This document shows, one piece after another, positions 1 to 64,000 of a DNA stretch of 64,000 nt. The notes beneath the pieces were generated by a model. It was not told the origin of the DNA. It saw only the letters and a list, made by a program, of their open reading frames with translations, and searched no databases. The number at the start of each line of letters is the position of its first letter. Positions within the stretch are counted from its first letter, which is position 1. The position numbers and the translations under genes are program-made. This DNA is from Gemmatimonadota bacterium (GTDB taxonomy: Bacteria; Gemmatimonadota; Gemmatimonadetes; Gemmatimonadales; GWC2-71-9): the NCBI GenBank assembly GCA_003222135.1, contig QHUM01000046.1, positions 1,664 through 65,663 of the forward strand, in the 5' to 3' direction.

Positions 1-163
1 GCCCCTTGGCGGTGCGGAGGATGACCAGGTCCTGGAAGGAAAACAGCAGCTCACCGCGGCGGCCGCGACCGGGCGTCAAAAAACCGTCGCGCGCGAAGCC
101 TCGCACCTGCGCGACGGTCAATCCCAACAGCTTGGCGACGTCTCGGGAAGTGTATCCCTTCAT
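1..163 (-). CDS. MerR-type HTH protein, N-terminal 54 aa only (gene continues past window start)
   Basis: ATG at 163-161 on the minus strand. Translation MKGYTSRDVAKLLGLTVAQVRGFARDGFLTPGRGRRGELLFSFQDLVILRTAKG has the MerR HTH pattern. It lies 13 nt downstream of the ku stop on the same strand. Confidence 0.55.
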   Translation of the reverse strand, partial: MKGYTSRDVAKLLGLTVAQVRGFARDGFLTPGRGRRGELLFSFQDLVILRTAKG

Positions 164-176
164 CCCGCACTAACCC

Positions 177-1046
177 CTAACCCCTAGCCCCTCCCACCTT
201 GCGCTTGGCGGTGGGCGCCGCTTTCGCCCCCTTGCCTTCGACTCGCTTCGCGGGCTTCCGCTCGCCCGTAGCCCCTTTGCCCTTGAGGCTCGCCTTCAAC
301 GCCTCCATCAGGTCGATGATCTGCGTCTTGGGCGCCTCGGTCGGCTCCTCCGTGATCTCCTTGCCCTCCACCTTCCGCTGAATCTGCTCGAGCACCCGCT
401 TGCGGACGTTGTCCTCGTACTTGTCGGGCTGGAAGGCTTGGGACGCCGCCTGCTCGACCAGCTGCACGGCGAGCTGTAGCTCCGGCTTCTTCACCTCGAC
501 CTTGGGAATCGGCACCTCTGCGATCGAGCGGATCTCGTTCGCGTAGCGCAGCTGCTCCATGACGAGACCGGTTTCCTCGGGACGCACGGCGATGAGGTAC
601 TGCTTGCCGCGCGCCGCGTACTGTCCTACCGCTACGCGCCCCGTCTGCTTCAACGCCTCCGCCAGCAGACGATAGGCCCGGTCGCCGCCCTTGTCGGGTC
701 CCAGGAAATACGACTTCTCGACGTATTTCCTGTCCACCTGGTCCGCCGGCACGAACTCGGTGATCTCGACCGTGTTGGTGGACTTCTCTTCGAGGGACTT
801 CAGCTCCTCCGGTGTGAAGATCACGTACTGGCCCTTCGTGAACTCGTAGCCCTTCACCATCTCATCCTTCTCAACCTTGTCGCCGTCCTTGGAGCAGACG
901 TACTGCTGCTTCAGGCGAGCGCCATCCTTTTTGTGCAGCCAGTTGAAGCTAATGGCGGCTGAGGATTCGCCGGTCGAGAACAACTTGATCGGCACGGAAA
1001 CGAGGCCGAAGGACAGGGTGGCGGAGCCAAGCGGGTGTGCGCTCAT
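177..1046 (-). CDS. ku: Ku protein (non-homologous end joining)
   Basis: 289-aa ORF. The N-terminus SATLSFGLVSVPIKLF and the core KGYEFTKGQYV are typical of bacterial Ku. It has a basic Lys/Ala-rich C-terminal tail and sits head-to-head with ligD. Confidence 0.95.
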   Translation of the reverse strand: MSAHPLGSATLSFGLVSVPIKLFSTGESSAAISFNWLHKKDGARLKQQYVCSKDGDKVEKDEMVKGYEFTKGQYVIFTPEELKSLEEKSTNTVEITEFVPADQVDRKYVEKSYFLGPDKGGDRAYRLLAEALKQTGRVAVGQYAARGKQYLIAVRPEETGLVMEQLRYANEIRSIAEVPIPKVEVKKPELQLAVQLVEQAASQAFQPDKYEDNVRKRVLEQIQRKVEGKEITEEPTEAPKTQIIDLMEALKASLKGKGATGERKPAKRVEGKGAKAAPTAKRKVGGARG

Positions 1047-1065
1047 GGGTTAAGATTTCACCCTT

Positions 1066-3618
1066 ATGCCGGCAAAATGGAAGCCCGGGTCCGATCCGCT
1101 CAGTGCCTATCGAGCCAAGCGGTCGTTGGACCGCACGCCGGAGCCCGGCGCTCGTCCCGCGGCCGCAGCCCCCTCCGCCGGCGGCCTGTTCGTGGTCCAC
1201 ATGCATGCCGCCCGGCGGCTGCACTGGGACCTGCGCCTCGAGATGGACGGCGTGCTCCGGTCCTGGGCAGTCCCGAAGGGGCCCTCGCCCGACCGTGCCG
1301 ACAAGCGGCTCGCGGTCCATGTGGAGGACCACCCGCTCGAGTACGGCGACTTCGAGGGGATCATCCCCGACGGCAACTATGGCGCGGGCGCCGTGATCGT
1401 GTGGGACCGCGGTCGCTGGGTACCGCTCGAAGACCCGCACGAGGGAATGAAGAAGGGGAAGCTGTTGTTCGAGCTGCACGGCTACAAGCTCAAGGGCAAA
1501 TGGACCCTCGTGAAGCTCAAGAAAGGCGAAAAAGAGTGGCTGCTGATCAAGGAGAGAGACGGCTACGCCGCGGCGGACGGCGGGGGCGCCCTGCCGCCCG
1601 AGTCGGTGCTGTCCGGGCTCACGGTCGACGAGCTGAAGGCGGGGAAAGACCGGGCGGCGCCCGTGGTGAAGGAGCTCGCGCGTCTCAAGGCGCCCAAGCG
1701 CGCCGTCACGCTCGAGCAAGCCGAGCCGATGCTCGCCGAGACGCGCGAGCAGCCGTTCTCGAAACCCGGATGGCTGTTCGAGCTCAAGCTCGACGGGTAC
1801 CGCGTCCGCGGCGGCCGCGAGGGAGGAGAGGCGCGGCTCGTCACGCGTAACGGACACGACATCGCGCCCGCGTTCCCCGAGATCGCCCGCGCCCTGACGG
1901 CCCTCCCGTACGAGGGGTTCATCTTCGACGGCGAGCTGTGCGTCCCGGACGAGGCAGGCCGGCCGAGCTTCCAGCGCCTCCAGAACCGCGCCAAAGTGTC
2001 CCGGGCGCTCGAGGTGCGGCGTGCGGCGGTTGAGACCCCTGCCGTTCTGTATGTGTTCGATCTGCTCGCGTTCGAAGGCTACGACGTTCGGCCGTTGCCG
2101 CTCGAGCAGCGCAAGGCCCTGCTCGAGCAGCTCGTGCCGCGCGTGGGTCCGATCAAGTATCTCTCGCACTTCGAGAAAGACGGCGAGGCGCTGTACGAGC
2201 AGATCGTGAAAATGGGGCTCGAGGGGATCGTCGCCAAAAAGGCGGACTCTGCCTACCGCGCCGGCCGGTCGCCCAACTGGCTCAAGATCCGCGCCGACCG
2301 GGTCGACGACTTCGTCGTCGTAGGCTTCACGCGGCCCAAAGGCTCGCGCTCGGGGTTCGGCGCGCTCGACCTGGGCGCGTACGAGAACGGGAAGCTGGTG
2401 TATGCCGGACGAGTCGGCAGCGGGTTCACCGCCGCGGAGCTCAAACAAGTGAGCGCCGTGCTGGAGCGCGGCATTCGCCCGACGCCTGCCTTCACTGGTC
2501 CCGTCCCCCAGGACCCCGGGCATACCTGGGTCGAGCCCACGCTGGTGGTGGACGTCAGATACAAAGAATGGACCGACGAGGGGCTGTTGCGGCAGCCGGT
2601 GTTCGTCCGGTTCCGCGACGATAAGAAGCCCGAGGAGTGTGTGAAACCGGGAGGCGGGAGGCGGGAGCCGGGAGACAAAGATCCCGCCGCGGCGCCTCCC
2701 GCCTCCCGCCTCCCGGCTCCCGATGAACGGAGGGAGATACGGTTCTCTAATCTCGACAAAGTCTTCTGGCCGGAAGAGGGCTACACCAAGGGCGACTTGA
2801 TCGAGTACTACCGGGCCGTATCCCTGTGGATGCTGCCCTATCTCGCCGATCGGCCCCTGGTGCTCACGCGCTTCCCCGACGGCATCACCGGGAAGTCCTT
2901 TTTCCAGAAGGACGCCCCGGAGTATGCCCAGGCGTTCGTGCGAACGGTCACGATCTGGAGCGAGGACTCGCAGCGCGAGCTTGACTATTTCGTGTGCGAC
3001 AACGAGTCCTCGCTCCTCTACATCGTCAACATGGCGGCGATCCTGCTCCATGTCTGGTCGTCCCGCGTGTCGACCCTGGAGACGCCTGACTGGTGCATCT
3101 TGGACCTCGATCCGAAGGAGGCCCCGTTTACGGACGTGGTCACCGTGGCGAAGGCAGTCCGGGCGTTGTGCGACGAGATCGGCCTGCCGACGGGCATCAA
3201 GACGAGCGGCTCGACCGGCCTTCACGTGCTGATCCCGTTGGGTCGCCAGGTCACCTACGAACAATCCCGCACGCTGGGCGGACTCCTGGCACGGGTCATC
3301 GCGGCCGAGCTGCCGGAAATCGCCACAGTAACGCGGCAGGTCCAAAAGCGGGACGGCAAGGTGTATCTCGATTACGTGCAAAACGGTCACGGGCGCCTGC
3401 TCGTCGCGCCCTTCAGCGCGCGGCCCTTGCCCGGCGCGCCGGTGTCGATGCCGCTCGCGTGGAGCGAGGTGACGCCCAAGCTCGATATCCGGAAGTTCAC
3501 GATCGCCAACGCGCCGGCCCGCATGAAGAAGCTGAACGACGACCCACTCCGTGCGGTGCTCGAGGAGAAGCCCGATCTTGTGAGCGCGCTCGAGCGGCTC
3601 CATGCCCGTCTCGGCTGA
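1066..3618 (+). CDS. ligD: ATP-dependent DNA ligase D (phosphoesterase-ligase-polymerase order)
   Basis: 850 aa. It has an N-terminal 3'-phosphoesterase motif (HMHAARRLHWDLRLE) and a ligase adenylation motif (ELKLDGYR). The C-terminal primase-polymerase domain shows NLDKVFWPEEGYTKGDLIEYY and SGSTGLHV. Confidence 0.95.
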   Translation: MPAKWKPGSDPLSAYRAKRSLDRTPEPGARPAAAAPSAGGLFVVHMHAARRLHWDLRLEMDGVLRSWAVPKGPSPDRADKRLAVHVEDHPLEYGDFEGIIPDGNYGAGAVIVWDRGRWVPLEDPHEGMKKGKLLFELHGYKLKGKWTLVKLKKGEKEWLLIKERDGYAAADGGGALPPESVLSGLTVDELKAGKDRAAPVVKELARLKAPKRAVTLEQAEPMLAETREQPFSKPGWLFELKLDGYRVRGGREGGEARLVTRNGHDIAPAFPEIARALTALPYEGFIFDGELCVPDEAGRPSFQRLQNRAKVSRALEVRRAAVETPAVLYVFDLLAFEGYDVRPLPLEQRKALLEQLVPRVGPIKYLSHFEKDGEALYEQIVKMGLEGIVAKKADSAYRAGRSPNWLKIRADRVDDFVVVGFTRPKGSRSGFGALDLGAYENGKLVYAGRVGSGFTAAELKQVSAVLERGIRPTPAFTGPVPQDPGHTWVEPTLVVDVRYKEWTDEGLLRQPVFVRFRDDKKPEECVKPGGGRREPGDKDPAAAPPASRLPAPDERREIRFSNLDKVFWPEEGYTKGDLIEYYRAVSLWMLPYLADRPLVLTRFPDGITGKSFFQKDAPEYAQAFVRTVTIWSEDSQRELDYFVCDNESSLLYIVNMAAILLHVWSSRVSTLETPDWCILDLDPKEAPFTDVVTVAKAVRALCDEIGLPTGIKTSGSTGLHVLIPLGRQVTYEQSRTLGGLLARVIAAELPEIATVTRQVQKRDGKVYLDYVQNGHGRLLVAPFSARPLPGAPVSMPLAWSEVTPKLDIRKFTIANAPARMKKLNDDPLRAVLEEKPDLVSALERLHARLG
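2648..2723. repeat. Heptad-built palindrome (4x CSGGGAG, 21-nt spacer, 4x CTCCCGS) in frame in the ligD Lig-Pol linker
   Basis: Sequence is ccgggag gcgggag gcgggag ccgggag - acaaagatcccgccgcggcgc - ctcccgc ctcccgc ctcccgg ctcccg. About 25 of 28 arm positions are complementary. It is translated as PGGGRREPGDKDPAAAPPASRLPAP. Confidence 0.85.
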
Positions 3619-4282
3619 CCCGGTCGCGATCACCGTCGGCGATGGCGCGGCCGGTGTGTCGGGCCTGCTGATGCGCCCGCCCGACGCGCGCTGCCTCTAC
3701 GTGCTCGCGCATGGCGCGGGCGCCGGGATGCGGCATCCCTTTCTCGAAACCATCGCGCGCGCGCTCGCCACGCGCGAGGTGGCGACGCTGCGCTACCAGT
3801 TTCCCTACATGGAGCGGCGGGCGAGCCGGCCCGATCCACCGGCGGTCGCGGGGGCGGCGGTGCGGGCGGCGGTGGCCGAAGCGGCGCGCATCGCACCGGG
3901 GCTACCCCTGGTGGCGGGCGGCAAGTCGTTCGGCGGACGCATGACCTCGACGGCGCAGGCGGAGCAGCCGCTCACCGGCGTGCGGGGGCTCGTCTTCCTT
4001 GGCTTTCCGCTGCATCCTCCCGGGCGGCCCGGCGATACGCGCGCGGAGCATCTCGCGCGGGTCGACGTTCCGATGCTCTTCTTGCAGGGCACCCGTGACG
4101 AGTTCGCTGACCTGAAACTGCTCGAGCCCCTTGTCCAGCGGCTCGGCCAGCGCGCGACGCTGCATCTTGTGGAGGGAGGGGACCACTCGTTCCACGTGCT
4201 CAAGCGGTCGGGCCGGACGGATGCAGAGGTGCTCGAAGAGCTGACAGTGGCTGTGGGGGAATGGGCGAGGAGACTACTGTGA
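3602..4282 (+). CDS. alpha/beta-fold hydrolase (KANL3/Tex30-like, COG3571-type)
   Basis: 226 aa with nucleophile elbow GGKSFGG, acid GTRDEF and His GGDHSF. The start overlaps the ligD stop by 17 nt. Confidence 0.75.
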   Translation: MPVSADPVAITVGDGAAGVSGLLMRPPDARCLYVLAHGAGAGMRHPFLETIARALATREVATLRYQFPYMERRASRPDPPAVAGAAVRAAVAEAARIAPGLPLVAGGKSFGGRMTSTAQAEQPLTGVRGLVFLGFPLHPPGRPGDTRAEHLARVDVPMLFLQGTRDEFADLKLLEPLVQRLGQRATLHLVEGGDHSFHVLKRSGRTDAEVLEELTVAVGEWARRLL

Positions 4283-4329
4283 GGGGGGACCAACCCCGGG
4301 GCCATGCCCCGGGGAAACAGGGAGGCGGA

Positions 4330-4743
4330 GTGCCCAACTACTGGATCGTGAAGACCGAGCCGTCCACCTACAGCTTCGACGACCTCGCCCGCCAGAAGAC
4401 GGCGGTGTGGGACGGCGTCAAGAACAGCCTCGCTCTGAAGCATCTGCGCGAGATGAAGCCGGGTGACCGGGTGCTGGTTTACCACACCGGTGACGAGAAG
4501 GCCGTGGTAGGGGTGGCCGAGGTCGTTTCCGAGGCGTATCCCGACCCCAAGCACAAGGACCCGAAGCTTGGTGTGGTGGATCTGAAAGCCGCCGAGAGAT
4601 TGCCGCACCCGGTCCCGCTCGCCGAGATTAAGAAGGAGCGGGCGTTCGCCGATCTGGGGCTGGTGCGGATCGGACGGCTGTCGGTGATGCCGGCATCCGC
4701 GGACCAGTTCAAGCGCCTGCTCGAGCTCGGTGGACGGAAATAA
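4330..4743 (+). CDS. EVE (PUA-like) domain protein
   Basis: VPNYWIVKTEPSTYSFDDL...WDGVKNSLALKHLREMKPGDRVLVYHTG is the canonical EVE/ASCH-like N-terminus. GTG at 4330 follows GGGAGGCGGA. The track ORF starts at ATG 4261, so the start is uncertain. Confidence 0.8.
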   Translation: MPNYWIVKTEPSTYSFDDLARQKTAVWDGVKNSLALKHLREMKPGDRVLVYHTGDEKAVVGVAEVVSEAYPDPKHKDPKLGVVDLKAAERLPHPVPLAEIKKERAFADLGLVRIGRLSVMPASADQFKRLLELGGRK

Positions 4744-4768
4744 CGGACGACACCAGGAGGCTGATCTC

Positions 4769-4918
4769 ATGGGCAAAGGCGATCTCCGCACCAGGCGGGG
4801 CAAGATCTACCGCGGCACGCACGGCAACGCGCGCAGCCGGAAACGCGAGAAAGCCCGGAAGCGCAAGCGCGGCAAGGAAGGACCGGTCTCCGGGAAGGTC
4901 GGGGCGAAGCCCGCATGA
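4769..4918 (+). CDS. 30S ribosomal protein bTHX (with Lys/Arg-rich C-terminal extension)
   Basis: MGKGDLRTRRGKIYRGTHGNARSRK closely matches Thermus Thx ([25 protein letters not shown]). AGGAGG lies 7 nt upstream of ATG 4769. Confidence 0.8.
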   Translation: MGKGDLRTRRGKIYRGTHGNARSRKREKARKRKRGKEGPVSGKVGAKPA

Positions 4919-5280
4919 GGGCTGGGCTCGTCGTGTGGCTCGGCCTGATCGCCGCGCGGCCCGGCGTGGCGCAGGACCGGTGGCAGTTGACGCTCAATAG
5001 CGGCACGACGCTGTGGGATCTGCGGCTCGTCAAGCTCGCCGGTGATACGCTCGTCGTGCGCCGCGCCGACTCGACGTACGCGTTCCCGCTCGCGGAAGTC
5101 GACGAGATCCGTCTGGTCCAGAAGTCCACGCGGCACATCACGCCCGAGGCGGGTCGCTACGGAGGGGTGCTGGGCGGGATGGACGACGAGGTCCACCGGC
5201 TCACCCTCTACTCGCTGTCCGAGCGGCGCGACATCGTGCGGCAGATCTTCCAGGCCCACCCACCCGGGGCGGGTCCCTGA
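4915..5280 (+). CDS. hypothetical protein with N-terminal signal-like segment
   Basis: 121 aa starting MRAGLVVWLGLIAARPGVAQD. Third codon positions are strongly G/C in this frame. ATGA overlap with the bTHX stop. Confidence 0.55.
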   Translation: MRAGLVVWLGLIAARPGVAQDRWQLTLNSGTTLWDLRLVKLAGDTLVVRRADSTYAFPLAEVDEIRLVQKSTRHITPEAGRYGGVLGGMDDEVHRLTLYSLSERRDIVRQIFQAHPPGAGP

Positions 5281-5284
5281 GCTC

Positions 5285-6514
5285 CTGACCACTCGCTCGC
5301 CGGATCGCCGCATTCTGCTGGTCGACGCGGACGCGTTCTACGTCGCGGTCGCCCGGCTCGTCGACCCAGCCGGTGCGGGGAAGGCGCCCCTGCTGATCGT
5401 GGGCGGCTCACCCGAGCGCCGCGGCGTCGTGACCTCGGCGTCGTACGAGGCGCGCGCCTACGGGGTCCACTCCGCCATGCCGATGGCGCGTGCCGTGCGC
5501 CTGTGCCCCAATGCCACGGTGGTGCCGGTCCCCTGGGAGGCGTGCGCCCGGAAGAGCCGAGACATCAAAGAGGTGTTGGAGCGATTCACCCCGGCCGTGG
5601 AGCAGGCGTCGAGCGACGAGTTCTACGTCGACCTGACCGGCACGGAGCAGTTGTACTCGGGCGAGCCGCTCGCGGCGACCGCACGGCGGATGCGCGAAGC
5701 GGTGGCGCGCGAGACCACCCTCGTCGTCTCGATCGGTGGGGGTACATCGAAGCTTGTCGCCAAGCTCGCGGCGGGAGTCGCAAAGCCGCGGGCCGGGACG
5801 CCGGCGGACGGCGTGCACGTGGTCGCTCCAGGCGCGGAGCTCGAGTTCATGCGACGGTTCTCCCTCGCGGACATCCCCTTCATTGGACCCAAGTTCCAGG
5901 AGCGGCTCGCGAAGCTGGGCCTGCACGCGGTGAGCGACGTGCTGCGGTATGAGTCGGAGACCCTGATCGGTTGGCTCGGGCGGCGCGAAGGCGAGTGGCT
6001 CGCCGAGCGGGTTCGCGGCATCGATGCCACGCCGGTCGAGCCCCATCGCGAGCCCAAGTCGATCAGCCGGGACGAAACCTTCCCTCAGGACTTAGTGGAA
6101 GACGACGCCCTGGCCACGCGGCTCCTCGCCCTGGCCGACCGCGCGGCCGCCGACCTGCGGGAGGCCGGCCTGCTCGCCCGCACCATCACGGTGAAGCTGC
6201 GCGACGCTGACTTCACCACCCGCCAGGCCAGTCGCACGCTCGCCGACCCGGTACAGTCGAATCGGACGGTCTACGAGGTGGCGCGCGAGCTGCTCCGCAG
6301 GCTGCGCGCCGCGCGGCGCGTGCCGGCGCGTCTCCTTGGCGTCGCCGTGTCGCAGCTCGTGACGCCGGACGCGAGGGCGCAGCTCTCCTTGCTCGATGAG
6401 GTGCGGCCCCTCGAGACGGAGCGCGACCGCATCATCTCCCGCGTGATCGACGAGGTGCGGGAAAGATTCGGCCCCGACGCGCTGGGCCGGGCCCGGAGCC
6501 ACGGTTCTGCTTGA
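5285..6514 (+). CDS. dinB: DNA polymerase IV (Y-family)
   Basis: ILLVDADAFYVAVARL, SYEARAYGV and SIGGGTSKLVAKLA are DinB motifs. There is no in-frame ATG/GTG/TTG between the upstream gene stop (5280) and the conserved N-terminus. 5285 is an in-frame CTG, so the start is uncertain. Confidence 0.85.
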   Translation: MTTRSPDRRILLVDADAFYVAVARLVDPAGAGKAPLLIVGGSPERRGVVTSASYEARAYGVHSAMPMARAVRLCPNATVVPVPWEACARKSRDIKEVLERFTPAVEQASSDEFYVDLTGTEQLYSGEPLAATARRMREAVARETTLVVSIGGGTSKLVAKLAAGVAKPRAGTPADGVHVVAPGAELEFMRRFSLADIPFIGPKFQERLAKLGLHAVSDVLRYESETLIGWLGRREGEWLAERVRGIDATPVEPHREPKSISRDETFPQDLVEDDALATRLLALADRAAADLREAGLLARTITVKLRDADFTTRQASRTLADPVQSNRTVYEVARELLRRLRAARRVPARLLGVAVSQLVTPDARAQLSLLDEVRPLETERDRIISRVIDEVRERFGPDALGRARSHGSA

Positions 6515-6563
6515 CGTCTCTGCGTGACGCCTTTGCTTGACGCCTTTGCGTGACGTCTTTTTG
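6512..6563. repeat. 4 tandem copies of a 13-bp unit TGACGYCTYTKBK
   Basis: Units are tgacgtctctgcg, tgacgcctttgct, tgacgcctttgcg and tgacgtctttttg, beginning at 6512, 6525, 6538 and 6551. The first unit contains the dinB stop. The array fills the convergent gap to the ACT gene. Confidence 0.85.
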
Positions 6564-6564
6564 T

Positions 6565-6978
6565 CTACATGGCTCCCACTGCCAATGCGGCCTTTACGAC
6601 GTCGCGCGGCTTCACCCAGAAGATCGCGCCATAGCGGCTCATACCGGCGCAGACGGCGCTCAGCGCGGTGACGTTGATCTTGGCGTCGCCCAGCCGCCCC
6701 ATGACGCTCGCCAGCGCGCCGACTCGGTCGTCCCCTTCGACGAGGAAGACCGTCTTCGGCTTCGAGAGCTTGATCTTCGCGGCCTTCGCGGCGGCTTCGA
6801 ACGCCGCCGCGTCCGCCGGGACGAAATCGGCCTGTGACTTGCGCGCGCTCGGGAAGGCGTGGAACGCGAGCAGGTTGACGCCCGCGTTCCGCAAGGCCTG
6901 GAGCAACCGGGCGCCCTCGCCCGGTTTGTCCGGCGCAGTCGTGTAGTAGTAGCTCACCTTCCGGATGGTGTCGGCCAT
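6565..6978 (-). CDS. ACT-domain protein (tandem ACT-like)
   Basis: 137 aa. YYYTTAPDKPGEGARLLQALRNAGVNLLAF and GDDRVGALASVMGRLGDAKINV look like two ACT-type ligand-binding folds. AGGAGG precedes the ATG. Confidence 0.65.
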   Translation of the reverse strand: MADTIRKVSYYYTTAPDKPGEGARLLQALRNAGVNLLAFHAFPSARKSQADFVPADAAAFEAAAKAAKIKLSKPKTVFLVEGDDRVGALASVMGRLGDAKINVTALSAVCAGMSRYGAIFWVKPRDVVKAALAVGAM

Positions 6979-7038
6979 ATCGGCCTCCTGGGATGGGTCG
7001 GGCGATGACTATCGCCCCTGGGGCGCCGTCCAGCAAGT

Positions 7039-8394
7039 CTATCGCACGTAGAACGCCGTCCGCCCGAGCCGGCCCCCGCGCTCGAACCACACGGTCACGG
7101 CGCCGCCGCCCGCGGCGGTCGAGAAGGCGCGCCGCAGGTCCTCGGCGCCGGCGACCTTCGTGCGGTTGATCTGGAGCACCACGTCACCGGACCTCAAGCC
7201 CGTGGCCTGCTGCATCTCGTCCGGGATGTCGTAGATCAGCGCCCCGTGGTCGCTCTGGATGCCGCGCTCGGCGCGCACCGCGTCCGTCACCGTGACCACC
7301 TTCATACCGCCCAGAATGGCCACCTTCTCGGCGAGCGTGGTGGGAAGGTCCGTGACCGTGAGTCGCGCGGTGAGCGCCCGGCCGGCATGCTGGTAGGAGA
7401 CTGTGAGTGAGTCGCCGGGACCCGTGTCGAGCAGGACTGCCTCCCAGTCGAGGAAGGTGCGCAGGCGATGTCCCCTCGCAACCAGCAGCACGTCTCCCTC
7501 GGCGATCCCGGCGCGTGCCGCCGGACCGTTCCCGGCCACCTGCGTCACCCGCAGCCCACCTACCCGCTTCCAGCCGCGCAGGTCTTCCGCACCGGCGACG
7601 TCGAGTCCCACCCAGGCGCGGCGCACCGTCCCGAAGCGGCGGAGCTCGTCGGCCACGCGCACCGCACGCTCGATCGGGATCGCGAACCCCACTCCGACCG
7701 AGCCGCCGCTCGGCGTCAGGATATTGCTGTTGATCCCCACGACCTCTCCCAGCGCATTCGCGAGCGGTCCTCCCGAGTTCCCCGGGTTGATGGCGGCGTC
7801 GGTCTGGATCATCCCCACGTAGACACCGGATTGTCCCTCGGACGGGAGCAGGTTCCGCCCCACCGCGCTCACCACGCCCGCCGTGACCGTGGGCTCGGTG
7901 TTTCCAAGGAGATATGCGAAGGGGTTGCCCACCGCGACGACCCATTCACCGATCTGCAGATCCGTGCTCTTGCCGAGCGGCGTAACGGGGAGGCCTGCCC
8001 CGTCGATCTTGAGGACTGCGATATCCGTCAGCGGGTCCTCACCGAGGATCTTTGCCGGGAAGTCACGCCCGTCGCGCGCCGTCACGACGATTTGCTCCGC
8101 GCCCTGAGTCACGTGCTGGTTGGTGATCACGAGACCGTCCGGCGAGACGATGAATCCGGACCCGTACCCCTCGACCGCCTGCTCGTAGCCGCGCGGCATG
8201 AAGAAGAGGTCGAACGCGTCGGCGGCCACGCGACGCTCCCGCCGCAGCACGTTCACGCTCACGACGGCGGGCGCCACGCGGGCCGCGGCGGTGACGATCG
8301 CCGTCTGGCGCGAGCGGGGCGCGTCTTGCGCCCGCGCCGCTGGGCCGGCCGCCCCCAGCGCCGCTGAAAGCCCGCAGACCAGAAGCCCCCGCAT
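7039..8394 (-). CDS. HtrA/DegP-family serine protease with PDZ domains
   Basis: Motifs: TNQHV (His), DIAVLK (Asp) and GNSGGPL (Ser). The start is taken at ATG 8394 (MRGLLVCGLSAALGAAGPAARAQ signal) rather than the track ORF start at 8658. Confidence 0.9.
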   Translation of the reverse strand: MRGLLVCGLSAALGAAGPAARAQDAPRSRQTAIVTAAARVAPAVVSVNVLRRERRVAADAFDLFFMPRGYEQAVEGYGSGFIVSPDGLVITNQHVTQGAEQIVVTARDGRDFPAKILGEDPLTDIAVLKIDGAGLPVTPLGKSTDLQIGEWVVAVGNPFAYLLGNTEPTVTAGVVSAVGRNLLPSEGQSGVYVGMIQTDAAINPGNSGGPLANALGEVVGINSNILTPSGGSVGVGFAIPIERAVRVADELRRFGTVRRAWVGLDVAGAEDLRGWKRVGGLRVTQVAGNGPAARAGIAEGDVLLVARGHRLRTFLDWEAVLLDTGPGDSLTVSYQHAGRALTARLTVTDLPTTLAEKVAILGGMKVVTVTDAVRAERGIQSDHGALIYDIPDEMQQATGLRSGDVVLQINRTKVAGAEDLRRAFSTAAGGGAVTVWFERGGRLGRTAFYVR

Positions 8395-8446
8395 GGGGGG
8401 AATTCTATCACTTGCGGGTCCGGAGCGGGCGGGTAAAGGGCCGCGG

Positions 8447-9346
8447 TCAGGCTGCCGCGGGGCGCGGCGCCTGGCCCTTGCGCCACCGCCGCACTGCGAG
8501 CCAGCCGAGCGTGGTGACTGCGCCCAACGGCACGACGACTCCGAGCGACCCGATGCACCAGGCCACCAGATCGACGAAGTTCCGCCACGCCTGCTTGAAC
8601 GCCTCGGCCACGACGCTCGAGCCGGGATGGCCCACCACGGGAACCGGCTCGTGTACACAGATCGTGAGCGTGCTCAGGGCGGCGTGCGCCTGGAGATAGC
8701 GGAGCCGCCCCTCATAGCGCTCGATCTCCTGGCGCACTCGTGCCAGCGCTTGCTCGACATCCAGGACATCCTTGAGCTTTCCGGTTCGTGTGGCGATCAG
8801 CTCGATCAGGCGGGTCTCGAGTCGCCGCGCGTTCGCCATGCGGGCGGTGGCGTCGGTGAACTCCTCGCCGACGTCCTCGGCGCTGACGTTCACCGACTCG
8901 AGCTTGCCGATCGGTGCGAGGCCGCCCAGCCCTTCGTCGAAGCGGGGCGCCGGGATCTTCACCTCGAGGGTCGCCGAGCGGAGCTGGCCGCGGCCGGTCT
9001 GCATCGCCGTGTTCGCGACATAGCCGCCGAGCTGACGGGCGAGCTGGCGCACCAATGCGACCGCGGGCTCGAGCGAGTCCACCTCGATGCTCGCCTGGCC
9101 GGTGCGGATGATCATGGCCGAAGTCACGTCGCTGGGCCGGATCGGCGGGAAGTCCGATGGCGCTCGCTCCCGCGCGGCGACGGCGAGGCCCTGAGTTTGT
9201 GCGCTCAGGCTGGGGCGTTCCGCGTATCCGACCACTCGATCGGCCGCGCGGTCGCCGGCATCCGTGCGGGCGGCGCGCTCGAGGCACCCCCAGGAGGCGG
9301 TCAATGCAGTGGCGAGTGCCGTCGCGACGAGGATCGGTCTGCGCAT
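8447..9346 (-). CDS. DUF4349-like secreted/membrane-anchored protein
   Basis: Signal/lipobox-like MRRPILVATALATALTASWGC, a coiled-coil middle and a C-terminal TM segment. The architecture is typical of DUF4349. Start taken at ATG 9346. Confidence 0.65.
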   Translation of the reverse strand: MRRPILVATALATALTASWGCLERAARTDAGDRAADRVVGYAERPSLSAQTQGLAVAARERAPSDFPPIRPSDVTSAMIIRTGQASIEVDSLEPAVALVRQLARQLGGYVANTAMQTGRGQLRSATLEVKIPAPRFDEGLGGLAPIGKLESVNVSAEDVGEEFTDATARMANARRLETRLIELIATRTGKLKDVLDVEQALARVRQEIERYEGRLRYLQAHAALSTLTICVHEPVPVVGHPGSSVVAEAFKQAWRNFVDLVAWCIGSLGVVVPLGAVTTLGWLAVRRWRKGQAPRPAAA

Positions 9347-9447
9347 GCCGAATATCCCGGGGGTTTGGGTCCCATGAGAGACGCATGAAACGCGGCCGCT
9401 TGCACAGCAGAGGGAACCCGCGAGCGCCACGCCCCGTAGGGCCGGCC

Positions 9448-10167
9448 ATGGTGATCCGGAAGCTCGAGCTGGCGGCGCTGCGGCAATGGGAGTGGCTGGA
9501 GGCGCGCATCGCCGCGCCCGGACGGCCGCCACAGTGGCGGCCGCTCGCTCGCCGCGCCCTCGCGCTCGCCGGGAAGCTCGGCGTGCTCGCCGTACTGCCG
9601 TTCTTCGTGCTGGTGCGGGGCTCGGTGTTTCTGTACGCGCATAGCGGCTACGGGCCGTGGCTCGCGCTGGCGGGCGGCGCCGGGTGCACGCTGGTGGTCG
9701 TGACCGCGTACGCCGCCTGGCTCTCGCACCGGCTGACCGGCCGGGTCAACGTGCTGTCGCTCGCTCGGCGCGTCGCACTGCCGCTCGTGCTCGCCTATTG
9801 CGGCTACGCCCTGATCTACCTCTCGAGCGGCAACGCCAAGTCTGACCAGGTGCGCGCGTACTACAGCTCGCTCCATCCACTGCTCCGCGTGGCGCTCAGC
9901 ACCTGGATCCTCGTGGACAGGGATATCGTGATCACCGAAGTCGCCCGCCAGCGGTCCGATTACGCCGCGATGGGGATGCGGCCCAACGACGGGTCGCTGC
10001 ACTACGTGCAGGAAGACGGCTACATCCACGCCGTCGATCTGCGCACGCGCGGCCGTAGCGCGGTGAAGAACCGCCTGGTGCAGCTGTATTTCTGGACCGC
10101 GGGACTCGGGACGCTGCGTCACGTGGGCACGAGCGACCACCTGCACGTGGAGTTGCGACTGCGCTGA
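9448..10167 (+). CDS. membrane protein with C-terminal LAS/peptidase-M15-like motifs
   Basis: Four predicted TM segments, then SLHYVQEDGYIHAVDL and SDHLHVEL (SxH...D / HxH pattern of LAS metallopeptidases). Start chosen at ATG 9448; ATG 9385 is an alternative. Confidence 0.45.
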   Translation: MVIRKLELAALRQWEWLEARIAAPGRPPQWRPLARRALALAGKLGVLAVLPFFVLVRGSVFLYAHSGYGPWLALAGGAGCTLVVVTAYAAWLSHRLTGRVNVLSLARRVALPLVLAYCGYALIYLSSGNAKSDQVRAYYSSLHPLLRVALSTWILVDRDIVITEVARQRSDYAAMGMRPNDGSLHYVQEDGYIHAVDLRTRGRSAVKNRLVQLYFWTAGLGTLRHVGTSDHLHVELRLR

Positions 10168-10216
10168 CGGGCAGTAGCTTCTCCGGTCGTTCTTCACCTT
10201 CCGAGACACCACGCAC

Positions 10217-13200
10217 ATGCGCGCTCACTTGCCACGCGGCGGCGCGAGCTCCGTACTCGCCGTCGTCTGCACCCTCGCCGTTGCGCCGGCCGACGCGGCC
10301 GCCCAGGTGGCGAAGTACGACACCAGCCTGTACCGCGGTTTGGTGTGGCGCGAGGTCGGGCCGTTCCGCGGCGGCCGCGTGACCGCGGTCGCGGGGAGCT
10401 CGGCACAGCCCCTCGTCTATTACATGGGTGGCACAGGGGGCGGCGTGTGGAAGACGGTGGATGGCGGGCTGACGTGGCTGCCGGTCTCGGACAAGTTCTT
10501 CACCGCCGGATCGGTCGGTGCCCTCGCGGTGGCGCCGTCCGATGCGAACGTGGTCTATGCCGGCACGGGGGAGTCCCCGATTCGCGGCAACCTCTCGCCG
10601 GGCGACGGCCTCTACAAGTCCAGCGATGCCGGTAAGACGTGGAAGAAGATCGGGCTCGCCGACGCGGGCCAGATCGCCCACATCGAGGTCCATCCGCAAA
10701 ATCCCGATCTCGCATACGTCGCCGTCCTGGGCCACGCGTTCGGCGCGAATCCGACCCGCGGCGTGTTCCGCACCAAGGACGGCGGCAAGACTTGGGACAA
10801 GGTGCTGTATCGGAACGACAGCACCGGGGCGATCGACTTGGCGCTCGATGCGGTCAACCCACGAATCCTCTACGCGGGGCTCTGGCAGGCGGTGCGGCGC
10901 CCCTGGGAGCTGGTCTCGGGTGGGGCGGGCAGCGGGATCTTCAAGTCCACCGACGGCGGTGACAGCTGGACGGAGGTCACGCGCAACAAGGGCCTCCCCA
11001 AGGGGATCCTCGGGAAGGTGGGCCTCGCCGTCTCGCCGCTCGACCACGAGCGGGTGTGGGCGCTGGTCGAGGCGGATTCGGGCGGGCTGTTCCGCTCGGA
11101 TGACGGCGGCGCGACCTGGACCCGCACGAGCGACGACCACGAGATCCGGCAGCGGGCTTGGTATTTCACGCACGTGTTCGCCGATCCGGGAAACGTGGAC
11201 GGCGTATACGCGCTCAACACGGCGCTGCTCAGGTCGGTGGACGGCGGCAAGACGTTCACGACGCTGCGCGGCTCCCACGGGGACCACCACGCGCTGTGGA
11301 TCGACCCCCGCGATCCCGCGCGCATGATCAACGGCAACGATGGCGGCGCGACCATCAGCGGTAACGGCGGTGCGACCTGGACCACGGAGGGGAACCAGCC
11401 GACGGCCCAGTTCTATCATGTGATCGCCACGACGCATTTCCCGTACAGGCTGTGCGGCGCGCAGCAGGACAACAGCACCGTGTGCATCGCCGCACGGACC
11501 GATGGGATCGGGATCGGTGAAAAGGATTGGTACGACGTGGGGGGCGGCGAGAGCGGCTGGATCGCGGCGCGTCAAGACGACCCGGACATCGTGTTCGCGG
11601 GCAGTTATGGCGGGCTCATCACGCGCTACGACCACAACACCGGACACGAACGGGCGATCAACGCCTGGCCCGACAACCCGATGGGCTGGGGCGCCGCGAA
11701 TCTCAAGTATCGCTTCCAGTGGACGTTTCCGATCGTAGTGGCCCCGCTCAATCCCAACGACCTGTTCATCGCCGCGCAGGTGCTGTTCCGCTCGACCAAT
11801 GAGGGGCAGAGCTGGCAGGCGATCAGTCCGGACCTGACGCGTAACGACAAGAGCAGACAGGGCCCGTCCGGAGGCCCGATCACCAAGGACAACACGAGCA
11901 TCGAGTACTACAACACGATCTTCACGGTGGCGCCGAGCCCGAAGGATTCGAACGTGATCTGGGTCGGCACCGACGACGGCCTCGTGCAGGTGACGCGTGA
12001 CGGCGGGAAGTCGTGGCAGAACGTCACGCCCAAGGACCTGCCGGAGTGGGCGCTGGTGAGCACCGTGGAAGCATCGCCGCACGACGCCGCGACGGCCTAT
12101 GTCGCAGCCACGCGCTACAAGCTCGATGACTTTCGGCCGTACGTGTACAAGACGAGCGACTACGGCCGCTCCTGGAAGAAGATCGTGACCGGGATTTCCG
12201 AGACGCATTTCGTGCGCGTGGTGCGCGAAGATCCGGCGCGCCGCGGGCTGCTGTTCGCCGGCACCGAGTTCGGGATGTATGTGTCGTTCGACGACGGTGC
12301 GAGCTGGCAGACCTTGCAACTCAACCTGCCCGTCGTGCCGGTCCACGATCTCACGGTGAAGGACCATGACCTGGCTGCGGCAACGCACGGGCGCGCGTTC
12401 TGGGTACTGGACGACATCACCCCCCTCGAGCAGCTGTCGGAGGAGGTCGCGCGCGCGGACCGGCACCTCTTCACCCCGCGCGACGCCGTGCGATTCCGCG
12501 GGCCCGGCTTCGTGCCGGTGCGCAGTCTTACGGGGCTCGGGGCCAACCCGCCGAACGGCGCGACGGTGTACTTCTATTTGAAGCAGAAGCCCGAGGAGGA
12601 GGCGACGCTCGTGTTCCTCGACGCGCGCGACTCGGTGGTGCGCCGGTTCTCGAGCCGCCCGAAGGAGCCGGCGGACTCTCTCAAGGCCGAAGCAGGGCTG
12701 AATCGGTTCGTGTGGGACCTGCGCCATGCCGACGCACACCGCTTCAAGGGTCTCGTGTTTTGGGCCGGGAATACGCGGGGTCCGCTCGCGGTGCCGGGGA
12801 GCTACAAGGTCCGGCTGACCGACGGGGGCTGGTCGGAGACCCGGGGCTTGAACGTGGTGAAGGACCCGCGGGTCAAGGCCAGCCCGGCCGAGCTGCAACA
12901 GCAGTTCGACCTGCTCGTCCGGATCCGTGACCGCGTGAGCGCGGCGGACGACGCCGTGCAGCAGATCCGTGACGTGAAGGAACAGATCGACGCCGCCGCC
13001 AAACGCGCGAAGGGACTGCCTGCCGGGAAGGGTGCCGCCATCGCCCGGGCGGCGGATTCGCTCCAGGCGAAGCTCGGCGCGGTCGAAGAAGCCATCTACC
13101 AGGTCAGGAACAAGAGCAACGAGGATGCGCTCAACTTCCCGATCAAGGTGAACAACAAGCTCGCGTCGCTCGCGGGGGTCGTGGGCAGCGCGGACGCGCC

Positions 13201-13351
13201 GCCCACCGATCAATCGTACCAGGTGTTCGACCAGCTCGCGGCTGAGCTGCAGGGCTATCTCGACCGGCTGAAGACGATCGTGGAGACCGACGTGCCGGCG
13301 TTCAACCGCACGGTGCGAGAGCAGGACATCCCGGCGGTGCTGGGCCGGTAG
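10217..13351 (+). CDS. secreted BNR/sortilin(VPS10)-repeat protein (glycosyl-hydrolase-like)
   Basis: 1044 aa with a signal peptide. Many SxDxGxTW repeats are present (SSDAGKTWK, TKDGGKTWD, STDGGDSWT, SDDGGATWT, TRDGGKSWQ, SFDDGASWQ). Confidence 0.85.
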   Translation: MRAHLPRGGASSVLAVVCTLAVAPADAAAQVAKYDTSLYRGLVWREVGPFRGGRVTAVAGSSAQPLVYYMGGTGGGVWKTVDGGLTWLPVSDKFFTAGSVGALAVAPSDANVVYAGTGESPIRGNLSPGDGLYKSSDAGKTWKKIGLADAGQIAHIEVHPQNPDLAYVAVLGHAFGANPTRGVFRTKDGGKTWDKVLYRNDSTGAIDLALDAVNPRILYAGLWQAVRRPWELVSGGAGSGIFKSTDGGDSWTEVTRNKGLPKGILGKVGLAVSPLDHERVWALVEADSGGLFRSDDGGATWTRTSDDHEIRQRAWYFTHVFADPGNVDGVYALNTALLRSVDGGKTFTTLRGSHGDHHALWIDPRDPARMINGNDGGATISGNGGATWTTEGNQPTAQFYHVIATTHFPYRLCGAQQDNSTVCIAARTDGIGIGEKDWYDVGGGESGWIAARQDDPDIVFAGSYGGLITRYDHNTGHERAINAWPDNPMGWGAANLKYRFQWTFPIVVAPLNPNDLFIAAQVLFRSTNEGQSWQAISPDLTRNDKSRQGPSGGPITKDNTSIEYYNTIFTVAPSPKDSNVIWVGTDDGLVQVTRDGGKSWQNVTPKDLPEWALVSTVEASPHDAATAYVAATRYKLDDFRPYVYKTSDYGRSWKKIVTGISETHFVRVVREDPARRGLLFAGTEFGMYVSFDDGASWQTLQLNLPVVPVHDLTVKDHDLAAATHGRAFWVLDDITPLEQLSEEVARADRHLFTPRDAVRFRGPGFVPVRSLTGLGANPPNGATVYFYLKQKPEEEATLVFLDARDSVVRRFSSRPKEPADSLKAEAGLNRFVWDLRHADAHRFKGLVFWAGNTRGPLAVPGSYKVRLTDGGWSETRGLNVVKDPRVKASPAELQQQFDLLVRIRDRVSAADDAVQQIRDVKEQIDAAAKRAKGLPAGKGAAIARAADSLQAKLGAVEEAIYQVRNKSNEDALNFPIKVNNKLASLAGVVGSADAPPTDQSYQVFDQLAAELQGYLDRLKTIVETDVPAFNRTVREQDIPAVLGR

Positions 13352-13358
13352 GGACCCC

Positions 13359-13655
13359 GTGCCGTTCACGCGCGACGACATCCGGGCCGCCGTGGAGCGC
13401 GCCGGCGACGAGCACTGGAAGGCGCTGCGCGATCATCACGAAGACGCCTATCCCGACCCGAAGCCCACGCCCGGCGACGTGTGCAAGGCCGAAGCCGAGC
13501 GACTCAATGCGATGGGTTTGGGCGACGCCAACGAGTTCGAGCTCGTGGAGACCCGCGTCGAACGGGTGGGGGCCGAGGTGCGCCTGACCCACGTGTTCCG
13601 CTACAAGCCGCTCAACATCCGGCTCCTGACAGAGCCGTTCCAAGGCTACCGCTAA
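13359..13655 (+). CDS. hypothetical protein
   Basis: 98-aa ORF that fits tightly between its neighbours (7 nt after the upstream stop, 2 nt before the next start). No recognisable motif. Confidence 0.4.
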   Translation: MPFTRDDIRAAVERAGDEHWKALRDHHEDAYPDPKPTPGDVCKAEAERLNAMGLGDANEFELVETRVERVGAEVRLTHVFRYKPLNIRLLTEPFQGYR

Positions 13656-13657
13656 CG

Positions 13658-14380
13658 GTGGCTGCTCCTGCCGACCGCGCCAAGCTGTTCGAGGAGATGC
13701 ACCGGCGCGGGGAGCCCTTCGACTACAGTCGCCGGGCCGCCGAGCTGCTGCGTCATCGGTTCGTCGGTGAAGCCGTGCGGCGGCTCCACGCCCACCCGAC
13801 GCGGCTGCTCGACATCGGCTGCAGCATGGGACAGCTCACGGCGCAGCTCGCGGGGCTCCCAGATGCCTTGTTCGCCGTGGATCTGTCGCCGACGGCGATC
13901 CGGGCGGCGCGGGACCGGCTGCGCACGGTCGGTGTGCCCGCCCGGTTCGTGGTCGCGAGTGCCACCGCGCTGCCGTTCCGAGAAGCGGCATTCGACGTCA
14001 CCGTGCTCTCGGACGGGCTCCACAGCTGGCAGCTCACCCCCGAGGAGCGTCAGCGGGCTCTGGCGCAGACGCATCGGATTCTGAGACCGGGCGGCTGGGC
14101 CGTACTCACCGAGTACCTGCAACCCCGCGCCTTTCCAGCCTTCGTGACGCAGGTGCGCGCCAGTCCGCTCGCCGTGGTGTCGATCGAATACCTGCACGAT
14201 CGCTTGTGGTACCAGGTGGAGTCGTGGTTCAAGGCCGTGCGCGATTGGCGCTGGGTGCAACGCCTGTTCGGCAGCATGGCCTTGGCGCGGCTGCTCCGCT
14301 CGGTCGCGCGGCCGCTCGGACCCTTAGGGTCGCGGCACATTCTGGTTATTGCCCGCCGATCTGACGAGGTGCCGCAGTGA
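13658..14380 (+). CDS. class I SAM-dependent methyltransferase
   Basis: Motif I LLDIGCSMGQL and later VLSDGLH ... LRPGGWAV. GTG 13658 sits directly after the upstream stop. The track ORF begins at 13481 inside the previous gene. Confidence 0.8.
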   Translation: MAAPADRAKLFEEMHRRGEPFDYSRRAAELLRHRFVGEAVRRLHAHPTRLLDIGCSMGQLTAQLAGLPDALFAVDLSPTAIRAARDRLRTVGVPARFVVASATALPFREAAFDVTVLSDGLHSWQLTPEERQRALAQTHRILRPGGWAVLTEYLQPRAFPAFVTQVRASPLAVVSIEYLHDRLWYQVESWFKAVRDWRWVQRLFGSMALARLLRSVARPLGPLGSRHILVIARRSDEVPQ

Positions 14381-14415
14381 GGTGCTGCACTTGTTGCATC
14401 GGTGTCACACGAAAT

Positions 14416-14430
14416 GTGCATAATCTGCAC
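14416..14430. promoter_or_regulatory. perfect dyad GTGCA-N5-TGCAC (candidate enhancer-binding-protein site)
   Basis: gtgcataatctgcac. More TGCAC/TGCAT half-sites lie at 14386-14399. The centre is about 60 nt upstream of the sigma54-like element. Confidence 0.35.
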
Positions 14431-14480
14431 GGTCATTAGTACAGTCTAGCAAGCCTACCTGAATGGGTGGTTGCGCGCTG

Positions 14481-14496
14481 TGGTCCATTTTGTGCA
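14481..14496 (+). promoter_or_regulatory. sigma54-type -24/-12 element upstream of amtB
   Basis: TGGTCCATTTTGTGCA has GG and GC exactly 10 nt apart, as in TGGCACG-N4-TTGCA. It lies 58 nt upstream of the amtB ATG. Confidence 0.4.
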
Positions 14497-14553
14497 TCTT
14501 TTGCGCGAAATCGAAGACAAGCTGCATCCTTCAACCCCCGCTCGGGAGACTGT

Positions 14554-16026
14554 ATGAGACGCGCTGTTGGGCTTGGCTTGCTGATGATGGCAGCGACCCC
14601 GTTTGCTCTGGCGGCGCAAGGCACGCCGGCCGCGGACTCATTGGCGCAGGCCGCGAACACCGCGGCGGCCGCCAACACCGTGGCGATCAACTTCGTCTGG
14701 ACGCTCGTCGCCGGGTTCCTCGTGATGTTCATGCAGGCCGGTTTCGCCATGGTGGAGACGGGGTTCACCCGCGCCAAGAACGCCGCTCACACCATCACGA
14801 TGAACTTCATGGTGTACGGCATCGCGATGCTGGCGTATTGGGCGATCGGCTTCGCCATCCAGGCGGGCGGCGTGGGAGCCCTCGGCACGCTGGGGGGCTA
14901 TGACAAGCTCGCTCATGAGTTCTCCCTCACCATCGCGGGCAAACAGTGGGGGCTGTTCGGCGGCACGGGGTTCTTCCTCACCGGCGTCGCGTACACGGCG
15001 CCGGTGTTCGCCTACTTCCTGTTCCAGATGGTCTTCATGGACACCGCTGCGACGATCCCCACCGGCGCCCTGGCGGAACGGTGGAAGTTCCTAGCGTTCG
15101 TTGTCTTCAGCGTGTTCGTCGGTGCCTTCATCTATCCCATCTACGCGAACTGGACCTGGGGCGGCGGCTGGCTGTCGATGCTCGGCAAGAACCTGGGGCT
15201 GGGCCACGGCCATGTGGATTTCGCGGGATCGTCCGTGGTGCACATGACGGGTGGGGTGATGGCGTTCTTCGCCGCGGCGCTGTTGGGCCCGCGTCGCGGC
15301 AAGTACAACTTCGACGGCAGCGCCAACGCGATCCCCGGTCACAACATCCCAATGGCGCTGATCGGGACGTTCATCCTCGCCTTCGGGTGGTTCGGCTTCA
15401 ACGCCGGATCGACGCTGGCGGGCTCTGACCTGCGCATCGGGGTCATTGCGACGAACACGATGCTGGCTGGGGCGGCGGGTGGCGGGACGCTCGCCGGTTT
15501 GGTAGCGATCACGGCGCCCTGTGCCTTCGTCACCGCGCCGTCCGCGGTGCTGATCGGCGGGATCGCGGGGGTGCTGGTGTGCGTGGCGGTCTTCTTCGTC
15601 GAGCGCCGGCTGCGGATCGACGACCCGGTCGGCGCGATTTCCGTGCACGGAGTCAACGGGCTGTGGGGCATCCTGTCGCTCGGCCTGCTCGCCGACGGCA
15701 CGTACGGGGACGGGTGGAACGGCGTCAACGGGGCGGTGCGCGGGCTGTTCTACGGCGACGCGGGTCAGTTCGCGGCCCAGGTCGTCGGCGGCCTGGCCAA
15801 CTTCGTGGCCGTGGGGGCCATGACCTACGTCGCGTACAAGGTCACCGCGGTCCTCGTGGGCGGCCATCGCGTGGCCCCGGAGATCGAGGAGCTCGGGCTC
15901 GACCTGCCGGAAATGGGAGCACTGGCGTATCCCGACTCGCCGGAAGTGGCCTCGGCGGTCATCCTCAGCGAGCCCGCCGATGTCTCGCTGGGCGGCGGCC
16001 TAGAGCCGGCGACCGAAGCGGCCTGA
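14554..16026 (+). CDS. amtB: ammonium transporter
   Basis: Amt signature regions are FVWTLVAGFLVMFMQAGFAMVETG, DFAGSSVVHMTGG and GVNGLWGILSLGL. Start taken at ATG 14554 (signal MRRAVGLGLLMMAATPFALAAQG). Confidence 0.95.
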   Translation: MRRAVGLGLLMMAATPFALAAQGTPAADSLAQAANTAAAANTVAINFVWTLVAGFLVMFMQAGFAMVETGFTRAKNAAHTITMNFMVYGIAMLAYWAIGFAIQAGGVGALGTLGGYDKLAHEFSLTIAGKQWGLFGGTGFFLTGVAYTAPVFAYFLFQMVFMDTAATIPTGALAERWKFLAFVVFSVFVGAFIYPIYANWTWGGGWLSMLGKNLGLGHGHVDFAGSSVVHMTGGVMAFFAAALLGPRRGKYNFDGSANAIPGHNIPMALIGTFILAFGWFGFNAGSTLAGSDLRIGVIATNTMLAGAAGGGTLAGLVAITAPCAFVTAPSAVLIGGIAGVLVCVAVFFVERRLRIDDPVGAISVHGVNGLWGILSLGLLADGTYGDGWNGVNGAVRGLFYGDAGQFAAQVVGGLANFVAVGAMTYVAYKVTAVLVGGHRVAPEIEELGLDLPEMGALAYPDSPEVASAVILSEPADVSLGGGLEPATEAA

Positions 16027-16070
16027 CAGCGACCCGACAGCGTTTTGACACCTAGCGTGAAGGAGTGAAT

Positions 16071-16478
16071 ATGAAGCTCATCACCACTGTCGTTCGTCCC
16101 GAGCGCCTGCCCCAGGTGAAGGCGGCGCTGTTCCGCGCCGGCGTCACCGGCGTCACGATCAGTCGCGTGAGCGGGCACGGCGGGGAGCGGGAGCTGCACG
16201 AGCACTACCGCGGCGTCAATGTGGTGCTCGAATTCCGCGAGAAGGTGCGCCTCGAGATGGCCGTGTCGGAGCCGTTCGTGGAGCCGACCATCAATGCGAT
16301 CCTGTCCGCGGCGCGCACCGGCCAGGTCGGCGACGGGAAAATCTTTGTCCAGCCGCTGGAACGGGTGATTCGGATCAGGACCGGCGAGGTGGACACGGCC
16401 GCGGTCACGGCGGTCACGGCGGACGAGGTGCAGCGCCGGGCGCTGCAGCAAACGGCGCAGCATACGCCGAAGGTGTAG
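16071..16478 (+). CDS. glnK: P-II nitrogen regulatory protein with 23-aa C-terminal extension
   Basis: MKLITTVVRPERL...TGQVGDGKIFVQPLERVIRIRTGE is canonical P-II. AAGGAG lies 6 nt before ATG 16071. The gene is directly downstream of amtB. Confidence 0.9.
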   Translation: MKLITTVVRPERLPQVKAALFRAGVTGVTISRVSGHGGERELHEHYRGVNVVLEFREKVRLEMAVSEPFVEPTINAILSAARTGQVGDGKIFVQPLERVIRIRTGEVDTAAVTAVTADEVQRRALQQTAQHTPKV

Positions 16479-16521
16479 TGCGGTACGGACCGCTTCCCTC
16501 ACGTTGAGTTAAGGAGAGCAT

Positions 16522-17703
16522 ATGCGTCTTCTCAGCGCCCTGTTGGTCGCTCCCGTGTGGCTGGCCGCCCAGAGCGCGCCTTCGGCACCGGCAGACACGA
16601 CGGACAAGAAGGCCGCCGCGCCCCCGCCGCCTGCGCCGACCGTTAACCACCTCGAGACCACGCTGGCCGGCTTCAAGCTGTCCGGCTTCGCGGAGGCGTC
16701 GTACGCCTACTCGGGGCGCAGCCTCGGCGACACGGCGATCGTCGGGCGGCTGTACGATCGGCTGCAGAACCGCTTCGCCCTCAACGCGCTCGCCGTGGTG
16801 CTCGACCGGCCCTACGATCCGGCGAAGTTCAGCGCCGGGTTCCACACCGAGCTATTGGTGGGCCAGGACGCGACCGTAATCCAGTCGAATGGGCTCTTCG
16901 CGGGCGCCGCGACGCCGGTCCCGGTCGACGTGCCACATCTCTACGTCACGTTGAACGTTCCGACCGCCAGTGGCAACGGGCTGCAGTTCAAGGTCGGGCG
17001 GATTCCCACGCTCCTGGGCCTCGAGGTAATCGAGACCTACGCCAACCCCAACTGGTCGGAGGGGAACCAGTTCATCTACGTGGAGAACTTCACCGCGCTC
17101 GGGGTGAGCGTGGAGACGAAGTTCAACAACCATCTGGACGCACAGTTCCGTTTGATCAACGGCTGGGACCAGGTCGCGGACAACAACGGCCGCAAGTCCC
17201 TGATGGGACGAGTCGGGATCTATCCCGATGCGGCGACGTCGCTCGGCATCGTGGGGTTCTGGGGGCCCGAGGAAGCGAACATCAACAATGCCAACCGGTA
17301 CGGCGTCGAGGGGTTGCTGTGGCGCAAGCTCGGCAAGGCGGCCGTCTGGGTTCAGGGGGATTACGGGAAGGAGCAAGCCAACGCGGCGTTGCCCGATCCG
17401 ACGAAGGACGCGCAGTGGGTGGCGCTGGGTGGCTGGGTCACGTACGACTTCACGTCATCCGTCGGTTTGGCGCTGCGCGGCGACTACGTGAACGATCAGG
17501 ACGGCGCCCGCACCAGCGGCGTATTCGGTTTCCCAGCAAACGCGGGACAGAAGTTCGGCAGCGGCACGGCGACGTTGAACATCCGTGCCTGGCCGGACGC
17601 CGTGGTCCGGCCCGAGCTCCGGTACGACCGCTCGACCCTGGCGGCGTTCGCCGGCAAGAAGGATCAGGTCACGTTCGCGCTGGCTGTCGCGTATCTGTAC
17701 TGA
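16522..17703 (+). CDS. outer-membrane beta-barrel porin (OmpL-like putative porin family)
   Basis: Signal peptide MRLLSALLVAPVWLAAQ, an alternating amphipathic pattern and an aromatic C-terminus (VAYLY). It is the third gene after amtB-glnK. Confidence 0.6.
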   Translation: MRLLSALLVAPVWLAAQSAPSAPADTTDKKAAAPPPPAPTVNHLETTLAGFKLSGFAEASYAYSGRSLGDTAIVGRLYDRLQNRFALNALAVVLDRPYDPAKFSAGFHTELLVGQDATVIQSNGLFAGAATPVPVDVPHLYVTLNVPTASGNGLQFKVGRIPTLLGLEVIETYANPNWSEGNQFIYVENFTALGVSVETKFNNHLDAQFRLINGWDQVADNNGRKSLMGRVGIYPDAATSLGIVGFWGPEEANINNANRYGVEGLLWRKLGKAAVWVQGDYGKEQANAALPDPTKDAQWVALGGWVTYDFTSSVGLALRGDYVNDQDGARTSGVFGFPANAGQKFGSGTATLNIRAWPDAVVRPELRYDRSTLAAFAGKKDQVTFALAVAYLY

Positions 17704-18530
17704 GGCTGGCGAAAGAACCGGTACAGCAGCCAGAGGTCGAGCAGGCCCACCGCGCCCAGGACCGAGAACGCGGCGCCGCTGTCGATGAGGTGGAGCTGTC
17801 GCAGCAGGGTCGAGATGCCATAGCCGACGACCCAGGCGTCGAAGCTCATGCAGACGCGCCGGAAGGTTTCCGGTCGCACGTGCCGAATGACGCGCCCGCC
17901 GAGCGGGATCCCGACGATGAGGCTCGGGAGGATGTAGGGGAGCAGACCGGCGCTCTCGACCGTGAACATGCCGGCCACGTAGTACGCCGCGGCGGTGAAG
18001 GTCGATTCGGCGAGCCGGACGAGGCCCAGCCCCGCTCGGAAGTCCTGCTTGGCGAGTCCCTGGTTGCTCAACATCACGGCCAACGGCGGGCCGGAGATCG
18101 TGGTGACGGAGTACAGCACGCCGAGGCCGCTCCCGAAGAGCAGTCCGGCGCGCTGCTCCGCCTTGATCGGTCGGCGAAATCCGGCTGCTTGCAGGAGAAT
18201 CAGCGGCAGCAGGGCGATAAAGGTCGCGAGCTTGAGCCACCCCGGCTGCACCCGGTGCACGAGCGCCGTCCCGAGCACGACGCCCGGTGCCAGGCCGAGC
18301 ACCATCGGCAGGACCCGGCGCCACACCTGGGGGACGCTCGCTCGATTGACCCATAGGACATACGCGTTCAACACCACCTCGACCCATACGAGCGCCGGGT
18401 TGAGGATCCGATTGGTATAGAAGAGGAGGGCCACCGGCGCCGTGATCGACGAGAATCCGTACCCGAGGGATCCGTTGACCGTAGCGGCCAGCAATGTCGT
18501 GAGAACCAGGGCGAACGTGCTCGATGTCAT
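17664..18530 (-). CDS. TauE/SafE-family anion (sulfite/sulfonate) transporter
   Basis: Polytopic membrane protein with GSLGYGFSSITAPVALLF and a second half-repeat GPPLAVML. Start taken at ATG 18530. Confidence 0.8.
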   Translation of the reverse strand: MTSSTFALVLTTLLAATVNGSLGYGFSSITAPVALLFYTNRILNPALVWVEVVLNAYVLWVNRASVPQVWRRVLPMVLGLAPGVVLGTALVHRVQPGWLKLATFIALLPLILLQAAGFRRPIKAEQRAGLLFGSGLGVLYSVTTISGPPLAVMLSNQGLAKQDFRAGLGLVRLAESTFTAAAYYVAGMFTVESAGLLPYILPSLIVGIPLGGRVIRHVRPETFRRVCMSFDAWVVGYGISTLLRQLHLIDSGAAFSVLGAVGLLDLWLLYRFFRQPQYRYATASANVT

Positions 18531-18576
18531 GTCCAGCGAGGTCTGGCTCCCTCTCGTTTCAACGTTGAGGTGATGG

Positions 18577-18618
18577 CACAACAAACAGGCCCGGCGCACC
18601 GTGGGGTGGCCGGGCCTG
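18577..18618 (-). terminator. intrinsic terminator in the tauE leader
   Basis: On the minus strand: CAGGCCCGGC-CACC-CCAC-GGTG-C-GCCGGGCCTG, then TTTGTTGTG. The main stem is 10 bp with a further 4 bp. It ends 46 nt before the tauE ATG. Confidence 0.7.
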
Positions 18619-18653
18619 AAAGCGGCTCGAGTAGCGAAGAAACTAGCGGTTCT

Positions 18654-18746
18654 TCACAACTTCAAGAGGCGCGCTGCCGTGTCCGTCCAACCCTGCAGTT
18701 GGTCGTAGCAACAACAGACCGGGCAACACAGCGGCGTCGCGTGCAT
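18654..18746 (-). CDS. candidate Cys-rich leader peptide (30 aa) for tauE
   Basis: MHATPLCCPVCCCYDQLQGWTDTAARLLKL. Five Cys fall in 7 codons (18708-18728), three of them spelled TGT. The ATG lies about 10 nt after a -10-like box. The stop is 35 nt before the terminator stem. Confidence 0.5.
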   Translation of the reverse strand: MHATPLCCPVCCCYDQLQGWTDTAARLLKL

Positions 18747-18756
18747 GTGATCGGGC

Positions 18757-18785
18757 AAGCTAGGCCGGGCGTTGCGGCGTGTCAA
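18757..18785 (-). promoter_or_regulatory. sigma70-like promoter for the minus-strand leader
   Basis: On the minus strand: TTGACA (18785-18780), a 17-nt spacer, then TAGCTT (18762-18757). Confidence 0.35.
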
Positions 18786-18794
18786 CCGGGCGGG

Positions 18795-18823
18795 TTGACA
18801 GCCGAGCGCTCGGTCCGTAAATA
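18795..18823 (+). promoter_or_regulatory. sigma70-like promoter for the plus-strand leader
   Basis: TTGACA (18795-18800), a 17-nt spacer containing the 12-nt palindrome CCGAGCGCTCGG, then TAAATA (18818-18823). Confidence 0.35.
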
Positions 18824-18833
18824 ACCGGCATCC

Positions 18834-18950
18834 ATGATGACGCACCGCGCCTGCCGCCGTTGTTGTCCGTGTTGTCGGACGATCGACGCTCGCTCCCCGG
18901 GGAGCGGACGCGGTTGCGGCGCTCGAGTGCCGGCCGGCAACGGATGCTGA
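18834..18950 (+). CDS. candidate Cys-rich leader peptide (38 aa) for cysC-cysH-sat
   Basis: MMTHRACRRCCPCCRTIDARSPGSGRGCGARVPAGNGC has 7 Cys, five of them in 8 codons (18852-18875) and four spelled TGT. The ATG lies about 10 nt after the -10 box. Confidence 0.5.
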   Translation: MMTHRACRRCCPCCRTIDARSPGSGRGCGARVPAGNGC

Positions 18951-18977
18951 CCGACTAGTTTAAACGGCACGCGCGTC

Positions 18978-19025
18978 GCAGATCGGGCCCGCTTCCCAAG
19001 AGGGAAGCGGGCCCGCTGCTTTTTT
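18978..19025 (+). terminator. intrinsic terminator in the cysC leader
   Basis: GCAG-(AT)-CGGGCCCGCTTCCC-AAGA-GGGAAGCGGGCCCG-CTGC followed by TTTTTT. It ends 21 nt before the cysC ATG, which has its own GGAGG. Confidence 0.8.
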
Positions 19026-19046
19026 CTCGCTGCGGAGGTTCGAGAG

Positions 19047-19628
19047 ATGGCCCAAGTCGAGTTGGCGAGCGGCAGACGGATCAGGCAGGCGTCGGGCTTT
19101 ACGCTGTGGTTCACCGGCCTGTCAGGCGCGGGAAAGTCCACGCTTGCCGCCGCCGTCAGCCGGGAGCTGCGCCGTCACGGGATCGCGGTCGAAGTCCTGG
19201 ACGGCGACGAAGTGCGCCAGAATCTGTCACAGGGGCTGGGTTTCTCACGTGAAGACCGCGACACCAACATCCGCCGCATCGGCTACGTGGCGAGGCTGCT
19301 CACGCGGAACGGGGTCGCGGTGATCACCGCCGCCATCTCTCCGTACCGCGCGGTGCGCGACGAAGTGCGCCGGGAAGTGGGCGCGTTTGTCGAGGTGCAC
19401 GTGAAGGCCTCGCTCGACGAGTGTATTCGGCGCGATGCGAAGGGGCTGTACCGGCGGGCGCTGGCGGGCGAGATCCCCCACTTCACTGGGGTCTCCGACC
19501 CGTACGAGGAGCCGCTGCGACCCGAGCTGGTCGTGGACACCGAGCGGGAGGACGTCGGCGACAGCGCCACGCGGGTGATCGAGCGCCTCGTCGAGCTCGG
19601 CTATCTCCGGAGCGCGGCCGATGCCTAG
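19047..19628 (+). CDS. cysC: adenylyl-sulfate (APS) kinase
   Basis: P-loop [18 protein letters not shown], plus [27 protein letters not shown]. Confidence 0.95.
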
Positions 19629-20304
19629 CCCGGCGGAGGTGCGCGCGCACGCTCGGGCGCTGCACGGGGCGAGCCCCGAAGCGATTCTGACGTGGGCCGT
19701 CGCGACGTTCCCGCGAAAGGCGGCGCTCACCGTGAGCTTCGGCGGTGGCGGTGTGGTGCTCGCGCACCTGATCGGTCGCATCGACCGGACGGTGCCCGTG
19801 ATGTTCCTGGACACCGGGTTCCATTTCCCGGAGACGTACGCCTTCAAAGACCGGTTCGTCAGGCAATACGGCCTCAATCTCGTCGAGCTGCCTCCGTTGA
19901 CCGACCCCGGACCGCTGTACCGGACCGATCCCGATCGCTGCTGCTGGATCCGTAAGGTCGAGCCGCTCGAGCGGGCGCTCGCGGGGTTCGACGCCTGGAT
20001 CAGCGCCGTGCGGCAGGATCAGACCGACCACCGCGCGGCGACCGAGCTACTCGAGTATCACGAGGTCGCCGGACGCCCCATCGTGAAGGTGTTTCCGCTC
20101 GCTCACTGGAGTCGGGCGGACGTGTGGGACTACATCCGGGAGAACGACGTTCCCTATCACCCGCTGCTCGATCAGGGCTATACGAGTATCGGGTGCTGGC
20201 CCTGCACCAGACCGACGACAGCGGGGGAGCCCGAGCGGGCGGGCCGCTGGGCCGGCACCAGCAAGACCGAGTGCGGGCTCCACACCTTCAGCGTGAAGCG
20301 ATGA
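19621..20304 (+). CDS. cysH: APS/PAPS reductase (Fe-S, APS-reductase-type Cys pattern)
   Basis: [13 protein letters not shown], the Cys pairs [12 protein letters not shown] and GCWPCT, and the catalytic KTECGLH. 8-nt overlap with cysC. Confidence 0.9.
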
Positions 20305-21431
20305 GCGTGGACTTGGTCAACCGCGTGATCCCGGAAGACGAACGGGCCGCCGCGCTCGAACGCGCGGGCCGCCTGCCGTCGCTCACGCTCGATCCCCACA
20401 CGATGGCCGATCTCGAGCTGATCGCGACCGGGGGATACAGCCCGCTCACGGGCTTCCTGGGCTCGGCCGACTACCAGCGCGTGATCCACGAGATGCGCCT
20501 CGCCGACGGGCGGCCGTGGCCGCTACCCATCACGCTGCGCGTTGCCGTGGCGCCGGGATTGGGCGATGCGGTGGCGCTGAAGGCACCGGACGGGTCCATC
20601 GTCGGCCTGCTCGACGTGCGGGACGTGTACACCGCTTCCCGCCCGGAGGAGGCGCAGCTGGTCTTTGGCACGCGCGATGCTGCGCATCCCGGCGTGGCCC
20701 AGCTGTACGGGCAGGGCGATCTCGCCGTCGGTGGCGAGGTCTGGTTGCTGCGTCGCACCGTGCCGCCGTTCCCCGAGCTCGCGCTCGATCCAGCCGACAC
20801 GCGGCGGATCTTCGCCGAGCGCGGCTGGCGCACGGTGGTCGGCTTCCAGACTCGCAATCCCGTCCATCGCGCGCACGAGTACATCCAGAAAGCGGCGCTC
20901 GAAATCGTGGACGGCCTGTTGCTGCACCCGCTCGTCGGCCCGACCAAGGAGGACGACATTCCCGCGGACGTCCGCGTTCGGAGCTACCGGGTCCTGCTCG
21001 AGCGCTATTACCCGCCCGACCGGGTACTCCTCGCCGCGTTTCCCGCCGCCATGCGGTACGCGGGGCCGCGGGAAGCCGTCTTCCACGCGCTGGTGCGCAG
21101 GAACTACGGCTGCACCCACTTCATCGTCGGCCGCGACCACGCGGGCGTGGGGAGCTACTACGGCCCGTACGACGCCCAACGGATTTTCCAGCGGTTCCGA
21201 CCGGATGAGCTGGGCATCGAGCCGCTCTGCTTCGAGCACACGTTCTACTGTCGCCGCTGCGGGGCGATGGCTTCGCCCAAGACGTGCCCGCATGACGGAG
21301 ACGCGCGGGTGACGCTCTCCGGCACCAAAGTGCGCGAGCTATTGCGGAGCGGCGAGTTGCCGCCGCCCGAGTTCAGCCGCCCGGAGGTAGCCCGCGTGCT
21401 CGCTGACGGCTTAAAGGAGATACTCGCATGA
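20301..21431 (+). CDS. sat: sulfate adenylyltransferase (ATP sulfurylase, Sat type)
   Basis: Motifs [13 protein letters not shown] and [13 protein letters not shown] 20301 forms an ATGA overlap with the cysH stop. Confidence 0.9.
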
Positions 21432-21556
21432 CCGCATCGACCCTCCGCGAGGTCCTCGATCGGCTGGGACGGGCGTTGCGGGAGCGCTGGGCGTGGTATC
21501 GGCGCCAGCAACGCGACGACCGTGAGCGGCACTGGTGGGACGTCTACAACCGGTGA
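21428..21556 (+). CDS. candidate 42-aa Trp/Arg-rich small protein coupled to sat
   Basis: ATGA overlap with the sat stop. Translation is [42 protein letters not shown]. About 36 of 42 third positions are G/C. It is below the ORF-track size cutoff. Confidence 0.35.
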
Positions 21557-21563
21557 CGGGCTG

Positions 21564-23114
21564 TCACCCCCGCCGCCGTAACAACGGCAGCTCGAGCGCA
21601 TCCCGCAGTGCCTGCCAGCTAGCCTCGAGGATGTTCTCCGAGCAGCCGACGGTGCTCCAGCGCTCGTCGCCGCGCGCCGACTCGATGACGACTCGGGGTT
21701 TCGCCGCGGTGCCGAGGTGATCGTCCACGATTCGGACCTTGTAGTCCACGAGGCGCACGTCGGCGAGTTGCGGGTAGTGCGGCACGAGCGTCTCCCGGAC
21801 CGCGCGGTCGAGCGCGTTCACCGGTCCGGCTCCCTCGGCCGTGGCGCGCGTCACCACGTCGCCGACGCGTAGCGTCACGCTCGCCTGTGCCCGCACGGCG
21901 CCACAGCGGTTCTCGACCATGACGGTGTACTCGATCATCTCGAACGGCGCTCGATAGTCGGCGGACGAGCGCCGCAGCAGCATCTCGAACGAGCCTTCGG
22001 CGCCCTCGAACTGGTAGCCGGCGTGCTCGAGCTCCTTGATCCGCTGGAGCACGGCGGCCTCGCGCTCGCCGGCCGGCACGCCCAGCGCCGCGGCACGGAG
22101 GCGCACGGTGCGCCGCCCGGCGAGTTCGCTCACCACTACGCGCATCTCATTTCCCACGAGCGCCGGATCGACGTGCTGGTAGCTCTCGGGAAGCTCGGCC
22201 ACGGCGGCGACGTGTATCCCGCCCTTGTGTGCGAAGGCGCTCCGGCCCACGTAGGGGGCGTGGGGATCGGGGTTCAGGTTCGCGACGGCCGCCACGAAGT
22301 GCGCGGCGTCGCGCAGCTCCCGCAGCCGTTCCGGCGCGAGCACCTGGTAGTCGAGCTTGAGCTGTAGCGTGGCGATCAGCTGGACCAGGTCAAGGTTTCC
22401 GCACCGCTCACCGTATCCATTGAAGGTCCCCTGGACGTGGACGCAGCCGGCCTCGACCGCGGCGAGGGCATTCGCGAGTGCCAGGCCGCTGTCGTTGTGC
22501 GGGTGGATGCCCAGGGGTGCCGTGATCCGGTCCCGCACCTCCCAGACGCGGGCCTCCACGTCGGTGGGGAGGGCGCCGCCGTTGGTATCGCACAGCACGA
22601 CGCAGTCGGCACCCGCGCCCGCGGCGGCGTCGAGCGTCGCCAAGGCATATCCCGGATCGAGCCGATAGCCGTCGAAGAAGTGCTCGGCGTCGTAGATCAC
22701 TTCCTTGCCCAGCGCTTTGAAATGGGTGACGCTGTCGGCGATCATGCGGAGGTTCTCGTCGCGGCTCGTCCGGAGCACGCGGTCGACGTGCAGCGTCGAG
22801 CTCTTGCCCACAAGCGTCACCACCGGCGTCCCGGCTTCGACCAGGGCGCGACAGTTCCCGTCCTCCGCACAGTCGCCGCCCGCGTGCCGGGTCATACCGA
22901 ACGCCGCGATCTTCGCATGGTGCAGCGGGACGCCGGCGATGCGCCGGAAGAACTCCGCGTCCTTGGGATTCGAGCCGGGCCATCCGCCCTCGATGTAGCC
23001 GATCCCGAGCGCGTCCAGCCGGCAGGCGATCCTGACCTTGTCCTCCGCCGAGAGGGAGAGGCCTTCGCGCTGCGTGCCGTCTCGCAGGGTCGTGTCGTAC
23101 AGGATCGGGTTCAT
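21564..23114 (-). CDS. cimA: citramalate synthase / 2-isopropylmalate-synthase-family enzyme
   Basis: MNPILYDTTLRDGTQREGLSLSAEDKVRIACRLDALGIGYIEGGWPGSNPKDAEFF and HPHNDSGLALAN. Length and C-terminal regulatory domain fit CimA (TIGR00977-like). GGAGAG precedes ATG 23114. Confidence 0.8.
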   Translation of the reverse strand: MNPILYDTTLRDGTQREGLSLSAEDKVRIACRLDALGIGYIEGGWPGSNPKDAEFFRRIAGVPLHHAKIAAFGMTRHAGGDCAEDGNCRALVEAGTPVVTLVGKSSTLHVDRVLRTSRDENLRMIADSVTHFKALGKEVIYDAEHFFDGYRLDPGYALATLDAAAGAGADCVVLCDTNGGALPTDVEARVWEVRDRITAPLGIHPHNDSGLALANALAAVEAGCVHVQGTFNGYGERCGNLDLVQLIATLQLKLDYQVLAPERLRELRDAAHFVAAVANLNPDPHAPYVGRSAFAHKGGIHVAAVAELPESYQHVDPALVGNEMRVVVSELAGRRTVRLRAAALGVPAGEREAAVLQRIKELEHAGYQFEGAEGSFEMLLRRSSADYRAPFEMIEYTVMVENRCGAVRAQASVTLRVGDVVTRATAEGAGPVNALDRAVRETLVPHYPQLADVRLVDYKVRIVDDHLGTAAKPRVVIESARGDERWSTVGCSENILEASWQALRDALELPLLRRRG

Positions 23115-23146
23115 GTCGCTCTCCGTGTGTTCCACAGCCTATCGAC

Positions 23147-23177
23147 AAAAAAGTCGGCCTCTCGATGTGAGAGGCCG
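23147..23177 (-). terminator. intrinsic terminator after gltB
   Basis: On the minus strand: CGGCCTCTC-ACATC-GAGAGGCCG followed by ACTTTTTT. It lies 85 nt after the gltB stop. Confidence 0.75.
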
Positions 23178-23261
23178 CGTTGCCCGTGGCGCCGCGCTGT
23201 GCTCGTCAGCGGAACGCCGGCACGCTGCCTCTCGTCGAACGCGGGGTGGCGATGGCAATCA

Positions 23262-26200
23262 TCACGAGACCTTCTCCGCGGGCTCCTGATCGGCCGCGAC
23301 GCTCGCGACCGGCGCGCTCGCCGGGGGCGGAAGCGGGGCCACCTTGCGGAACAGGGGCAAAGCGCGGTGCCACGCCACGACCAGGTCCCGCGCCCGCGGA
23401 CTCAACGTCTTCGCGAGATGCTGCTCCACGAGGGTCAGGATCTGCCACTCGTCCTGCGGCTCGAGCGGGCGGATGGCGACCATGTCCCCGTTCAGCCGGG
23501 CGGCGAGGCTCAGCGTTTCATCGAGCACGTAGGCGACGCCGTTGGACATGCCCGCGCCGAAGTTCCGCCCAACCTCGCCCAGCACCACCACCGTGCCGCC
23601 GGTCATGTACTCGCAGCAGTGGTTGCCCGCGCCCTCGATGACCGCGACCGCGCCCGAGTTCCGCACCGCGAACCGATCGCCCGCGCGTCCGGCGGCGAAT
23701 AGGGTCCCACCGGTGGCGCCGTACAGAGCCGTGTTGCCGAGAATCACGTTGCGATGGGTCAGGCCGGCGTACGCCGCATCGCGGAACGGCTTGATGACGA
23801 TTTCGCCGCCCGACAGGCCCTTCCCCACGTAGTCGTTCGCCTCCCCTTCGAGCTCGAGGTGCATTCCGGCAAGCGCGAACGCGCCGAAGCTCTGGCCCGC
23901 GCTGCCGCGGAACCCCAGACGGACCCGACCCGCCGGCAATCCGGCGCTCCCGTGACGCTCGGCAATGCGTCCCGCGATCCGCGCGCCGAGCGTCAGATGG
24001 CCGTTCCCGACGTCATACGACTCGCTGAACGGCCGGCCGCTCTCCAGACAGGGCCCCAGCGTGGTGAGAATCGCGTCATCGAGCGACTCGACTCCAGGGC
24101 GGTCGTTGCGCGCGACGCTGCGGCGGCGCGGCGCGTCCCGTGGCTCCGGGTCGGCGAGGAGCAACGACAGGTCGAGCATCTGGGCGCGCGGCACGTCCGG
24201 GCGGTCGACCCGTTCCAGCAGGTCCACGCGGCCGATGATCTCGTCCAGGCTGCGGAACCCCATGTCCGCGAGGATGCGTCGCACATCCTCCGCGATCGCG
24301 GTGAAGTACGCGACCACCTGCTCCGGCGTACCCTTGAACTTGGCCCGCAGCTCCGGCCGCTGGGTGGCGATCCCCGTCGGACAGCTGTTCAGATGACATT
24401 GCCGCGCCATGGCGCAGCCGATCGCCACGAGGACCGCCGTCCCGAAACCATATGCCTCGGCGCCGAGCAGGGCCGCCATGACGACGTCGCGCCCGGTCTT
24501 GAGACCGCCATCCACGCGCACTTCGATGCGGTGACGCAGTCCGTTCTCGATCAGCAGCGCCTGCGTCTCGGCGAGGCCCAGCTCCCACGGAGACCCCGCG
24601 TGCTTGATCGAGGATAGCGGCGAGGCGCCCGTGCCGCCGTTGTGACCGGAGACCAGCACGTAGTCGGCGTATGCCTTCGCCACGCCCGCCGCCACCCGGC
24701 CGACGCCGGCCTCGGCCACCAGCTTCACACCGACGCGGGCGCGCGGGTTCACCTGCTTCAGGTCGTGGATCAGCTGCGCCAGATCCTCGATCGAGTAGAT
24801 GTCGTGGTGCGGCGGCGGCGAGATCAGCGGGATGCCGGGCACGGCGTGCCGGAGCCGGGCGATCAGCGCCGTCACCTTGTGACCGGGGAGCTGACCCCCT
24901 TCGCCGGGCTTCGAGCCCTGGGCGATCTTGATCTCGAGCTCGTCGGCGCGCACGAGGTACTGGGTCGTGACCCCGAAGCGGGCGGACGCGACCTGTTTGA
25001 TCCGGTTGTCGGCGCGATCGCCGTTCGGGAGCGGCACGTAGCTGTCCGGATCCTCGCCGCCCTCGCCGGAGTTGGACCGGGCGCCCATGCGGTTCATCCC
25101 GGTCGCGAGCGTACGGTGTGCCTCGGGCGACAGCGCGCCGAGCGACATCGCGGTGGAGATGAAGCGGCGCCGGATCGCCTCCGCCGGCTCGACTTCCTCG
25201 AGCGCTACGGGAATACCCGTGCGGATCGCCAGCAAGTCGCGCGGCCCCGCCGGCAGGCGCGCCGCGACCTTGGCGACGAAGGCGTCATAGCCGTGGCGCT
25301 GCAGCGCCGTGACCACGGGCGGCGACCACCCGTGGTCCTCGCCGTCGCGGCGGAACCGCACGCGCCCGTGGTCGGGGAGCGCCCGCTCCCCACTGTCGTC
25401 GCCGGAGGCGGCGACGTGGCGGGCGAGAACGTCCTCCGCGATTTCGGCGAATCCGATCCCGCCGATGGTGGACACCGTTCCCGTAAAGCAGCGATCGATC
25501 ACCTCCGCGCCGAGCCCCAGCGCCTCGAAGATCTGGGCGCCGCAGTACGAGGACAGCGTCGAGATCCCCATCTTCGAGAGAATCTTGAGCAGGCCTTTCT
25601 CGGCGGCCGCGCGGAATCCGGCGCGGGCCTCCGTCGTGAGCCGGGCCCGCACCGACGCGAGCGCGAGCCAGGGGTGCACCGCTTCCGCGCCGTAGCCGAT
25701 CAGGGCGGCAAAATGATGTACGTCCCAGGCGTCCCCGGCTTCCGCCGCCAGGCCGAGTCGCGTGCGGAGACCCTGGCGGAGCAGGTGCTGGTGCACCGCA
25801 CCGATCGCCAACAGCATCGGGATGGGCGGGTGCTCGCCATCCGCGTCGCGATCGCTCACGATCAGGATGCGCGCGCCGAGCCGCACGGCCCGCTCCGCAG
25901 CGGTGCACAGGACATCGAGCGCGGTGCGGAGGGCATCGCCTCCGCTCGCCGGGCGCCACAGCGCCGGCAGCGTCACTCCCTGGTCGCCCGCGAGGTTGCG
26001 CAAGGCCGCGATCTCGTCTTCCAGGAGAATCGGATGCTCGGTGCGGACCAGTCGCAGCGCGGCTGGACTGTCGGCGAGCAGCGACCCGCGCCGTCCGAGG
26101 TGCATGCGCAGCGACATGACGAGGGTCTCGCGCAGCGGATCGATCGCCGGATTCGTCACCTGCGCGAAGCGCTGGCGGAAATACGCGTACAGGCTCTGCG

Positions 26201-27749
26201 GAATCCGCGACAGCGGTGGGATCGGCGTGTCGTCCCCCATGCTCCACACGGTGTCCTGGCCCGCCGTCGCCATCGGCTCGGCGACGTAACGCAGGTCCTC
26301 GAAGCTCCAGCCGAACGCGAGCTGGCGCGTGACGAGCTCGGGGCCATCGCAGGGCGTGAGGGTGACCCCGGCCGCCGGGCGGAGCGGGCGGACGGAGCGG
26401 GCGGCCCAGCGCGCGTACGGGCGGCGGCGGGCCACCTCCCGCTTGGCGTCGGCGTTGCGGAGAATCGTCTGGCGCCGCGTGTCGACGACGATCAGCTCAC
26501 CGGGGCCGAGGCTCCCGCTTTCGACCACGTCCCGCGGGTCCAAGTCCACCAGTCCCACCTCGGACCCGGCAACGAGCAGGCCGTCGCGGGTGATCTTATA
26601 GCGACAGGGCCGCAGGCCGTTGCGATCCAGCGCCGCGCCGGCGATGACGCCGTCCGTGAACGCCAGCGCGGCGGGGCCGTCCCAGGGCTCCACCAGGCAC
26701 TCGTGGAACTCGTAGAACCCTCGCAGCGCGCGCCCCATCTCGGGGGCGCCCTCGTGCGCCTCCGGCACGAGCATCATCAACGCGTGCACCGGGTCGCGGC
26801 CCGCGCGGACCAGCAGCTCGAGCGCGTTGTCCAGGCTCGTCGAATCGCTTCCCTCCGCCCAGATGACGGGCTTCAGGCGATCGATGCGCTCGTCCCAGAG
26901 CGGTGACGCCAGGGCCGGCTCGCGGGCGGTCATCGCGTTCCGGTTGCCCCAGAGGGTGTTGATCTCGCCGTTGTGCCCGAGCAACCGAAACGGCTGCGCC
27001 AGCGCCCAGCTCGAGCTCGTGTTGGTCGAGTACCGCTGGTGGAACACGGCGATCGCCGACTCGAAGTCGGACGATACCAGGTCCGGGAAGAAGCTCGGCA
27101 ACTCGGTGCCGGTGAGAAGGGCCTTGTACACCACGGTCCGACACGACAGCGAACACGCGAAAAAGCCGTCGAGCTCGGGTCCCGCCGCCGCAATGCGTTG
27201 CTCCAGGATCCGGCGGGCGAGATAGAGCGACCGCTCCCAGGCCGGCGCATCCACGTGCCGGCCGCCCGTGGGCGCGGCGATCACGGCCTGCCGGACGGCG
27301 GGGCAGGTGGCGCGAGCGGTGGGCCCGAGCACTCGGGGCTCGACGGGGACGTCGCGCCAGGCAAGCACCGGCAGGCCTGCGGCGCGCAGCACGTCTTCGA
27401 TGATGATGGTGGCACGGTCCCGGGCCGCCGGGTCCGGCGGCAGGAAGAACATCCCCACCGCGAACGGTTGCTCGGGCGCGAGCGAGAGGCCCAGCCGCGC
27501 CGCCTCTCTGTGGAAGAAGGCGCGGGGGATTTGGACGAGCAGGCCCGCGCCGTCACCCGAATGGTCGGTGGAGGCGGCGCCGCGGTGCGCTACGCGGGCG
27601 AGGGCTTGGAGCGCCAAGCCGACAATCCCGCTGGAGCGCTCCCCCGACGCCCGCGCCACGCACCCGACCCCGCAGGCGTCGTGCTCGCGCCAGGGGTCGC
27701 GGTCCGGCGCCCGGCGATTGGACCAGCGCGATCGATCGCGTTCGTGCAT
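23262..27749 (-). CDS. gltB: glutamate synthase large subunit
   Basis: About 1495 aa. It has a propeptide then the amidotransferase nucleophile (HDACGVGCVA), FMN and 3Fe-4S regions, and the C-terminal GXGXG domain. ATG 27749 has GGAG 6 nt upstream. In-frame TTG 27779 and ATG 27833 are alternatives. Confidence 0.93.
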   Translation of the reverse strand: MHERDRSRWSNRRAPDRDPWREHDACGVGCVARASGERSSGIVGLALQALARVAHRGAASTDHSGDGAGLLVQIPRAFFHREAARLGLSLAPEQPFAVGMFFLPPDPAARDRATIIIEDVLRAAGLPVLAWRDVPVEPRVLGPTARATCPAVRQAVIAAPTGGRHVDAPAWERSLYLARRILEQRIAAAGPELDGFFACSLSCRTVVYKALLTGTELPSFFPDLVSSDFESAIAVFHQRYSTNTSSSWALAQPFRLLGHNGEINTLWGNRNAMTAREPALASPLWDERIDRLKPVIWAEGSDSTSLDNALELLVRAGRDPVHALMMLVPEAHEGAPEMGRALRGFYEFHECLVEPWDGPAALAFTDGVIAGAALDRNGLRPCRYKITRDGLLVAGSEVGLVDLDPRDVVESGSLGPGELIVVDTRRQTILRNADAKREVARRRPYARWAARSVRPLRPAAGVTLTPCDGPELVTRQLAFGWSFEDLRYVAEPMATAGQDTVWSMGDDTPIPPLSRIPQSLYAYFRQRFAQVTNPAIDPLRETLVMSLRMHLGRRGSLLADSPAALRLVRTEHPILLEDEIAALRNLAGDQGVTLPALWRPASGGDALRTALDVLCTAAERAVRLGARILIVSDRDADGEHPPIPMLLAIGAVHQHLLRQGLRTRLGLAAEAGDAWDVHHFAALIGYGAEAVHPWLALASVRARLTTEARAGFRAAAEKGLLKILSKMGISTLSSYCGAQIFEALGLGAEVIDRCFTGTVSTIGGIGFAEIAEDVLARHVAASGDDSGERALPDHGRVRFRRDGEDHGWSPPVVTALQRHGYDAFVAKVAARLPAGPRDLLAIRTGIPVALEEVEPAEAIRRRFISTAMSLGALSPEAHRTLATGMNRMGARSNSGEGGEDPDSYVPLPNGDRADNRIKQVASARFGVTTQYLVRADELEIKIAQGSKPGEGGQLPGHKVTALIARLRHAVPGIPLISPPPHHDIYSIEDLAQLIHDLKQVNPRARVGVKLVAEAGVGRVAAGVAKAYADYVLVSGHNGGTGASPLSSIKHAGSPWELGLAETQALLIENGLRHRIEVRVDGGLKTGRDVVMAALLGAEAYGFGTAVLVAIGCAMARQCHLNSCPTGIATQRPELRAKFKGTPEQVVAYFTAIAEDVRRILADMGFRSLDEIIGRVDLLERVDRPDVPRAQMLDLSLLLADPEPRDAPRRRSVARNDRPGVESLDDAILTTLGPCLESGRPFSESYDVGNGHLTLGARIAGRIAERHGSAGLPAGRVRLGFRGSAGQSFGAFALAGMHLELEGEANDYVGKGLSGGEIVIKPFRDAAYAGLTHRNVILGNTALYGATGGTLFAAGRAGDRFAVRNSGAVAVIEGAGNHCCEYMTGGTVVVLGEVGRNFGAGMSNGVAYVLDETLSLAARLNGDMVAIRPLEPQDEWQILTLVEQHLAKTLSPRARDLVVAWHRALPLFRKVAPLPPPASAPVASVAADQEPAEKVS

Positions 27750-28023
27750 CACGGCTCCGTGGATCGAGACGCGAAACAAGAAGGCCCGCTCTCGTGAGGG
27801 AGCGGGCCGGGGCGTTGCTCGTGAGCTTGCATTCTAAGCCGCCCGGTCGCTCCCAGTCACGGGACAGGCCGGAGTCAGGATCAGATTTGCGTTCGACGTG
27901 CGGACGGTCACGGGCACCTACCTGATCGTACTAACCAGTTCGTATTAATATGCGGCTTACAGAATAAATATACGCTACCCCGTCCCTGGTCAAGGGGTGC
28001 CTTTGGCCGGCGGGCGACACGGG

Positions 28024-28857
28024 TCACCGGGCGATCAGGCGTTGGATCTCCCCGAATGGGATCACGAGGTCGGCCATCGCGTCGTAGGTGCCGCGCTCGC
28101 GTAACTCCCGTGCGATCCGGCGGATCAACCCCAGCGTTGCCTGCACGACACGGGGGCCCAGGCTCGCGCGGCGCACGCCCAGCGCCTCGAGCTGGTCGAG
28201 CGGCGGGGCGGGGGGGCCGGCGATGACGTTCAAGGGACCGGTGATCTCGCGGGCCAGCCGCCCGATCGTTTCCAGGTCGCTCACGTGGGGAACGAACAGG
28301 GAGTCGGCCCCGGCCGAGCGGTAGGCGTTGGCGCGGCGCACGGCGGCGGCGAAGCGCTCTGCCGGTGACCATTGTTTCACCTCGAACGCATCGGTTCGCG
28401 CATTGACGACGACTGGCACCCGCGCCGCCGCGCCCGCCTCGCGCACCGCCCGGAGGCGTTCCACCTGGAGCGTGAGGTCGAGCAGCAGGCCCTCGTCGGT
28501 CGCGTCCTCGAGATTCAACCCGATCGCGCCCGCCGCGATCACGCCGCGCGCCGTTTCCGCCGCGGCCTCTGGAGTCGCGCCGTAGCCGGCCTCAACGTCG
28601 GCGGTCACGGGGATCCGCACACCCTGCACGATCCGCCGCACAACCGCGAGCATCTCTCCGCGACTGATGCGCTCGCCGTCGGCGTACCCCAGCGTCCAGG
28701 CGACGCCGGCGCTCGAGGTGGCGATCGCGGGGAACCCGGCGTCCTCGATCAGGCGGGCGCTGATCGCGTCCCACGCGTTGGGGAGGACGAGCATGCGCGG
28801 TCCGGCATGCAGCCCTCGGAAGCGCTCCGCCTGTTGCGACTGCGTCGGTGCGGTCAT
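28024..28857 (-). CDS. isocitrate lyase/PEP mutase-family protein (2-methylisocitrate-lyase-like)
   Basis: 277 aa with LVLPNAWDAISARLIEDAGFPAIATSSAGVA and VTADVEAGYG...NLED. Only the 3' third of track ORF 28024..31077 is real. Confidence 0.8.
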   Translation of the reverse strand: MTAPTQSQQAERFRGLHAGPRMLVLPNAWDAISARLIEDAGFPAIATSSAGVAWTLGYADGERISRGEMLAVVRRIVQGVRIPVTADVEAGYGATPEAAAETARGVIAAGAIGLNLEDATDEGLLLDLTLQVERLRAVREAGAAARVPVVVNARTDAFEVKQWSPAERFAAAVRRANAYRSAGADSLFVPHVSDLETIGRLAREITGPLNVIAGPPAPPLDQLEALGVRRASLGPRVVQATLGLIRRIARELRERGTYDAMADLVIPFGEIQRLIAR

Positions 28858-28938
28858 CGCCCCCCCTCCTTGCTGATCACTGGACCTCGCACGCTCGCCA
28901 CCGGGCGGTAAGTTTGTGGCACCCAAACTCACCGCTCG

Positions 28939-31149
28939 GTGGCCATCATGCGTGCACGATCGCTTCCCCGCCTGTTTCCCGTCACCCTCGCTGTCCTGCT
29001 CGTCGGGCCGCTGTGCGCCCAGGCGACGCAGGCCCCCGTTCTCACGGTTCACTCGATCTGGGGCACGCGTGAGTTCGCGAGCGACCTCGTGGCCCCGACG
29101 TGGACCAAGGACGGTGCGGCGTACACGGCCATCGAGCCGGACAGCGCGGGGAACACGGATCTGTACCGGGTGGATGCCGTAACGGGGAGGAAGGAGCGCC
29201 TCGTCCGCGGCGCGGACCTCGTCCCGCCCGGAGCGCCGCGGCCGCTGGCGATCGAAGAGTACCGTTTCTCGAGCGACGGCGCGAGGGTGCTCATCTTCAC
29301 TAACTCGGCGCGGGTATGGCGCCAGAACACCAAGGGCACCTACTACGTCTGGGACTTGCCAGCCAAGCGTCTCATCCCGGTGAGCGCGCAGCCGGGTTAT
29401 CAGATGTTCGCCAAGTTCTCCTCCGACGGGCGGATGGTCGCCTTCGTGCGCGGCAACAACATCTACGTGACGGACCTGACGACCGGAGCCGAGACCGCGT
29501 TGACCGCGGACGGCAGCGACAACGTCATCAACGGGACTTCCGACTGGGTGTACGAGGAAGAGCTCGATCTGCGCGATGCGTTCCGCTGGAGCCCGGATGG
29601 TCGCCGGATCGCGTTCTGGCGGCTCGACCAGACGGCGATCCGGCCCTTTTATCTGCTGAACGCCGACTCGCTCTACCCCGAGCTTGTGGCAGTGCGGTAT
29701 CCCAAGGCGGGGACGCCGAATTCGGAGGTCAAGATCGGAATCGTGGATCTGGCGACGCGCCGGACCGCGTGGGTCAGCCTCGGATCGGAAAGGGACGTTT
29801 ACGTCGCCGCGATGGACTTCGCCGGATCGGCAGACGAGATCTGGCTCACTCGCCTGAACCGTCACCAGAACCGGCTCGACCTCCTGCTCGCCGACGCGAC
29901 GAGCGGGGCGTCCCGCACCATCATGGCCGACTCGGACGCCGCCTGGGTGGACGCGCACGAGCCCCGTTGGATCGCGGGGGGCAAGCAGTTCCTGTTCGAA
30001 AGCGAGCGGGACGGGTACCAGCAGGTGTATCTCTTCGACCGGGCCGGCGCCCTCGTGCGCCGCGTCACGCCGGGCGGCTGGGACGTGCTGCAGGTGTTCG
30101 GCGTCGACGAGAAAAAGCAGGTGTTGTACTTCACCGGCGCGATCGATGGACCGCTGGGCCGGCCGCTTCTCGCCATCGGGCTCGACGGCAAGGGTCTGAA
30201 GCGGCTCGCCGCGGAGCCCGGAAGCCACGGCATCGAGTTCGCTCCCACGTTCCAGCTGTACGTCGACACGTACTCGCGGGCCGGCGTTCCCCCGGTGCAG
30301 ACCCTGCGGCGGGCGGACGGCAAGGTGGTGCGCACGCTGGCGGACAACGCGTCGCTTACCACGAAGGTCGCGGGGCTGGGCCTCCCGCGCCCCGAGTTCC
30401 TCACGATTAAGACGGCGGACGGTGTGGAGCTCAACGCTTGGATCATCAAGCCGAAGGGCTTCGATCCGGCGCATCGCTATCCCCTGTTGATGACCGTGTA
30501 CGGCGGGCCGGGCTCCCAGACGGTGACCGACGGCTGGGGTGGCGCGAGCTACCTGTGGAACGAGATGCTGGCGGCAGACGGCTACCTCGTCGCGAGCGTC
30601 GACAATCGCGGCACCGGCGCGCGGGGCGCCCGGTTCAAGAAGCAGACTTACCTCCACCTCGGTCGGTACGAGTCGGCGGATCAGATCGCCGCGGCCCGCT
30701 GGTTTGGCGCGCAGCCGTACGTCGATCCCGACCGGATCGGCATCTGGGGCTGGAGCTACGGCGGCTACATGAGCTCGCTCAGCATGTTCCGCGGCGCCGG
30801 CGTGTTCAAAGCGGCGCTCGCCGTCGCCCCGGTCACCGACTGGCGCTTGTACGACACCATCTACACCGAGCGCTACATGCGCACGCCGCAGGAGAACCCA
30901 GCGGGCTATGCCGAAGGCGCCCCGCTCGCCTACGCCGATAGCCTGCAAGGCCACTTCCTGCTGGTGCATGGCACAGGCGATGACAACGTGCATTTCCAGA
31001 ATTCGATCCGGCTGGTGGAGCGGCTCGAAGCCGCCAACAAGCAGTTCGGCATGCGGATCTACCCGAACAAGACGCACGCGATCGCCGGCGGGAACACGCG
31101 CGAGAATCTGTACGACCTGTTCACGGCGTGGCTGAAGCGAAACCTCTAG
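28939..31149 (+). CDS. dipeptidyl-peptidase IV (S9B prolyl oligopeptidase family)
   Basis: Signal peptide, DPPIV N-terminal propeller (SDWVYEEEL), and the catalytic triad GWSYGGY, GTGDDNVH and H in NKTHAI. Confidence 0.9.
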   Translation: MAIMRARSLPRLFPVTLAVLLVGPLCAQATQAPVLTVHSIWGTREFASDLVAPTWTKDGAAYTAIEPDSAGNTDLYRVDAVTGRKERLVRGADLVPPGAPRPLAIEEYRFSSDGARVLIFTNSARVWRQNTKGTYYVWDLPAKRLIPVSAQPGYQMFAKFSSDGRMVAFVRGNNIYVTDLTTGAETALTADGSDNVINGTSDWVYEEELDLRDAFRWSPDGRRIAFWRLDQTAIRPFYLLNADSLYPELVAVRYPKAGTPNSEVKIGIVDLATRRTAWVSLGSERDVYVAAMDFAGSADEIWLTRLNRHQNRLDLLLADATSGASRTIMADSDAAWVDAHEPRWIAGGKQFLFESERDGYQQVYLFDRAGALVRRVTPGGWDVLQVFGVDEKKQVLYFTGAIDGPLGRPLLAIGLDGKGLKRLAAEPGSHGIEFAPTFQLYVDTYSRAGVPPVQTLRRADGKVVRTLADNASLTTKVAGLGLPRPEFLTIKTADGVELNAWIIKPKGFDPAHRYPLLMTVYGGPGSQTVTDGWGGASYLWNEMLAADGYLVASVDNRGTGARGARFKKQTYLHLGRYESADQIAAARWFGAQPYVDPDRIGIWGWSYGGYMSSLSMFRGAGVFKAALAVAPVTDWRLYDTIYTERYMRTPQENPAGYAEGAPLAYADSLQGHFLLVHGTGDDNVHFQNSIRLVERLEAANKQFGMRIYPNKTHAIAGGNTRENLYDLFTAWLKRNL

Positions 31150-32393
31150 CGCGGACCGCCCTGGCGGTCCTGACGCTGATCAACCTGTTCAACTATCTCG
31201 ACAGGTGGATCGTTGCCGCGCTCGCCGAAAGCATGAAACACTCCGAGCTGCAGCTTTCGGACACGCAGCTCGGCGCGCTCATGACCGGGTTCATCGTCGT
31301 GTACATGCTCGCGGCGCCGCTGTTCGGCTCGCTGGGCGACAGGCGATCGCGCACGCGGCTCATCGGCCTCGGCGTGGCGATCTGGAGCGCGGCCACGGCG
31401 CTGGCGGGGTTGGCGCGGAGCTACACCGCGCTGTTCGCGGCGCGGGCCGCGGTGGGGATCGGCGAGGCGGCCTACGGGACGATTTCGCCGGCGCTGCTTG
31501 CCGACTACTTCCCGCGCGAGCGGCGAGGGCGAGTGTTCGCGATCTTCTTCGCCGCGATCCCGATCGGCTCGGCGCTGGGGTACGTGGTGGGGGGTCTCGC
31601 GGATCACTACTTCGGCTGGCGGCCCGCGTTCTTCGTCGCGGGCGTCCCCGGCCTCCTGCTCGCTGCCCTCGCGCTGCGGCTGCACGAGCCGCGACGCGGC
31701 AGCCAGGACCCCGACGCTCCCGCTCCGGCCGCGGCAGCGGGGCAGGCGCGCGGCGCGGCGACCCGGTCCGCGTACGTTGCGCTGCTCCGCAACCGCCCCT
31801 ACACCCTCACCGTACTCGGGTACGCCGCCTACACCTTCGCGATCGGGGCGCTCGCCTTTTGGACCCCCTCGTTCCTCGAGCGCGCCCGCGGCATCCCCAA
31901 GGCCCAGGCGACCGTGCAGTTCGGCGCGATCGTGGTGGTGACGGGGTTCGTCGGTACCTACGGCGGCGGCTGGTTGGGAGACCGGTTGTTGCGACGCACC
32001 CAACAGGCGTACCTGTGGGTGTCCGGGGTCGCGACGCTCGCGGCCGCGCCGCTCACACTCGCGGCCCTCGCCGCGCCCGCGCCCCCGGTCTATTGGACGG
32101 CCATCGTGGCGGCCGAGCTGCTCCTGTTCGCGTCGACCGGGCCCGTCAACTCGACGATCGTGAACGTCGTGTCCCCACACGTGCGCGCGACGGCCGTCGC
32201 GCTGAGCATTTTCACGATTCACATCCTGGGCGACGTGCCGTCGCCCTCGCTGGTTGGGGCGATCTCGGACGCGCGCTCACTCGGTGAGGCGATGCTGATC
32301 ATTCCGGTCGCGGTGCTCGTGGGAGGGATCATCTGGAGCTACGCGGCGTGGCGGTGCGACCGGGCCGTCGCTGCCGCTGCACGGACGATGTAG
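31128..32393 (+). CDS. MFS transporter (Spinster-like)
   Basis: 12 TM segments. Motifs LINLFNYLDRW and GSLGDRRSRTRLI (MFS motif A). GTG start overlaps the DPP-IV end by 22 nt, so the start is uncertain. Confidence 0.85.
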   Translation: MAEAKPLARTALAVLTLINLFNYLDRWIVAALAESMKHSELQLSDTQLGALMTGFIVVYMLAAPLFGSLGDRRSRTRLIGLGVAIWSAATALAGLARSYTALFAARAAVGIGEAAYGTISPALLADYFPRERRGRVFAIFFAAIPIGSALGYVVGGLADHYFGWRPAFFVAGVPGLLLAALALRLHEPRRGSQDPDAPAPAAAAGQARGAATRSAYVALLRNRPYTLTVLGYAAYTFAIGALAFWTPSFLERARGIPKAQATVQFGAIVVVTGFVGTYGGGWLGDRLLRRTQQAYLWVSGVATLAAAPLTLAALAAPAPPVYWTAIVAAELLLFASTGPVNSTIVNVVSPHVRATAVALSIFTIHILGDVPSPSLVGAISDARSLGEAMLIIPVAVLVGGIIWSYAAWRCDRAVAAAARTM

Positions 32394-32417
32394 GGGCGCA
32401 GCATGCTGCGCCCCTAC
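32390..32417. terminator. perfect 28-nt palindrome between convergent genes (possible bidirectional hairpin terminator, no U-tract)
   Basis: GTAGGGGCGCAG-CATG-CTGCGCCCCTAC. It contains the MFS stop codon TAG (32391-32393). Confidence 0.4.
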
Positions 32418-32445
32418 ACAGGGCTGTCACGACGTCAGCCGCGCA

Positions 32446-33348
32446 TCACGGTGTCGTCTTCGGACTCCGCCAGCCCTCGATCTCCTGGACGAAGCTCCGG
32501 GCGACGTCGGCGAGATCCACCGGTCCGATCGCCGGATCCTGCTTCAACCCCTCGACCCGCGTAAGGTTGACCGAGGCCTTCTGGTATGTGCTGTCGATCC
32601 CGAGCGCGGCCTTATAGGCGTCCGCACTCTGGGTAATGTGGCCCGTGCGCTCGAGAACCAGGCCGAGGTTGTTCTGGAACGCCGCTACGGTCGAATCGAT
32701 CCCGATGGCGTGTGCCAGCGGCCCGACCGCCTGATCGAACTTGCCTTGGCCGAGGTACACGATCGCCAAGTTGTTCAGCGACCACACGTCGCGGTCGTCG
32801 AGCACGAGGGAGCGGTGGTAAGCGTCGATCGCACCCGTGGCGTCCCCGAGCGCGCTCTTGACCCGTCCGAGCAGCCGGAACCCCTCACTCGATCCCGAAT
32901 CGATTTTGAGCGCCGCCTCGACGCTCGAAAGCGCGTCTTGTGGCTTACCCTGCTCGATAAGCACGCGGGTCAGGTTCAAGTGGCTCTTGACGTGGGTCGA
33001 GTCCTGCTCGAGCGCGCGCTTGAACGCGTCGACCGCCCCGTCGCGGTCTCCCGTCTTCCACGTGGAGAGGCCGAGCATGTAGTATCCCCACACGTTGTGG
33101 GGCTGGTCGGTGGTGTACGTCGCGAACATCCGTGAAGCTTCGTCGTAGCGCCGTTGCTTGAACGCAGCGTTGGCGCTCTCAAACGAGACGGGCGGGGTCG
33201 CGACTGGAGCGGGCGTCGACCCGCCGGTCGGCGTGGACGAGACGGTGGACACTTCTGCCGCGTTCGCGTCGGATGCCTTGGGGTGCTTGTCCCCGCAGGC
33301 GCCGAGGATGAAGGCGGCGATCGAGATGAGCGTGATGCGGTTCCGCAT
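32446..33348 (-). CDS. TPR-repeat lipoprotein
   Basis: Lipobox AAFILGAC. Repeated TPR-like units are present (AAFKQRRYDEASRMF, WGYYMLGLSTWKTGD, AVDAFKRALEQD and others). AGGAGG precedes the ATG. Confidence 0.8.
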   Translation of the reverse strand: MRNRITLISIAAFILGACGDKHPKASDANAAEVSTVSSTPTGGSTPAPVATPPVSFESANAAFKQRRYDEASRMFATYTTDQPHNVWGYYMLGLSTWKTGDRDGAVDAFKRALEQDSTHVKSHLNLTRVLIEQGKPQDALSSVEAALKIDSGSSEGFRLLGRVKSALGDATGAIDAYHRSLVLDDRDVWSLNNLAIVYLGQGKFDQAVGPLAHAIGIDSTVAAFQNNLGLVLERTGHITQSADAYKAALGIDSTYQKASVNLTRVEGLKQDPAIGPVDLADVARSFVQEIEGWRSPKTTP

Positions 33349-33384
33349 AAACTCCTCCTGGATTGGGGTTCGTGCCCCGTAAGA

Positions 33385-33399
33385 GCAGGAGGGGGGCCA
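33385..33399 (-). promoter_or_regulatory. sigma54-like -24/-12 element upstream of the TPR lipoprotein gene
   Basis: On the minus strand TGGCCCCCCTCCTGC has GG and GC 10 nt apart. It lies about 37 nt upstream of ATG 33348 and directly downstream of a sigma54-dependent activator gene. Confidence 0.3.
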
Positions 33400-33514
33400 G
33401 CAAGCGACGGTCAGCTATCAGCCGTCGGCACAATCAGTTGTGGGAAACGGCGAGGGCGGTCGTGTCCGGGTGGACACGCGATCAGATGGCGCAACGTGTT
33501 GGTGGGGACACGCG

Positions 33515-34885
33515 CTACTCGCGGCTGATGCCATGCCTCCGCATGATCTTCAGCAGACTCGCGTGATCGGACAGGCCCAGCTCCTCTGCGGTCTTCGTGA
33601 TGTGCCAATCGTTACGCTCCAGCGCCGCCACGATGATGCGCCGCTCGGCCTCAGCCTTGAGTGCGTGGAAGCTGGTAGGCAGCGGGCCGGGACTCGCTCC
33701 GGGCGCGACGCTCCCAGCGCCGTCCCGTATCTCGGCGGGCACGTCATCGAGCGCGATCACGTCCGTGTCGGTCGCGATGATCATGCGCTCCACGACATTC
33801 CGCAGCTCGCGGACGTTGTTCCGTTTCCACTCGTAGGCCAGCAGTGACTCGAGCGCCGCTCCCTCGACCTTCTTGGGACGCACCCCGAAGCGCGCGCAGG
33901 TAGTCGTGACGAGCTGCTCGACCAGTGCCGGGAGGTCGGACAGCCGCTCGCGCAGCGCCGGCACGCGCAACAGGTGCACGTTAAGCCGATACAGCAGATC
34001 TTGACGGAACCGCCCCGCGGCCACCTCCGCCTCGAGGTCGCGGTTGGTAGCGGCCACGACGCGCGCGTCCACGGTGATCGTACGGTTCCCGCCCAGTCGG
34101 CTGACCTGCCGCTGCTCGATCACCCGCAGCAGCTTCGCCTGCGCGGGCAGGGGCAGCTCGCCGATTTCGTCGAGGAACAACGTGCCGCCCGCGGCCGCTT
34201 CGAACGCGCCCTTGCGGAGCACATTCGCGCCGGTGAAGGCACCGCGCTCGTGCCCGAACAGCTCGTCCTCGACCAGGCTCTCCGGGAGGGCACCGCTGTT
34301 CAAGGCGACGAACGGGCCGTTCGGGCTCGCTCCGAGGCGATGCAGCTCCCGGGCGACGAGCTCCTTCCCCGATCCACTCTCGCCCACGATCAAGACGGGA
34401 CTCGGAATCTTGGCGACGCGCGCGATCGCGTCCTTGAGCCGCCGCATGGCGGGGCTGGCGCCCACGAGGGGCGCGTCGGTGCCGGTGCGCTCGCGCAGGG
34501 CGGCGACCTGACCGACGAGGCGCTGTCGGGCGAGCGCGTTTTCGACCTCCTGCACGACCCGCTCCATCGGTTCGGCCTTGTCGATGAAGCTCTGGGCACC
34601 GAGCCGGATCGCCTGGGTGCAGCGATCGTAGTTGCCCGTCCCGGTGTAGACGATCACCGGGATGCGGAGGCTGCGTCGCTCCATCGCCCGCAAGACCTCG
34701 AAGCCGTCCATCCCCGGCATCTCGAGATCGAGGATGACGCAGTCCACGGGCTCGCGCTCGAGTGCTTCCAGGGCTTCCCGCCCGCCGTGCGCGACCAGCG
34801 CGTCGTACGCGCCGAGCCGTTTCAGATCGTAGGCGTACTGCTCCGCCATCGCGGGGACGTCGTCCACGACCAGGATGGTGGTCAC
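33515..34885 (-). CDS. sigma54-dependent response regulator (NtrC family)
   Basis: Receiver domain (ILDLEMPGMDG), AAA+ domain (GESGSGKE, GAFTGA, the ESELFGHE-like DELFGHERGAFTGA), and a C-terminal Fis-type HTH. Confidence 0.92.
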   Translation of the reverse strand: MTTILVVDDVPAMAEQYAYDLKRLGAYDALVAHGGREALEALEREPVDCVILDLEMPGMDGFEVLRAMERRSLRIPVIVYTGTGNYDRCTQAIRLGAQSFIDKAEPMERVVQEVENALARQRLVGQVAALRERTGTDAPLVGASPAMRRLKDAIARVAKIPSPVLIVGESGSGKELVARELHRLGASPNGPFVALNSGALPESLVEDELFGHERGAFTGANVLRKGAFEAAAGGTLFLDEIGELPLPAQAKLLRVIEQRQVSRLGGNRTITVDARVVAATNRDLEAEVAAGRFRQDLLYRLNVHLLRVPALRERLSDLPALVEQLVTTTCARFGVRPKKVEGAALESLLAYEWKRNNVRELRNVVERMIIATDTDVIALDDVPAEIRDGAGSVAPGASPGPLPTSFHALKAEAERRIIVAALERNDWHITKTAEELGLSDHASLLKIMRRHGISRE

Positions 34886-36561
34886 TCAGCCTCTCCCGGC
34901 AGCTCCACGATGAACGTGCTGCCCGCCCCGGGTGCAGTCTCGACTCGGAGCGCGCCGTTGGCGTCGAGCACCAGACGCCGCACGATCGAGAGGCCGAGGC
35001 CGGTGCCGTCCGGCTTGGTCGTGTAGAAATCGTCGAACGCCCGGTTCAACTCCTCCCGGCTCATTCCCCTGCCCGTGTCCGCGACGGTGATCCGCACGAC
35101 GGAGCTGTCGCCATCTCCACCGGCGCCCCGCGTGGTCCCGACGATCACGGTCCCCCCGGGCGACGCGAGGCTGTCGAGAGCGTTGCCGATCAGGTTCTCC
35201 AGGATTCTCCGCAGCACGAGGGGATCCGTGCGGACGGCCGGCAGCGCGTCCGCCAACACGCTCTTGAGCTCACCCCGACTCGCGTCGCTGACGCGACGGA
35301 TCGTCTCGCGGACGGCTGCGTTGACGTCGCACGGCTCGCGGGCCGGCTGCGGGTAGAGGCGGGCGTAGTTCGTGGCGAGGTTCTCGAGATACGAGATGCC
35401 GGACTCGATCGTCCCCTGACGGTCCCGCAACGCCGCCGCGAGCCGATCGGGCTCGCCGCGCGCGGCTTCGAGCAGGTGCCGGAACACGTTACGGATGGGG
35501 ATCAGCCCGTTCTTGATGTCGTGGTTCACCTGCCGCGCGAGGTCCCCCACGGCAATGCGCCGCTCGGCCTCTCGCAGCCGGGCGGCGCCGGCCCGGAGCC
35601 GCTGGGTCATCGCGCCGAGCAGCCGCGAGAGCGCGCCGATTTCGTCGGCGCGATCGCTCTCGAACGCGACGTCGAGGCGCTCCATGTCGATCTCGGCCGT
35701 GCGGCGCGCCAGCTCCCGCAGCGGCCGGCTGATCCAGTTGGACAGCCAGCTTGCGAGCAACAGGGCGATCGCGCCGGTGAGCAGCACCGCTGCCGCGAAC
35801 GCCGCGTCCACGCGCCGGCGCAGCGCGGCGAGGGGGGCGAGGGAGTGCGTGACCACGATCCGTGCTTCCCCCAGGCTCGGAGCATCGCGGAGGTCGACGA
35901 AGGGAACCGCGAGCGCGCTCACAACCTGTGCCGCCGAGTCGACGCGCGTGGGCGTGTCGGTGGGGAGGGCGAGGGAGACGGCCAGATCGGAGTCGGGAGC
36001 GAGCCGCGCCAGGAAGCCAGAGTCAACGGCCACGCCGCCCACCAGGGTGAGGCGCCGGCCGCCGAGGCGCAGCGAGTCGGCCCGTGCCAGCGCCAGCAGC
36101 GAGGCTTCGGCGGTGCGGGTCTCGACCAGCGCCATCCCGCCGGGCGCGGCCGCCAGCAAGCGCGGCAGCTCCGGCTCGACACGGTCGTATTCGTTGCGAA
36201 AGTGGCCCGAGCTGATGATGCGACCCTGATCGTCCTGCACTTGGAGCATTGCCAGACCGGTGACGCGCATGGCATTGCCGGCGTAGTCCAGGAGATACGC
36301 GCGATCGGCTCCTTGTAGCGCGGCGAGCCGGAACCGGTTGTCCGCCGCGATCGCGTCCTTCAACGCATCGAGCCGCGCGGCCGTCCCGGCACTGTCACGG
36401 CTCAGGTCGGCGCGGATCACGGCCACGAGCGAAGCCACGCGCCGCTGATACTCGGCGGTGAGGCGGCCCGCCATGTCCGCTCGCACGCGGAGCTCGAACA
36501 CGGCGAGGGGGAGGAGTACGATTAGCCCGAGCCCGATGAGGATCCGGGCGCGGAAGCTCAT
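34882..36561 (-). CDS. sensor histidine kinase (TM-periplasmic-HAMP-HisKA-HATPase)
   Basis: H-box NHDIKNGL, N box NLIGNALDS, and G boxes DTGRGM and GTGLGLS. Start at ATG 36561 forms an ATGA overlap with the upstream SBP gene. 4-nt overlap with the regulator. Confidence 0.85.
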   Translation of the reverse strand: MSFRARILIGLGLIVLLPLAVFELRVRADMAGRLTAEYQRRVASLVAVIRADLSRDSAGTAARLDALKDAIAADNRFRLAALQGADRAYLLDYAGNAMRVTGLAMLQVQDDQGRIISSGHFRNEYDRVEPELPRLLAAAPGGMALVETRTAEASLLALARADSLRLGGRRLTLVGGVAVDSGFLARLAPDSDLAVSLALPTDTPTRVDSAAQVVSALAVPFVDLRDAPSLGEARIVVTHSLAPLAALRRRVDAAFAAAVLLTGAIALLLASWLSNWISRPLRELARRTAEIDMERLDVAFESDRADEIGALSRLLGAMTQRLRAGAARLREAERRIAVGDLARQVNHDIKNGLIPIRNVFRHLLEAARGEPDRLAAALRDRQGTIESGISYLENLATNYARLYPQPAREPCDVNAAVRETIRRVSDASRGELKSVLADALPAVRTDPLVLRRILENLIGNALDSLASPGGTVIVGTTRGAGGDGDSSVVRITVADTGRGMSREELNRAFDDFYTTKPDGTGLGLSIVRRLVLDANGALRVETAPGAGSTFIVELPGEAE

Positions 36562-37865
36562 CGCGGCACGAGGCGGACGGCGCCGTCCCAGTCGACGCTG
36601 AGGCGCGGCAGACCACGGCGGACCAGCGCGTGTGTGCGCGTGTCGATGAGCGGCGTGACGGACCCGCGCGGCACCCACGCGGGCAGCTCTCGCGCCGCCG
36701 CGCAGGGATCGACCGTCCGGCGCCGGACCCGGAGCACGTACGCCGCCTCGGCTCCGCCCCGGAACGCGGTCTCGAATGCCGGGGGCGCGAGGCCCGCCAC
36801 GACTGCGCCGCGGCCCAGCGCGGCGAGGCCGACGAGGCGGGCGGCGAGGTCGCGCGCGTCGCGATCCGCTTGCTCGTACACGATGCGCCGTCGCGGTGGC
36901 GCCAGGGTCGGCGCGGCCGCGGCCGCGACGTCGCAGCGCTTGAGATCGGCCAACCAGAGCCCCCCATCATTTACTTGGGCGGCTCGCGCTTCGACGTGGA
37001 CCGCCTGCGGGAGGCTTTCCAGCCGCAGGGCGCCCAGCTCGAGGCCACTCGCTTCGGGCGCAAACAGCACGTACGTGTGATCCCACTCGAGCAGGGCGTC
37101 CTGATACTGGGGGCGGGTGCGCCCATATTCGAGCGCCGCAGGGTCGCTCGTGAGCAGGAGATCCACGTTCGCGTCGACGGCGTCGCGCGCCTCGCTCGCC
37201 GGTGCGACGGTGACCTTGAGGGCCGGAAGCCCGGCGCCCGCCATCGGACTCGCCCAGAGCGCGTCGGCCCCGCCCGCCGCCCCGGTCGTCCAGTACTGGC
37301 CGGTGCCGATCGGCCAACCACCACCCGGAGCGGACTTGGTCACCGCGAGCGCGGGGTCGGCGAAGCGTTGAAATGAGCGGCCGGACGGATCGATGCTGAG
37401 CGCTCGCTCGTCCAGCACCGCAATGGACTGCGCGAGACTCGAGTCGCGTGCCCGCCACGCAGTGAGCACGTCCCGCGCCGTCACCGGCGCACCGTCCCAG
37501 AACCGCGCATCAGATCGGAGCGTGACCGTCCAGCGCCCTGCGGCGCCCTGTTCCCAGGATCCGGCGAGCGCGGGCAGGACACGTCCCTGGCAGTCGACGT
37601 GGATCAACGTCTCGTACAGCTGCGCGAACAGGAACCGCTCGGCCACGTTGCGCGGCAGCGGCGCGTGGGCCGGGTCGACCGGCTCGGTCAGCGCGATCGT
37701 GACCGTGTCACGAGACGCCGGCCGGCCGGCCGCGATCAGACACGCCGTGTCCGCGTGGGCGAGGGCCGGCGCGAGCGGCGGCAGCTCGGCACGGGGCGCC
37801 GCCCCGCGGCACGCGGCCACGACGAGCATGCCGACGAGCAGGACCTGATGGTGCGCACGAATCAT
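36558..37865 (-). CDS. periplasmic solute-binding protein, family 5-like
   Basis: Signal/lipobox LVVAAC. FAQLYETLIHVDCQGRVLPALAGSWEQGAAGRWTVTLRSDARFWDGAPVTARDV matches the SBP_bac_5 N-lobe pattern. Confidence 0.65.
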   Translation of the reverse strand: MIRAHHQVLLVGMLVVAACRGAAPRAELPPLAPALAHADTACLIAAGRPASRDTVTIALTEPVDPAHAPLPRNVAERFLFAQLYETLIHVDCQGRVLPALAGSWEQGAAGRWTVTLRSDARFWDGAPVTARDVLTAWRARDSSLAQSIAVLDERALSIDPSGRSFQRFADPALAVTKSAPGGGWPIGTGQYWTTGAAGGADALWASPMAGAGLPALKVTVAPASEARDAVDANVDLLLTSDPAALEYGRTRPQYQDALLEWDHTYVLFAPEASGLELGALRLESLPQAVHVEARAAQVNDGGLWLADLKRCDVAAAAAPTLAPPRRRIVYEQADRDARDLAARLVGLAALGRGAVVAGLAPPAFETAFRGGAEAAYVLRVRRRTVDPCAAARELPAWVPRGSVTPLIDTRTHALVRRGLPRLSVDWDGAVRLVPR

Positions 37866-37869
37866 GGGG

Positions 37870-37923
37870 GGCTCGGGCTCCGGAGGCTCTGTCGAAGAAT
37901 ACAGAGGGCCGGAAGCCCGAGCC
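37870..37923 (-). other. 54-nt imperfect hairpin abutting the SBP start codon
   Basis: ggctcgggct/agcccgagcc (10 bp), ccgg/ccgg and ctctgt/acagag, with a small internal loop. The only GGAG near the ATG lies inside the 3' arm. Confidence 0.6.
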
Positions 37924-37934
37924 AGGACGGCGGG

Positions 37935-38330
37935 CTAGGCGCGCGGTTTGCGCATCATTAGCGCGAGCACGTTCCCCTCTGGATCCCGGAAGTCGGCCAG
38001 CCATAGCTCGTAGTCCGCCGCCCGGTGCACGAGGTGGGGTTCGGTAATGAACGCGACGCCCCGGCTGCGCAGCGTCGCGTGCGCGGCCGCGATGTCCGGC
38101 ACGAGGTAGTAGACGACCGACGCCGGATGATCGAGTTCGGGAGCCTCGGGGACGCCGAGCATGACGGTCGTCGCGCCGCATTGGAAGAACGCCATCTGAG
38201 GCGGCGCCTGGAACAGGAACGGCATGCCGAGCGTGTCGCGATAGAAGCGGACGGCGCGCTCGAGATCGCGGGCGCGGACGAAGATCTGGCCGATGGCGGA
38301 GAGACCGAACTGCTGGGTGGTGGCGGTCAT
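37935..38330 (-). CDS. VOC (glyoxalase/bleomycin-resistance/dioxygenase) family protein
   Basis: 131 aa with the VOC fold pattern: FVRARDLERAVRFYRDTLGM ... FRDPEGNVLAL. Confidence 0.8.
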   Translation of the reverse strand: MTATTQQFGLSAIGQIFVRARDLERAVRFYRDTLGMPFLFQAPPQMAFFQCGATTVMLGVPEAPELDHPASVVYYLVPDIAAAHATLRSRGVAFITEPHLVHRAADYELWLADFRDPEGNVLALMMRKPRA

Positions 38331-38333
38331 GCC

Positions 38334-39401
38334 TCACTCCTCGAGTGCCGGTTCCTGCTGCGTCAAACAATGGAGCGTCCCCAGCCCCCACACCAGATCC
38401 ACCGCGTGAATTCCCACCACCGGCCGGTCCGCGATCAGCTCGCCGAGCAGTCCGAGCGCGACCCGGTCGTTGGGATCGTTGAACGTCGGCACCACCACGG
38501 CGCCGTTCGCGATGTAGAAGTTGGCGTAGCTCGCGGGGAGCCGCTGGCCCTCGAAGTAGAGGGGCGCGGGCATCGGCAGCGGCACGACCTCGATCTTCGC
38601 CCCGTCCTCGAGCCGCATCCCCTCGAGCCGCTCGCGGTTCTCCTGCAGCGCCCGGTAGTTGGCGTCGCGGGAGTTGGTCTCGCTGCACAACACGACGGTG
38701 CGCGCCTCGACGAAGCGGCACAGATCGTCCACGTGCCCGTGCGTGTCGTCTCCCGCGATGCCCCGGCTGAGCCACAGCACGTTCGTCACGCCGAGGTGGT
38801 CACGCAGCACGCGCTCCAGCTCGACGCGCGACAGGCCGGGGTTCCGCACCTGCACCGCCGGGTCGAGCAGACACTGTTCGGTGGTGAGCAGGGTGCCCCT
38901 GCCGTTGACGTCGATGCTCCCCCCTTCCAGCACCACGTCGCGGTCGCCGGCCCGAGCGCGCAACAGCCGCAGTCCGAGCCGTTTCGCGACCCGCTCCGGC
39001 ACCTGGTCGTCCCGTTTCCAGTCGGGGTATTTCGCCCAGGCGTTGAAGCGGAACCGGGCGATCGCGACCTCGGGGCGGGGGCTCTCACGCCGCACGAACA
39101 GGGGCCCGAAGTCGCGGGTCCACCCGCGGTTCGTCGGGAAGCGGAAAAACTCGACGCGCGCCTGGTCCACACCGACCCGCTCCAGCACGCGCCGGGCCTG
39201 GCGCTCGTGCGCGGCCGAATTCACGAGAATACGTACCACTTCACCGGGCACGAGCTTGCGGACGATCTCGCCATACACCCACGGGATCGGTGCAAACTTG
39301 CCCGGCCAGTCGCTCGCGTTGTGCGGCCACCCGATCCAGGTGGCGTGGTGGGGCTCCCACTCGGCGGGCATGCGGAACCCGAGGGCGGCGGGGGAAGACA
39401 T
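38334..39401 (-). CDS. aguA: agmatine deiminase
   Basis: FRMPAEWEPHHATWIGWPH, GGSIDVNGRGTLLTTEQCLL, and the C-terminal GLGTLHCLTQQ with the catalytic Cys. Confidence 0.9.
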   Translation of the reverse strand: MSSPAALGFRMPAEWEPHHATWIGWPHNASDWPGKFAPIPWVYGEIVRKLVPGEVVRILVNSAAHERQARRVLERVGVDQARVEFFRFPTNRGWTRDFGPLFVRRESPRPEVAIARFRFNAWAKYPDWKRDDQVPERVAKRLGLRLLRARAGDRDVVLEGGSIDVNGRGTLLTTEQCLLDPAVQVRNPGLSRVELERVLRDHLGVTNVLWLSRGIAGDDTHGHVDDLCRFVEARTVVLCSETNSRDANYRALQENRERLEGMRLEDGAKIEVVPLPMPAPLYFEGQRLPASYANFYIANGAVVVPTFNDPNDRVALGLLGELIADRPVVGIHAVDLVWGLGTLHCLTQQEPALEE

Positions 39402-39425
39402 CGGGGAGCGGGGGAAGGGGGGCGG

Positions 39426-40328
39426 CTACGAGCGGTCGAGAAAGCGCTCGCCGATGCCGGCGTACGCGTCGATGCGCCGGTCCCGCAGGAACGGCCACCC
39501 CCGGCGCACCTCCTCGATGCGCCCGAGGTCGATCTCCCCGATCAGGATCGCCTCTCGATCCTGCGGCGCCTCGGTGAGGATCGCGCCGAACGGATCGGCG
39601 AGAAAGGACGAGCCCCAGAAGTCGATCCCGTCTCCCTCACGCGATCGCTCGAGGCCCACCCGGTTCACGGCCGCGACGTAGCATCCGTTGGCGATCGCGT
39701 GGCTCCGCTGGATCGTCCGCCAGGCGTCGAGCTGCGCGGCGCCGTGAGCGGCCTTCTCCTTGGGATGCCAGCCGATCGCCGTGGGATAGAAGAGAGTGGT
39801 GGCGCCCTGCAGCGCCGTGAGGCGCGCGCCCTCGGGATACCACTGGTCCCAGCACACCAGCGTTCCGATGCGACCGACGCGCGTGTCGAACGCCCGGAAG
39901 CCCAGGTCGCCGGGGGTGAAGTAGAACTTCTCGTAGTAGGCGGGATCGTCAGGGATGTGCATCTTTCGGTACGTCCCGACGATACGGCCGTCGGCGTCGA
40001 TCACCACCACGCTGTTGTGGTACAGCCCTGGCGCGCGTCGCTCGAACACCGGCGCGAGGACGACGACCCCCGACCGCTGGGCGGCCTTCCCCAGGACGTC
40101 GGTGGTCGGCCCGGGCACGGGCTCGGCGAGGTCGAACAACGCGGCATCCTCGTGCTGCGCGAAGTAGAGCGAGCGGAATAGCTCCGGCAGGCAGACCAGC
40201 TGCGCGCCGGCCGCCGCCGCCTCCTGGATCTTGGCGACCCCCTTCTTGAGGTTGGCGTCCGGATCGGCCGACATGCACATCTGGACGAGCCCGACCTTGT
40301 ATTTCGTCGGAGCCTGCGAGCCATTCAT
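39426..40328 (-). CDS. aguB: N-carbamoylputrescine amidase (nitrilase superfamily)
   Basis: KVGLVQM..., LVCLPELF (Glu), YRKMHIPDDP (Lys) and TLVCWDQWYPE (Cys). Start taken at ATG 40328. Confidence 0.9.
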   Translation of the reverse strand: MNGSQAPTKYKVGLVQMCMSADPDANLKKGVAKIQEAAAAGAQLVCLPELFRSLYFAQHEDAALFDLAEPVPGPTTDVLGKAAQRSGVVVLAPVFERRAPGLYHNSVVVIDADGRIVGTYRKMHIPDDPAYYEKFYFTPGDLGFRAFDTRVGRIGTLVCWDQWYPEGARLTALQGATTLFYPTAIGWHPKEKAAHGAAQLDAWRTIQRSHAIANGCYVAAVNRVGLERSREGDGIDFWGSSFLADPFGAILTEAPQDREAILIGEIDLGRIEEVRRGWPFLRDRRIDAYAGIGERFLDRS

Positions 40329-40417
40329 GGGGGAGAAGACTACTACGTTCGGGTCGAGCGCGCACCCGGCCGGGTCTCTCTTTACAACGGACCTGTGCGC
40401 TTGTCGATTCACATCCG

Positions 40418-41797
40418 ATGCGTAACGGCGTGCTCGAGCCGCTCCTGCGACGCGCGGAACTATGGTTCCGCCTGGTCACTCCGGTCGACCGACGTACCTA
40501 TCTCGCCACCGGCCTCGGCCTGATGGTGTTCAAGTACACGGTCGACGCCGGAGCCGTGTCTCTCGCGACCGGTCGCTTCTGGTCGCCGCTCGATTATCTG
40601 CTGCCCTTTTATCTGCTGCGTGCCGAGAAGCTCGCCGGTGCTCCCGCCTGGTTCCTTCCCGCGTTCGTCCTCTGGACGCTGCCGTTCCTGTGGATCGGCG
40701 TCGCCATGACGCTGCGGCGGGCGGTCGACGCCGGTCGTTCACCCTGGCTCGCGCTCGTCTTCTTCGTCCCGCTCTTCAATTACGTCGTGATGCTCGCGCT
40801 GTGCCGGCTCCCCACGGTGCCGCTCAGTCCCCGGGAGGAGCGCGCGGGCGGCCGGACGGTGGACGCACGGCCCGCCCTGGCACTGTACGGCATCGCGGCC
40901 GGTCTCGCGGTCGCCATCCCCGCGATTCTGTTGAACGTCTACGTGCTAGGTCGCTACTCGACGTCTTTGTTCTTAGGCACTCCGTTTACGCTCGGTGCCG
41001 TCACGGCCTATGTGTTCAACCGCGAGACGCGGCAGGGCGTCGGTGCCACGCTGCAGATCGTGACCGTCAGTCTCATGCTGCTGGCCGGTGCCATGCTGCT
41101 CTTCGCGCTCGAGGGTCTCGTCTGCGTGGCGCTCGCCTTGCCACTGGCGCTCGCGCTCGCGCTGCTGGGCGGGATCTTCGGGCGGGCGATCGCGCTCCAC
41201 GCGCCGGGCCGGACCGGCCATCTCGCGAGTCTGGTGCTCGCGGTTCCCCTGCTCGCCGGACTCGACGAAGCGCGCGGGCCGACTCCGCGCTACGAGGTGG
41301 ACGACTCCGTCGTGGTCGCCGCGCCCCCCGCGGCGGTGTGGCGCAACGTGGTGAGCTTCAGCGAGCTCGCCCCGCCCGCCGAGACGCTGTTCCAGTTGGG
41401 TATCGCCCACCCGATTCGCGCCCGGATTGACGGGGCGGGGGCGGGCGCCACCCGTCGCTGTGAATTCTCGACGGGGACGTTCGTCGAGCCGATCACCGAG
41501 TGGGAAGCCCCGAGCCGCTTGTCCTTCGACATCGCCGCGCAACCCGCACCGCTGCGCGAGCTGTCCCCCTACGGGACGATTGCGCCGCCGCATCTGCACG
41601 GCTACTTCCGGGCCCGGCGCGGCGCGTTCCGGTTGACGGCACTTCCGCGGGGCCGCACGCTGCTGGTCGGCGCCACGTGGTACGAGCTCGATATCGAGCC
41701 ACGGGGGTATTGGAAGGTTCCAGCGGACGCGATCGTATCGGCGATCCACCGGCGCGTCCTCCTGCACATCAAGCAACTCACGGAGGCAGGGTCATGA
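40418..41797 (+). CDS. membrane protein: DUF805-like N-terminal part, multi-TM middle, C-terminal SRPBCC-like domain
   Basis: LRRAVDAGRSPWLALVFFVPLFNYVVMLAL resembles the DUF805 core. The C-terminal 150 aa (VVAAPPAAVWRNVVSFSEL...WYELDIEPRGYW) has the SRPBCC ligand-binding pattern. Confidence 0.55.
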   Translation: MRNGVLEPLLRRAELWFRLVTPVDRRTYLATGLGLMVFKYTVDAGAVSLATGRFWSPLDYLLPFYLLRAEKLAGAPAWFLPAFVLWTLPFLWIGVAMTLRRAVDAGRSPWLALVFFVPLFNYVVMLALCRLPTVPLSPREERAGGRTVDARPALALYGIAAGLAVAIPAILLNVYVLGRYSTSLFLGTPFTLGAVTAYVFNRETRQGVGATLQIVTVSLMLLAGAMLLFALEGLVCVALALPLALALALLGGIFGRAIALHAPGRTGHLASLVLAVPLLAGLDEARGPTPRYEVDDSVVVAAPPAAVWRNVVSFSELAPPAETLFQLGIAHPIRARIDGAGAGATRRCEFSTGTFVEPITEWEAPSRLSFDIAAQPAPLRELSPYGTIAPPHLHGYFRARRGAFRLTALPRGRTLLVGATWYELDIEPRGYWKVPADAIVSAIHRRVLLHIKQLTEAGS

Positions 41798-42912
41798 AGC
41801 GTGCACTGGTCTGTGTGCCGGTCGCGGCGGCGCTCCTCGGGCCGCCGCTGGCTCACCGCGTCCCGGGGCAGGCGACGTGCGTCTCCCACCCGGCCGTGCC
41901 CGTGCCGCCGGTCTATGCGGCGACGGTCGCGCGCGCGCGCGCCCTGGTGTGCGACAAGCTCGCGGGGCGGATCAGCGGACTGCAGGTGGCGGTGGGGGTG
42001 GACGGCAAGCTCGTGTGGTCGGAGGGCTTCGGCTACGCGGATGTCGCGCGCAAAATCCCGGTCACGGCGGAGACGCAATTCCGGATCGGGAGCGTGTCCA
42101 AGCCCATCACCGCGGCGGCCGTGGCGCTGTTGTACGAACAGGGGAAGCTAGACCTCGACGCGCCCGTGCAGCGCTACGTGCCGTCGTTTCCGGATAAGGG
42201 CTTCCCGATCACCACGCGACAGCTCGCCGGGCACCTGGCCGGCATTCGGCACTATCGGGGCGACGAGTTCCTGCTCAACCGTCACTTCAACACCGTGCTC
42301 GAGGGACTCACCATTTTCCAGGGCGATTCGCTGCTGTTCCCCCCGGGCACGAAGTTCTCCTACTCGACCTACGGCTGGAACCTGATCTCTGCGGTGGTCG
42401 AAGGCGCGGCAGGGCAGGACTTCCTGAGCTACATGGGCCGGAACGTGTTCCGGCCACTGGGCATGACGCACACCGCGGCCGATCGTGTCGACAGCCTGAT
42501 CCCGAACCGCACCCGCTTCTACGAGCGCGGGGCCGACGGCGGGTTCGTCCTCACGCCGCCGGTGGACAACAGTTACAAGTGGGCGGGGGGCGGCTTCGTC
42601 TCCACCGCCGAGGACCTCGTGAAGTTCGGCTGGGCGATGCTCCGCCCGGGGTTTTTGAAGCCCGAGACGCTCGAGCTGCTGTTCACGTCACAGCGGACGA
42701 CCGCGGGGGAGCCGACCGGGTATGGCATCGGCTGGTTCGTGAGCACCGACAGCCTGGGCCACCGCTGGGTGTTCCACGGCGGCAGCTCGGTCGGGGGGAG
42801 CACGGCGTTCGGCGTGGACCGGGACTCGCGGATCGTCGTCGCGATCACGTCGAATCTGTCGGACGCGCCGCTCGAGCCGGGACAGGGGATCAGGGCGCTG
42901 TTCGACCGCTGA
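41794..42912 (+). CDS. serine hydrolase, beta-lactamase (class C/esterase) family
   Basis: Signal peptide, SxxK motif (GSVSKPITAAA) and YSTYGWN. ATG 41794 forms an ATGA overlap with the upstream stop. Confidence 0.85.
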   Translation: MKRALVCVPVAAALLGPPLAHRVPGQATCVSHPAVPVPPVYAATVARARALVCDKLAGRISGLQVAVGVDGKLVWSEGFGYADVARKIPVTAETQFRIGSVSKPITAAAVALLYEQGKLDLDAPVQRYVPSFPDKGFPITTRQLAGHLAGIRHYRGDEFLLNRHFNTVLEGLTIFQGDSLLFPPGTKFSYSTYGWNLISAVVEGAAGQDFLSYMGRNVFRPLGMTHTAADRVDSLIPNRTRFYERGADGGFVLTPPVDNSYKWAGGGFVSTAEDLVKFGWAMLRPGFLKPETLELLFTSQRTTAGEPTGYGIGWFVSTDSLGHRWVFHGGSSVGGSTAFGVDRDSRIVVAITSNLSDAPLEPGQGIRALFDR

Positions 42913-42918
42913 AGGCCG

Positions 42919-43641
42919 TCAGCTCCTCGCCTTCTTCCACTGGCGGGGATCGAACAGGACGTCGGCGAGTGGTGTGTCGGTCTTGATCGCGGTGTACTGC
43001 TCGAGCCAGCGCTCCTGCCCATCCACCAGGAACGCCACCTCCGCCGAGAGCCAGGCGCTCCCGGCTGCCTGGTACTTGTTGAAGCGGATGTCGCTGGTGC
43101 GGGTGGTGTCCCGCTGACCCGGCTCGAGCAGCCGTACGAAGACGAGGCGCTCGCGGTCCACCCAGAACTGCCGCGTACGCAGATCGCCCGATTTGGCGCC
43201 GACGACGTAGACGGGACGGCCCTCCCACGAGTCCCCGTGCACGGTCGCGAGGTCGAACTTGAGCCGCTCGAGCCGCGCCACGGTCTGCTCCACCGGGTCG
43301 AAATAGACGTCGAAGCCCAGCACCATGAGCGGATGAATGAACGCCGACGCGTTCCCGATCGTGTCGGCGGCGAAGACGAACTGGGAATCGTGCACGAACA
43401 GGATGCCGCTCCCGGAATCGGGGGGGACGAACTCGATGCGCAGCTTTCCCGGAAGCGCGGCGTACTCGCGCCACACGGAGTGCTGCCGCGAGCCGTCGGG
43501 CCGGGTCGCGGTGTTCTGCTGGACGAAGGTGAGTGTGCGGTACCACTTTCCCGCGTAGCGGTCGTGCATCGCTTTGATGACGTCGCGCCCACTGGGCGGC
43601 GACGGTACGAGCGCGCACAGGAGCAGTAGCTGTTGCAGCAC
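42919..43641 (-). CDS. secreted hypothetical protein (LolA-like / lipoprotein-sorting-like fold suspected)
   Basis: 240 aa from GTG 43641 with AGGGGGA upstream. N-terminal hydrophobic LQQLLLLCALV. The fold call rests only on size, context after a two-component pair, and sequence style. Confidence 0.45.
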   Translation of the reverse strand: MLQQLLLLCALVPSPPSGRDVIKAMHDRYAGKWYRTLTFVQQNTATRPDGSRQHSVWREYAALPGKLRIEFVPPDSGSGILFVHDSQFVFAADTIGNASAFIHPLMVLGFDVYFDPVEQTVARLERLKFDLATVHGDSWEGRPVYVVGAKSGDLRTRQFWVDRERLVFVRLLEPGQRDTTRTSDIRFNKYQAAGSAWLSAEVAFLVDGQERWLEQYTAIKTDTPLADVLFDPRQWKKARS

Positions 43642-43649
43642 GGATCCCC

Positions 43650-44342
43650 CTAGCGTTCGAGCCGATACCCGGATTTGCGAACCGTGAGAATATGGCGCGG
43701 CGCCGCCGGGTCGTTCTCGAGCTTGCGGCGCAGCTCGGCGACGTGCGTGTCCACCGTGCGGCTCAGCACCTCGGCGCTGTACCCCCACACCTCGCGCAGC
43801 AGGTCGAGCCGCGTCACCACGGCACCGCGACGCCGCAGCAGCGCGACCAGCAGGTCGAACTCCTTCGGCGTGAGCGGCACCGACTGGCCGCCCCGGAGCA
43901 CCGTGCGGGAGGCGGGGATCACCTCGACGTCACCGAAGCGCTCGGGCGGGGGGCCGCCGTTTCCCCCGGGGAGGGGTGGCGCCGCACGGCGCAGCAGGGC
44001 CTCCACGCGGGCGAGCAGCTCGAGCACGCCAAACGGCTTGGTCACGTAGTCGTCCGCGCCCAGCCGCAGGCCGCGCACTTTGTCCGCCTCCTCGCCCCGC
44101 GCGGTGAGGATCAGAACGGGCATGGTGCGGCCGGCCTCGCGCAACGCGCGCAACACGCGAAAACCGTCCATCCCGGGAAGCATGAGATCGAGGATGATCA
44201 GGTCGGGCCGGCCGTCGCGCGCGCGCGCCAGTCCCTTCGTGCCGTCGTCCGCCACCTCGACCTGATAGCCTTCGATCTCCAGGTTGTTGCGCAAACCGTA
44301 GGCGAGATCGGGGTTGTCTTCGACCACGAGGATGCGCGTCAT
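43650..44342 (-). CDS. OmpR/PhoB-family response regulator
   Basis: MTRILVVEDNPDL..DLMLPGMDG..LTARG (receiver) and LTPKEFDLLVALL...RTVDTHVAELRRKL (winged helix). Confidence 0.92.
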   Translation of the reverse strand: MTRILVVEDNPDLAYGLRNNLEIEGYQVEVADDGTKGLARARDGRPDLIILDLMLPGMDGFRVLRALREAGRTMPVLILTARGEEADKVRGLRLGADDYVTKPFGVLELLARVEALLRRAAPPLPGGNGGPPPERFGDVEVIPASRTVLRGGQSVPLTPKEFDLLVALLRRRGAVVTRLDLLREVWGYSAEVLSRTVDTHVAELRRKLENDPAAPRHILTVRKSGYRLER

Positions 44343-46042
44343 GCCGGCACGCTCGCGGAGCCGTCGGGCCGTCCCGCGACGCGGGAGGATGGCTCGAGCG
44401 GCAGCTCGATGACGAACCGCACTCCCCGTCCGCCCGCGGCGAGCGTGCCGTTCTGTCCGTCCTCCGCCCAGGCGCGCCCGCCGTGCAGCGCCACCAGCTC
44501 GCGCACCACCGCGAGCCCGATGCCGGTACCGGCGACGGCCGAGCCCCGGTCTCGCTCGAGGCGCCAGAAGCGGTCCCACACGCGCTCGCGGTCCGCGGCG
44601 GGGATGCCGGGCCCCTGGTCGTCGACCCAGATCCGCGCGCGCTGGTCGCCGGCGGCGAGGCCCACGGTCACGACCTGGCCCGGGGGTCCGTACTTGACGG
44701 CGTTGTCGAGCAGGTTGAGGAGCATCTGGCGGAACGCCTCGGCGTCCACCGGGGCGACGACGCCCTCTGCGAGCTCGGACCGGAGGCTGACGCCGCGCGC
44801 GCCCGCGAGCGGCGCGAACCCTTCGAGGGCTTCTTGCACCAGCGGCGCGAGCGGCGCGCGCGCCGGCGACAGGCGCGTGGCCTGGCGCTCCGAACGGGAG
44901 AAGTGCAGCAGGTTCTCCACGAGATGGGTGAGCCGGCGCGCTTCCTGATCGATGATCTCGAGCGAGCGACGGCCTTCCTCTTCGGATCGCACGCGCCCCA
45001 GCAGCAGCGTCTCCGAGAACATCCGGATCTGCGCCAGCGGCGTCCGCAGCTCGTGGGACACGCCCGAGACGAAGTCGGTGCGCAGCCGGGCGAGCTCGTA
45101 TTCGCGCCGCAGCTGGACCAGGGCGGTCACGATGAGCCCGGCCGTGAGCCCGAGCGCGCCGAGCAGGAGCGGGAGGCGAGAGCGCGGCAGGCCGCCGATC
45201 ACGAGCTGCGACGCTAGCTCGGGGCGGAGCGCGACCGCCACCTGCATCGCTCCCATCATGGCTTCGACCGTGTCCCGCGCCGAGAACGTGGTCGCGTACT
45301 GCACCGGGGAGCGGTACAGCTCGGCGCCGTCCGCGGCCGTCACGACGACCGACATGAGGGAGTCGAACACAACGCCGCCGGTGAGGGGGCGCGGCAACAG
45401 CGGCTGCTTCTCGGCCCCCATGGTATAGAACGGCTCGAACGCTGCGGGATCGACGTCGACGCCGACGACCGTGCGGGGCACGCCCGTCTCTTCCTTGCCC
45501 GCGTAGATGAGCGCATGGCGCACTCCGGCGACCCGCGCCACGATCACGGCGAGGTGCTCCATCGGTTGATATACGGTGCGGGCGTGCGCGGGCAGCGTGT
45601 CCAGCAGCCAGGCGCGCTCTGCCGCCGACGGCGTGCCGCCCGAGGTTTCGAGGCGGCCGGTCGCAAGGTCCAGGCGAAAGGTGTAACGCGCCAGCTTGAG
45701 GAAGGCCGCCGCGTGGGGCTTTAGCCCGGGCGCGAGCCGCTCCGGGCGCGGGAGCGGCGGCCCCGCTCCCGGTGCGGCGGCCTGCGCGTGCAGCAACGCC
45801 TCCATCGGCGGCCACGCCGCCATGTAGTAGAGGTTGGCTCCCGTGCGGAGCGCGAAGCGTGACGCCGCGAGCCGCGCATAGTCGCGCAATACCCGCTCGG
45901 CGGTGGCCCGATGATGCAGGAACGTCCGATGAGCCTGGAACGCGAGCAGGCCCGCCAGCAGCAGACTGGCGAGCAACATCACCGCGATCAAGACGCCGCG
46001 CGGGCGGCGGGGGACGTGCCGCATCTCGTTGGCCAGGTCCAT
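44339..46042 (-). CDS. sensor histidine kinase
   Basis: H-box SHELRTPL, N box LLNLLDNAVKY, and G boxes DQGPGI and GTGIGLAV. Two TM segments flank a periplasmic domain. ATGA overlap with the regulator. Start at ATG 46042. Confidence 0.88.
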   Translation of the reverse strand: MDLANEMRHVPRRPRGVLIAVMLLASLLLAGLLAFQAHRTFLHHRATAERVLRDYARLAASRFALRTGANLYYMAAWPPMEALLHAQAAAPGAGPPLPRPERLAPGLKPHAAAFLKLARYTFRLDLATGRLETSGGTPSAAERAWLLDTLPAHARTVYQPMEHLAVIVARVAGVRHALIYAGKEETGVPRTVVGVDVDPAAFEPFYTMGAEKQPLLPRPLTGGVVFDSLMSVVVTAADGAELYRSPVQYATTFSARDTVEAMMGAMQVAVALRPELASQLVIGGLPRSRLPLLLGALGLTAGLIVTALVQLRREYELARLRTDFVSGVSHELRTPLAQIRMFSETLLLGRVRSEEEGRRSLEIIDQEARRLTHLVENLLHFSRSERQATRLSPARAPLAPLVQEALEGFAPLAGARGVSLRSELAEGVVAPVDAEAFRQMLLNLLDNAVKYGPPGQVVTVGLAAGDQRARIWVDDQGPGIPAADRERVWDRFWRLERDRGSAVAGTGIGLAVVRELVALHGGRAWAEDGQNGTLAAGGRGVRFVIELPLEPSSRVAGRPDGSASVPA

Positions 46043-46253
46043 CGAGCGTTCCCGAGAAATGCACGCGATTCGACCGAGTTTCAAGGCGGTCTGACGGTTT
46101 GCTGACAATCTCCGCACCGCGTCTCCACCTGAAGGGCCGTGGCGCTGGATAGAATGCATGTGGGTCGCGGCCGAAGGGTGACGGCCACTTCGTCCCGACC
46201 AGTCAACCCGGGGTGCAGTACACGGCCCCGGGTTTGGCTTTTATGTTCCGATC

Positions 46254-46730
46254 ATGTCACTGTCGCTCTCAAGTGCAGCATTCAAAGAAGGCGCGGCCAT
46301 CCCCGGCAAACACACGTGCGACGGCGCGGACGTATCGCCCCCGCTCGGCTGGAGCGGCGCGCCGCCGGGCACCGCCGCCTTCGTGCTGATCGCCGACGAT
46401 CCCGACGCGCCGGCCGGGACCTGGGTGCATTGGGTGCTGTACGACCTTCCGGCAGCCGTGCTGCAGCTGCCCGAGAACGTCGACAGGAGCGACGCCCCGG
46501 CGGGCCTGGGCGGCGCGCGACAAGGGCGGAACGACTCCCGGCGCGTCGGGTACGCCGGGCCGTGCCCGCCCCCCGGGCCGGCACACCGCTACTTCTTCAA
46601 GCTGTACGCCCTCGACGCGCCGCTGAAATTGAAGGCCGGCGCGACGAAGCGGGAGGTGGAGACGGCAATGCAGGGACACGACCTGGGAACGGCCCAGCTG
46701 ATGGGGATGTACGCGAGGCAACAGCGGTGA
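46254..46730 (+). CDS. YbhB/YbcL-family PEBP (Raf-kinase-inhibitor-like) protein
   Basis: CDGADVSPPLGWSGAP, DDPDAPAGTWVHW and GYAGPCPPPGPAHRYFFKLYALD are PEBP signatures. Confidence 0.88.
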   Translation: MSLSLSSAAFKEGAAIPGKHTCDGADVSPPLGWSGAPPGTAAFVLIADDPDAPAGTWVHWVLYDLPAAVLQLPENVDRSDAPAGLGGARQGRNDSRRVGYAGPCPPPGPAHRYFFKLYALDAPLKLKAGATKREVETAMQGHDLGTAQLMGMYARQQR

Positions 46731-47281
46731 GAACCCTCGGCGTTGTGCTGCTAGCGTGCAGCGCTGCCTTCGGGAGCCGGGGGGGAGAGGTACCCATCGC
46801 CCCTCCGTTCGAGGTCATCGTTCTCCCCGCGGGGCTCCGCGGCATGATGAGCGCCGTCTGGATCCAAAACAACCGTCACTGGGACGAGCTCGCGGGCCAG
46901 AACACCCTCACGCAGCTGCTGGGGACGGGGAAGCCGACCCAGCGCGAGTACTTGGGATGCCTCGCCGGCGAGGTCGCGAACGACACGCTCTGGGTGCGCG
47001 AGCTCCTCGCGGCCGCTGAGCTCAAGCAGCTGCAGTTCGCGGTGGCGGGCAATTGCGACCAGGTCGACCACTTGGTGGGGACGTGGCACACGCACCCGTA
47101 CCGGGCCGGCCCGGACGGCGGTGCCTTGAAAGAACGCGGTCTGTCGGCGCTGGACCTCGCCACCTTCGCGGCCGCCCGCGATCTCATCAGCGTCGTCATG
47201 TGGGACATGGATTCGATCGACGTGGCGGCGAAGGCGCCCGACGGGTCGGTCCGCCATCCGGTCGCGCTCAGCCCGCGCTAG
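46727..47281 (+). CDS. lipoprotein with JAB/MPN-like metalloprotease motif
   Basis: GTGA overlap with the PEBP stop. Lipobox VVLLAC. Motif GEV...HLVGTWHTHP-(16 aa)-SALD resembles E..HxH..SxxD of JAMM, but with a longer His-Ser spacer. Confidence 0.45.
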   Translation: MRTLGVVLLACSAAFGSRGGEVPIAPPFEVIVLPAGLRGMMSAVWIQNNRHWDELAGQNTLTQLLGTGKPTQREYLGCLAGEVANDTLWVRELLAAAELKQLQFAVAGNCDQVDHLVGTWHTHPYRAGPDGGALKERGLSALDLATFAAARDLISVVMWDMDSIDVAAKAPDGSVRHPVALSPR

Positions 47282-48786
47282 CGCGCGGCGCCTACGTCCG
47301 CGTCGAAAACTCCCGTCAGAATCCGGCCATGGCGCTTGACCTGCACCCACAGGCGGTAGCGCCCCGGCGTGGGAAACGCATAGGGGAAGGACACTGCGTC
47401 TGGGGGTACCTCTCCCTTCTCCCATCTCCCCATAGCCATCGCCGCAAGTCGCTTGCCGAGCTCCCCGCGGATCGTGTCTCCCGGCTGGCGCAGCATGAAC
47501 GTTTGCTGCGCGGCGACCGAGATCGTCCCGGCCGGATGGAGGTGCACGAATACGGCGCCGTCGTCGCGCGTGATCATCGCGTGCGCCGCCATGCCCATGT
47601 AGGGCTCGAGCGCCGCCGGCTTGCTGTCCGGTGTCCGGACCAGGAACGTGAGCGGAGCGTCTCGATCGACGACGATCGGGGCATCCCCACGGTTCCAGGT
47701 CATGGTCGAGCCGTCCGCTAGTAGGGAAACGGCTCCCGTCTCCCGTCTCCCGCCTCCCGACCACCAGGCGTCGTCTGTGCCGCCGGGAGTCGGGAGACGG
47801 GAGACGACGGCGGGCGGCAGATCGAGCCTCGCAACCAGCGTCTGTGCGAACCCGCTCTCATGCACGATGTCTGCGTAGAGGCGATACGTCCCGGGCGGAA
47901 GCGGGGGCAGCAAGGTCTCGAACGTGGTCGAGTCGACGGGAAGGGGATGGAGGTGGGCGAACGCGTCGAGCCCGCCGTCTCGGACGAGAAACAAGTGCAT
48001 CAGGTGGCCGTGGTCCGGGATGAGCGGCGTCCACTGGCGCTGCCGGTTTGCCCAGGAGCTGTCGTCGATGGCGAAGCGCAGCACGCTTCCGGTGGCGGTG
48101 GCCCGCACCGTGGCAGCGGCGTGGAGCGGCTGGTACAACCCGCTGCGGTACGCGGCGTCGACCGCGTTCCACCACGCCCGGCCGCCGAGCAGCGCGAGAG
48201 CGAGCACCAGGGCCCCCACGAAGATCGCGATCCGCGAGCGGAGCGTGCGACGGCGGTCGGGCTCGGCGCCGGGCTCGAGCCCGCTCTCTCGCACGGCGGC
48301 ACCGACGATCGTGAGCGCTCCCACGCACAGGAATGCCCCGAGCGCGAGCAGCGCCGCACCGAGCGGCTTCTCGAGCGCGAGTCGCCGGGTCGCCACGGCC
48401 ATGACGGGAACGAGCGTCGTGCCGGTTCCCGCCTCTCCCTCGACGGTCACCCGCACGCTGTAAGCGCCGGCGCTCATGAGCCACAGGGCTGCGCTGTAAA
48501 GCGTCGAGTCGCCGGGGACGGGGGCCGCGACGTCGGGGGGTGGCGGGGCCGCGGTCCGCGGGTCCCAGAAGACGGGTAGCACCAGCACGCGCCGGATCAC
48601 GTGCGGGGTGAGCAAGCGGACGGTGATCTGGGCGAGTCCGGGCACCACTCCGGGATTGCGTACGATCACGCGCACCGGGTACGCGCCCGCGGCGCCTTCG
48701 AAATATGTGTCCGGGCTCCCCACGTGCGCCGAGGCGACGAGCGCGATCCCCGCGAGCGCACCCAGCCTGAGCCCGCGGCCCGTCAT
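47278..48786 (-). CDS. hypothetical periplasmic/membrane protein with duplicated H-L-H-P domains
   Basis: 502 aa from ATG 48786 (ATGA overlap with the upstream gene). Signal ending ASA|HVGSP, a central TM pair, and two similar domains (AHLHPLP..PPGTYRLYADI and VHLHPAG..TPGRYRLWVQV). Confidence 0.55.
   Translation of the reverse strand: MTGRGLRLGALAGIALVASAHVGSPDTYFEGAAGAYPVRVIVRNPGVVPGLAQITVRLLTPHVIRRVLVLPVFWDPRTAAPPPPDVAAPVPGDSTLYSAALWLMSAGAYSVRVTVEGEAGTGTTLVPVMAVATRRLALEKPLGAALLALGAFLCVGALTIVGAAVRESGLEPGAEPDRRRTLRSRIAIFVGALVLALALLGGRAWWNAVDAAYRSGLYQPLHAAATVRATATGSVLRFAIDDSSWANRQRQWTPLIPDHGHLMHLFLVRDGGLDAFAHLHPLPVDSTTFETLLPPLPPGTYRLYADIVHESGFAQTLVARLDLPPAVVSRLPTPGGTDDAWWSGGGRRETGAVSLLADGSTMTWNRGDAPIVVDRDAPLTFLVRTPDSKPAALEPYMGMAAHAMITRDDGAVFVHLHPAGTISVAAQQTFMLRQPGDTIRGELGKRLAAMAMGRWEKGEVPPDAVSFPYAFPTPGRYRLWVQVKRHGRILTGVFDADVGAAR
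47733..47806. repeat. second heptad-built palindrome (4x CTCCCGN, 23-nt spacer, 3-4x CGGGAGN), in frame in CDS 47278..48786
   Basis: Sequence is ctcccgt ctcccgt ctcccgc ctcccga - ccaccaggcgtcgtctgtgccgc - cgggagt cgggaga cgggaga cg. On the minus strand it is translated as SRLPTPGGTDDAWWSGGGRRETG. Confidence 0.85.
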
Positions 48787-49946
48787 CGCCGCAGCCTGGC
48801 CATCCAGTTCCCCCACCCGAGGCCGAGCCGCGCGGAGAGCACGGCGAGCAACGCGGCGATCACGAACGCGCGCGGCGTCACCGGATCGGTCTCGGCACGC
48901 CAGAAGTGGTAGCGCCAGGGCCCGGGGCGGCTCGAGTAGTCCCAATGGTCCACGCCGAACAGATAGTTGTGGCTGTGCGGACTGAGCAGAAACTCGCTGA
49001 AGAACCATTGGGTCACGAAGAACACCGCGAGGAAGGCGAGCCCAACCAGGCCGGACAGCCGCCAGTCGCGACCCGGGCCGACGCGCTGCATCAAGAGGTC
49101 GATCGCCAACGCCGGGACCACGAGCAGCAAGGGGAACGGCGGCGGCACCATGTGTGTCAAGGGATTGAAGACCGGCGCGAGCTTCGGGGTCGCGGGCGCG
49201 AGCTGCAGGATCCAGATCATTGCGAGCGAGAAGCCCATGTAGACGAGGGCAGCGGTCGTCGCCGGCCAGCGGAGTCGGACGGCGCGCCCGGCCGCGACGA
49301 GCAGGATGGGCATGGCGCCGGCCGCCACTTGGTAGTAGACCGCGCTATGAGCCACGTTGGGAAAGCCGATCTGCTCGATGCCGATGGTCGCGGCGTTCTG
49401 CAGCAGAATGCCGATCACGTAGGCGCCGAGCAGGCCATATAGCCGTGAGGCCTGCTGCGCCGGACTGCGGTTCTGCAGCGAGAGCACGAGGAAGAGACAG
49501 CCGAGCTGAATCGCCCAGATCCCGAGCGCGAGAATCACGTGCGGAGGCGACAGGACTTTCACGTCGAGGCCGTACGCGTTGTGCCACCAGTTGTCGAACG
49601 GGGCCGAGGTGATCATCGCGAAGGCGCCCCAGATGCACACCCAGGCTCCCAGCGGGCCGCGGAAGCCCCAGAACCCGACCGCAGCGGCCCGCTCTTCCGC
49701 CGTGCCCGCGAAGCTCGTCCGGAGCACGAGCCAGCCGCACCCCAGGCCGGCGAGCACGCCGCCCAGGTAGATGGCTGCGTGCGCGGGGGTCCAAAAGGTG
49801 TCGCGACCGATCGAGCGGTGCCAGGAGATGTCCCAGATGATGCCGACTTTGGCGCTCGTCGCCGCGACGAGCGTGGCGGCGACGTACCAGGGCACGTGCG
49901 CCGCGAGCGGCGGGGCGCGCGTGGTGGGCGTGGCCGCCGCCGTCAT
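48783..49946 (-). CDS. polytopic membrane protein of unknown function with internally repeated W-H...P-x-H motif
   Basis: 387 aa with about 10 TM segments. WDISWHRSIGRDTFWTPAHAAIYLG is repeated as FDNWWHNAYGLDVKVLSPPHVILALG. Confidence 0.6.
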   Translation of the reverse strand: MTAAATPTTRAPPLAAHVPWYVAATLVAATSAKVGIIWDISWHRSIGRDTFWTPAHAAIYLGGVLAGLGCGWLVLRTSFAGTAEERAAAVGFWGFRGPLGAWVCIWGAFAMITSAPFDNWWHNAYGLDVKVLSPPHVILALGIWAIQLGCLFLVLSLQNRSPAQQASRLYGLLGAYVIGILLQNAATIGIEQIGFPNVAHSAVYYQVAAGAMPILLVAAGRAVRLRWPATTAALVYMGFSLAMIWILQLAPATPKLAPVFNPLTHMVPPPFPLLLVVPALAIDLLMQRVGPGRDWRLSGLVGLAFLAVFFVTQWFFSEFLLSPHSHNYLFGVDHWDYSSRPGPWRYHFWRAETDPVTPRAFVIAALLAVLSARLGLGWGNWMARLRR

Positions 49947-49950
49947 CGGA

Positions 49951-51372
49951 TCAGTGGTCCCCCGAGCCGCCGGCGACCAGTCCTTTGCCGCGCCATTTCT
50001 CGAAGATCTTCTTCACCTGCTGGTGGGCGTCGTCCAGCGCCTGCTTGGCGGTCATCCGGCCCGTCGCCGCGTTGGCGAACATGGTGGGGAGGACGAAGGT
50101 GTCGAACACCTCGCTCTCCGCCGGGTTCGCCGGTCCGGGGTGCCCGATGTTGGTCGCCCACTGCAAGGCGGTGCTGATCGGCTTGAGCTTCGAGGGCGGA
50201 TTCGAGCCGAACGGATCGCTCGCCGTCACTTGCTCCAGCCACTTGTTGCCTGAGGCGGCCTTCTGTGCCATGGGCACACCCGGGTCCGCGACAGAGCCCG
50301 TGAACGACGGGAAGTTGTACAGCTTGCTCCCCAGGACGGCGTCGCGGTAGTGGCCGATCAAGTCGACCAAGAACTGTCTCGCGACGTCGGGGCTCTGGGC
50401 GAACTTCCAAATCACATAGATGCCCATCACGTGCTCGCTCGCCCAGCCCGTCCCGCGCGGCCCCTTGAGCGCCGGCACGAAAAAGATGTCATCCGCCACC
50501 GGCAGCTTGTTGTCCTGGGCCGTGCGATATGCGGAGATCGAGTTGAGGATGTAGCCCGTCTGTCTTGCGTTCAACGCTTGGTTGTTCGACGCGGCGTTCC
50601 AGCTCATGACCGATGGGTTCATTCCGGCCTTGAAGAGGCGCACGCCGAACTCCAGCGCCTCGAGCGTGTGATCCGACTTCAAGACCACGTTCTCATTCGC
50701 ATCCTGGACCGATCCGTCGAACGACCAGACCATAGCACGGGCGGCCATGTTGGAGTCGAGCTCCTGCGACATCCCGATCCCGATCGGAATCTGGATTTCG
50801 GGATGCTTTCCTTTGATCAGGGGCGCCGCCTTGACGAGATCTTCCCACGTCACGGGGCCGTCGGGCATGCCGATTTCGGTCCAGAGCGTCTTGAGATAAT
50901 CGCCGGGGTCGGGCACGTAGTTGTCGCTGAAGCCGAACCACTTGCGCGTCACCGGGTTGTAGGTGCTGCGCTTGCACAGGTCGAGGATCGGCCCGTGCTG
51001 GCGCTCCGCCTGCTGCACCACGTCCGCCATGTCGAGCACCTGGGACTCGAATGCGCCGGGAGGCGACAGGAACTGGAACAGGTCGTGCCCCTGCTGCGCC
51101 GCGACCTCGGCGTTGGCGCGCGTCCCCAGGTCGGAGAGCGCGATGTGGTCGACGGTGACGTCGATCTCTTTGGCCGTGCCCCAGTCCTTGGCGTACTTGT
51201 CGAACCACACATCATACGAAGGAACGAAGTGGCTCCACTGGAGGATCTTGAGTGTCTTCTGGGGGCGCTTGAGCCAGATGGTGGGGCCAAGAGCGACGGC
51301 CGCGGCCGCCCCGGTCGTCGTGGTGACGAACTCGCGCCGATCGATGCTGTTCGGCCGCTTCGGCTGCGTCAT
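49951..51372 (-). CDS. ABC transporter substrate-binding protein (family 1, sugar type) with Tat-like signal
   Basis: MTQPKRPNSIDRREFVTTTTGAAAAVALG (twin-Arg). GGAGGA precedes ATG 51372. Length and pattern fit SBP_bac_1/8. Confidence 0.8.
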   Translation of the reverse strand: MTQPKRPNSIDRREFVTTTTGAAAAVALGPTIWLKRPQKTLKILQWSHFVPSYDVWFDKYAKDWGTAKEIDVTVDHIALSDLGTRANAEVAAQQGHDLFQFLSPPGAFESQVLDMADVVQQAERQHGPILDLCKRSTYNPVTRKWFGFSDNYVPDPGDYLKTLWTEIGMPDGPVTWEDLVKAAPLIKGKHPEIQIPIGIGMSQELDSNMAARAMVWSFDGSVQDANENVVLKSDHTLEALEFGVRLFKAGMNPSVMSWNAASNNQALNARQTGYILNSISAYRTAQDNKLPVADDIFFVPALKGPRGTGWASEHVMGIYVIWKFAQSPDVARQFLVDLIGHYRDAVLGSKLYNFPSFTGSVADPGVPMAQKAASGNKWLEQVTASDPFGSNPPSKLKPISTALQWATNIGHPGPANPAESEVFDTFVLPTMFANAATGRMTAKQALDDAHQQVKKIFEKWRGKGLVAGGSGDH

Positions 51373-51402
51373 GGACCTATCCTCCGTTATTCGCGGGAGC
51401 AG

Positions 51403-51438
51403 GGCTCGCAACGGGACAGGGAGTCACCGTTGCGAGCC
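51403..51438 (-). other. perfect 12-bp intercistronic hairpin between the porin and SBP genes
   Basis: ggctcgcaacgg - 12-nt loop - ccgttgcgagcc. No U-tract follows on the minus strand. Confidence 0.6.
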
Positions 51439-51448
51439 TCGTGTCGTG

Positions 51449-52690
51449 TTAGAGTGTGTACAGAACGCTGAGCGCGACCTGGTCGGCGCTCGTCGGCCCG
51501 GTGTTCCAACGCGTCACCGTCCGGAACCATTCCATCCCCAGGGCGTACCGGCCGGCCCGGAAGCGGAGCAGGCCGTCACTCACGTGGCTCCCCTGGCGGG
51601 GGAGTGCAGCCGCCCCTGGGTTGTCCGTCAGGTAGCGCTGTGCGTCCGGCTGGTCCAGACCGTAGAAGGCCCACAGGCTCCAGTGCGGGTCGAAGTCGTA
51701 CCCCGCCTGGGCCCAAGCACCCCAACCCCGGATGTTGCCGTGCTGCGTGATGTGGGCGAACAGCTGGCCGAGATCTTTGCCATAGTAGACGTTGCCATGC
51801 AGCGTGAATCGGCCCGGCGCGATGCTGCCGCCACCTTCAACTCCCCAGGACGTGATGTTGCTCCCCGAGGCATTCGTCCCACTGGTGTCCTTCCAGTCGA
51901 GATGGCCGACGGCGTAAAAGGTCCAGTTCAAGTCCTTGGATCTCTTTCCGAAATTCAGCCGTCCCTCGAGCTGGGGGAGCCCCGAGGCTTCACCATTGCC
52001 GATGTTGTTGGTGGCAGCGGCATCCTGGCCAGCGTGTGCCGGTCCCGCGCCTTTCATCGCCGCCAGCTGCAGCTGCACGTTGACCGGCTTCCCGACAGTC
52101 AGGTCGTGGAACAGAAAGATGCCTGGGAACCGCCAGCCGATCTTGCCCGTCGCGCCGTATCCGACGGGGAAGGCGATGTGTGTCAACGACACCGGCGTTT
52201 CGGCGAAACTGGGCGACCAATCCTGCCCGATCCTCAGTGTCGTGCGGCCGTTCGTCAGATCGGCGTACACGAGGCGACCGCGGATCTGCGGCTGCTCGTC
52301 CGCAAACGGGGGGGCGCCGGTGCCGGTGAAAGACCCGAAGAAGTCGAACTCGACCGTCGCCTTCGGCGCCCACTTACCGAGCACTGGTTGGGCGGCGAAC
52401 GTGAAGTTCATCCGCGTATTCCGGAAATCCCCGTCGGTGAAGGTCTTGTCGGTCGTGTCCGCCACCTGGGCCGACAACTCGGAGTTCTGGCCCTGCCCGA
52501 ACGGTGCACTGAACAGTCCGATGTTGGTGAACAGCGTGACGTTGGCGAAGCCGGTAATGGTGAGCGTCTCCCCCTCTCCCAGCTTGACCACCTGCCCGGT
52601 CGGCTGCTGGGCGGGAGCGGAGCGTGCCCCTCCCAAGACGGAGATCACGACTACGGCGAGCCCAGAGAACGATGCCACTCCCTTTCTCAT
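51449..52690 (-). CDS. outer-membrane beta-barrel porin
   Basis: Signal MRKGVASFSGLAVVVISVLGGARSAPAQ. Alternating beta-strand pattern with many G/Y/F/W residues. GAGGGGGA precedes ATG 52690. Confidence 0.6.
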   Translation of the reverse strand: MRKGVASFSGLAVVVISVLGGARSAPAQQPTGQVVKLGEGETLTITGFANVTLFTNIGLFSAPFGQGQNSELSAQVADTTDKTFTDGDFRNTRMNFTFAAQPVLGKWAPKATVEFDFFGSFTGTGAPPFADEQPQIRGRLVYADLTNGRTTLRIGQDWSPSFAETPVSLTHIAFPVGYGATGKIGWRFPGIFLFHDLTVGKPVNVQLQLAAMKGAGPAHAGQDAAATNNIGNGEASGLPQLEGRLNFGKRSKDLNWTFYAVGHLDWKDTSGTNASGSNITSWGVEGGGSIAPGRFTLHGNVYYGKDLGQLFAHITQHGNIRGWGAWAQAGYDFDPHWSLWAFYGLDQPDAQRYLTDNPGAAALPRQGSHVSDGLLRFRAGRYALGMEWFRTVTRWNTGPTSADQVALSVLYTL

Positions 52691-52787
52691 GACATCCCCC
52701 TCGTGTGAGAAGGTGGGTACGACGTCACTCGGTGGCTCTATCTTGAGCCGGTCCAGCCGGGTGCGCCAGAGCACACGCTCATCCTAA

Positions 52788-53624
52788 TTATCCCTTCACC
52801 GCCCCCATGGTAAACCCCTGGATGAAGCGGTCGATGAACACGTTGTAGACGATGGCGAGCGGAATGCTGGTGAACAGGGCCGCCGCCATGAGCGCCCCCC
52901 AGTGGTACACGTCGCCGCGCACCAGCGCGATCGGCACTCCCAGGCTCACCGTCATCTTGTCTACCGAGCTGATGAACGTCAGGGCGTAGACGAATTCCTG
53001 CAGCACCAGCGTGAAGCTGAACACGATCACCGTCAAGATCCCCGGAACGATCAGGCGGGGCGCCACTTTTACGATCACGGCGAGCCGGCTGTACCCGTCG
53101 ATCATCGCTTGCTCCTCGATCTCCCACGGGACCGAGCGGAGAAACCCCATGACGAGCCAAGTGCAGAACGGGATCGTCATGGTGGGATAGATGAGGATCA
53201 GCGAGGCGAGCGAGTCCTGGAGCCCGAGCACCGAGACGAGCCGCGCGAACGGGACGAACAGCAGCGTGGGGGGAATGAGATAGGTGAAGAAGATTCCCAT
53301 TCCCAGACGCTCGCCCCACCGGCCGGCGAGGCGCGCCAGGCTGTAGCCCGCCGGGACCGCCACCGCCACGGTGATGACCACGACCGCCGCGACCACGAGC
53401 AGCGTGTTCAGGACCCAGCGGAGGAAGTCCGTCTGGCCGAACAGCAGCTTCACGTGCTCGAGGGTCGGTGGGTCGTTAAAAATCCACGGGATGTGGCTCA
53501 GGTCCGACGCGCCGACGTACAGGTCCCGGTTCTGCTTGAACGTCGTGATGAGCATCCAATAGAATGGGAACCCCGCGAAGAGCGTGAAGCCGAGCGCCGC
53601 GGCATACAGTGCCACCCGCTTCAT
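52788..53624 (-). CDS. ABC transporter permease (MalG-like)
   Basis: Six TM segments and an EAA-loop region (EEQAMIDGYSRLAVIVKVAPRL). Confidence 0.9.
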   Translation of the reverse strand: MKRVALYAAALGFTLFAGFPFYWMLITTFKQNRDLYVGASDLSHIPWIFNDPPTLEHVKLLFGQTDFLRWVLNTLLVVAAVVVITVAVAVPAGYSLARLAGRWGERLGMGIFFTYLIPPTLLFVPFARLVSVLGLQDSLASLILIYPTMTIPFCTWLVMGFLRSVPWEIEEQAMIDGYSRLAVIVKVAPRLIVPGILTVIVFSFTLVLQEFVYALTFISSVDKMTVSLGVPIALVRGDVYHWGALMAAALFTSIPLAIVYNVFIDRFIQGFTMGAVKG

Positions 53625-54526
53625 CGGGCCGCGCCCCCGACTTCGGCGCGCCGGGCGACCCGCAGCATCGCGATCGCGACCACGATCAGAAACGGCAGCA
53701 GAAACACCGCGATCGCGGCGCCTTGTCCGAGATCGGCGCCCAGGATGCCGCGTTGAAACGCGAGGGTCGGAAGCACGTGTGTGGTGTTGGCCGGCCCGCC
53801 ACCCGTCAGGATGTAGACGACGCCCAGATCGGTGGCCGTGTACACCACGCCGAACAGCACTGCGACCGCGACGACCGGGAGCAACAGCGGCAGCTCGATC
53901 TGGAACAGCCGCCGCCAGAACCCGGCGCCGTCCACGATCGCCGCCTCGAGGATCTCCTGCGGGATCGAGGACAGACTAGCCAGCACGATCACCGTGGCGA
54001 ACGGAAAGATCCGCCACGCCTGCACGATGATGATCGCCAGCAGTGCGAGTGCGGGGTCCCCGAGCCAGTACAGCCAGCCGTGCAGCAGCCCGGTAGCCTT
54101 GAGCGTCCAGTTGATCACGCTGAAGGTCGAATCGAAAATCCAGGTCCACGCGATGGCCGCCAGTGAGACCGGCACGGCCCACGGCAGCAGCATCACGAAC
54201 CGGGCGACGCGCTTGCCCCGGAACGTGGCGCGGAACACTTGCGCCGCGGCGGTCGCCAGGATGATCACGAGCACCTGGGTGCCGACCGTCACGACCACGC
54301 TGTTCCGGAGGGCCCGGAGGAAAATCGGATCGCGCAGGATCGCGGCATAGTTCCCCAGGCCGGTCCATTGGAAGCTCAAGCTGCCGGCGGTCGCGTTGCT
54401 GAAGCTCAGCGCGATCGCGAGAAAGAAAGGCACGCCGACGAGCAGGACCACGTAGGCGAGGGCGGGGGCGAGCATTACACCGCCCAGCACGTCCTCGCGG
54501 TCGGCCAGCGTGCGCCGCGAGGTCAC
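53621..54526 (-). CDS. ABC transporter permease (MalF-like)
   Basis: EAA loop (LEAAIVDGAGFWRRLFQIELP). GTG 54526 forms a GTGA overlap with the ATPase stop. The upstream part of track ORF 53621..55135 is an out-of-frame read-through of the ATPase gene. Confidence 0.85.
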   Translation of the reverse strand: MTSRRTLADREDVLGGVMLAPALAYVVLLVGVPFFLAIALSFSNATAGSLSFQWTGLGNYAAILRDPIFLRALRNSVVVTVGTQVLVIILATAAAQVFRATFRGKRVARFVMLLPWAVPVSLAAIAWTWIFDSTFSVINWTLKATGLLHGWLYWLGDPALALLAIIIVQAWRIFPFATVIVLASLSSIPQEILEAAIVDGAGFWRRLFQIELPLLLPVVAVAVLFGVVYTATDLGVVYILTGGGPANTTHVLPTLAFQRGILGADLGQGAAIAVFLLPFLIVVAIAMLRVARRAEVGGAAR

Positions 54527-55569
54527 GGCCGTCGTCGCAACCCAGTGTCGGCGTCGAAGTACCGCAGCAGGCGTCGCGGCACCGCAAACTCGTGCGTCTC
54601 CCCTTCCGGGATGGTGAGCGGGATGGTGCCCGGCAGCTTGGCGATGATTGTGGCTTCGGGTGCGGCGCTTTCCGCCACCGCGCCGTACACGTAGCGATCG
54701 GAACCGAGATACTCCACGCGCCGCACCGCGAAGCGGAACGTGGCGAGCTCTTCGCCCGGGCCGAACACGTTGCGCGGCAGCAGGTGCTCGGGTCGGAACC
54801 CCACGAGCGTGCCAGGGGGCAGCGACGCGTCGCGCAGGGCGAGCAGGTTCATGGGCGGCTGGCCCACGAAGGTCGCTACGAACGTGTCGACGGGATCCTC
54901 GTACACCTCTTGGGGCGTGCCCACCTGCCGCACCTTGCCGTGCTCCATCACGACGATCCGGTCGCCCAGCCCCATCGCCTCCACCTGGTCGTGCGTCACG
55001 TACACGGTCGTCGTCTGGATCCGCCGCTGGAACTGCTTCAGGTCGTCCCGGGCCGTATTGCGCAGCTTGGCGTCGAGGTTGGCCAGGGGCTCGTCGAGCA
55101 GAAAGACCTTGGGATCCCGCACGAGGGCGCGACACAGCGCGACCCGCTGGCGCTCCCCGCCCGAGAGCTGGCGCGGATAGCGGTCGAGGTAGCGAGTGAT
55201 GCCGAACATGTCGGCCGCCCAGCGCACCTTCTCCTCGATCCGGTTCCGGGGCGTCCGGCTGGCTTCGAGCGGGAACGCGATGTTCTGGAAGACGGTACGG
55301 TGGGGATAGAGCGCGTAACTCTGAAACACCATCGCGATCCCGCGGGCCCTGGGCGGGACGTCGCCGTCCACGCGCTCTCCGCCGATGTGAATCTCCCCCG
55401 CCGTGGGGTGCTCGAGTCCCGCGATCATGCGCAACAGCGTCGTCTTCCCCGAGCCCGAAGAGCCGAGCAGCACCAGAAACTCTCCGTCGCGGATCGAAAG
55501 GTTCACGCCATCGACCGCGGGAAGGTCGCCGAACTGTTTTCTTAAATTCCGGATCTCGATGCCAGCCAC
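54523..55569 (-). CDS. ABC transporter ATP-binding protein (MalK/UgpC type)
   Basis: Walker A GSSGSGKTT, signature LSGGERQRV, Walker B FLLDEPL, and a C-terminal TOBE-like regulatory domain. Confidence 0.95.
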   Translation of the reverse strand: MAGIEIRNLRKQFGDLPAVDGVNLSIRDGEFLVLLGSSGSGKTTLLRMIAGLEHPTAGEIHIGGERVDGDVPPRARGIAMVFQSYALYPHRTVFQNIAFPLEASRTPRNRIEEKVRWAADMFGITRYLDRYPRQLSGGERQRVALCRALVRDPKVFLLDEPLANLDAKLRNTARDDLKQFQRRIQTTTVYVTHDQVEAMGLGDRIVVMEHGKVRQVGTPQEVYEDPVDTFVATFVGQPPMNLLALRDASLPPGTLVGFRPEHLLPRNVFGPGEELATFRFAVRRVEYLGSDRYVYGAVAESAAPEATIIAKLPGTIPLTIPEGETHEFAVPRRLLRYFDADTGLRRRP

Positions 55570-55579
55570 CGTCGGAGCG

Positions 55580-55795
55580 CTAGCTCCGAGGCTTCCGGCC
55601 GTGCGCCGTCGTGTCGGCCGGCTTGGCGAGGCTCACCGGCGGGGAATAGATGATACGGTATGGGCTCTCGGGCACTTGGAGCGGCCGCAGCACCTCTGCT
55701 GGCGGGGCCGCCGCGGCTGCCGCCCGCCCGCGCGCGGCGCTCCCGCCGCCGCACGCCGCCAGCAGAAGGAAGACGCCATACACACGCACGTTCAT
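55580..55795 (-). CDS. small lipoprotein (71 aa), unknown function
   Basis: Lipobox FLLLAAC. ATGA overlap with the upstream ORF. 10 nt upstream of the ABC ATPase start. Confidence 0.45.
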   Translation of the reverse strand: MNVRVYGVFLLLAACGGGSAARGRAAAAAAPPAEVLRPLQVPESPYRIIYSPPVSLAKPADTTAHGRKPRS

Positions 55796-56166
55796 AGTCC
55801 CCCCTCGTTACGCGCGGCCCGATCACGTGGGGCATCGTCCGAGGGCGCCCCACGTGCGAGCCAATCGCGAAAGTAGTCCGCCTCTCCCGCCAACTGCCAT
55901 TCCTCGAAGATCGACAGCGCCATCGCGCGCACGCCGCCCTCGCCGGGGCTGGCCGCGAAGCATTGCTGTTGCAACCACCCTTCGAATTGGTCCGGCTCCG
56001 GGTCGGCCGCGATCGCCCGTTGCAGCAGGTCGAGCTTGATCGCCAGCCCGATCGCGTCGGGAGTCGTGTCGCGCTTGCGGCGCTGGCGCCTTCCCTCCGA
56101 CGCGTCGAGCGCCGCGAGCAGCTCGCGGCACACATCGGCGGGGCGGGCCGGGGTGCGGTCGGTCAC
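55792..56166 (-). CDS. hypothetical protein (124 aa)
   Basis: GTG 56166 forms a GTGA overlap with the fdhE stop. No recognisable motif. Confidence 0.45.
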   Translation of the reverse strand: MTDRTPARPADVCRELLAALDASEGRRQRRKRDTTPDAIGLAIKLDLLQRAIAADPEPDQFEGWLQQQCFAASPGEGGVRAMALSIFEEWQLAGEADYFRDWLARGAPSDDAPRDRAARNEGGL

Positions 56167-57017
56167 GCGGGCCGCCCCTCGATGCGCGCCTCGAGTGCGT
56201 ACCCTGGCCGCTCGGGTCGCCGATATCCACGCTCCAGGGCCGCGACGTCCAGATGGACCGTCATCAGGTCATCGATCAGGATCGACCACGCGGCGGTCGG
56301 GCGCACGGTAGCGACCCCTTTCAGGTATCCGTTGCACGTTCTGCAGATCTCCACCCTCCGCGTCTGCTCGCCCTCCTCGGGCGTCAGATAGGCGAGGTTG
56401 TCATGCTGGATCTCGTCACAGAACACGCACCGCAGCAACGGGATCGCCCATCCGGTAGCGCAACGCCCGCAGCGCAGCAACCGCTTGCGCTCGAGCCCCG
56501 TATACTCGGCGACGACCGGCCAGGCGCCGCACACCGGACAGTACCCTTCCCACCAGGTCGCCGGGACCTGGTCCGCGACGGAACGCGCACACGCCCGCAG
56601 CAGCGGCACGGCCGCCATCTGTCCCACGACGCGCACTGCGTGAGGGTCGGCGCCCGCGCTCGCGGCGAGGGCGTCCGAGCGCGCGTCGTCCTGACATACC
56701 GCAGCCTCGAGTAGCGCGACGCCGTCCACGTCCCGTCCGTTGCCGTTCATGTCCAGGAGGCGGCGCACCCACTTGCGGACCGCGCGTCCGTCGACCGTCA
56801 CGTGCGCCCGATACAACAACGGCGCCTTGACCGGGCGGTCCGCCGCGGCCTGCGGCACGGCGGCCTCCCACCGGGCGCCATCCTCGCTCTCGTCGAGCGC
56901 TGCTTCCAACAGCCCGAGCCATGCCTCGGCTTCGGGGTTTTCGCGGCGGGCCTGGGCCAGCCGCTCGTCGATCTCTACGTTCCGCGAGCGCCGGAGACGG
57001 GCAGAGGGCCAGAGCAT
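56163..57017 (-). CDS. fdhE: formate dehydrogenase accessory protein FdhE-like
   Basis: Four Cys pairs in FdhE spacing: CPVCGAWP, LRCGRCATGW, LRCVFCDE and ICRTCNGYLK. Start at ATG 57017. Confidence 0.8.
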   Translation of the reverse strand: MLWPSARLRRSRNVEIDERLAQARRENPEAEAWLGLLEAALDESEDGARWEAAVPQAAADRPVKAPLLYRAHVTVDGRAVRKWVRRLLDMNGNGRDVDGVALLEAAVCQDDARSDALAASAGADPHAVRVVGQMAAVPLLRACARSVADQVPATWWEGYCPVCGAWPVVAEYTGLERKRLLRCGRCATGWAIPLLRCVFCDEIQHDNLAYLTPEEGEQTRRVEICRTCNGYLKGVATVRPTAAWSILIDDLMTVHLDVAALERGYRRPERPGYALEARIEGRPA

Positions 57018-57205
57018 CGCACTTTCTCGGTGCGGCAGGGAGTCCGGTAATACATCGTCGCGCCCGCGTGCAGCCGGGCGACCGGGTCGTGGTTGCCCAA
57101 GTCGGCCCCGGGGCCGCCACCCCGAGCGCGGGTGGCCTCGGGGCTGGCGCACGCGGCGACGCCGAGCAGCAGCCAGAGCAGGGTCCCGTGATGTGCCGCG
57201 CGCAT
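56975..57205 (-). CDS. possible small lipoprotein (76 aa)
   Basis: Lipobox LLLGVAAC. ATG lies 2 nt after the nrfD-like stop. It overlaps the fdhE start by 43 nt, so its reality and extent are uncertain. Confidence 0.3.
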   Translation of the reverse strand: MRAAHHGTLLWLLLGVAACASPEATRARGGGPGADLGNHDPVARLHAGATMYYRTPCRTEKVRCSGPLPVSGARGT

Positions 57206-57207
57206 GG

Positions 57208-58128
57208 CTATAGCCCCGCCGCGACGCGGTAGCGGTCGACTCCCTCGGACGCGAATATCGTAGCGAGTCGCAACAGGAACCCGCCGAGCAAGACGAGCTT
57301 GGCTGCACTGGCCACGGGGCGCCGCTGGATGTGCAGCCGCAGCGGGGCGAGGATCCCCAGGCCGACGACGCCCACCAGCAGCACCAGGCCCCAGAGCCCG
57401 ATCCAGACCCGGTTCACCGAGCCGAGCGATGCGAGAAACAGGACGAGCACCAGCAGCTCGACGACGAGGGCCTTGGTGTCGAACGCCGACAATCGGGCCA
57501 GCGACTGCTCATTCGCCCCGCGGCGCGGGCTCAGCAGGATGAGTGCGGCGGCCCCCGTGGACGCGCCCGACGCGATGAACAGGGCGCCCAGCCACGGGCT
57601 GTCCGCCCAGATGGGACGGTTCGTCACGGAGAGGAGGACCCCTGTGTAGCCGGCGATGAATATGCCGAGCAGGCCCGCCACGCCCCCGACGACCTTCGCG
57701 AGCCCGCTCCCGCCCCGTACGGCGCCGCCCACGGCGCGGAGCGCCGGATTCCGCAGCCGCCCCTCCTCTGCCATGCCCCCGAGCGCCGACAGGACCGCGA
57801 AGAACCCGAACACCAGAAGCCCCCAAGCCCCGAAGGAGATGGGCGACCATCCCTTGAACATGATGGCCGGAAAGTTCGCGGACTGGAACACCATGTGCCA
57901 GAACCGCAGCGGCTTTCCGAGATCGATCGTCAGGAGCGCGCCCGAGAGGATCGCGCCGACGGCGGCGACGTTGTACCCGGTACGGACGACAGGCCGGTCC
58001 CCCGGCCCGCCGAACCAGTCCAACACGGCCGCGAGGAAGCAGGCGCCTCCGGCGATGCCTCCCACGAAGAAGTACACGATGATGAACCAGGTCCAGTGCG
58101 GCGCCCCGCTGAAGAAGGTGTCGGACAT
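57208..58128 (-). CDS. NrfD/PsrC-family integral membrane subunit of the formate dehydrogenase
   Basis: MSDTFFSGAPHWTWFIIVYFFVGGIAGG and LGKPLRFWHM are NrfD-family hallmarks. Eight TM segments. Its start overlaps the beta-subunit stop by 1 nt. Confidence 0.85.
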   Translation of the reverse strand: MSDTFFSGAPHWTWFIIVYFFVGGIAGGACFLAAVLDWFGGPGDRPVVRTGYNVAAVGAILSGALLTIDLGKPLRFWHMVFQSANFPAIMFKGWSPISFGAWGLLVFGFFAVLSALGGMAEEGRLRNPALRAVGGAVRGGSGLAKVVGGVAGLLGIFIAGYTGVLLSVTNRPIWADSPWLGALFIASGASTGAAALILLSPRRGANEQSLARLSAFDTKALVVELLVLVLFLASLGSVNRVWIGLWGLVLLVGVVGLGILAPLRLHIQRRPVASAAKLVLLGGFLLRLATIFASEGVDRYRVAAGL

Positions 58129-58934
58129 CAGTTCGATCCTCCCGTGCCGCCGGCGCCGACCTCGTCCATGCGGCGCTTGCGCAGGCCGACGAGCGCGAGC
58201 ACGCCCAGCACGCCGGCACTCAAGAGGGAGAAGCCGGCGCTCTTCGCCAGATTGCGCGACGGCAGTTGCGGCTTGCGGGGGAGTCCGTACACCTCGGGTT
58301 CGTCGACGAGGAGATAGAACGAGTTGAGCCCCCCGAGCGGCCCGTTGGAATCGGCGCCGTACAGCGCCGCCTTGACGCCCTGCGCCTTGAGCTGGTCGGC
58401 GCGCTTCTGCGCCCGCGTCCGCAGCTCGGTGATCGTTCCGAACTGGATCGAGTCGGTGGGGCAGGCCTTCGAGCAAGCGGGCTCGAGCCCCACCGTGAGC
58501 CGGTCGTAGCACAGCGTGCATTTCTGCGCCGTGCCCGACACCGGGTTGACGTCGATGACGCCGAACGGGCAGGCGGCGATGCAGGCGCGGCACCCGTTAC
58601 ACACGTCGGACTGGATCACGACCGTGTCGAACTCGGTGCGGATGATGGCGCCGGTCGGACACACCTCGAGGCATCCTGCCTGGACGCAGTGCTTGCACAC
58701 GTCGCTCATCATCAACCAGCGGCCGTCGTACGGTCCTTTGAACTGCTCGATGAAGCGGACGTGCCGCCAGTGAATGCCGTCCAACCGGCGGGTGTTGTCG
58801 TAGCTGTCGCCGCTCAGCTCTCGGATACCGCCGTTCTCGGCCGGGAGCTGGTTCCATTCCTTGCACGCGACCTCGCACGCCTTGCACCCGATGCAGACCG
58901 TGGTGTCGGTGAAGAATCCCATGGGCTCGGGCAT
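58128..58934 (-). CDS. 4Fe-4S ferredoxin-type beta subunit (FdnH-like) with C-terminal TM anchor
   Basis: Four Cys clusters (CIGCKACEVACKEWN, CKHCVQAGCLEVCP, CNGCRACIAACP, CTLCYDR...CSKACP) and the tail FSLLSAGVLGVLALVGL. Confidence 0.9.
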   Translation of the reverse strand: MPEPMGFFTDTTVCIGCKACEVACKEWNQLPAENGGIRELSGDSYDNTRRLDGIHWRHVRFIEQFKGPYDGRWLMMSDVCKHCVQAGCLEVCPTGAIIRTEFDTVVIQSDVCNGCRACIAACPFGVIDVNPVSGTAQKCTLCYDRLTVGLEPACSKACPTDSIQFGTITELRTRAQKRADQLKAQGVKAALYGADSNGPLGGLNSFYLLVDEPEVYGLPRKPQLPSRNLAKSAGFSLLSAGVLGVLALVGLRKRRMDEVGAGGTGGSN

Positions 58935-58935
58935 A

Positions 58936-61900
58936 TCACGCCTTCTCCACGTTGCAGACGAACGCCTTGCCTTCGTGGATCGACACGTTGGGATCTCCGA
59001 CCCAGGAGGTCAGATCGTTGACCACGTCCCCCGTGGAGAGCCCCATCCAGCCCCAGTGCCACGGCATGCCGACGTGATGGATACGCTTGCCGGCGATCTG
59101 CATCACGCCGATGCGATCGGTGACCAGTGCTTTCGCGCGGATGCGGCCGCGTGGGCTCGACACCACGACCCAGTCGAGATTCCTGATCCCCTTCTCCTTG
59201 GCCAGGTCCTTGCCGAGCTCGATGAAAAGCTCGGGCTGGAGCTCGGCGAGCCACGGCAGCCACCGGCTCATCGCGCCGGCCAGGTAATGCTCCGTGAGCC
59301 GGTACGTGCTGATGACGTACGGGAACTTCGGGTCGCCCACCGCCGCGAGCTGGTTGTACGGCTTGCCCGGCGCCCAGACCTTGTGCACCGGGCTGGTCTG
59401 CTGCTTGTACAGCGGGTTGTGGATCGGCGACTCGTGTGGCTCGTAATGCGTCGGCAGCGGCCCGTCGACGAGGCCCGCCGGCACGAACAGCCAGCCCTTA
59501 CCGTCCGCTCTCATAATGAACGGCTGAGTGCCGGAGAGCGCGTCGAGGCCGATGCCGTCGGGCTTGGGCTGCGCATCCGGCGCCTTGGTCGCCGCGAAGT
59601 CGGGCACGTCGTAGCCGACCCACTTGCCGCGCGGCACGGGCTTGGCGGTCTTGGGATCGGGCGGGTTTACGAACGTCGGGTCCCACCAGATCCAGCGCTT
59701 GCGCTCGCTCCACGGATTGCCCTTCAGGTCGGCGGAGGCGCGGTTGTACATGACGCGGCGGTTGGCGGGCCACGCCCAACCCCACTTCAAGTGCGCCCCC
59801 GGCACGCCCGGCGGATCGGCCTCGCGCCGCGCCGTGAGGTTCTGATCCCAGGCCGGGAAGCAGCCGCAGTAGATCCACGACGCGCACGTCGTCGAGCCGT
59901 CGTCCTTCAGCTCGCCGAACCCCTTGAGGTGCTGCTTCGCGTCGGCCGTCTGATACCCGTTGATCTCCCGCAGCACCTTGCGTGCGCTGATCTCTCCGGG
60001 GTACAGCGGCTCCTCACCCGCATCGGGGTCGAAGTCCCAGCTCAGGTTGTTCCAGCCCTGGTCGCGCGGCAGCTTCGAATCCGCGTACGCCTTCTTGAGC
60101 CGCTTGGCCAGGTTGTGGTAGAACCAGCTGTCGGTGCGGCAGTCCCCCGGCGCCTTGGCGGCGAAGGAATGCCACTGCAGCATCCGCTGCGTGTTCGTGA
60201 AGCTGCCGTCGTACTCCGCGATCTGGGTCGAGGGGAAGAAAAAGATCTCGGTCTTGATGTCCTCGATCTTCACCTCGCCGTTCTTGACCTCGGGGCCGAG
60301 ATACCAGTGCGTGGCGGTCTCGGTGAGCCAGTTGTCCTTCACCACCAGCCACTCGAGCTCGCGCATCGCCCGCCGGGTCGCCCCGCCGTTGAGCGTCGTC
60401 GCGGGGTTCTGGCCGACACAGCACATCCCCTTGACCTTCCCGTCGGCCATGGCGGCAAAGCTGGCCATGTGGGAGTGGTCGCCCAGGATCTTCGGATGCC
60501 AGTCGTAGCCGAAATCGTTCTCCGCCGTCGCGGCGGCGCCGTACATCGATTTCAAGTACGACACGAGGAACTTGGGCAGGTTGCCGTAATAGCTCGTGGG
60601 GCTGGTCTCGGCCGCCATGTAGTCCCGCAGCGTCTCGTGCGGCCGGAGCGCCGAGGGGGCGTTCAGGTATCCGTGGATACTGTGGTACAAGGTCGGCACA
60701 TCGGTCGAGCCCTGGATCGCCGCGTGGCCGCGCAGCGCCATCACGCCGGCGCCCGGTCGGCCGATGTTGCCGAGCAACAGCTGGAGCAGCGCGCAGCAGC
60801 TGATCATCTGGACGCCGTAGGTGTGCTGGGTCCAGGCCACCGCGTAGGCGAACGCGCTCGTGCGGTCGCGCCCCGAATTCTCGAGCAACATCTCCGCGAC
60901 CTTGATGAACTTCTCCTTGGGCGAGCCGCACACCTGCTCCACCATCTCCGGCGTATAGCGGGCGAAGTGCCGCTTCAGGATCTGGAACACGCAGTGCGGG
61001 TTCTGGAGCGTCGGGTCCTTTTCGGCGGGCCCGGGCTTGAGGGACCGCACCAGGTCGTCGAACGGCGGGCCTGCGCGCTTGGCGATCAGATCCTTCGTGG
61101 CCGCCCCTGGCGCGACGCGGGCAAGCTCGCCGGGTGTTACCGCGCCGATCGGACCCGGTGGGGGCTTGGGTCCGCGCTTGTACGCCCACGTGGCGTTGTC
61201 GTAGCGACCCTCGAGCCCGTTGTACGGCCAGAACGCCGGCTCGGTGAACTTCACCATTCCCGAGAAGACGCCTTCCAGATCCTCGGTGTCCTTGAATTCG
61301 TCGACGATGATCGTCGCCGCATTGGTGTAGTTAACCGCGAACTCCTTGAAGAACGGGTCCGAGTTCCACCGCTTGCTGTTGATGACGTAATTGATCAGCC
61401 CGCCGAGGAACGCGATGTCCGAGCCGGCGCGGATCGGGACGTGCAGGTCCGCGACCGCGCTGGTGCGGGTGAAGCGGGGGTCGACGTGGATCAGCTTCGC
61501 CCCGTTCAGCTTCGCCTTCATGGGCCAGCGGAACGCCACCGGGTGACATTCCGCCATGTTCGAGCCCATGATGACGAAGCAGTCGGTGTGCTCGAGGTTG
61601 CGCGGATACAGGGTCGCCGCGCCACGACCGAACCGTGTCCCCAGACCGGGGACGCTAGAGCTGTGTCATATCCTGGCCTGATTCTCGATGGCGACGACCC
61701 CGAGCCCACGCCAGAACTTCTGGCATACGTGGTTGAACTCGTTGTCGAGCGTCGCGCCACCGAGCGCGAACATCGCGGGGCTCATGTTCACGAGCTTCCC
61801 GTTGGGGAGCTTCTCGATGAACGTCTCGTCGCGGGTTTTCTTGATGAGCTCGGCCACGCGGTCCATGGCCCACTCGAGCTCCACCACCTCCCAATCCCTG

Positions 61901-62241
61901 GCGCCCGGCTTGCGGTGCAGCACCTTGGTCGCCCGGTTGGGATTCATGTGGAGCTGGTAGATCGCAGCGCCCTTGGGGCAGAGGGTACCCTCATTGTGCG
62001 GGCTGCGCGGATCGCCTTCGATGTTCACGATCTTGCCGTCGACCGTGTGGATCAGGGTGGCGCACCCCACCGAGCAGAACGGGCAGATGCTCGGCGTCGT
62101 CTTGGCGTCCTTGATGCGCAGCTCCTGCGCGCGGGCCGTGGCCGGCGCCAGCGTCACGCCGAGTCCGACCAAGCCGCCGATGGCGGTTCCCGCCCCGGCG
62201 TTCGTAGTGAGCCGCAAGAAGTCACGCCGACTGACCTGCAT
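58936..62241 (-). CDS. fdnG: formate dehydrogenase alpha subunit, selenocysteine-containing (UGA at 61668-61666 read as Sec)
   Basis: Track ORFs 61666..62241 and 58936..61569 are in the same frame, separated by a single TGA. The Tat signal is RRDFLRL and the FeS motif is CPFCSVGC. IENQARI-U-HSSSVPGLGTRFGRGAAT aligns with E. coli FdnG NQARV-U-HGPTVASLAPTFGRGAMT. Confidence 0.9.
61637..61665 (-). promoter_or_regulatory. bacterial SECIS hairpin
   Basis: The mRNA reads UGA CAC AGC UCU AGC GUCCCC-GGUCU-GGGGAC. The GGUCUG loop starts 22 nt from the U of UGA. This is the same register as E. coli fdhF (UGACACGGCCCAUCGGUUGCAGGUCUGCAC). Confidence 0.75.
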
Positions 62242-62306
62242 AGAATCCTCCGCGCTGTGGAGTGGGTGGGATGCGCGAGGCGTCTAGCTGTCCGCTCGTG
62301 CCGGAT

Positions 62307-62335
62307 GATATAGGCGGGCCTTTCGGGGGGCGCAA
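62307..62335 (-). promoter_or_regulatory. sigma70-like promoter candidate for the formate dehydrogenase cluster
   Basis: On the minus strand: TTGCGC, a 17-nt spacer, then TATATC. It lies about 65 nt upstream of ATG 62241, which has GGAGGA. Confidence 0.3.
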
Positions 62336-62391
62336 CCCCCACTTCCTCCGGGTCTGGCGGCCTGCCCGGAGTTGCTCTAGAGTCTCGAGCC

Positions 62392-62955
62392 ATGCCGGAA
62401 TTGCCGAAGCTTACGCCTGAGCATTTCGAGATTCTCGTCGTGCGCGAGCTGCGCAAGGTCGGGCTCGACGTGTCCGAGCTGCGCGTCCATCGGCGCGCGA
62501 CCCTGCCGGAGCCCGAGCAGGGCTATCTCCTCGAGCTCAAAGGCGCGGTGCGCCGGGGGCCCTGGCGCCGGCGCGTCCTGATCGCCTGCCGGCGCCAGGA
62601 CGCGCCCGTGGGCCGGACCGAAGTGGAGTCGCTGCGCGGCCATCTCGGGGAGGCGGGCGTCGAGGCGGGAATCCTGTTCGCCACGGCGGCGTTCGATCGA
62701 GCGGCCCTCGCGGCCGCCCAGGACGCGAGGATAGCCCTGTTGCGGGTCACCGACGGGCGCACGGCGTTCGACACGAGCGGCTGGGGCCCCCCCGGTCACT
62801 ACCCCGCCTGGCTCCCCGCCTACTGCGCCCAGACCATCGCCCGCGACATCCTGGGGGAGCCGCGTTACCAGCTCTTGGAGAGCGGCCAAGGGGACGCGAT
62901 CGTGGAGCAGCTGCGGACGGAGACGATCGACCCGGGTGAGGCGCCGCGCGCCTAG
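62392..62955 (+). CDS. restriction-endonuclease-fold (Mrr_cat-like) protein
   Basis: FEILVVRELRKVGL ... GYLLELKG ... VGRTEVESLRGHL ... GILFATAAFDRAALAAA...IALL follows the Mrr catalytic-domain layout. 187 aa with no other domain. Confidence 0.55.
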   Translation: MPELPKLTPEHFEILVVRELRKVGLDVSELRVHRRATLPEPEQGYLLELKGAVRRGPWRRRVLIACRRQDAPVGRTEVESLRGHLGEAGVEAGILFATAAFDRAALAAAQDARIALLRVTDGRTAFDTSGWGPPGHYPAWLPAYCAQTIARDILGEPRYQLLESGQGDAIVEQLRTETIDPGEAPRA

Positions 62956-62971
62956 CGACAAAGGGGGGAGC

Positions 62972-63262
62972 ATGGCGGACGAGGGACGTCAGAAGGACGC
63001 GATGGACGTGCTGCAGGCGTGGGTCGATCAGTACAACGGCCGCGCTGGGCCGACGATTCGGCTCGGCTCGGCGGGCGAAGCCGGCGGGGCACAGCTGCGC
63101 CTGAAATACAGTCCGGCCGAGGGCCAGGTTTCGATCTTGCACTTGGTCGCCGTGAACCGGGACGGTCGCGCCGCGATCCTGGTGCGGCGGTTCGAGGGAC
63201 CCGCGGCGGAGGCTGCGGTCGAGGCGGGGATGTGGGCCAGCACTCAGCTCGGGCGCCGCTAG
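62972..63262 (+). CDS. hypothetical protein (96 aa)
   Basis: GGGGGGAG precedes ATG 62972. The composition is protein-like. No motif recognised. Confidence 0.4.
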   Translation: MADEGRQKDAMDVLQAWVDQYNGRAGPTIRLGSAGEAGGAQLRLKYSPAEGQVSILHLVAVNRDGRAAILVRRFEGPAAEAAVEAGMWASTQLGRR

Positions 63263-64000
63263 TCTCGATTCAGGAGCTTGGCTCCCTGGGCGGCGCCGTG
63301 AGCCAGGCCAAGGCGGTGAACAACCTGGGTCACGTCGCCGGCACGAGTCGCGACGGCTCCGGGCGGAGCCGGGCCTTCCTTTGGAAGGAGGCGGTCGGTA
63401 TCACCGATCTGAACCCGCTCACCGGCGTGAACGCCTCGGCCAACGATATCAACGCGATGGGCGACATCGTGGGCGGCGGGGACACCGGCTTCGGCGACTT
63501 CCACGCGTACTTCCTGTCCGAAGGCACGAGCTTCGATCTCGGCACGCTCGGCGGGAGCGAGAGCGAGGCGCTCGCCGTCAATCGGCTGGGACACGTCGTA
63601 GGACACAGCAGGGTCGCCGGCGGGCCGGCCAAGCGGGCTTTTCTCATGTCCGAGCCGGGCCGGCTGGTCGACCTTGGGACGTTGGGTGGAGCGACGAGCA
63701 TCGCGCATGACGTGAACGACCGCACTGAGGTCGTGGGCTTCGCGGAGACCACCGCGGGTCAGCCCCACGCCTTCCTGTGGACTGCGAGCGACGGCATGCG
63801 GGACCTCGGAACGTTGGGCGCCAGCGCCAGCATGGCGCTCGCGCTCAACAACCGCACGGCAATCGTGGGCGGGAGCGGGCGCGCGTTCATCTGGACCGAG
63901 CAGCTTGGCACCGTCGACCTGGGGACGCTCGGAGGGCGGACGAGCTGTGCCAGCGACATCAACGATGCCGGCTGCATCGTGGGCGTGAGCCAGACGGGCG
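63232..64000 (+). CDS. HAF-family extracellular-repeat protein, 5' part (runs off window end)
   Basis: This is an open frame not in the ORF track because it has no stop in the window. Repeats of about 45 aa read (H)AFLW...DLGTLGG..S.A..IN..G.IVG, e.g. RAFLWKEAVGITDL, PHAFLWTASDGMRDLGTLGA and RAFIWTEQLGTVDLGTLGG. The start is uncertain (in-frame GTG at 63232 or 63298) and no signal peptide is seen. Confidence 0.7.
   Translation, partial: MGQHSARAPLVSIQELGSLGGAVSQAKAVNNLGHVAGTSRDGSGRSRAFLWKEAVGITDLNPLTGVNASANDINAMGDIVGGGDTGFGDFHAYFLSEGTSFDLGTLGGSESEALAVNRLGHVVGHSRVAGGPAKRAFLMSEPGRLVDLGTLGGATSIAHDVNDRTEVVGFAETTAGQPHAFLWTASDGMRDLGTLGASASMALALNNRTAIVGGSGRAFIWTEQLGTVDLGTLGGRTSCASDINDAGCIVGVSQTG

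Follow-up and report, generated by a model that had tools for sequence, protein, structure and literature searches.

Paired inverted heptanucleotide arrays in the LigD inter-domain linker of a Gemmatimonadota bacterium: conserved position, changing heptads

The LigD gene and its inter-domain linker

The sequence analysed here, referred to as the window, is a contig stretch of 64 kb. It carries a LigD gene (1066-3618, + strand) encoding 850 aa in the order PE-Lig-Pol, as deduced from the open reading frame and its translation, Pfam and domain matches in the PDB. The true start is perhaps about 20 codons further downstream; the nearest database proteins have 830 aa. Pfam assigns the domains LigD_N, DNA_ligase_A_M/C and LigD_Prim-Pol. 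Domain limits were mapped with Pfam and with PDB sequence matches. According to Pfam, the OB domain of the ligase ends at residue 520 and Prim-Pol begins at residue 574. Residues 221-527 match solved ligase domains and solved polymerase domains match from residue 554/557, so the palindrome described below (residues 528-553) fills the gap between the two domains. An AlphaFold2 model of LigD based on 38 close orthologues was set aside because of its mean pLDDT of 38.

The segment between the domains is hypervariable. It comprises residues 522-556 (2629-2733, + strand), as delimited by tblastn anchoring of the flanks at all loci and by protein alignment, and it is bounded by the conserved blocks FRDDKK and EIRFSNLDK.

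A heptad palindrome in the linker

The 5' arm of the palindrome (2648-2674, + strand) consists of four G-rich heptads, CGGGAG followed by G, G, C or A, and reads CGGGAGG CGGGAGG CGGGAGC CGGGAG. The 3' arm (2696-2722, + strand) consists of four C-rich heptads, CTCCCGN, and reads CTCCCGC CTCCCGC CTCCCGG CTCCCG. The spacer of 21 nt between them (2675-2695, + strand) forms the predicted loop region of a hairpin. These limits were taken from the sequence and an inverted-repeat search, supported by TRF for both arms, RNA folding for the spacer and RNA and DNA folding for the 3' arm. Each arm has 27 nt, complementary at 25 of 27 positions (93%), and TRF reported period-7 arrays in both. The G-rich arm is the 5' one on either strand. 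The palindrome is in frame and stop-free within the open reading frame 1066-3618(+) and encodes PGGGRREPGDKDPAAAPPASRLPAP.

The predicted fold of the palindrome reaches -61.8 kcal/mol as RNA (z = -5.95) and -38/-39 kcal/mol as DNA, with z = -6.9 for either strand. Arm 1 contains a canonical G-quadruplex (G4) motif, G3-N4-G3-N4-G3-N4-G3, on the + strand, and arm 2 contains it on the - strand. The hairpin that would compete with it has predicted energies of -62 kcal/mol as RNA and -38 kcal/mol as DNA. These results agree with an earlier note on this DNA, which had described the arms and their spacer, their in-frame position exactly in the Lig-Pol linker, the capacity to fold as a hairpin and the G4 motif on both strands.

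The palindrome is far above chance level. With a threshold of 23-nt arms and at least 21 complementary bases, exactly two inverted repeats were found in the window, centred at about 2682 and 47769, while dinucleotide shuffles of the window average 0.01. For the pattern GGGAGNCGGGAG there are 20 occurrences where 4.8 would be expected, and none of 100 shuffles reaches 20. Inspection of the sequence around the palindrome revealed no evident target-site duplication. There is no T run 3' of the stem, where the sequence is GATGAACGGAGG, and Rfam 15 gave no match at the gathering threshold anywhere in the window.

Heptad arrays in a second gene and in other settings

The second inverted repeat lies in a gene on the - strand (47278-49008) encoding a protein of 576 aa, which belongs to no Pfam family and has predicted TM helices and Ig-like beta-sandwiches. 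As written on the + strand, TRF and the sequence give a C-rich arm of four CTCCCGN units (47733-47759), a spacer of 24 nt (47760-47783) and a G-rich arm of 3.3 CGGGAGN units (47784-47806). The arms are 96% complementary and encode SRLPTPGG...SGGGRRETG in a predicted loop. The C-rich arm comes first, the reverse of the LigD order on both strands. Only the CGGGAG core is common to the two palindromes; their spacers are unrelated. The same gene contains a solitary array of three GGGAGAN units on its sense strand (47409-47430, - strand; TRF and orthologues), which encodes MGRWEKGEV. The heptad units of the window are GGGAGGC, GGGAGAC and GGGAGAA.

Both sites of the second gene are loops with pLDDT < 50. 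Their orthologues have the G-rich arm only, a full palindrome or a solitary array of 10 units, and the site of the solitary array carries a full palindrome in some of them. Heptad arrays and palindromes have been gained and lost at disordered loops of this gene. The idea of one uniform heptad per genome was abandoned on the evidence of L168, in which site 1 of the gene has GGGAAAC and site 2 GGGACGT.

Period 7 is strongly preferred, with 26 arrays in 586 kb against one of period 8 and three of period 9. According to Mrazek (2007), as summarised in PMC4679880, heptanucleotides are the most abundant class of long simple sequence repeats (SSRs) in prokaryotes, which is attributed to slippage. Where no reading frame constrains it, copy number varies freely, with 2-5 units at the 3' end of Ku. 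Palindromes of GGGAG heptads similar to that of LigD are also present in unrelated viral contigs (IMG/VR), including outside any long open reading frame. An inverted copy lies downstream of the G-rich array in 16 of 16 viral-contig arrays and the C-first order in none, while background scores are symmetric. This 16:0 orientation bias is left unexplained by the slippage and template-switch model discussed below.

Orthologous linkers: same site, different heptads

Of the 70 distinct orthologous linkers from the Gemmatimonadales clade, about 60 have a heptad palindrome at the same LigD site, and about 85% of the lineages keep it. Linkers of more distant LigDs are equally long, unrelated and devoid of the palindrome. 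Among the sequences compared, heptad-palindrome linkers are restricted to one clade of soil Gemmatimonadales. The predicted fold of the linkers has z-scores of -4 to -6 in the clade but about 0 in nearly all of 68 more distant LigDs, and their period-7 self-match is 0.45-0.59 against about 0.25.

The position is conserved and the heptad is lineage-specific. In at least 12 units, stem analysis of each sequence showed the consensus of the G-rich arm to be the reverse complement of that of the C-rich arm. The most frequent are GGGGAGC and GGGATGC (11 sequences each) and GGGGAGA (8); the others are GGGAAAC, GGGGGAC, GGGGGAA, GGGAGGC, GGAGCAC, GGGAAGA, GGGGAAA, GGGAGCA and GGGGAGT. Since a lineage has one unit in all copies of both arms, which are about 90% complementary, the arms evolve in concert. 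Orthologues encode different peptides and retain the palindrome, rather than the same peptide in its absence.

Covariation was tested in the gap-free class of 93-nt linkers by explicit counting of pairs. In this class, 88% of cells are paired, compared with 51-65% when the partner is slid. Double changes were found in 7 pairs and 39 cells, counts which none of 500 shuffles reaches. The variable position of the heptad switches between C-G, A-U and U-A across all three units. A comparison of the window with L105 illustrates the same behaviour: GG stands against AA throughout the units of the two arms, and identity at the four-fold sites of the flanks is 78%. Complementarity between the arms is maintained. 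RNAalifold did not find the structure when 55 linkers of mixed length were aligned with MAFFT, because the register of the heptads varies between length classes.

The concerted change is not without exceptions. Some irregular units have been retained in several lineages without a mirrored counterpart, e.g., CTGTCCC in the GGGAAAC class, which indicates that homogenisation from arm to arm is not fast. The palindrome has been lost without disruption of LigD in L141, L157, L117/118, L006 and L011. The window and 80 metagenomic loci together gave 62 distinct linker DNAs. Their lengths are all divisible by 3, with neither variants of plus or minus 7 nt within a heptad class nor frameshifted alleles. 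Without heptad-number polymorphism in the 80 loci, ongoing slippage at the LigD site is inferred rather than observed.

The L089-type linkers and L093 have flanks that are 97.5-98.7% identical and unrelated linkers. Such extremes are replacements of whole cassettes or assembly chimeras, not stepwise changes, and part of the apparent fast turnover of the linker is likewise recombination of whole cassettes or chimeric assembly. The argument that the linker outpaces synonymous sites was partly withdrawn on account of these cases.

The G4 motif is less consistently present. Four-tract motifs were found in 31 of 70 linkers on the sense strand, in 19 on the antisense strand and in 11 on both. Units without G3, such as CGGAGCA and GTGGTGA, exist, and L013, L086 and L008 have GG-only units. 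With the canonical motif in under half of the linkers, G4 formation is not the conserved property.

Origin and possible roles of the palindrome

The best explanation, to which we give about an even chance, sees in the LigD element two heptanucleotide microsatellites in inverted orientation, a G-rich array (GGGNNNN)n and, 3' of it, its reverse complement, both in the Lig-Pol linker; their periodicity and complementarity would come from slippage and hairpin-templated repair and be tolerated in disordered protein. Replication slippage would favour period 7 and hence heptad arrays. Single strands of the locus would fold as a hairpin, out of register as well because the arms are periodic. Templated synthesis or mismatch correction within this hairpin, by the quasipalindrome template-switch pathway, could then spread changes between the arms and among their units. 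Selection would act only on the needs of the protein, namely a linker that measures about 30 residues, keeps the reading frame intact and contains no stop codons. Arrays of GGGNNNN and NNNNCCC satisfy these needs, as they are stop-free and encode flexible Gly/Arg/Glu and Pro/Ser/Leu peptides in any register. Hairpin and G4 potential would be by-products and not a selected function. Two observations sit uneasily with such a neutral model, the retention of the palindrome in about 85% of the lineages of the clade and the excess of G-arm-first over C-arm-first arrangements. Both are easier to accommodate if the structure is used or is made by an unspecified directional process.

A function of the mRNA is an unlikely alternative, although several findings speak for it. 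A hairpin between the domains would slow or regulate translation, with complementarity kept by selection on RNA pairing; a co-translational pause after the ligase domain, control of the output of the polymerase domain and a site of mRNA stability or processing have been considered. The position at the domain boundary is conserved across the clade, compensatory changes occur, the predicted stem is very stable (-40 to -81 kcal/mol) and most lineages retain the structure. Nevertheless, unique mismatches in the arms comprise 19 G.T and 23 A.C events (p = 0.64), and with this absence of a G.U-over-A.C bias the mismatches carry no mark of selection acting on the sense RNA. Pairing selection alone would not hold the heptads identical within an arm, similar structures are found in loops of another gene and in viral contigs outside long open reading frames, and the losses listed above left LigD undisrupted. 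Moreover, the stem matches no Rfam family, and it is accompanied by neither a U-tract, nor an in-frame restart codon, nor a conserved and correctly spaced slippery site. A role of the DNA itself is quite unlikely. In such a case, the heptads would be bound by a protein reading 7-nt units on single or double strands, or would adopt a G4 or cruciform, and in this way present transcription, replication or recombination with a directional barrier or signal, along the lines proposed for the four-heptad 'global regulatory elements' of Geobacter. The inverted copy downstream of the G-rich array in 16 of 16 viral-contig arrays, the closely spaced Gmet_H4 elements of Geobacter, all listed as (+) then (-) pairs, the G-runs kept by most units and the symmetry of mismatches between strands are consistent with it, as is CspB, which binds heptamer repeats with one protein per unit (cited in PMC4679880). 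A sequence-specific binder is, however, hard to reconcile with a heptad that differs between lineages and even between the two sites of L168 (GGGAAAC and GGGACGT). More than half of the linkers lack the four-tract G4 and some units have only GG, the second palindrome of the window has the opposite arm order and no candidate factor was identified.

Insertion of a mobile palindromic element of the RPE or MITE type, in frame into the linker and followed by divergence, is very improbable. The architecture is palindromic, in frame and stop-free, the genome has more than one copy, as the earlier note had expected (the further palindrome at 47733-47806, well beyond chance), and viral contigs contain similar GGGAG-heptad palindromes. 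Yet the two copies in the window have no common internal sequence, and their opposite arm orders could not be produced by any orientation of a single element. The site is the same clade-wide with lineage-specific units, arrays in the second gene grow from solitary arrays and not as complete units, and there is no evident target-site duplication. Linkers have 26-37 residues in most LigDs whether the palindrome is present or not, and so no length has been added; the alignment of orthologues proposed in the earlier note speaks against the linker segment being an insertion. Equally hard to credit is a need of the protein for a Gly/Arg/Glu-rich and then Pro/Ser-rich segment with incidental nucleotide symmetry. 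All variants are indeed flexible low-complexity peptides of similar length, but the peptides vary widely by lineage while nucleotide complementarity is preserved, codon degeneracy would soon erase complementarity under selection on the peptide only, and distant LigDs have unrelated linkers.

Several more specific roles were considered and rejected. An intrinsic terminator was ruled out by the absence of a T run after the stem, and a separate polymerase protein made by internal restart by the absence of an in-frame start. A dnaX-type -1 frameshift site would have a conserved X XXY YYZ heptamer 5-9 nt upstream of the stem, and none is present: GCG AAA AAG abuts the stem in one linker class only, and other classes have GTGAAACCG, GCGAAACGG and similar sequences. 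Stops in the shifted frames show no consistent pattern or systematic organisation across the linkers. Phase variation was dismissed with the lack of copy-number polymorphism and frameshifted alleles in 80 loci. Shine-Dalgarno or anti-Shine-Dalgarno mimicry was rejected as well; GGAGG/CCTCC occurs in the unit of the window and is absent from GGGAAAC, GGGATGC and others.

A broader and tentative reading, which we consider improbable, draws on the Gemmatimonadales genes, the Gmet_H4 elements of Geobacter and the IMG/VR contigs. Paired inverted G-rich heptad arrays would then be a distinct, widespread and unnamed class of bacterial and viral elements with an inherent polarity (the G-rich arm 5' on both strands) and self-homogenising arms, made or used by a directional process, and the LigD copy would be kept for expression of the NHEJ operon. 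The directional process could be, e.g., template switching set off by G-rich nascent strands; alternatively, the elements might act on transcription/Rho or replication as a barrier or signal in both directions.

Significance

With the LigD palindrome, nature provides an example of intragenic concerted evolution, in which arms and units change together while the surrounding protein is conserved. No description of concerted evolution of the arms of a coding palindrome was found in the searchable literature, and nothing usable on repeats of Gemmatimonadetes or on STRR. The locus could serve as a system for measuring slippage and hairpin-templated conversion in the wild, and it raises the question of how much non-B DNA, or how stable an mRNA hairpin, coding DNA tolerates. 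It also calls for caution in annotation, as hypervariable low-complexity linkers can reflect dynamics of the DNA and not selection on the protein. If the orientation bias and the parallel in Geobacter reflect function, an unrecognised class of regulatory or structural elements would exist in several phyla and in viruses.

Comparison with known systems

The STRR heptamers of cyanobacteria are one example of long heptanucleotide repeats. Another is provided by the TAACTGA repeats of Beggiatoaceae and cyanobacteria, which are long heptanucleotide SSRs (PMC4679880). Prokaryotic heptanucleotide SSRs resemble the arrays of this study in their period of 7, their 2-10 units and their variable copy number. 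They are direct repeats and mostly intergenic, with intragenic repeats mostly in multiples of 3 (PMC4679880), whereas the arrays here are in frame inside genes, occur in pairs with an inverted copy and are conserved in position. Contingency loci with phase variation are similar in having a 7-nt unit inside an open reading frame, so that one unit more or less would change the reading frame. They differ from the linkers, all 62 of which have lengths in multiples of 3 with no frame-switching variants.

Rickettsia palindromic elements (RPEs) are multi-copy families of about 150 bp with conserved sequence and peptide, inserted relative to orthologues (PMC10969869). As in RPEs, the palindromic DNA is intragenic, in frame and located where the protein structure can accommodate it (PMC10969869). 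The likeness proposed in the earlier note does not extend to an RPE-like insertion: the linker is of similar length with or without the palindrome, which sits at the same site clade-wide, the heptads are lineage-specific, and the palindromes of the window share the CGGGAG core only, with unrelated spacers. The palindrome is in frame and stop-free; its peptide, unlike the conserved peptide of RPEs, differs between lineages.

Quasipalindrome template switching is known from E. coli, in which one arm of an imperfect inverted repeat templates the correction of the other (PMC7202029), and it is the proposed source of arm complementarity in the LigD palindrome. In laboratory reporters it gives rise to mutational hotspots, and it is not known to maintain a natural coding palindrome over the long term.

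The closest precedent is found in Geobacter metallireducens. The Gmet_H4xx elements of this species consist of four tandem heptanucleotide repeats, GGGACCG/GGACCGG, in 49 copies; they are annotated as predicted regulatory elements, and a role as global regulatory elements has been proposed (PMC2700814). Site conservation across species and covariation of the arms, as seen here, are not described for them (PMC2700814). One heptad consensus is common to all 49 copies, whereas here the unit differs by locus and lineage: three units in the window and at least 12 others in relatives. On the other hand, both systems have four tandem G-rich heptads per element, and both are located within and between genes. 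Many (+) elements of Gmet_H4 are followed 14-200 nt later by a (-) element, a pairing deduced from the coordinates in supplement S6 (PMC2700814). This G-array-first arrangement is that of the LigD palindrome and the opposite of that of the second palindrome of the window.

The palindrome in the LigD gene

The ligase-polymerase linker of LigD is encoded by two inverted heptanucleotide arrays. On the forward strand, the 5' arm (2648-2674) reads CGGGAGG CGGGAGG CGGGAGC CGGGAG, and a 21-nt spacer (2675-2695) separates it from the 3' arm (2696-2722), which reads CTCCCGC CTCCCGC CTCCCGG CTCCCG. A repeat search of the window gave 27-nt arms with 93% complementarity, and Tandem Repeats Finder detected period-7 arrays in both. 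When arms of 23 nt with 21 or more complementary bases were required, exactly two inverted repeats were found in the 64-kb window, the part of the source genome covered by the counts, against a mean of 0.01 in dinucleotide shuffles. Predicted folding energies of the segment are -61.8 kcal/mol for RNA (z = -5.95) and, for DNA of either strand, -38/-39 kcal/mol (z about -6.9). An Rfam scan of the window gave no match to any RNA family.

The palindrome lies in frame within ORF 1066-3618(+), for which translation and Pfam give the domain order phosphoesterase, ligase, polymerase. PDB sequence matches assign residues 221-527 to solved LigD ligase domains and the polymerase domains from 554/557; the palindrome-encoded residues 528-553 fill exactly the gap. 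The 5' arm of each strand carries a G3-N4 x4 G-quadruplex (G4) motif. The earlier note had described the heptads, spacer, arms, frame, linker position and G4 motif on both strands, and all of these points proved correct. Ku adjoins LigD and is divergently transcribed in the window and also wherever gene calls of related loci were inspected. As listed, the two ORFs are only 19 nt apart (1047-1065); the closest database LigDs have 830 aa, so LigD probably begins about 20 codons further downstream than listed. At the end of another ORF (5042-6514), a tandem 13-nt unit (TGCGTGACGCCTT x4, also scored as 26 nt x2) occupies 6508-6560.

Fixed site, changing heptad

Soil metagenomes are rich in LigD homologues of 80-100% identity, and those with names belong to Gemmatimonadales/Gemmatimonadetes MAGs. 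Orthologous DNA was collected by protein look-ups, by a scan of species-representative genomes (80 loci, 37% to 72% identity, many phyla) and by a scan of metagenome contigs (80 loci, 76-90% identity), which may be chimeric. In the protein alignment, the linker peptides are hypervariable and similar in length (e.g., KKGEGRGERD...SPISPLP, KRDAGGEMRD...HPASRLSHP and PGNGKREAGN...SPVSPVPFP). The DNA behind them consists of heptad palindromes, with a G/purine-rich arm 5', its complement 3' and a lineage-specific unit. The G-arm and C-arm units are CGGGAGG/CCTCCCG in the window and, in related loci, GGGGAGA/TCTCCCC (L001), GCGGGAT/ATCCCGC (L002), CGGGAAA/TTTCCCG (L004), GGGAGCA/TGCTCCC (L009), CGGGGCT/AGCCCCG (L010) and CGGAGCA/TGCTCCG (L013). 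In the clade of soil Gemmatimonadales, 59 of 70 distinct linker DNAs contain an ungapped stem 18 or more pairs long, and for at least 12 different units the consensus sequences of G-arm and C-arm are reverse complements of each other.

The arms change together. Among the 30 sequences of the gap-free 93-nt class, 88% of cells are paired, versus 51-65% with the partner slid; this control keeps the relatedness of the sequences and lies clearly below true-partner pairing. Double changes at 7 pairs (39 cells) were matched in 0 of 500 shuffles, which ignore kinship among linkers related by descent. The variable heptad position switches among C-G, A-U and U-A in all three units. Between the window and the related locus L105, the linker flanks are shared and 4-fold sites are 78% identical, and a GG versus AA difference is repeated in every unit of both arms. 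Such a pattern cannot arise by independent point substitutions; the change across units and arms is concerted.

The structure is wholly or half lost in a few clade members (L141/142/144, L157, L117/118, L006, L011). Outside the clade (Longimicrobiales, Rokubacteria/Methylomirabilota, Acidobacteriota, Nitrospira, Pseudomonas and others), linkers are as long as those of the clade or longer; nearly all lack period-7 periodicity, and their folds are no stronger than those of shuffles. A few stems that are not built of heptads, e.g., in L029 and L062, break this rule. One Gemmatimonadales LigD (L040, 11555-11803) has an 83-residue linker of 15-nt (GGPGDD)n repeats and no heptads. In L089, L091, L092 and L096, the LigD flanks are 97.5-98.7% identical to those of L093, and the linker cassettes of about 100 nt are completely different (VTEIAKKGEGRGERD... 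vs PTECVLPGKREGGRG...), which may reflect linker-allele recombination or chimeric assembly.

Heptad arrays beyond LigD

LigD is not the only gene with such arrays. The second palindrome of the window (site 1, 47733-47806, arms 96% complementary) and a solitary array (site 2, 47409-47430) lie in one gene (47278-49008, minus strand) for a 576-aa protein. At site 1, most orthologues have the G-arm alone (peptide SGNGKRETGN and similar), and an upstream C-arm is added in a subclade including the window; the orthologous locus L168 has a solitary (CGGGAAA)x10 array. Site 2, solitary in the window, is a full palindrome in other orthologues (e.g., GGGGAGC/GCTCCCC in L166, -71 kcal/mol). AlphaFold, whose model is elsewhere of moderate quality, predicts a loop with pLDDT below 50 at each site. 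The protein has no Pfam family and thousands of homologues, with invariant HLHP/HxH motifs; its model (mean pLDDT 60) contains TM helices and Ig/FN3-like beta-sandwiches.

Across 586 kb of these loci, 26 period-7 arrays were found, versus 1 of period 8 and 3 of period 9. At the Ku 3' end, a (GGGGYTA)n array across the stop codon has 2-5 units among relatives; copy number therefore changes where the frame does not forbid it. This telomere-like array (168-192 in the window, on the Ku sense strand) has the stop TAG inside a unit, spans the 14-nt gap before the ATG of the next, MerR-like gene, bears a G4-type motif (G4N3) and has no inverted partner. It occurs in 11 of 92 related loci, including L002 (9092-9127), L094 (2098-2127), L119 (2092-2127) and L135 (2096-2127). 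Another Gemmatimonadales LigD carries a solitary (GAGGGAG)x7 in the ligase OB-domain region, upstream of a non-palindromic linker (L016, 11417-11464). In two Gemmatimonadota MAGs, long arrays (AGGAGCT x4, then GGCTGGT x10) lie at or after the LigD 3' end (L015, 7868-7967; L017, 7681-7712). L017 also contains an AT-rich heptad palindrome (128-216; GAATATC GAACATC ... / GTTCGAT GTTCGAT ATTCGTT) with 14/14 core complementarity, so G-rich units are not required for the architecture. A deltaproteobacterial contig (L054, 5766-7136) has several long GAGGACT arrays and one CCCCAGT-type array, recalling cyanobacterial heptamer repeats.

The pattern (GGGAGNN)x3 GGGAG matched more than 120 stretches in IMG/VR. 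An inverted copy (partner threshold at least 16/21) lay downstream in 16 of 78 distinct arrays and upstream in 0 of 78; background scores around the arrays were symmetric (29 vs 33). A palindrome with both arms matching can be counted once per strand, so the independent cases number roughly 9 to 16. Their spacers measure 8 to 130 nt; long open frames contain some of them and not others. Viral contigs with palindromes built like that of LigD have 62-74% GC (L184, 3800-3995; L190, 980-1115; L205, 1440-1545; L220, 3265-3470; L258, 1195-1300; L267, 2545-2660; L283, 5530-5710). The G-arm also comes first in the LigD palindromes and at site 2; the C-arm precedes it only at site 1 (window and L167). 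One idea for this polarity is selection against a C-rich, Rho-attracting arm coming first in any transcript; another is an origin by template switching just after the G-rich nascent strand is made.

Proposed mechanism and alternatives

Several readings were rejected. The earlier note had likened the element to an in-frame insertion such as the Rickettsia palindromic elements (RPEs); a mobile insertion of RPE or MITE type is contradicted by the lack of added length, the single site throughout the clade and the absence of a conserved core. A single mobile element cannot account for both window palindromes either: their spacers are unrelated, and their arm orders are opposite, which no orientation of one element gives. 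G4 formation is not a conserved property: the four-tract motif occurs in 31 of 70 linkers (sense) and 19 of 70 (antisense), and some units have only GG. Protein-level selection does not explain the symmetry, as peptides diverge and nucleotide complementarity persists. The LigD stem has no T run for an intrinsic terminator and no restart codon after it. Among clade linkers, no conserved slippery site of the dnaX type, no +/-7 variants and no frameshifted alleles were found, which speaks against frameshifting and phase variation; linker DNA lengths are multiples of 3 in 62 of 62 distinct linkers.

Paired inverted heptanucleotide microsatellites, to which we give about an even chance, would occupy protein segments tolerant of any flexible peptide. 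Slippage would maintain and turn over the unit, and hairpins, including out-of-register ones, would permit templated correction from arm to arm and unit to unit. Selection would act solely to preserve the length of the linker, the reading frame and the lack of stop codons. What is observed is that the position is conserved and the units are diverse, that the arms covary and change in concert, that arrays come and go at other loops and that mismatches are symmetric between strands; the slippage and template-switch steps and the lack of function are inferred. Counting against this mechanism are the absence of unit-number polymorphism at LigD, the persistence of some irregular units unmirrored, the fact that most of the clade has kept the structure, and the G-arm-first bias. 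These same points keep two functional explanations alive. A functional mRNA hairpin at the linker is unlikely. Under selection on a sense-strand RNA stem, G.U mismatches should outnumber A.C, and the arms hold 19 G.T versus 23 A.C with each position counted once per length class (p = 0.64; raw counts 28 and 49). The counts do not support a sense-RNA function; their symmetry fits a process, or a constraint, that acts on double-stranded DNA or on both strands alike. A DNA-level or protein-binding function of the arrays is given a slightly lower chance.

Comparison with known systems

A search of open-access text found no account of coding heptad palindromes that keep their position and evolve in concert. 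Among long SSRs of prokaryotes, heptanucleotides are the most abundant class and are ascribed to slippage, according to the summary of Mrazek 2007 in PMC4679880. In E. coli, quasipalindrome template switching is established as a pathway of mutation (PMC7202029). RPEs are multi-copy families of about 150 bp with conserved peptides (PMC10969869), whereas the clade linker peptides diverge; the LigD element is not an RPE. The Geobacter metallireducens genome paper lists 49 Gmet_H4 elements, four tandem GGGACCG heptads within and between genes, annotated as putative regulatory elements (PMC2700814). Read from the supplement coordinates, many form (+)/(-) pairs 14-200 nt apart. Their four-heptad arrays in inverted pairs share the architecture of the LigD element, although Geobacter uses one unit genome-wide and the units described here are lineage-specific. 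Gmet_H4 is the closest precedent of the LigD palindrome.

Follow-up and report, generated by a model that had tools for sequence, protein, structure and literature searches.

Upstream of a permease gene of the TauE/SafE family in a Gemmatimonadota genome lies a short open reading frame with a run of Cys codons, followed by a hairpin with a U-rich tail. The locus raises the question of whether this arrangement is a leader that couples expression of the permease gene to the supply of cysteine and, if so, at which level the control would be exerted. The locus was studied within the window, by which we mean the whole analysed stretch of 64,000 nucleotides, and in related loci, which are referred to by L numbers where they need to be told apart.

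Anatomy of the tauE leader and its counterpart before cysC

The features of the tauE leader and of the element upstream of cysC are located in the window as follows.

18785-18780, minus strand: -35 box TTGACA of the leader promoter, read directly from the sequence
18762-18757, minus strand: -10 box TAGCTT, separated from the -35 box by a 17-nt spacer
18746-18654, minus strand: leader ORF of 30 codons plus stop (ATG at 18746, stop codon at 18656-18654), encoding MHATPLCCPVCCCYDQLQGWTDTAARLLKL
18728-18708, minus strand: putative regulatory Cys codons, five in seven (codons 7-13), TGT TGC ... TGT TGT TGC
18702-18698, minus strand: segment 1, CCAAC (CCACCC in most relatives), predicted partner of segment 2 when no ribosome is present
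18693-18681, minus strand: segment 2, GGGTTGGACGGAC, an invariant block that may form the 5' strand of an antiterminator
18666-18626, minus strand: middle hairpin, which contains the leader stop codon, in the minimum-free-energy fold
18618-18586, minus strand: terminator hairpin with stems of 10 bp and 4 bp, one bulged C between them and the loop CCAC
18618-18605, minus strand: segment 3, the 5' arm of the terminator
18600-18586, minus strand: segment 4, the 3' arm of the terminator
18585-18577, minus strand: U-rich tail TTTGTTGTG, ending 46 nt before the tauE ATG at 18530
18530-17664, minus strand: gene for a TauE/SafE (TSUP, DUF81) family permease (tauE; Pfam PF01925, 3e-23)
18834-19025, plus strand: sister element before cysC, consisting of leader ORF, terminator and T run
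18834-18950, plus strand: cysC leader ORF of 38 codons
18984-19015, plus strand: cysC-leader terminator, followed by a T run

The promoter, the 30-codon ORF and the five Cys codons in seven had been described in the first-pass annotation with coordinates that are correct to the base, and the 10+4 bp hairpin with its tail was confirmed both by its coordinates and by folding. The parallel drawn there to the cysC leader also stands, with an ORF and a terminator on the plus strand that are conserved in four relatives (L002, L011, L015 and L110). The core CCP-x-CC that the two peptides were said to share did not survive inspection, since the plus-strand peptide reads CCPCC and the relatives of the tauE leader have CRP, SCL, CSF or CHP; judged by these sequences, the likeness between the peptides is not meaningful.

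The -35 box is placed back to back with that of the divergent cysC-leader promoter (18795-18800). GTTGAC is kept in all 15 family sequences that still have the promoter, and a -10 box of the form TAnnTT or TAnnnT follows 17-18 nt downstream in each of the 15. The leader ATG, which is not preceded by a Shine-Dalgarno sequence, is located 10 nt downstream of the -10 box, a spacing found in 11 of 15 relatives. This short gap, together with the missing Shine-Dalgarno sequence, makes a near-leaderless mRNA probable, with a 5' leader of 0-4 nt before the ATG. In a scan for consensus promoters and terminators, both elements of the tauE leader were missed, the promoter because the -10 box TAGCTT is weak and the terminator, in our reading, because the bulge leaves fewer than five uninterrupted inner pairs, and the scan was therefore of no use at this leader.

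The Cys codons occupy positions 7, 8 and 11-13 of the ORF, and the conserved triple, UGUUGUUGU, corresponds to 18716-18708. When all six frames of the 64-kb window were considered, the leader was the sole site with at least five Cys in seven codons. At least four in seven were found at 10 sites, of which seven are off-frame inside long ORFs and three are intergenic, two of the latter being the tauE and cysC leaders. The third intergenic run (14377-14403) was rejected as a leader, as it lacks an ATG and is made up of TGCA-type repeats in front of amtB. The leaders favour UGU, with a TGT:TGC ratio of 57:6 as compared to 12:32 in the genes of the window.

The tauE gene is transcribed divergently from cysC-cysH-sat in the window and in L002, L011, L015 and L110, and in the acidobacterial locus L022 tauE comes first and is followed by cysD and cysN. 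An NCBIfam scan of the TauE protein gave no family match. The name of the TauE family derives from sulfite export; an exporter induced by cysteine starvation would make no sense and would count against reading the leader as an attenuator. By analogy, the permease is probably an importer of sulfate or sulfite, since CysZ of C. glutamicum, a member of the DUF81/TauE family, is a high-affinity sulfate permease (PMC1266029).

Conservation of the leader and Cys runs at other TauE loci

The 15 closest TauE loci are all from Gemmatimonadota; the same element was identified in 12 of them, and a 13th carries a decayed copy. At least two further family copies are located on metagenome contigs (L110 and L170); these were the two real ones among at least 120 listed matches to the pattern GGACGGAY-N36-66-GGCCCGRCCA, which was discarded as too loose. 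The conserved parts are the promoter spacing, the ATG, the Cys triple, a 13-nt block (GGGUYGGACGGAC) and the terminator, and the TauE proteins of genomes carrying the invariant blocks differ by up to 24%. The RNA blocks are present in L003 without the start codon and the promoter, while the TauE homologues of L008 and L014 have no leader at all.

Conservation of the ORF in relatives and a frequency of Cys-run ORFs beyond chance had been named in the first-pass annotation as points on which its reading would stand or fall. An in-frame ATG with a Cys run was found in 15 of 16 family members, and upstream of TauE genes, Cys runs are enriched approximately 10-fold (24 observed as compared to 2.5 expected in the 400 nt upstream of 79 TauE loci, sense strand; Poisson P ~5e-16, with related genomes counted as independent). 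The Cys run, TGTTGTTG, is nearly invariant in the 16 sequences, and the first 13 codons of the peptide are conserved. The Cys triple follows the ATG at a distance of 24, 27, 30 or 33 nt, which keeps it in frame every time. L004, L006 and L170 are shifted in frame downstream of the run, and the end of the ORF moves. That indels upstream of the run preserve the frame and those downstream do not argues for selection on translating the Cys codons rather than on the peptide, so that the codons would be translated and the peptide tail would be immaterial.

Unrelated poly-Cys leaders were recovered upstream of about 17 of 64 acidobacterial TauE homologues. They fall into at least four unrelated types, and seven of the leaders have strong intrinsic terminators, while the type with the peptide CRCAC (L016, L022, L025 and others) lacks an obvious terminator. 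Comparison of these sequences suggests that poly-Cys leaders arose several times before the same transporter family.

Candidate alternative RNA pairings and the proposed output of the leader

The terminator hairpin has a free energy of -31.0 kcal/mol (z = -4.8 versus shuffles) and is conserved in 16 of 16 sequences, with 97.7% of the cells paired and a compensatory change from G-C to A-U in L015. The U tail of the window is interrupted (UUUGUUGUG), and the U runs are longer in relatives, such as TTTTTTGTTTG. In the middle hairpin, 98% of the core helix is paired and one pair has changed on both sides, from G-C to A-U, in the window and L002; the stop-codon block that precedes this hairpin is deleted in L010 and L013 and is therefore not essential. 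The leader as a whole also folds better than shuffled sequences (z = -3.3).

Segment 2 is invariant in the 16 sequences save for the Y position and the final base in L004, although it is read in different frames across the sequences. No other copy of the 13-nt block was found in the window, where one match with two mismatches is within chance expectation. The helix between segments 1 and 2 is 88.5% paired over the 16 sequences, with the window and L002 in a shifted register in which CCAAC pairs with GUUGG. Segment 2 can also pair with the 5' arm of the terminator, with a duplex energy of -13.8 kcal/mol, and in 11 of the 16 sequences no other part of the leader pairs as well with this arm.

No equally obvious antiterminator had been seen by eye in the first-pass annotation. 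No covariation was observed in the 16 sequences, but invariance and modelling point to a candidate, the pairing of 18693-18683 with 18613-18603, in which 95% of the cells are paired. Since this helix is invariant, the covariation test says nothing about it, and the antiterminator step stays at the level of a prediction. The duplex was not stronger than those formed by shuffles of the G-rich block, for which the fraction at least as good was 0.13-0.47.

The effect of a ribosome was modelled for the 16 sequences with a partition function on transcripts cut before the 3' arm of the terminator. In the ribosome-free state, segment 2 has a modelled probability of 0.64-0.90 of pairing upstream in 15 of the 16 sequences and of 0.00-0.09 of pairing with segment 3, likewise in 15 of 16. 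When the A site is placed at the last Cys codon of the triple, pairing of segments 2 and 3 rises to 0.47-0.77 in 11 of the 16 sequences (0.69 in the window). This pairing peaks with the ribosome at codons 11-16 and falls to approximately zero once segment 2 is covered. The modelled switch is small or absent in the remaining five sequences (L002, L004, L010, L012 and L015). In the seven acidobacterial leaders with terminators, masking by a ribosome gave no discrimination except in L067, because the GC-rich arm pairs upstream in every state.

Taken with the anatomy, the constraint that keeps the ORF in frame, the conservation of the terminator and the association with genes for sulfur assimilation, these patterns indicate that the tauE leader is probably a classical ribosome-mediated transcription attenuator in which a leader peptide senses the supply of charged tRNA-Cys. 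The transcription start would precede the ATG at 18746 by a few bases, and the ORF would be translated from an almost leaderless mRNA. When cysteine is plentiful, the ribosome would pass the Cys codons and cover the invariant block GGGUUGGACGGAC, or this block would re-pair behind the ribosome with segment 1 (CCAAC/CCACCC). In both cases, the 5' arm would be free to form the terminator hairpin of -31 kcal/mol, and transcription would stop at the U tail around 18577-18585. When Cys-tRNA is scarce, the ribosome would stall on the Cys run, chiefly on the triple at codons 11-13, where it would mask or unwind segment 1 and leave segment 2 exposed. Before the 3' arm of the terminator is made, segment 2 may then pair with the 5' arm (CCGGCCACCCC, 18613-18603), and the RNA polymerase would enter tauE. 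As the divergent cysC-cysH-sat operon has a Cys leader of its own, uptake and activation of sulfate would be co-induced.

Other explanations share parts of this evidence. It is unlikely, in our estimate, that the Cys ORF senses cysteine through another output, such as translation, mRNA stability or Rho-dependent termination, with the hairpin as a constitutive partial terminator or a stabiliser. This alternative is favoured by the fact that the sole experimentally proven poly-Cys leaders control translation (10.1101/834739), by an antiterminator that neither covaries nor exceeds its shuffles, by the missing terminator in the CRCAC leaders and by a sequence in the window resembling an anti-Shine-Dalgarno motif, CACCUC (18575-18564), which can pair with GAGGGAG upstream of tauE. 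However, the hairpin with its U tail is strong in all family members and in the seven unrelated acidobacterial leaders, relatives do not share the Shine-Dalgarno-like sequence before tauE, and no conserved sequestering of the ribosome-binding site was seen, the Cys tract being about 180 nt from the tauE start and unpaired with it. A composite attenuator, in which the tRNA-Cys sensor is supplemented by a protein or a sulfur metabolite binding to the 13-nt block, would reconcile the invariance of this block across frames with a terminator-arm pairing that does not surpass that of shuffled G-rich segments, and we regard such a second input as rather improbable. If this composite reading is true, the leader would be part of a ribosome-run Cys regulon across Gemmatimonadota and Acidobacteriota.

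The same frame-independent blocks, together with the stability of the overall fold, would fit a structured RNA, either a riboswitch or a protein-binding leader, that controls the terminator next to an incidental ORF. This is very unlikely, given that the ATG and the Cys run are kept in frame through indels of 3, 6 and 9 nt and that the poly-Cys ORF is the sole feature common to the unrelated leaders of Acidobacteriota. Covariance models from Rfam, run over 17500-20000 with E-values up to 10, gave no match on the tauE leader; the nearest one, to RsmW on the cysC terminator, reached 22 bits as compared to a gathering score of 52. The conserved first 13 codons might instead belong to a functional Cys-rich micropeptide that binds metals, acts in redox reactions or is the precursor of a modified peptide, with the hairpin as the terminator of its own gene and a separate promoter for tauE. 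We rejected this function because the frame past the Cys run is not conserved, as both frame and length vary in L004, L006, L170, L010 and L013. Moreover, no promoter-like site was found in the 46 nt between the U tail and tauE, and cysC is preceded by the same design, which leaves the micropeptide highly improbable. A chance ORF next to a chance hairpin in GC-rich intergenic DNA could be suspected from the 10 sites in the window with four or more Cys in seven codons, but most of these are off-frame within genes, and the enrichment upstream of TauE genes speaks against it. The conservation of the whole architecture in 16 sequences already refutes this explanation, which we find scarcely credible.

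Relation to known leaders and implications for sulfur metabolism

We compared the tauE leader, interpreted as an attenuator, to systems described previously. The polycysteine leaderless sORFs of the mycobacterial "Cys ribulon" (Canestrari et al. 2020, Mol Microbiol 114:93; 10.1101/834739) are alike in being unannotated, in containing consecutive Cys codons, in having no Shine-Dalgarno sequence, in a position at the very start of the mRNA, which is predicted for the tauE leader, and in their location upstream of genes for sulfur or cysteine metabolism. Several independent leaders per genome are found both in mycobacteria and here, where they precede tauE and cysC-cysH-sat. Stalling of ribosomes on the Cys codons has been proposed to relieve repression in the mycobacterial sORFs (10.1101/834739). 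In the tauE leader, unlike these, the ORF and the gene are separated by a conserved intrinsic terminator that ends in a U tail. The phylum is another one, and no sequence relationship was seen. A 5' leader of 0-4 nt is predicted for the tauE leader from the position of its ATG 10 nt past the -10 box; the mycobacterial transcripts begin at the A or G of the start codon.

Closer in its predicted mechanism is uORFC-8-2, located upstream of cysS in Rhodobacterales (Brewer et al. 2021, RNA Biol, PMC8632094), which is also predicted to be a ribosome-mediated transcription attenuator and has a uORF with tandem Cys codons in its first stem, followed by an intrinsic terminator and a U run. It controls the cysteinyl-tRNA synthetase, whereas the elements described here precede transporter and sulfate-assimilation genes, and it has two Cys codons at positions 14-15 as compared to five in the tauE leader. 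The published description (PMC8632094) sets this alphaproteobacterial element of different sequence apart from the tauE leader. Short ORFs with Cys runs upstream of cys/cbs operons have also been put forward as candidate leaders in Actinobacteria by comparative genomics (Seliverstov et al. 2005, PMC1262725); terminator hairpins were not detected for these and Rho-dependent termination was proposed, whereas the terminator is the best-conserved part of the tauE leader.

With the classical proteobacterial attenuators (trp, his, leu, thr, ilv, pheA), the tauE leader shares a short ORF with a run of end-product codons, the alternative pairings 1:2, 2:3 and 3:4, which are predicted for tauE, and an intrinsic terminator before the first structural gene. 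It differs in having no Shine-Dalgarno sequence, in an ORF predicted to start almost at the 5' end, in a stop codon about 25 nt past segment 2 rather than between segments 1 and 2, and in the predicted regulation of a permease gene rather than an amino-acid operon. In Firmicutes, S-box (SAM) riboswitches and T-box leaders likewise stop the transcription of cys and met genes prematurely within the 5' leader until starvation relieves the block, but in these the RNA senses SAM or uncharged tRNA directly, without a translated ORF.

The type of switch is thus well known, but it is undescribed in Gemmatimonadota and Acidobacteriota and for tauE. Cysteine has long been a conspicuous gap among the amino acids with control by leader peptides; no attenuator of the classical kind had been described for cysteine biosynthesis genes by 2020 (10.1101/834739), and the first proven case, from mycobacteria in that year, is translational. 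The tauE locus and its relatives indicate that classical, terminator-based cysteine attenuation exists, and that it would control the uptake and activation of sulfate in two abundant and little-studied soil phyla, Gemmatimonadota and Acidobacteriota. The regulation also offers a hint to the function of one subgroup within the TauE/TSUP family, which is poorly understood, as induction by cysteine starvation would point to the import of sulfate or sulfite and not to export. The element is compact and readily testable and may be used as a marker for the annotation of sulfur regulons in metagenomes.

Architecture and conservation of the tauE leader

The gene downstream of the leader encodes a protein of the TauE/SafE family (Pfam PF01925, 3e-23), and the opposite strand carries genes for APS kinase, PAPS reductase and ATP sulfurylase (cysC-cysH-sat), which tauE adjoins in Gemmatimonadota loci. 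In the acidobacterial locus L022, the gene order is leader, tauE, cysD and cysN. In the window, tauE (minus strand) is convergent with an OmpL-like porin gene (16522-17703, plus strand), their 3' ends sharing about 40 nt (17664-17703), and tauE therefore appears to be monocistronic. The first-pass annotation had placed a Cys-rich leader ORF and a terminator in front of tauE, and all of its minus-strand coordinates were correct when checked against the sequence.

Features of the tauE leader (window coordinates; promoter and ORF features were read from the sequence)
18785-18780, minus strand: -35 box, TTGACA
18762-18757, minus strand: -10 box, TAGCTT, with a 17-nt spacer from the -35 box
18746, minus strand: leader start ATG, 10 nt past the -10 box, without a Shine-Dalgarno sequence
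18746-18654, minus strand: leader ORF of 30 codons, product MHATPLCCPVCCCYDQLQGWTDTAARLLKL, stop codon at 18656-18654
18728-18708, minus strand: five Cys, in codons 7-13 of the leader ORF
18702-18698, minus strand: segment 1, CCAAC or CCACCC, just 3' of the Cys triple
18693-18681, minus strand: segment 2, invariant block, candidate antiterminator strand
18618-18586, minus strand: terminator hairpin, 10-bp plus 4-bp stem with one bulged C, loop CCAC
18613-18603, minus strand: segment 3, CCGGCCACCCC, in the terminator 5' arm, with the same CCACCC as segment 1
18585-18577, minus strand: terminator tail, TTTGTTGTG
18530, minus strand: tauE ATG, 46 nt beyond the terminator tail

The terminator hairpin folds with -31.0 kcal/mol, as compared to -18.4 ± 2.6 in shuffled sequences (z = -4.8), and the entire leader with -95.3 kcal/mol (z = -3.3 against shuffles). 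The -10 box is weak, and a consensus promoter and terminator scan flagged neither the promoter nor the terminator of the leader; the missed terminator is attributed to the bulge that interrupts the inner stem. A search against Rfam gave no family match to the leader. Immediately 3' of the terminator tail lies a box, CAYCACCTCAAC (18564-18575, minus strand), which is kept in most family members, is similar to the anti-Shine-Dalgarno end of 16S rRNA and can pair in the window fold with GAGGGAG upstream of tauE.

A TauE protein search with one genome per species yielded 80 loci: 15 Gemmatimonadota loci with 76-92% identity, and 65 others of mostly acidobacterial origin with 62-74%. A homologous short ORF was identified upstream of the TauE gene in 12 of the 15 Gemmatimonadota loci, and a DNA-pattern scan of metagenomes recovered at least two further copies (L110, L170), the remaining matches being largely due to chance. 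The proposed leader ORF is thus kept in relatives. In a thirteenth locus, L003, the Cys triple, invariant block and terminator are all retained (2770-3010), but a promoter and an in-frame start codon are absent and the upstream sequence is unrelated; this copy may be a leader that has decayed or been rearranged, or an artefact of the assembly. No leader was found at the other two loci (L008 and L014, 78-82% identity), where a same-direction porin-like gene ends just upstream, which indicates that the putative attenuator is not universal even in close relatives.

Sixteen sequences could be aligned across the full leader (alignment A1 including the promoter, A2 for the RNA). Conserved features are the promoter layout (GTTGAC, 17-18 nt, TAnnTT, 10 nt, ATG), the Cys triple run UGUUGUUGU, a CCACCC motif (CCAAC instead in the window and L002), the block GGGUYGGACGGAC, which is invariant save for the Y position and the last base in L004, a stop-codon block that is deleted in L010 and L013, and the terminator, GGCCCGRCCAC...GYCGGG followed by a U run.

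Cys codons, reading frame and chance

In 11 of 15 sequences the ATG stands 10 nt past the -10 box, and the Cys triple follows the ATG at 24, 27, 30 or 33 nt, a multiple of three every time. This constraint is lost 3' of the Cys run: L004, L006 and L170 carry a frameshifting insertion of 5 nt, after which the invariant block is read as RRVGR rather than PQGWTD, and the ORF ends 3-6 nt past the block in L010 and L013 and 16-24 nt past it in the others. Selection thus maintains a single frame for the start and the Cys codons and disregards the remainder of the peptide. Such a pattern is the hallmark of a sensory leader ORF and speaks against a functional micropeptide. The Cys codons of the Gemmatimonadota leaders are UGU in 57 of 63 cases (57:6 UGU:UGC; window genes, TGT 12 and TGC 32), with 81 UGU and 27 UGC in Acidobacteriota. 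The bias may reflect selection for a wobble-read codon or for pairing of a GU-rich run, which these data cannot separate.

In all six frames of the 64-kb window, the tauE leader is the sole site with at least five Cys in seven codons. Ten sites contain at least four, seven of which are located off-frame or antisense within long ORFs, and two of the three intergenic ones are the tauE leader and its plus-strand sister upstream of cysC. The third (14377-14403) was rejected as a leader, having no ATG and lying in TGCA-type repeats upstream of the ammonium-transporter gene amtB. These TGCA or TGCAC repeats (14377-14450, plus strand; GGTGCTGCACTTGTTGCAT ... GTGCATAATCTGCAC) yield a spurious Cys run in one frame, and could constitute a control region of the sigma-54/NtrC type; amtB is followed by a P-II gene (16065-16478). 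Across 79 loci, 24 sense-strand Cys runs were observed in the 400 nt upstream of TauE, as compared to 2.5 expected from the remainder of the loci (Poisson P ~5e-16, with related genomes counted as independent).

Sister leaders of cysC and of Acidobacteriota

The parallel drawn earlier with the Cys-rich leader upstream of cysC is supported by the conservation of that leader, which shows a related logic in modelling.

Features of the cysC leader (whole element 18834-19025)
18795-18800, plus strand: -35 box, TTGACA
18818-18823, plus strand: -10 box, TAAATA
18834-18950, plus strand: Cys-rich leader ORF, encoding MMTHRACRRCCPCCRT...
18984-19015, plus strand: strong 14-bp terminator, followed by TTTTTT

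It is kept in four relatives (L002, L011, L015 and L110; MMTHRACRRCCPCC... / MITHRATTNCCPTC...), with peptides of the form M(M/I)TH(R/Q)A...CCP(C/T/L)C.... In modelling of the same kind as for tauE, an upstream GGGGAGCGG element sequesters the terminator 5' arm except when codons 20-35 are covered by a ribosome. The -35 boxes of the two divergent promoters stand back to back as an inverted repeat, TGTCAAC-N9-GTTGACA (18780-18800), also present in L002, the boxes being further apart in L011 and L110; this could be just a pair of promoters, or a regulator could use it as a shared operator.

Poly-Cys ORFs were also found within 400 nt upstream of TauE in about 17 of the 64 acidobacterial loci with enough upstream sequence. 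They are of at least four unrelated types (L016-L080), namely M..L.C(C)(C)R...CRCAC..., MRFPGCPACCCCC..., MCCCCPC... and ML.V.RCACCCC...., and examples are MRFPGCPACCCCCAG..., MCCCCPCRAQVCSCAC..., MSSSLTCCCRPGAASICRCAC... and MLLVGRCACCCCR.... Strong canonical terminators, for example GAAGCCCGG...CCGGGCUUUU, come after seven of them, and one type has no obvious terminator; modelling of these terminators was uninformative.

A candidate RNA switch for cysteine

In the terminator helix, 97.7% of cells across the 16 sequences form pairs. One position changes from G-C to A-U in L015 and to G-U in two others, and the core of the middle hairpin changes from G-C to A-U in the window and L002. No antiterminator had been recognized by eye; a candidate has now been found in the pairing of segment 2 with the terminator 5' arm, and we propose that segment 2 pairs alternatively with segment 1 or segment 3. 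For the 2:3 helix, pairing holds for 95% of cells and the duplex energy is -11 to -15 kcal/mol; segment 2 is the best partner of the terminator arm leader-wide in 11 of 16 sequences. No covariation was detected among the 16 sequences since both strands are invariant, and a shuffled G-rich block pairs about as well as segment 2.

In partition-function modelling, transcripts were cut immediately before the 3' arm, taken as the decision point. Without a ribosome, 15 of 16 sequences give a modelled P(2:3) of 0.00-0.09, segment 2 pairing upstream (P = 0.64-0.90). With the A site of a ribosome footprint on the last Cys of the triple, P(2:3) is 0.47-0.77 in 11 of 16 (0.69 in the window), and with the ribosome over segment 2 it is about 0. 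A codon-by-codon footprint scan placed the peak at codons 11-16 in most sequences. Five (L002, L004, L010, L012 and L015) gave little or no modelled switch. Segment 2 may reasonably be considered a geometrically well-placed antiterminator candidate, albeit not a proven one.

Transcription would start a few bases before the ATG, to go by the promoter geometry, and the leader ORF would be translated at once. With sufficient Cys-tRNA, the ribosome would trail the polymerase across segment 2 to the stop codon, leaving the terminator arm free, and transcription would end at about 18577-18585. If Cys-tRNA is short, the ribosome would stall at codons 7-13 and hold segment 1, such that the free segment 2 captures the terminator 5' arm and the polymerase reads into tauE. 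Given the related logic of the cysC leader, the tauE and cysC-cysH-sat units would be induced together.

The conserved architecture and the in-frame Cys codons support the original reading of a Cys-rich leader ORF and terminator that control tauE, the observation itself being confirmed, and the leader is probably a cysteine-sensing leader-peptide attenuator that acts through the terminator. The main alternative, that the same cysteine sensor acts at another level, draws on the missing covariation of the candidate antiterminator and seems unlikely.

The classical cases of leader-peptide attenuation are trp, his, leu, thr, ilv and phe, and they work in the mode proposed here for the tauE leader. 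A 2005 study predicted candidate cysteine leader peptides in Actinobacteria, which lack terminators (PMC1262725). Experiments in Mycobacterium smegmatis established polycysteine leaderless short ORFs in 2020; these act on translation by unmasking the ribosome-binding site, and according to the authors no uORF-mediated attenuation for cysteine had been reported until then (10.1101/834739). The tauE leader shares their poly-Cys, Shine-Dalgarno-less design but differs from that class, which is defined by translational control without a terminator. It is likewise set apart from the motif predicted upstream of cysS in Rhodobacterales, where the uORF carries two Cys codons and precedes an intrinsic terminator (PMC8632094). 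Full-text literature searches for Gemmatimonadota or Acidobacteriota found no such element, and attenuators predicted in Acidobacteria in a 2010 survey were almost all without assigned function (PMC2965389). We file the tauE leader as a cysteine-specific leader-peptide transcription attenuator in new phyla and on a new target.

Genetic evidence identifies CysZ of Corynebacterium glutamicum, a protein of the DUF81/TauE family, as a high-affinity sulfate permease (PMC1266029; compare PMC5840216), and by this analogy induction on cysteine starvation would fit an importer of sulfate or sulfite, not an exporter as the family name implies. The tauE leader introduces no new principle. As a case it is clean, conserved and testable, it closes a gap for cysteine, and it suggests that two major soil phyla have a sulfur regulon run by ribosomes.

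Follow-up and report, generated by a model that had tools for sequence, protein, structure and literature searches.

A mirror-symmetric pair of divergent promoters and predicted cysteine attenuator leaders in a member of the Gemmatimonadota

Between a sulfate activation/reduction operon and a divergently transcribed gene for a membrane protein lies a short region that reads as a mirror image of itself: two promoters stand back to back, and each leads into a small open reading frame rich in cysteine codons. What is the origin of this symmetry, and how are the two directions controlled? An initial annotation of the window (the whole stretch of 64,000 nt, or 64 kb, that was analysed) placed the axis at 18790 and offered two answers: either one regulatory module was duplicated and inverted in place, or a single regulator acts in both directions on top of attenuation. 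Here we weigh these answers against a simpler one, in which two separate modules with like promoters have come to lie back to back.

Organization of the divergent region

The features of the region are as follows (positions are those of the window).

18780..18800, no strand: inverted repeat TGTCAACC-GGGCG-GGTTGACA, whose arms are the two back-to-back -35 regions
18795..18823, plus strand: cysC-side promoter (TTGACA at 18795-18800, 17-nt spacer, TAAATA at 18818-18823), with conserved hexamers and spacer length
18757..18785, minus strand: permease-side promoter (TTGACA at 18785-18780, 17-nt spacer, TAGCTT at 18762-18757), with the same architecture in 14 relatives
18802..18813, no strand: perfect 12-nt palindrome CCGAGCGCTCGG in the plus-side spacer, specific to the window
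18834..18950, plus strand: leader ORF of 38 codons and a stop, with Cys codons 7, 10, 11, 13, 14, 28 and 38; the peptide family is conserved
18899..18921, plus strand: predicted antiterminator 5' strand GGGGAGCGGACGCGGTTGCGGCG within the leader ORF (codons 22-30), pairing with 18974-18997 and present in the RNAalifold consensus
18955..18961, plus strand: CTAGTTT, 4 nt past the leader stop, part of a conserved GAYTAG..TAAAC element
18984..19025, plus strand: intrinsic terminator with a 14-bp G+C-rich stem, a 4-nt loop and the tail CTGCTTTTTT, from terminator scan and folding
19047..21431, plus strand: cysC (19047-19628), cysH (19621-20304) and sat (20301-21431), a sulfate activation/reduction operon by Pfam and NCBIfam
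18654..18746, minus strand: leader ORF of 30 codons and a stop, with Cys codons 7, 8, 11, 12 and 13, of a conserved family (for example MRATPLRRPICCCCDQPQGWTD)
18681..18695, minus strand: predicted antiterminator 5' strand CAGGGTTGGACGGAC at codons 18-22 of the leader ORF; conservation extends over 15 sequences, and the strand is found by RNAalifold
18640..18646, minus strand: CTAGTTT, 7 nt past the leader stop, containing a TAG in the +2 frame
18577..18618, minus strand: terminator hairpin CAGGCCCGGCCACC..GGTGCGCCGGGCCTG (18586-18618) followed by TTTGTTGTG, from folding
17664..18531, minus strand: membrane protein of 289 aa, a divergent TauE/SafE (TSUP)-like permease as judged from distant relatives

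The inverted repeat had been described as GTCAACC-GGGCG-GGTTGAC (18781-18799), and extends by one position on either side to give perfect 8-nt arms. At the G+C content of the window (69%) its parts are scarce: the octamer GGTTGACA is present in two copies in 64 kb, both of them here, and two of the five TTGACA hexamers in the window are the arms of the repeat. The leader ATGs (18834 on the plus strand, 18746 on the minus strand) both lie 44 nt from the centre at 18790, and on each strand 10 nt separate the -10 box from the ATG. Inspection of the sequence thus bears out the geometry given by the initial annotation – inverted -35 boxes, 17-nt spacers, equidistant ATGs, and similar distances (27-35 nt) from each leader stop to its terminator. 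A -35/-10 pair directly preceding a short ORF is found at only these two sites in 64 kb (with one -35 mismatch allowed), and the window holds no other promoter-plus-short-ORF module and no other leader with a run of one amino acid. A terminator is present upstream of leuA (23136-23260, minus strand), where there is no convincing leader.

The peptides encoded by the two leaders are MMTHRACRRCCPCCRTIDARSPGSGRGCGARVPAGNGC (plus) and MHATPLCCPVCCCYDQLQGWTDTAARLLKL (minus). Cysteine codons are enriched in both, accounting for 7 of the 38 codons ahead of cysC-cysH-sat and 5 of the 30 ahead of the permease, and the runs are conserved in relatives. On the plus side the cysH and sat genes overlap by ATGA, and CysC is 79-81% identical to proteins from Gemmatimonadota MAGs. 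On the minus side the terminator hairpin was not called by a simple terminator scan; the U-tract of the window itself is weak (TTTGTTGTG), and relatives carry runs of T6-T8 at this place.

The minus-strand gene encodes a protein of 289 aa that has no direct match in Pfam or NCBIfam and few kin: 25 relatives are detectable among 1.8 billion representatives, and a word-index search returned three homologues. Some of its distant relatives nevertheless match TauE/SafE (PF01925), one of them (P0025) above the gathering score (44 bits; cut-off 32.6) and three with sub-threshold scores, and one distant relative carries a PAPS reductase domain. On the basis of these matches the protein is most likely a divergent sulfur-anion permease, and an unannotated TauE/SafE-like membrane protein would thereby be tied to sulfur assimilation.

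Conserved promoters and portable modules

Sequences related to the cysC side were obtained by scanning metagenomes for an exact 18-mer from the antiterminator strand of the plus-side leader, and by adding loci from genomes, which together gave ~78 distinct copies. The -35 element in these copies is TTGACA throughout, except for two loci with TTGACG; most spacers are 17 nt long and the rest 18 nt; and the -10 element is mostly TAAATA, with a few cases of TACATA, TAAAGT or TAAGCT. The spacer sequence itself is free to vary, 45 distinct versions being found among the ~78 distinct sequences. Read from the alignment, kept hexamers at a spacing of 16-18 nt combined with a variable spacer are the signature of a sigma-70-type housekeeping promoter, and the proposal that the arms of the repeat are divergent -35 hexamers is well supported by the retention of TTGACA, spacer and TAAATA across this set.

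The two promoters share the consensus (G/A)(G/A)TTGACA, 17 nt, TAnnT(A/T). Neither was called by a generic sigma-70 scan, because the -10 boxes depart from TATAAT: TAAATA is without the T at position 6, and TAGCTT matches the consensus at three of six positions. Since phylogenetic footprinting shows the hexamers to be conserved, this negative result was set aside.

The distance from the -10 box to the leader ATG is distributed as follows.

8 nt: most cysC-side loci
7 nt: a second cysC-side group (L005 type)
10 nt: the window and L110
11 nt: L186 and the L098 group

Over the window and its relatives the leader ORFs start 6-11 nt past the -10 box, and in most relatives the distance is 6-8 nt. 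Neither leader leaves space for a Shine-Dalgarno sequence, in contrast to cysC, where GGAGG precedes the start by 8 nt. Given this lack of room we infer that initiation is of a leaderless or very-short-leader type, with 5' UTRs of the leader transcripts predicted to be 0 to ~5 nt; near-leaderless mRNAs, as first suggested from the short distance between -10 box and ATG, are thus a reasonable expectation. Because the 10 nt of the window exceed the distance in most relatives, its own two transcripts may not be strictly leaderless. A literature search on start sites or leaderless mRNAs in Gemmatimonadota returned nothing relevant.

A different picture emerges for the arrangement of the two promoters relative to each other. 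Some 90 related loci keep both hexamers and a spacer of 17-18 nt, yet do so without the mirror geometry, and both the partner and the gap between the hexamers change from one group to the next.

Histidine leader (for example MQRTRSHHRHHHHHP) before hisG, hexamer gap 15-17 nt: ~51 loci
Histidine leader before hisG, hexamer gap 26-40 nt: 23 loci
Permease Cys leader, hexamer gap 37 nt: L098, L179, L191 and L195
Permease Cys leader, hexamer gap 9 nt: the window, L110 (98.5% identical DNA) and L186 (88%)
No divergent partner: 10 loci

In all, the cysC module faces a histidine leader before hisG in ~74 loci, and that leader has a promoter of its own (TTGACA-18-TAGTTA-6-ATG). The permease module, for its part, is also found alone, following either a DUF2911 gene, whose stop codon its -35 overlaps, or another gene. 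This distribution shows, at the level of sequence comparison, two independent and portable regulatory modules that here lie back to back and that appear to move between genomic contexts as units.

Sources of the symmetry

The -35 elements of divergent promoters form an inverted repeat merely by matching the same consensus. The mirror symmetry of the window goes back to the fact that both promoters share the same geometry: it is a by-product of two like, strong promoters placed back to back, and not a shared control site. The equality of the two -10-to-ATG distances (10 and 10 nt) is – against a range of 7-11 nt in relatives – a single coincidence. Even in L186 the mirror is inexact, with one ATG at 45 nt from the centre and the other at 44 nt. 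As a finding the symmetry is deflationary, being that of two same-consensus promoters which point apart, with a proposed operator that is not conserved.

The tight juxtaposition itself looks, from the comparison of gaps, like a late contraction of intergenic DNA in one lineage, and it could have a consequence of its own. With the hexamers 9 bp apart and the predicted starts ~80-88 bp apart, close packing might couple the two promoters, either because two RNA polymerases hinder each other sterically or through the negative supercoiling that each of them leaves in its wake, as a layer of control added to attenuation; for other bacteria, supercoiling is known to couple divergent promoters. The window, L110 and L186 retain the 9-nt gap despite 12% divergence in DNA, and the -40 to -60 region of each promoter is taken up by the other promoter. 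Three sequences so closely related say little about selection, however, and most relatives have other gaps, other partners or no divergent partner at all, showing that packing is not needed for the modules to function. We regard such coupling as unlikely. Equally little credit can be given to the full version of the idea, in which contracted intergenic DNA would couple two cysteine-controlled operons at initiation, on top of two leaderless Cys attenuators; if true, it would add a promoter-level layer in a phylum without any described attenuator.

Local duplication and inversion of one promoter-leader-terminator module would likewise produce two modules of shared architecture and geometry, and a global alignment of the two does outscore shuffled sequences (z = 8 over the entire module, z = 4.7 for the part that begins at the ATG); the antiterminator strands, too, are loosely alike (GGGGAGCGGACGCGG and GGGTTGGACGGACACGG). 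The similarity nevertheless sits in the consensus promoter and the run of Cys codons, both of which would be expected from function alone. Past the Cys run the alignment is no longer significant (z = 1.0; 82 of 500 shuffles reach its score). Both modules, moreover, occur separately in many relatives with other neighbours, and in the sister lineage that has the same gene pair the promoters stand 37 nt apart in an unmirrored geometry (18+11 nt on one side, 17+7 nt on the other). Similarity confined to the promoter and Cys stretch, combined with independent distribution, argues against duplication-inversion in place, to which we assign a low probability; the two leader families could still share a distant ancestor.

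The least probable account is that the repeat TGTCAACC-N5-GGTTGACA, the palindrome CCGAGCGCTCGG, or both, form the operator of a dimeric regulator that governs both directions on top of attenuation: perfect 8-nt arms and a 9-nt hexamer gap retained in L110 and L186 speak for it, but the distance between the arms changes from 9 to 15-17, 26-40 or 37 nt, so that helical phase is not constant, the same arms are also present where the cysC leader is paired with a histidine leader (a setting in which one regulator of sulfur genes for both is implausible), and a single arm serves equally as the -35 of stand-alone modules. Variable arm distance and the pairing of cysteine with histidine leaders make a single protein site across both arms very unlikely. 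The palindrome, which the initial annotation had offered as an operator with conservation in orthologous regions as the test, is indeed perfect at 18802-18813, and for a 17-nt spacer of this composition has p ~0.03, which is weak evidence in a window that contains 61 perfect 12-nt palindromes. The site reads CCGAACGCTCGC in L110 and CCGAGCGCTCGC in L186: it is broken in these two closest relatives and absent from all others, which is the outcome that the initial annotation had named as counting against it. Across the 45 spacers there is no enrichment of dyad symmetry, the mean best arm being 3.44 nt compared to 3.40 nt in shuffles. Nor did the suggested search for further copies of the repeat or the palindrome find any beyond chance within the 64-kb window.

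A predicted cysteine switch and its known counterparts

If no DNA-binding protein at the repeat joins the two directions, then the leaders themselves become the place to look for joint control. Each module consists of a strong housekeeping-type promoter, a short Cys-rich leader, a G-rich antiterminator strand within the ORF, downstream of its Cys codons, and an intrinsic terminator, and the region very probably represents two such modules. In the switch that we infer from this order, a plentiful supply of Cys-tRNA would let the ribosome cover the antiterminator strand at the time when RNA polymerase transcribes the terminator; the terminator would then form, and the genes behind it (cysC-cysH-sat on one side, the permease on the other) would remain off. 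When Cys-tRNA is scarce the ribosome would stall at the Cys codons and leave the antiterminator strand free to capture the 5' arm of the terminator, giving read-through. Both directions would thus be co-regulated by way of charged tRNA-Cys on ribosomes and not by a DNA-binding protein: stalling at Cys codons is the most likely basis of co-regulation. Since both leaders precede terminator hairpins with U-runs, the design would be transcriptional, as opposed to translational attenuation by unmasking of a ribosome binding site.

Folding is consistent with such a switch, with qualifications. For each of the two transcripts the predicted fold is better than that of shuffled sequences (z = -3.5 and -4.1). 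When equilibrium folding was combined with a masked ribosome the terminator formed in every state, and because the terminator always wins at equilibrium the switch must be kinetic; the equilibrium model was accordingly replaced by folding of the transcript cut after the 5' arm of the terminator. In the cut transcript of the plus side, GGGGAGCGGACGCGGUUGCGGCG (18899-18921, codons 22-30) pairs with CGUCGCAGAUCGGGCCCGCUUCCC (18974-18997). Masking by a ribosome at Cys codons 7-14 spares this antiterminator, whereas a ribosome on codons 19-34 removes the helix. In this model the antiterminator also forms when the RNA is free of ribosomes or when one stands at the stop codon; termination under plenty would therefore have to rest on timing, with ribosome and polymerase closely coupled, and on 5'-proximal structures that trap the strand, for which the hairpins CGCUCCCCGGGGAGCG (18891-18906) and CCAACUGCAGGGUUGG (18687-18702) are candidates. 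On the minus side the antiterminator appears with a ribosome at Cys codons 11-13, in a model that is less clean than that of the plus side.

Comparative evidence points to the same helices. The antiterminator helix is the RNAalifold consensus of 68 cysC-side sequences, and in 15 permease leaders the consensus pairs GGGUUGGACGG with the 5' arm of the terminator. In an initial alignment of four sequences the strand at 18899-18921 showed no variation. Neither leader family shows covariation, the pairs of the helix being nearly invariant, and on the cysC side the choice of sequences by an exact 18-nt antiterminator match itself biases that strand towards invariance.

The predicted switch shares with the classical trp, his, leu, thr and ilv attenuators of proteobacteria a short leader ORF rich in codons for the amino acid concerned and an intrinsic terminator ahead of the first biosynthetic gene; the alternation of antiterminator and terminator helices would be a further common trait. 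It differs in that cysteine would be sensed and that genes for sulfate activation and reduction plus a permease would be regulated, in the position of the ORF 10 nt past the -10 box without a Shine-Dalgarno sequence, in the placement of the antiterminator inside the ORF, and in its occurrence in Gemmatimonadota. An Rfam search of the region and of three relatives returned no matching family.

Closer in principle is the mycobacterial 'Cys ribulon' (Canestrari et al., bioRxiv 10.1101/834739), in which polycysteine leaderless short ORFs – predicted earlier (PMC1262725) – precede cysteine and sulfur operons, several of which are coordinated by ribosome stalling without a transcription factor. The ribulon idea, stalling on Cys codons, offers an explanation of how the two directions here could be controlled jointly with no DNA site in common. 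The mycobacterial ORFs act on translation and lack terminators (bioRxiv 10.1101/834739), whereas here each leader comes with an intrinsic terminator and a conserved predicted antiterminator, and leaderless initiation is a prediction. The uORFC-8-2 motif upstream of cysS in Rhodobacterales (PMC8632094) is made up of a Cys-codon uORF, a terminator stem and a U-run and has been proposed as a cysteine-responsive attenuator; it differs in having two tandem Cys codons, in preceding cysS and in belonging to alphaproteobacteria, it has no sequence relationship to the leaders described here, and a back-to-back promoter arrangement has not been described for it.

As to promoter arrangement, the present pair differs from other divergent promoters in being unusually tight (9 bp), in having two perfect consensus hexamers and in leading on both sides into attenuator leaders. 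Back-to-back divergent promoters as such, which fire apart from one common upstream region and whose -35 elements form a perfect or an imperfect inverted repeat, are a general type of gene arrangement in bacteria (e.g. Beck and Warren 1988).

We found no paper on attenuators in Gemmatimonadota. The loci assembled here document in this phylum a family of predicted leader-peptide terminator-antiterminator switches that would sense cysteine and, in relatives, histidine. The Gemmatimonadota are a soil phylum for which, to our knowledge, almost no experimental genetics exists, and the ~90 natural variants could be used to derive promoter rules for the phylum and to test leader-peptide initiation of the leaderless type.

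A last point of symmetry is the heptamer CTAGTTT, which had been noted after both leader stops and is indeed present there, 4 nt away on the plus strand (18955-18961) and 7 nt away on the minus strand (18646-18640). These are its only two occurrences in the window, where 0.55 are expected. The cysC-side copy is part of a conserved GAYTAG..TGTAAAC element, which in most relatives places a stop in the +2 frame 11 nt past the leader stop and often an in-frame TAA at +18; relatives of the permease side mostly have CTAAGCC in place of the heptamer. The element may provide backup stops for ribosomes that have shifted frame or read through, or may be a conserved loop.

Spacing and neighbors of the leader promoters

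In the window the two repeat arms – the -35 regions of the divergent cysC leader and permease leader promoters (18780-18800) – are separated by GGGCG alone, whereas in L098, a locus from a sister lineage that shares this divergent gene pair, 33 nt lie between them (3950-4010). Given this difference in the length of sequence between the arms, comparison of the two loci suggests that a deletion of ~28 nt, in the lineage to which the window belongs, gave rise to the tight mirror.

At other loci the neighbor of a leader differs. A leader of His codons (for example MERTRLHHRHHHHHPSIGGSRRRTQGTE) is located upstream of hisG in L003 (2475-2700, minus strand) and at about 74 other related loci: at these, its promoter and that of the cysC leader stand back to back. 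The His leader has its own promoter (TTGACA-18-TAGTTA-6-ATG) and a terminator; no Rfam match was found for it, and the 64-kb window itself contains no His-run leader. The permease leader, in turn, is found downstream of a co-directional DUF2911 gene at the following loci:

L001, 1029-1034 (likewise L002, L125, L177 and L180): -35 hexamer in the promoter of the permease leader, overlapping the TGA stop codon of the DUF2911 gene (..GGTTGACAC..)

Because of this overlap, the promoter starts within the end of a coding region.

Leader ends and terminator arms

Stop codons in other frames are clustered directly 3' of the leader stop for both leaders of the window (18948-18965, plus strand; 18640-18656, minus strand), and are kept in relatives. 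Most cysC leaders carry GAYTAG at +11, in the +2 frame, and many have an in-frame TAA at +18; within the 64 kb, CTAGTTT occurs at the two post-leader sites only.

Four loci (L087, L160, L168 and L198) have GCTCCCC in place of GCTTCCC in the 5' arm of the terminator (columns 72/170 of A3, the alignment of cysC leaders folded with RNAalifold). The substitution converts a G-U pair of the predicted antiterminator, in which a leader-internal strand pairs with this arm, to G-C, and breaks a U-A pair of the terminator. The change is one-sided; it favors the antiterminator model but is not proof of it.

In a few metagenome contigs (L132, L159, L173, L188 and L196) Cys or His leaders are frameshifted or cut, the His runs in one example being translated as TTITTR. 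These copies are probably artifacts: indels introduced into homopolymer-like runs by assembly or sequencing.

The membrane protein and the leuA-like gene

17664-18531, minus strand: membrane protein of 289 aa, preceded by the Cys leader, without match in Pfam or NCBIfam
21564-23135, minus strand: leuA-like gene (2-isopropylmalate synthase), its start adjoining the hairpin
23136-23260, minus strand: strong terminator-like hairpin (GCGGCCTCTC..GAGAGGCCG) plus T6 run, directly upstream of the leuA-like gene

Among 1.8 billion representatives the membrane protein has only 25 relatives; distant ones match TauE/SafE, and a PAPS reductase domain is present in one of them (P0011). The protein probably represents an unannotated family of sulfur-anion permeases.

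Upstream of the leuA-like gene (23136-23260, minus strand) a short ORF (VMIAIATPRSTRGSVPAFR) lies before the hairpin, but no leader rich in Leu was found. The hairpin may be no more than the terminator that ends the preceding gene.
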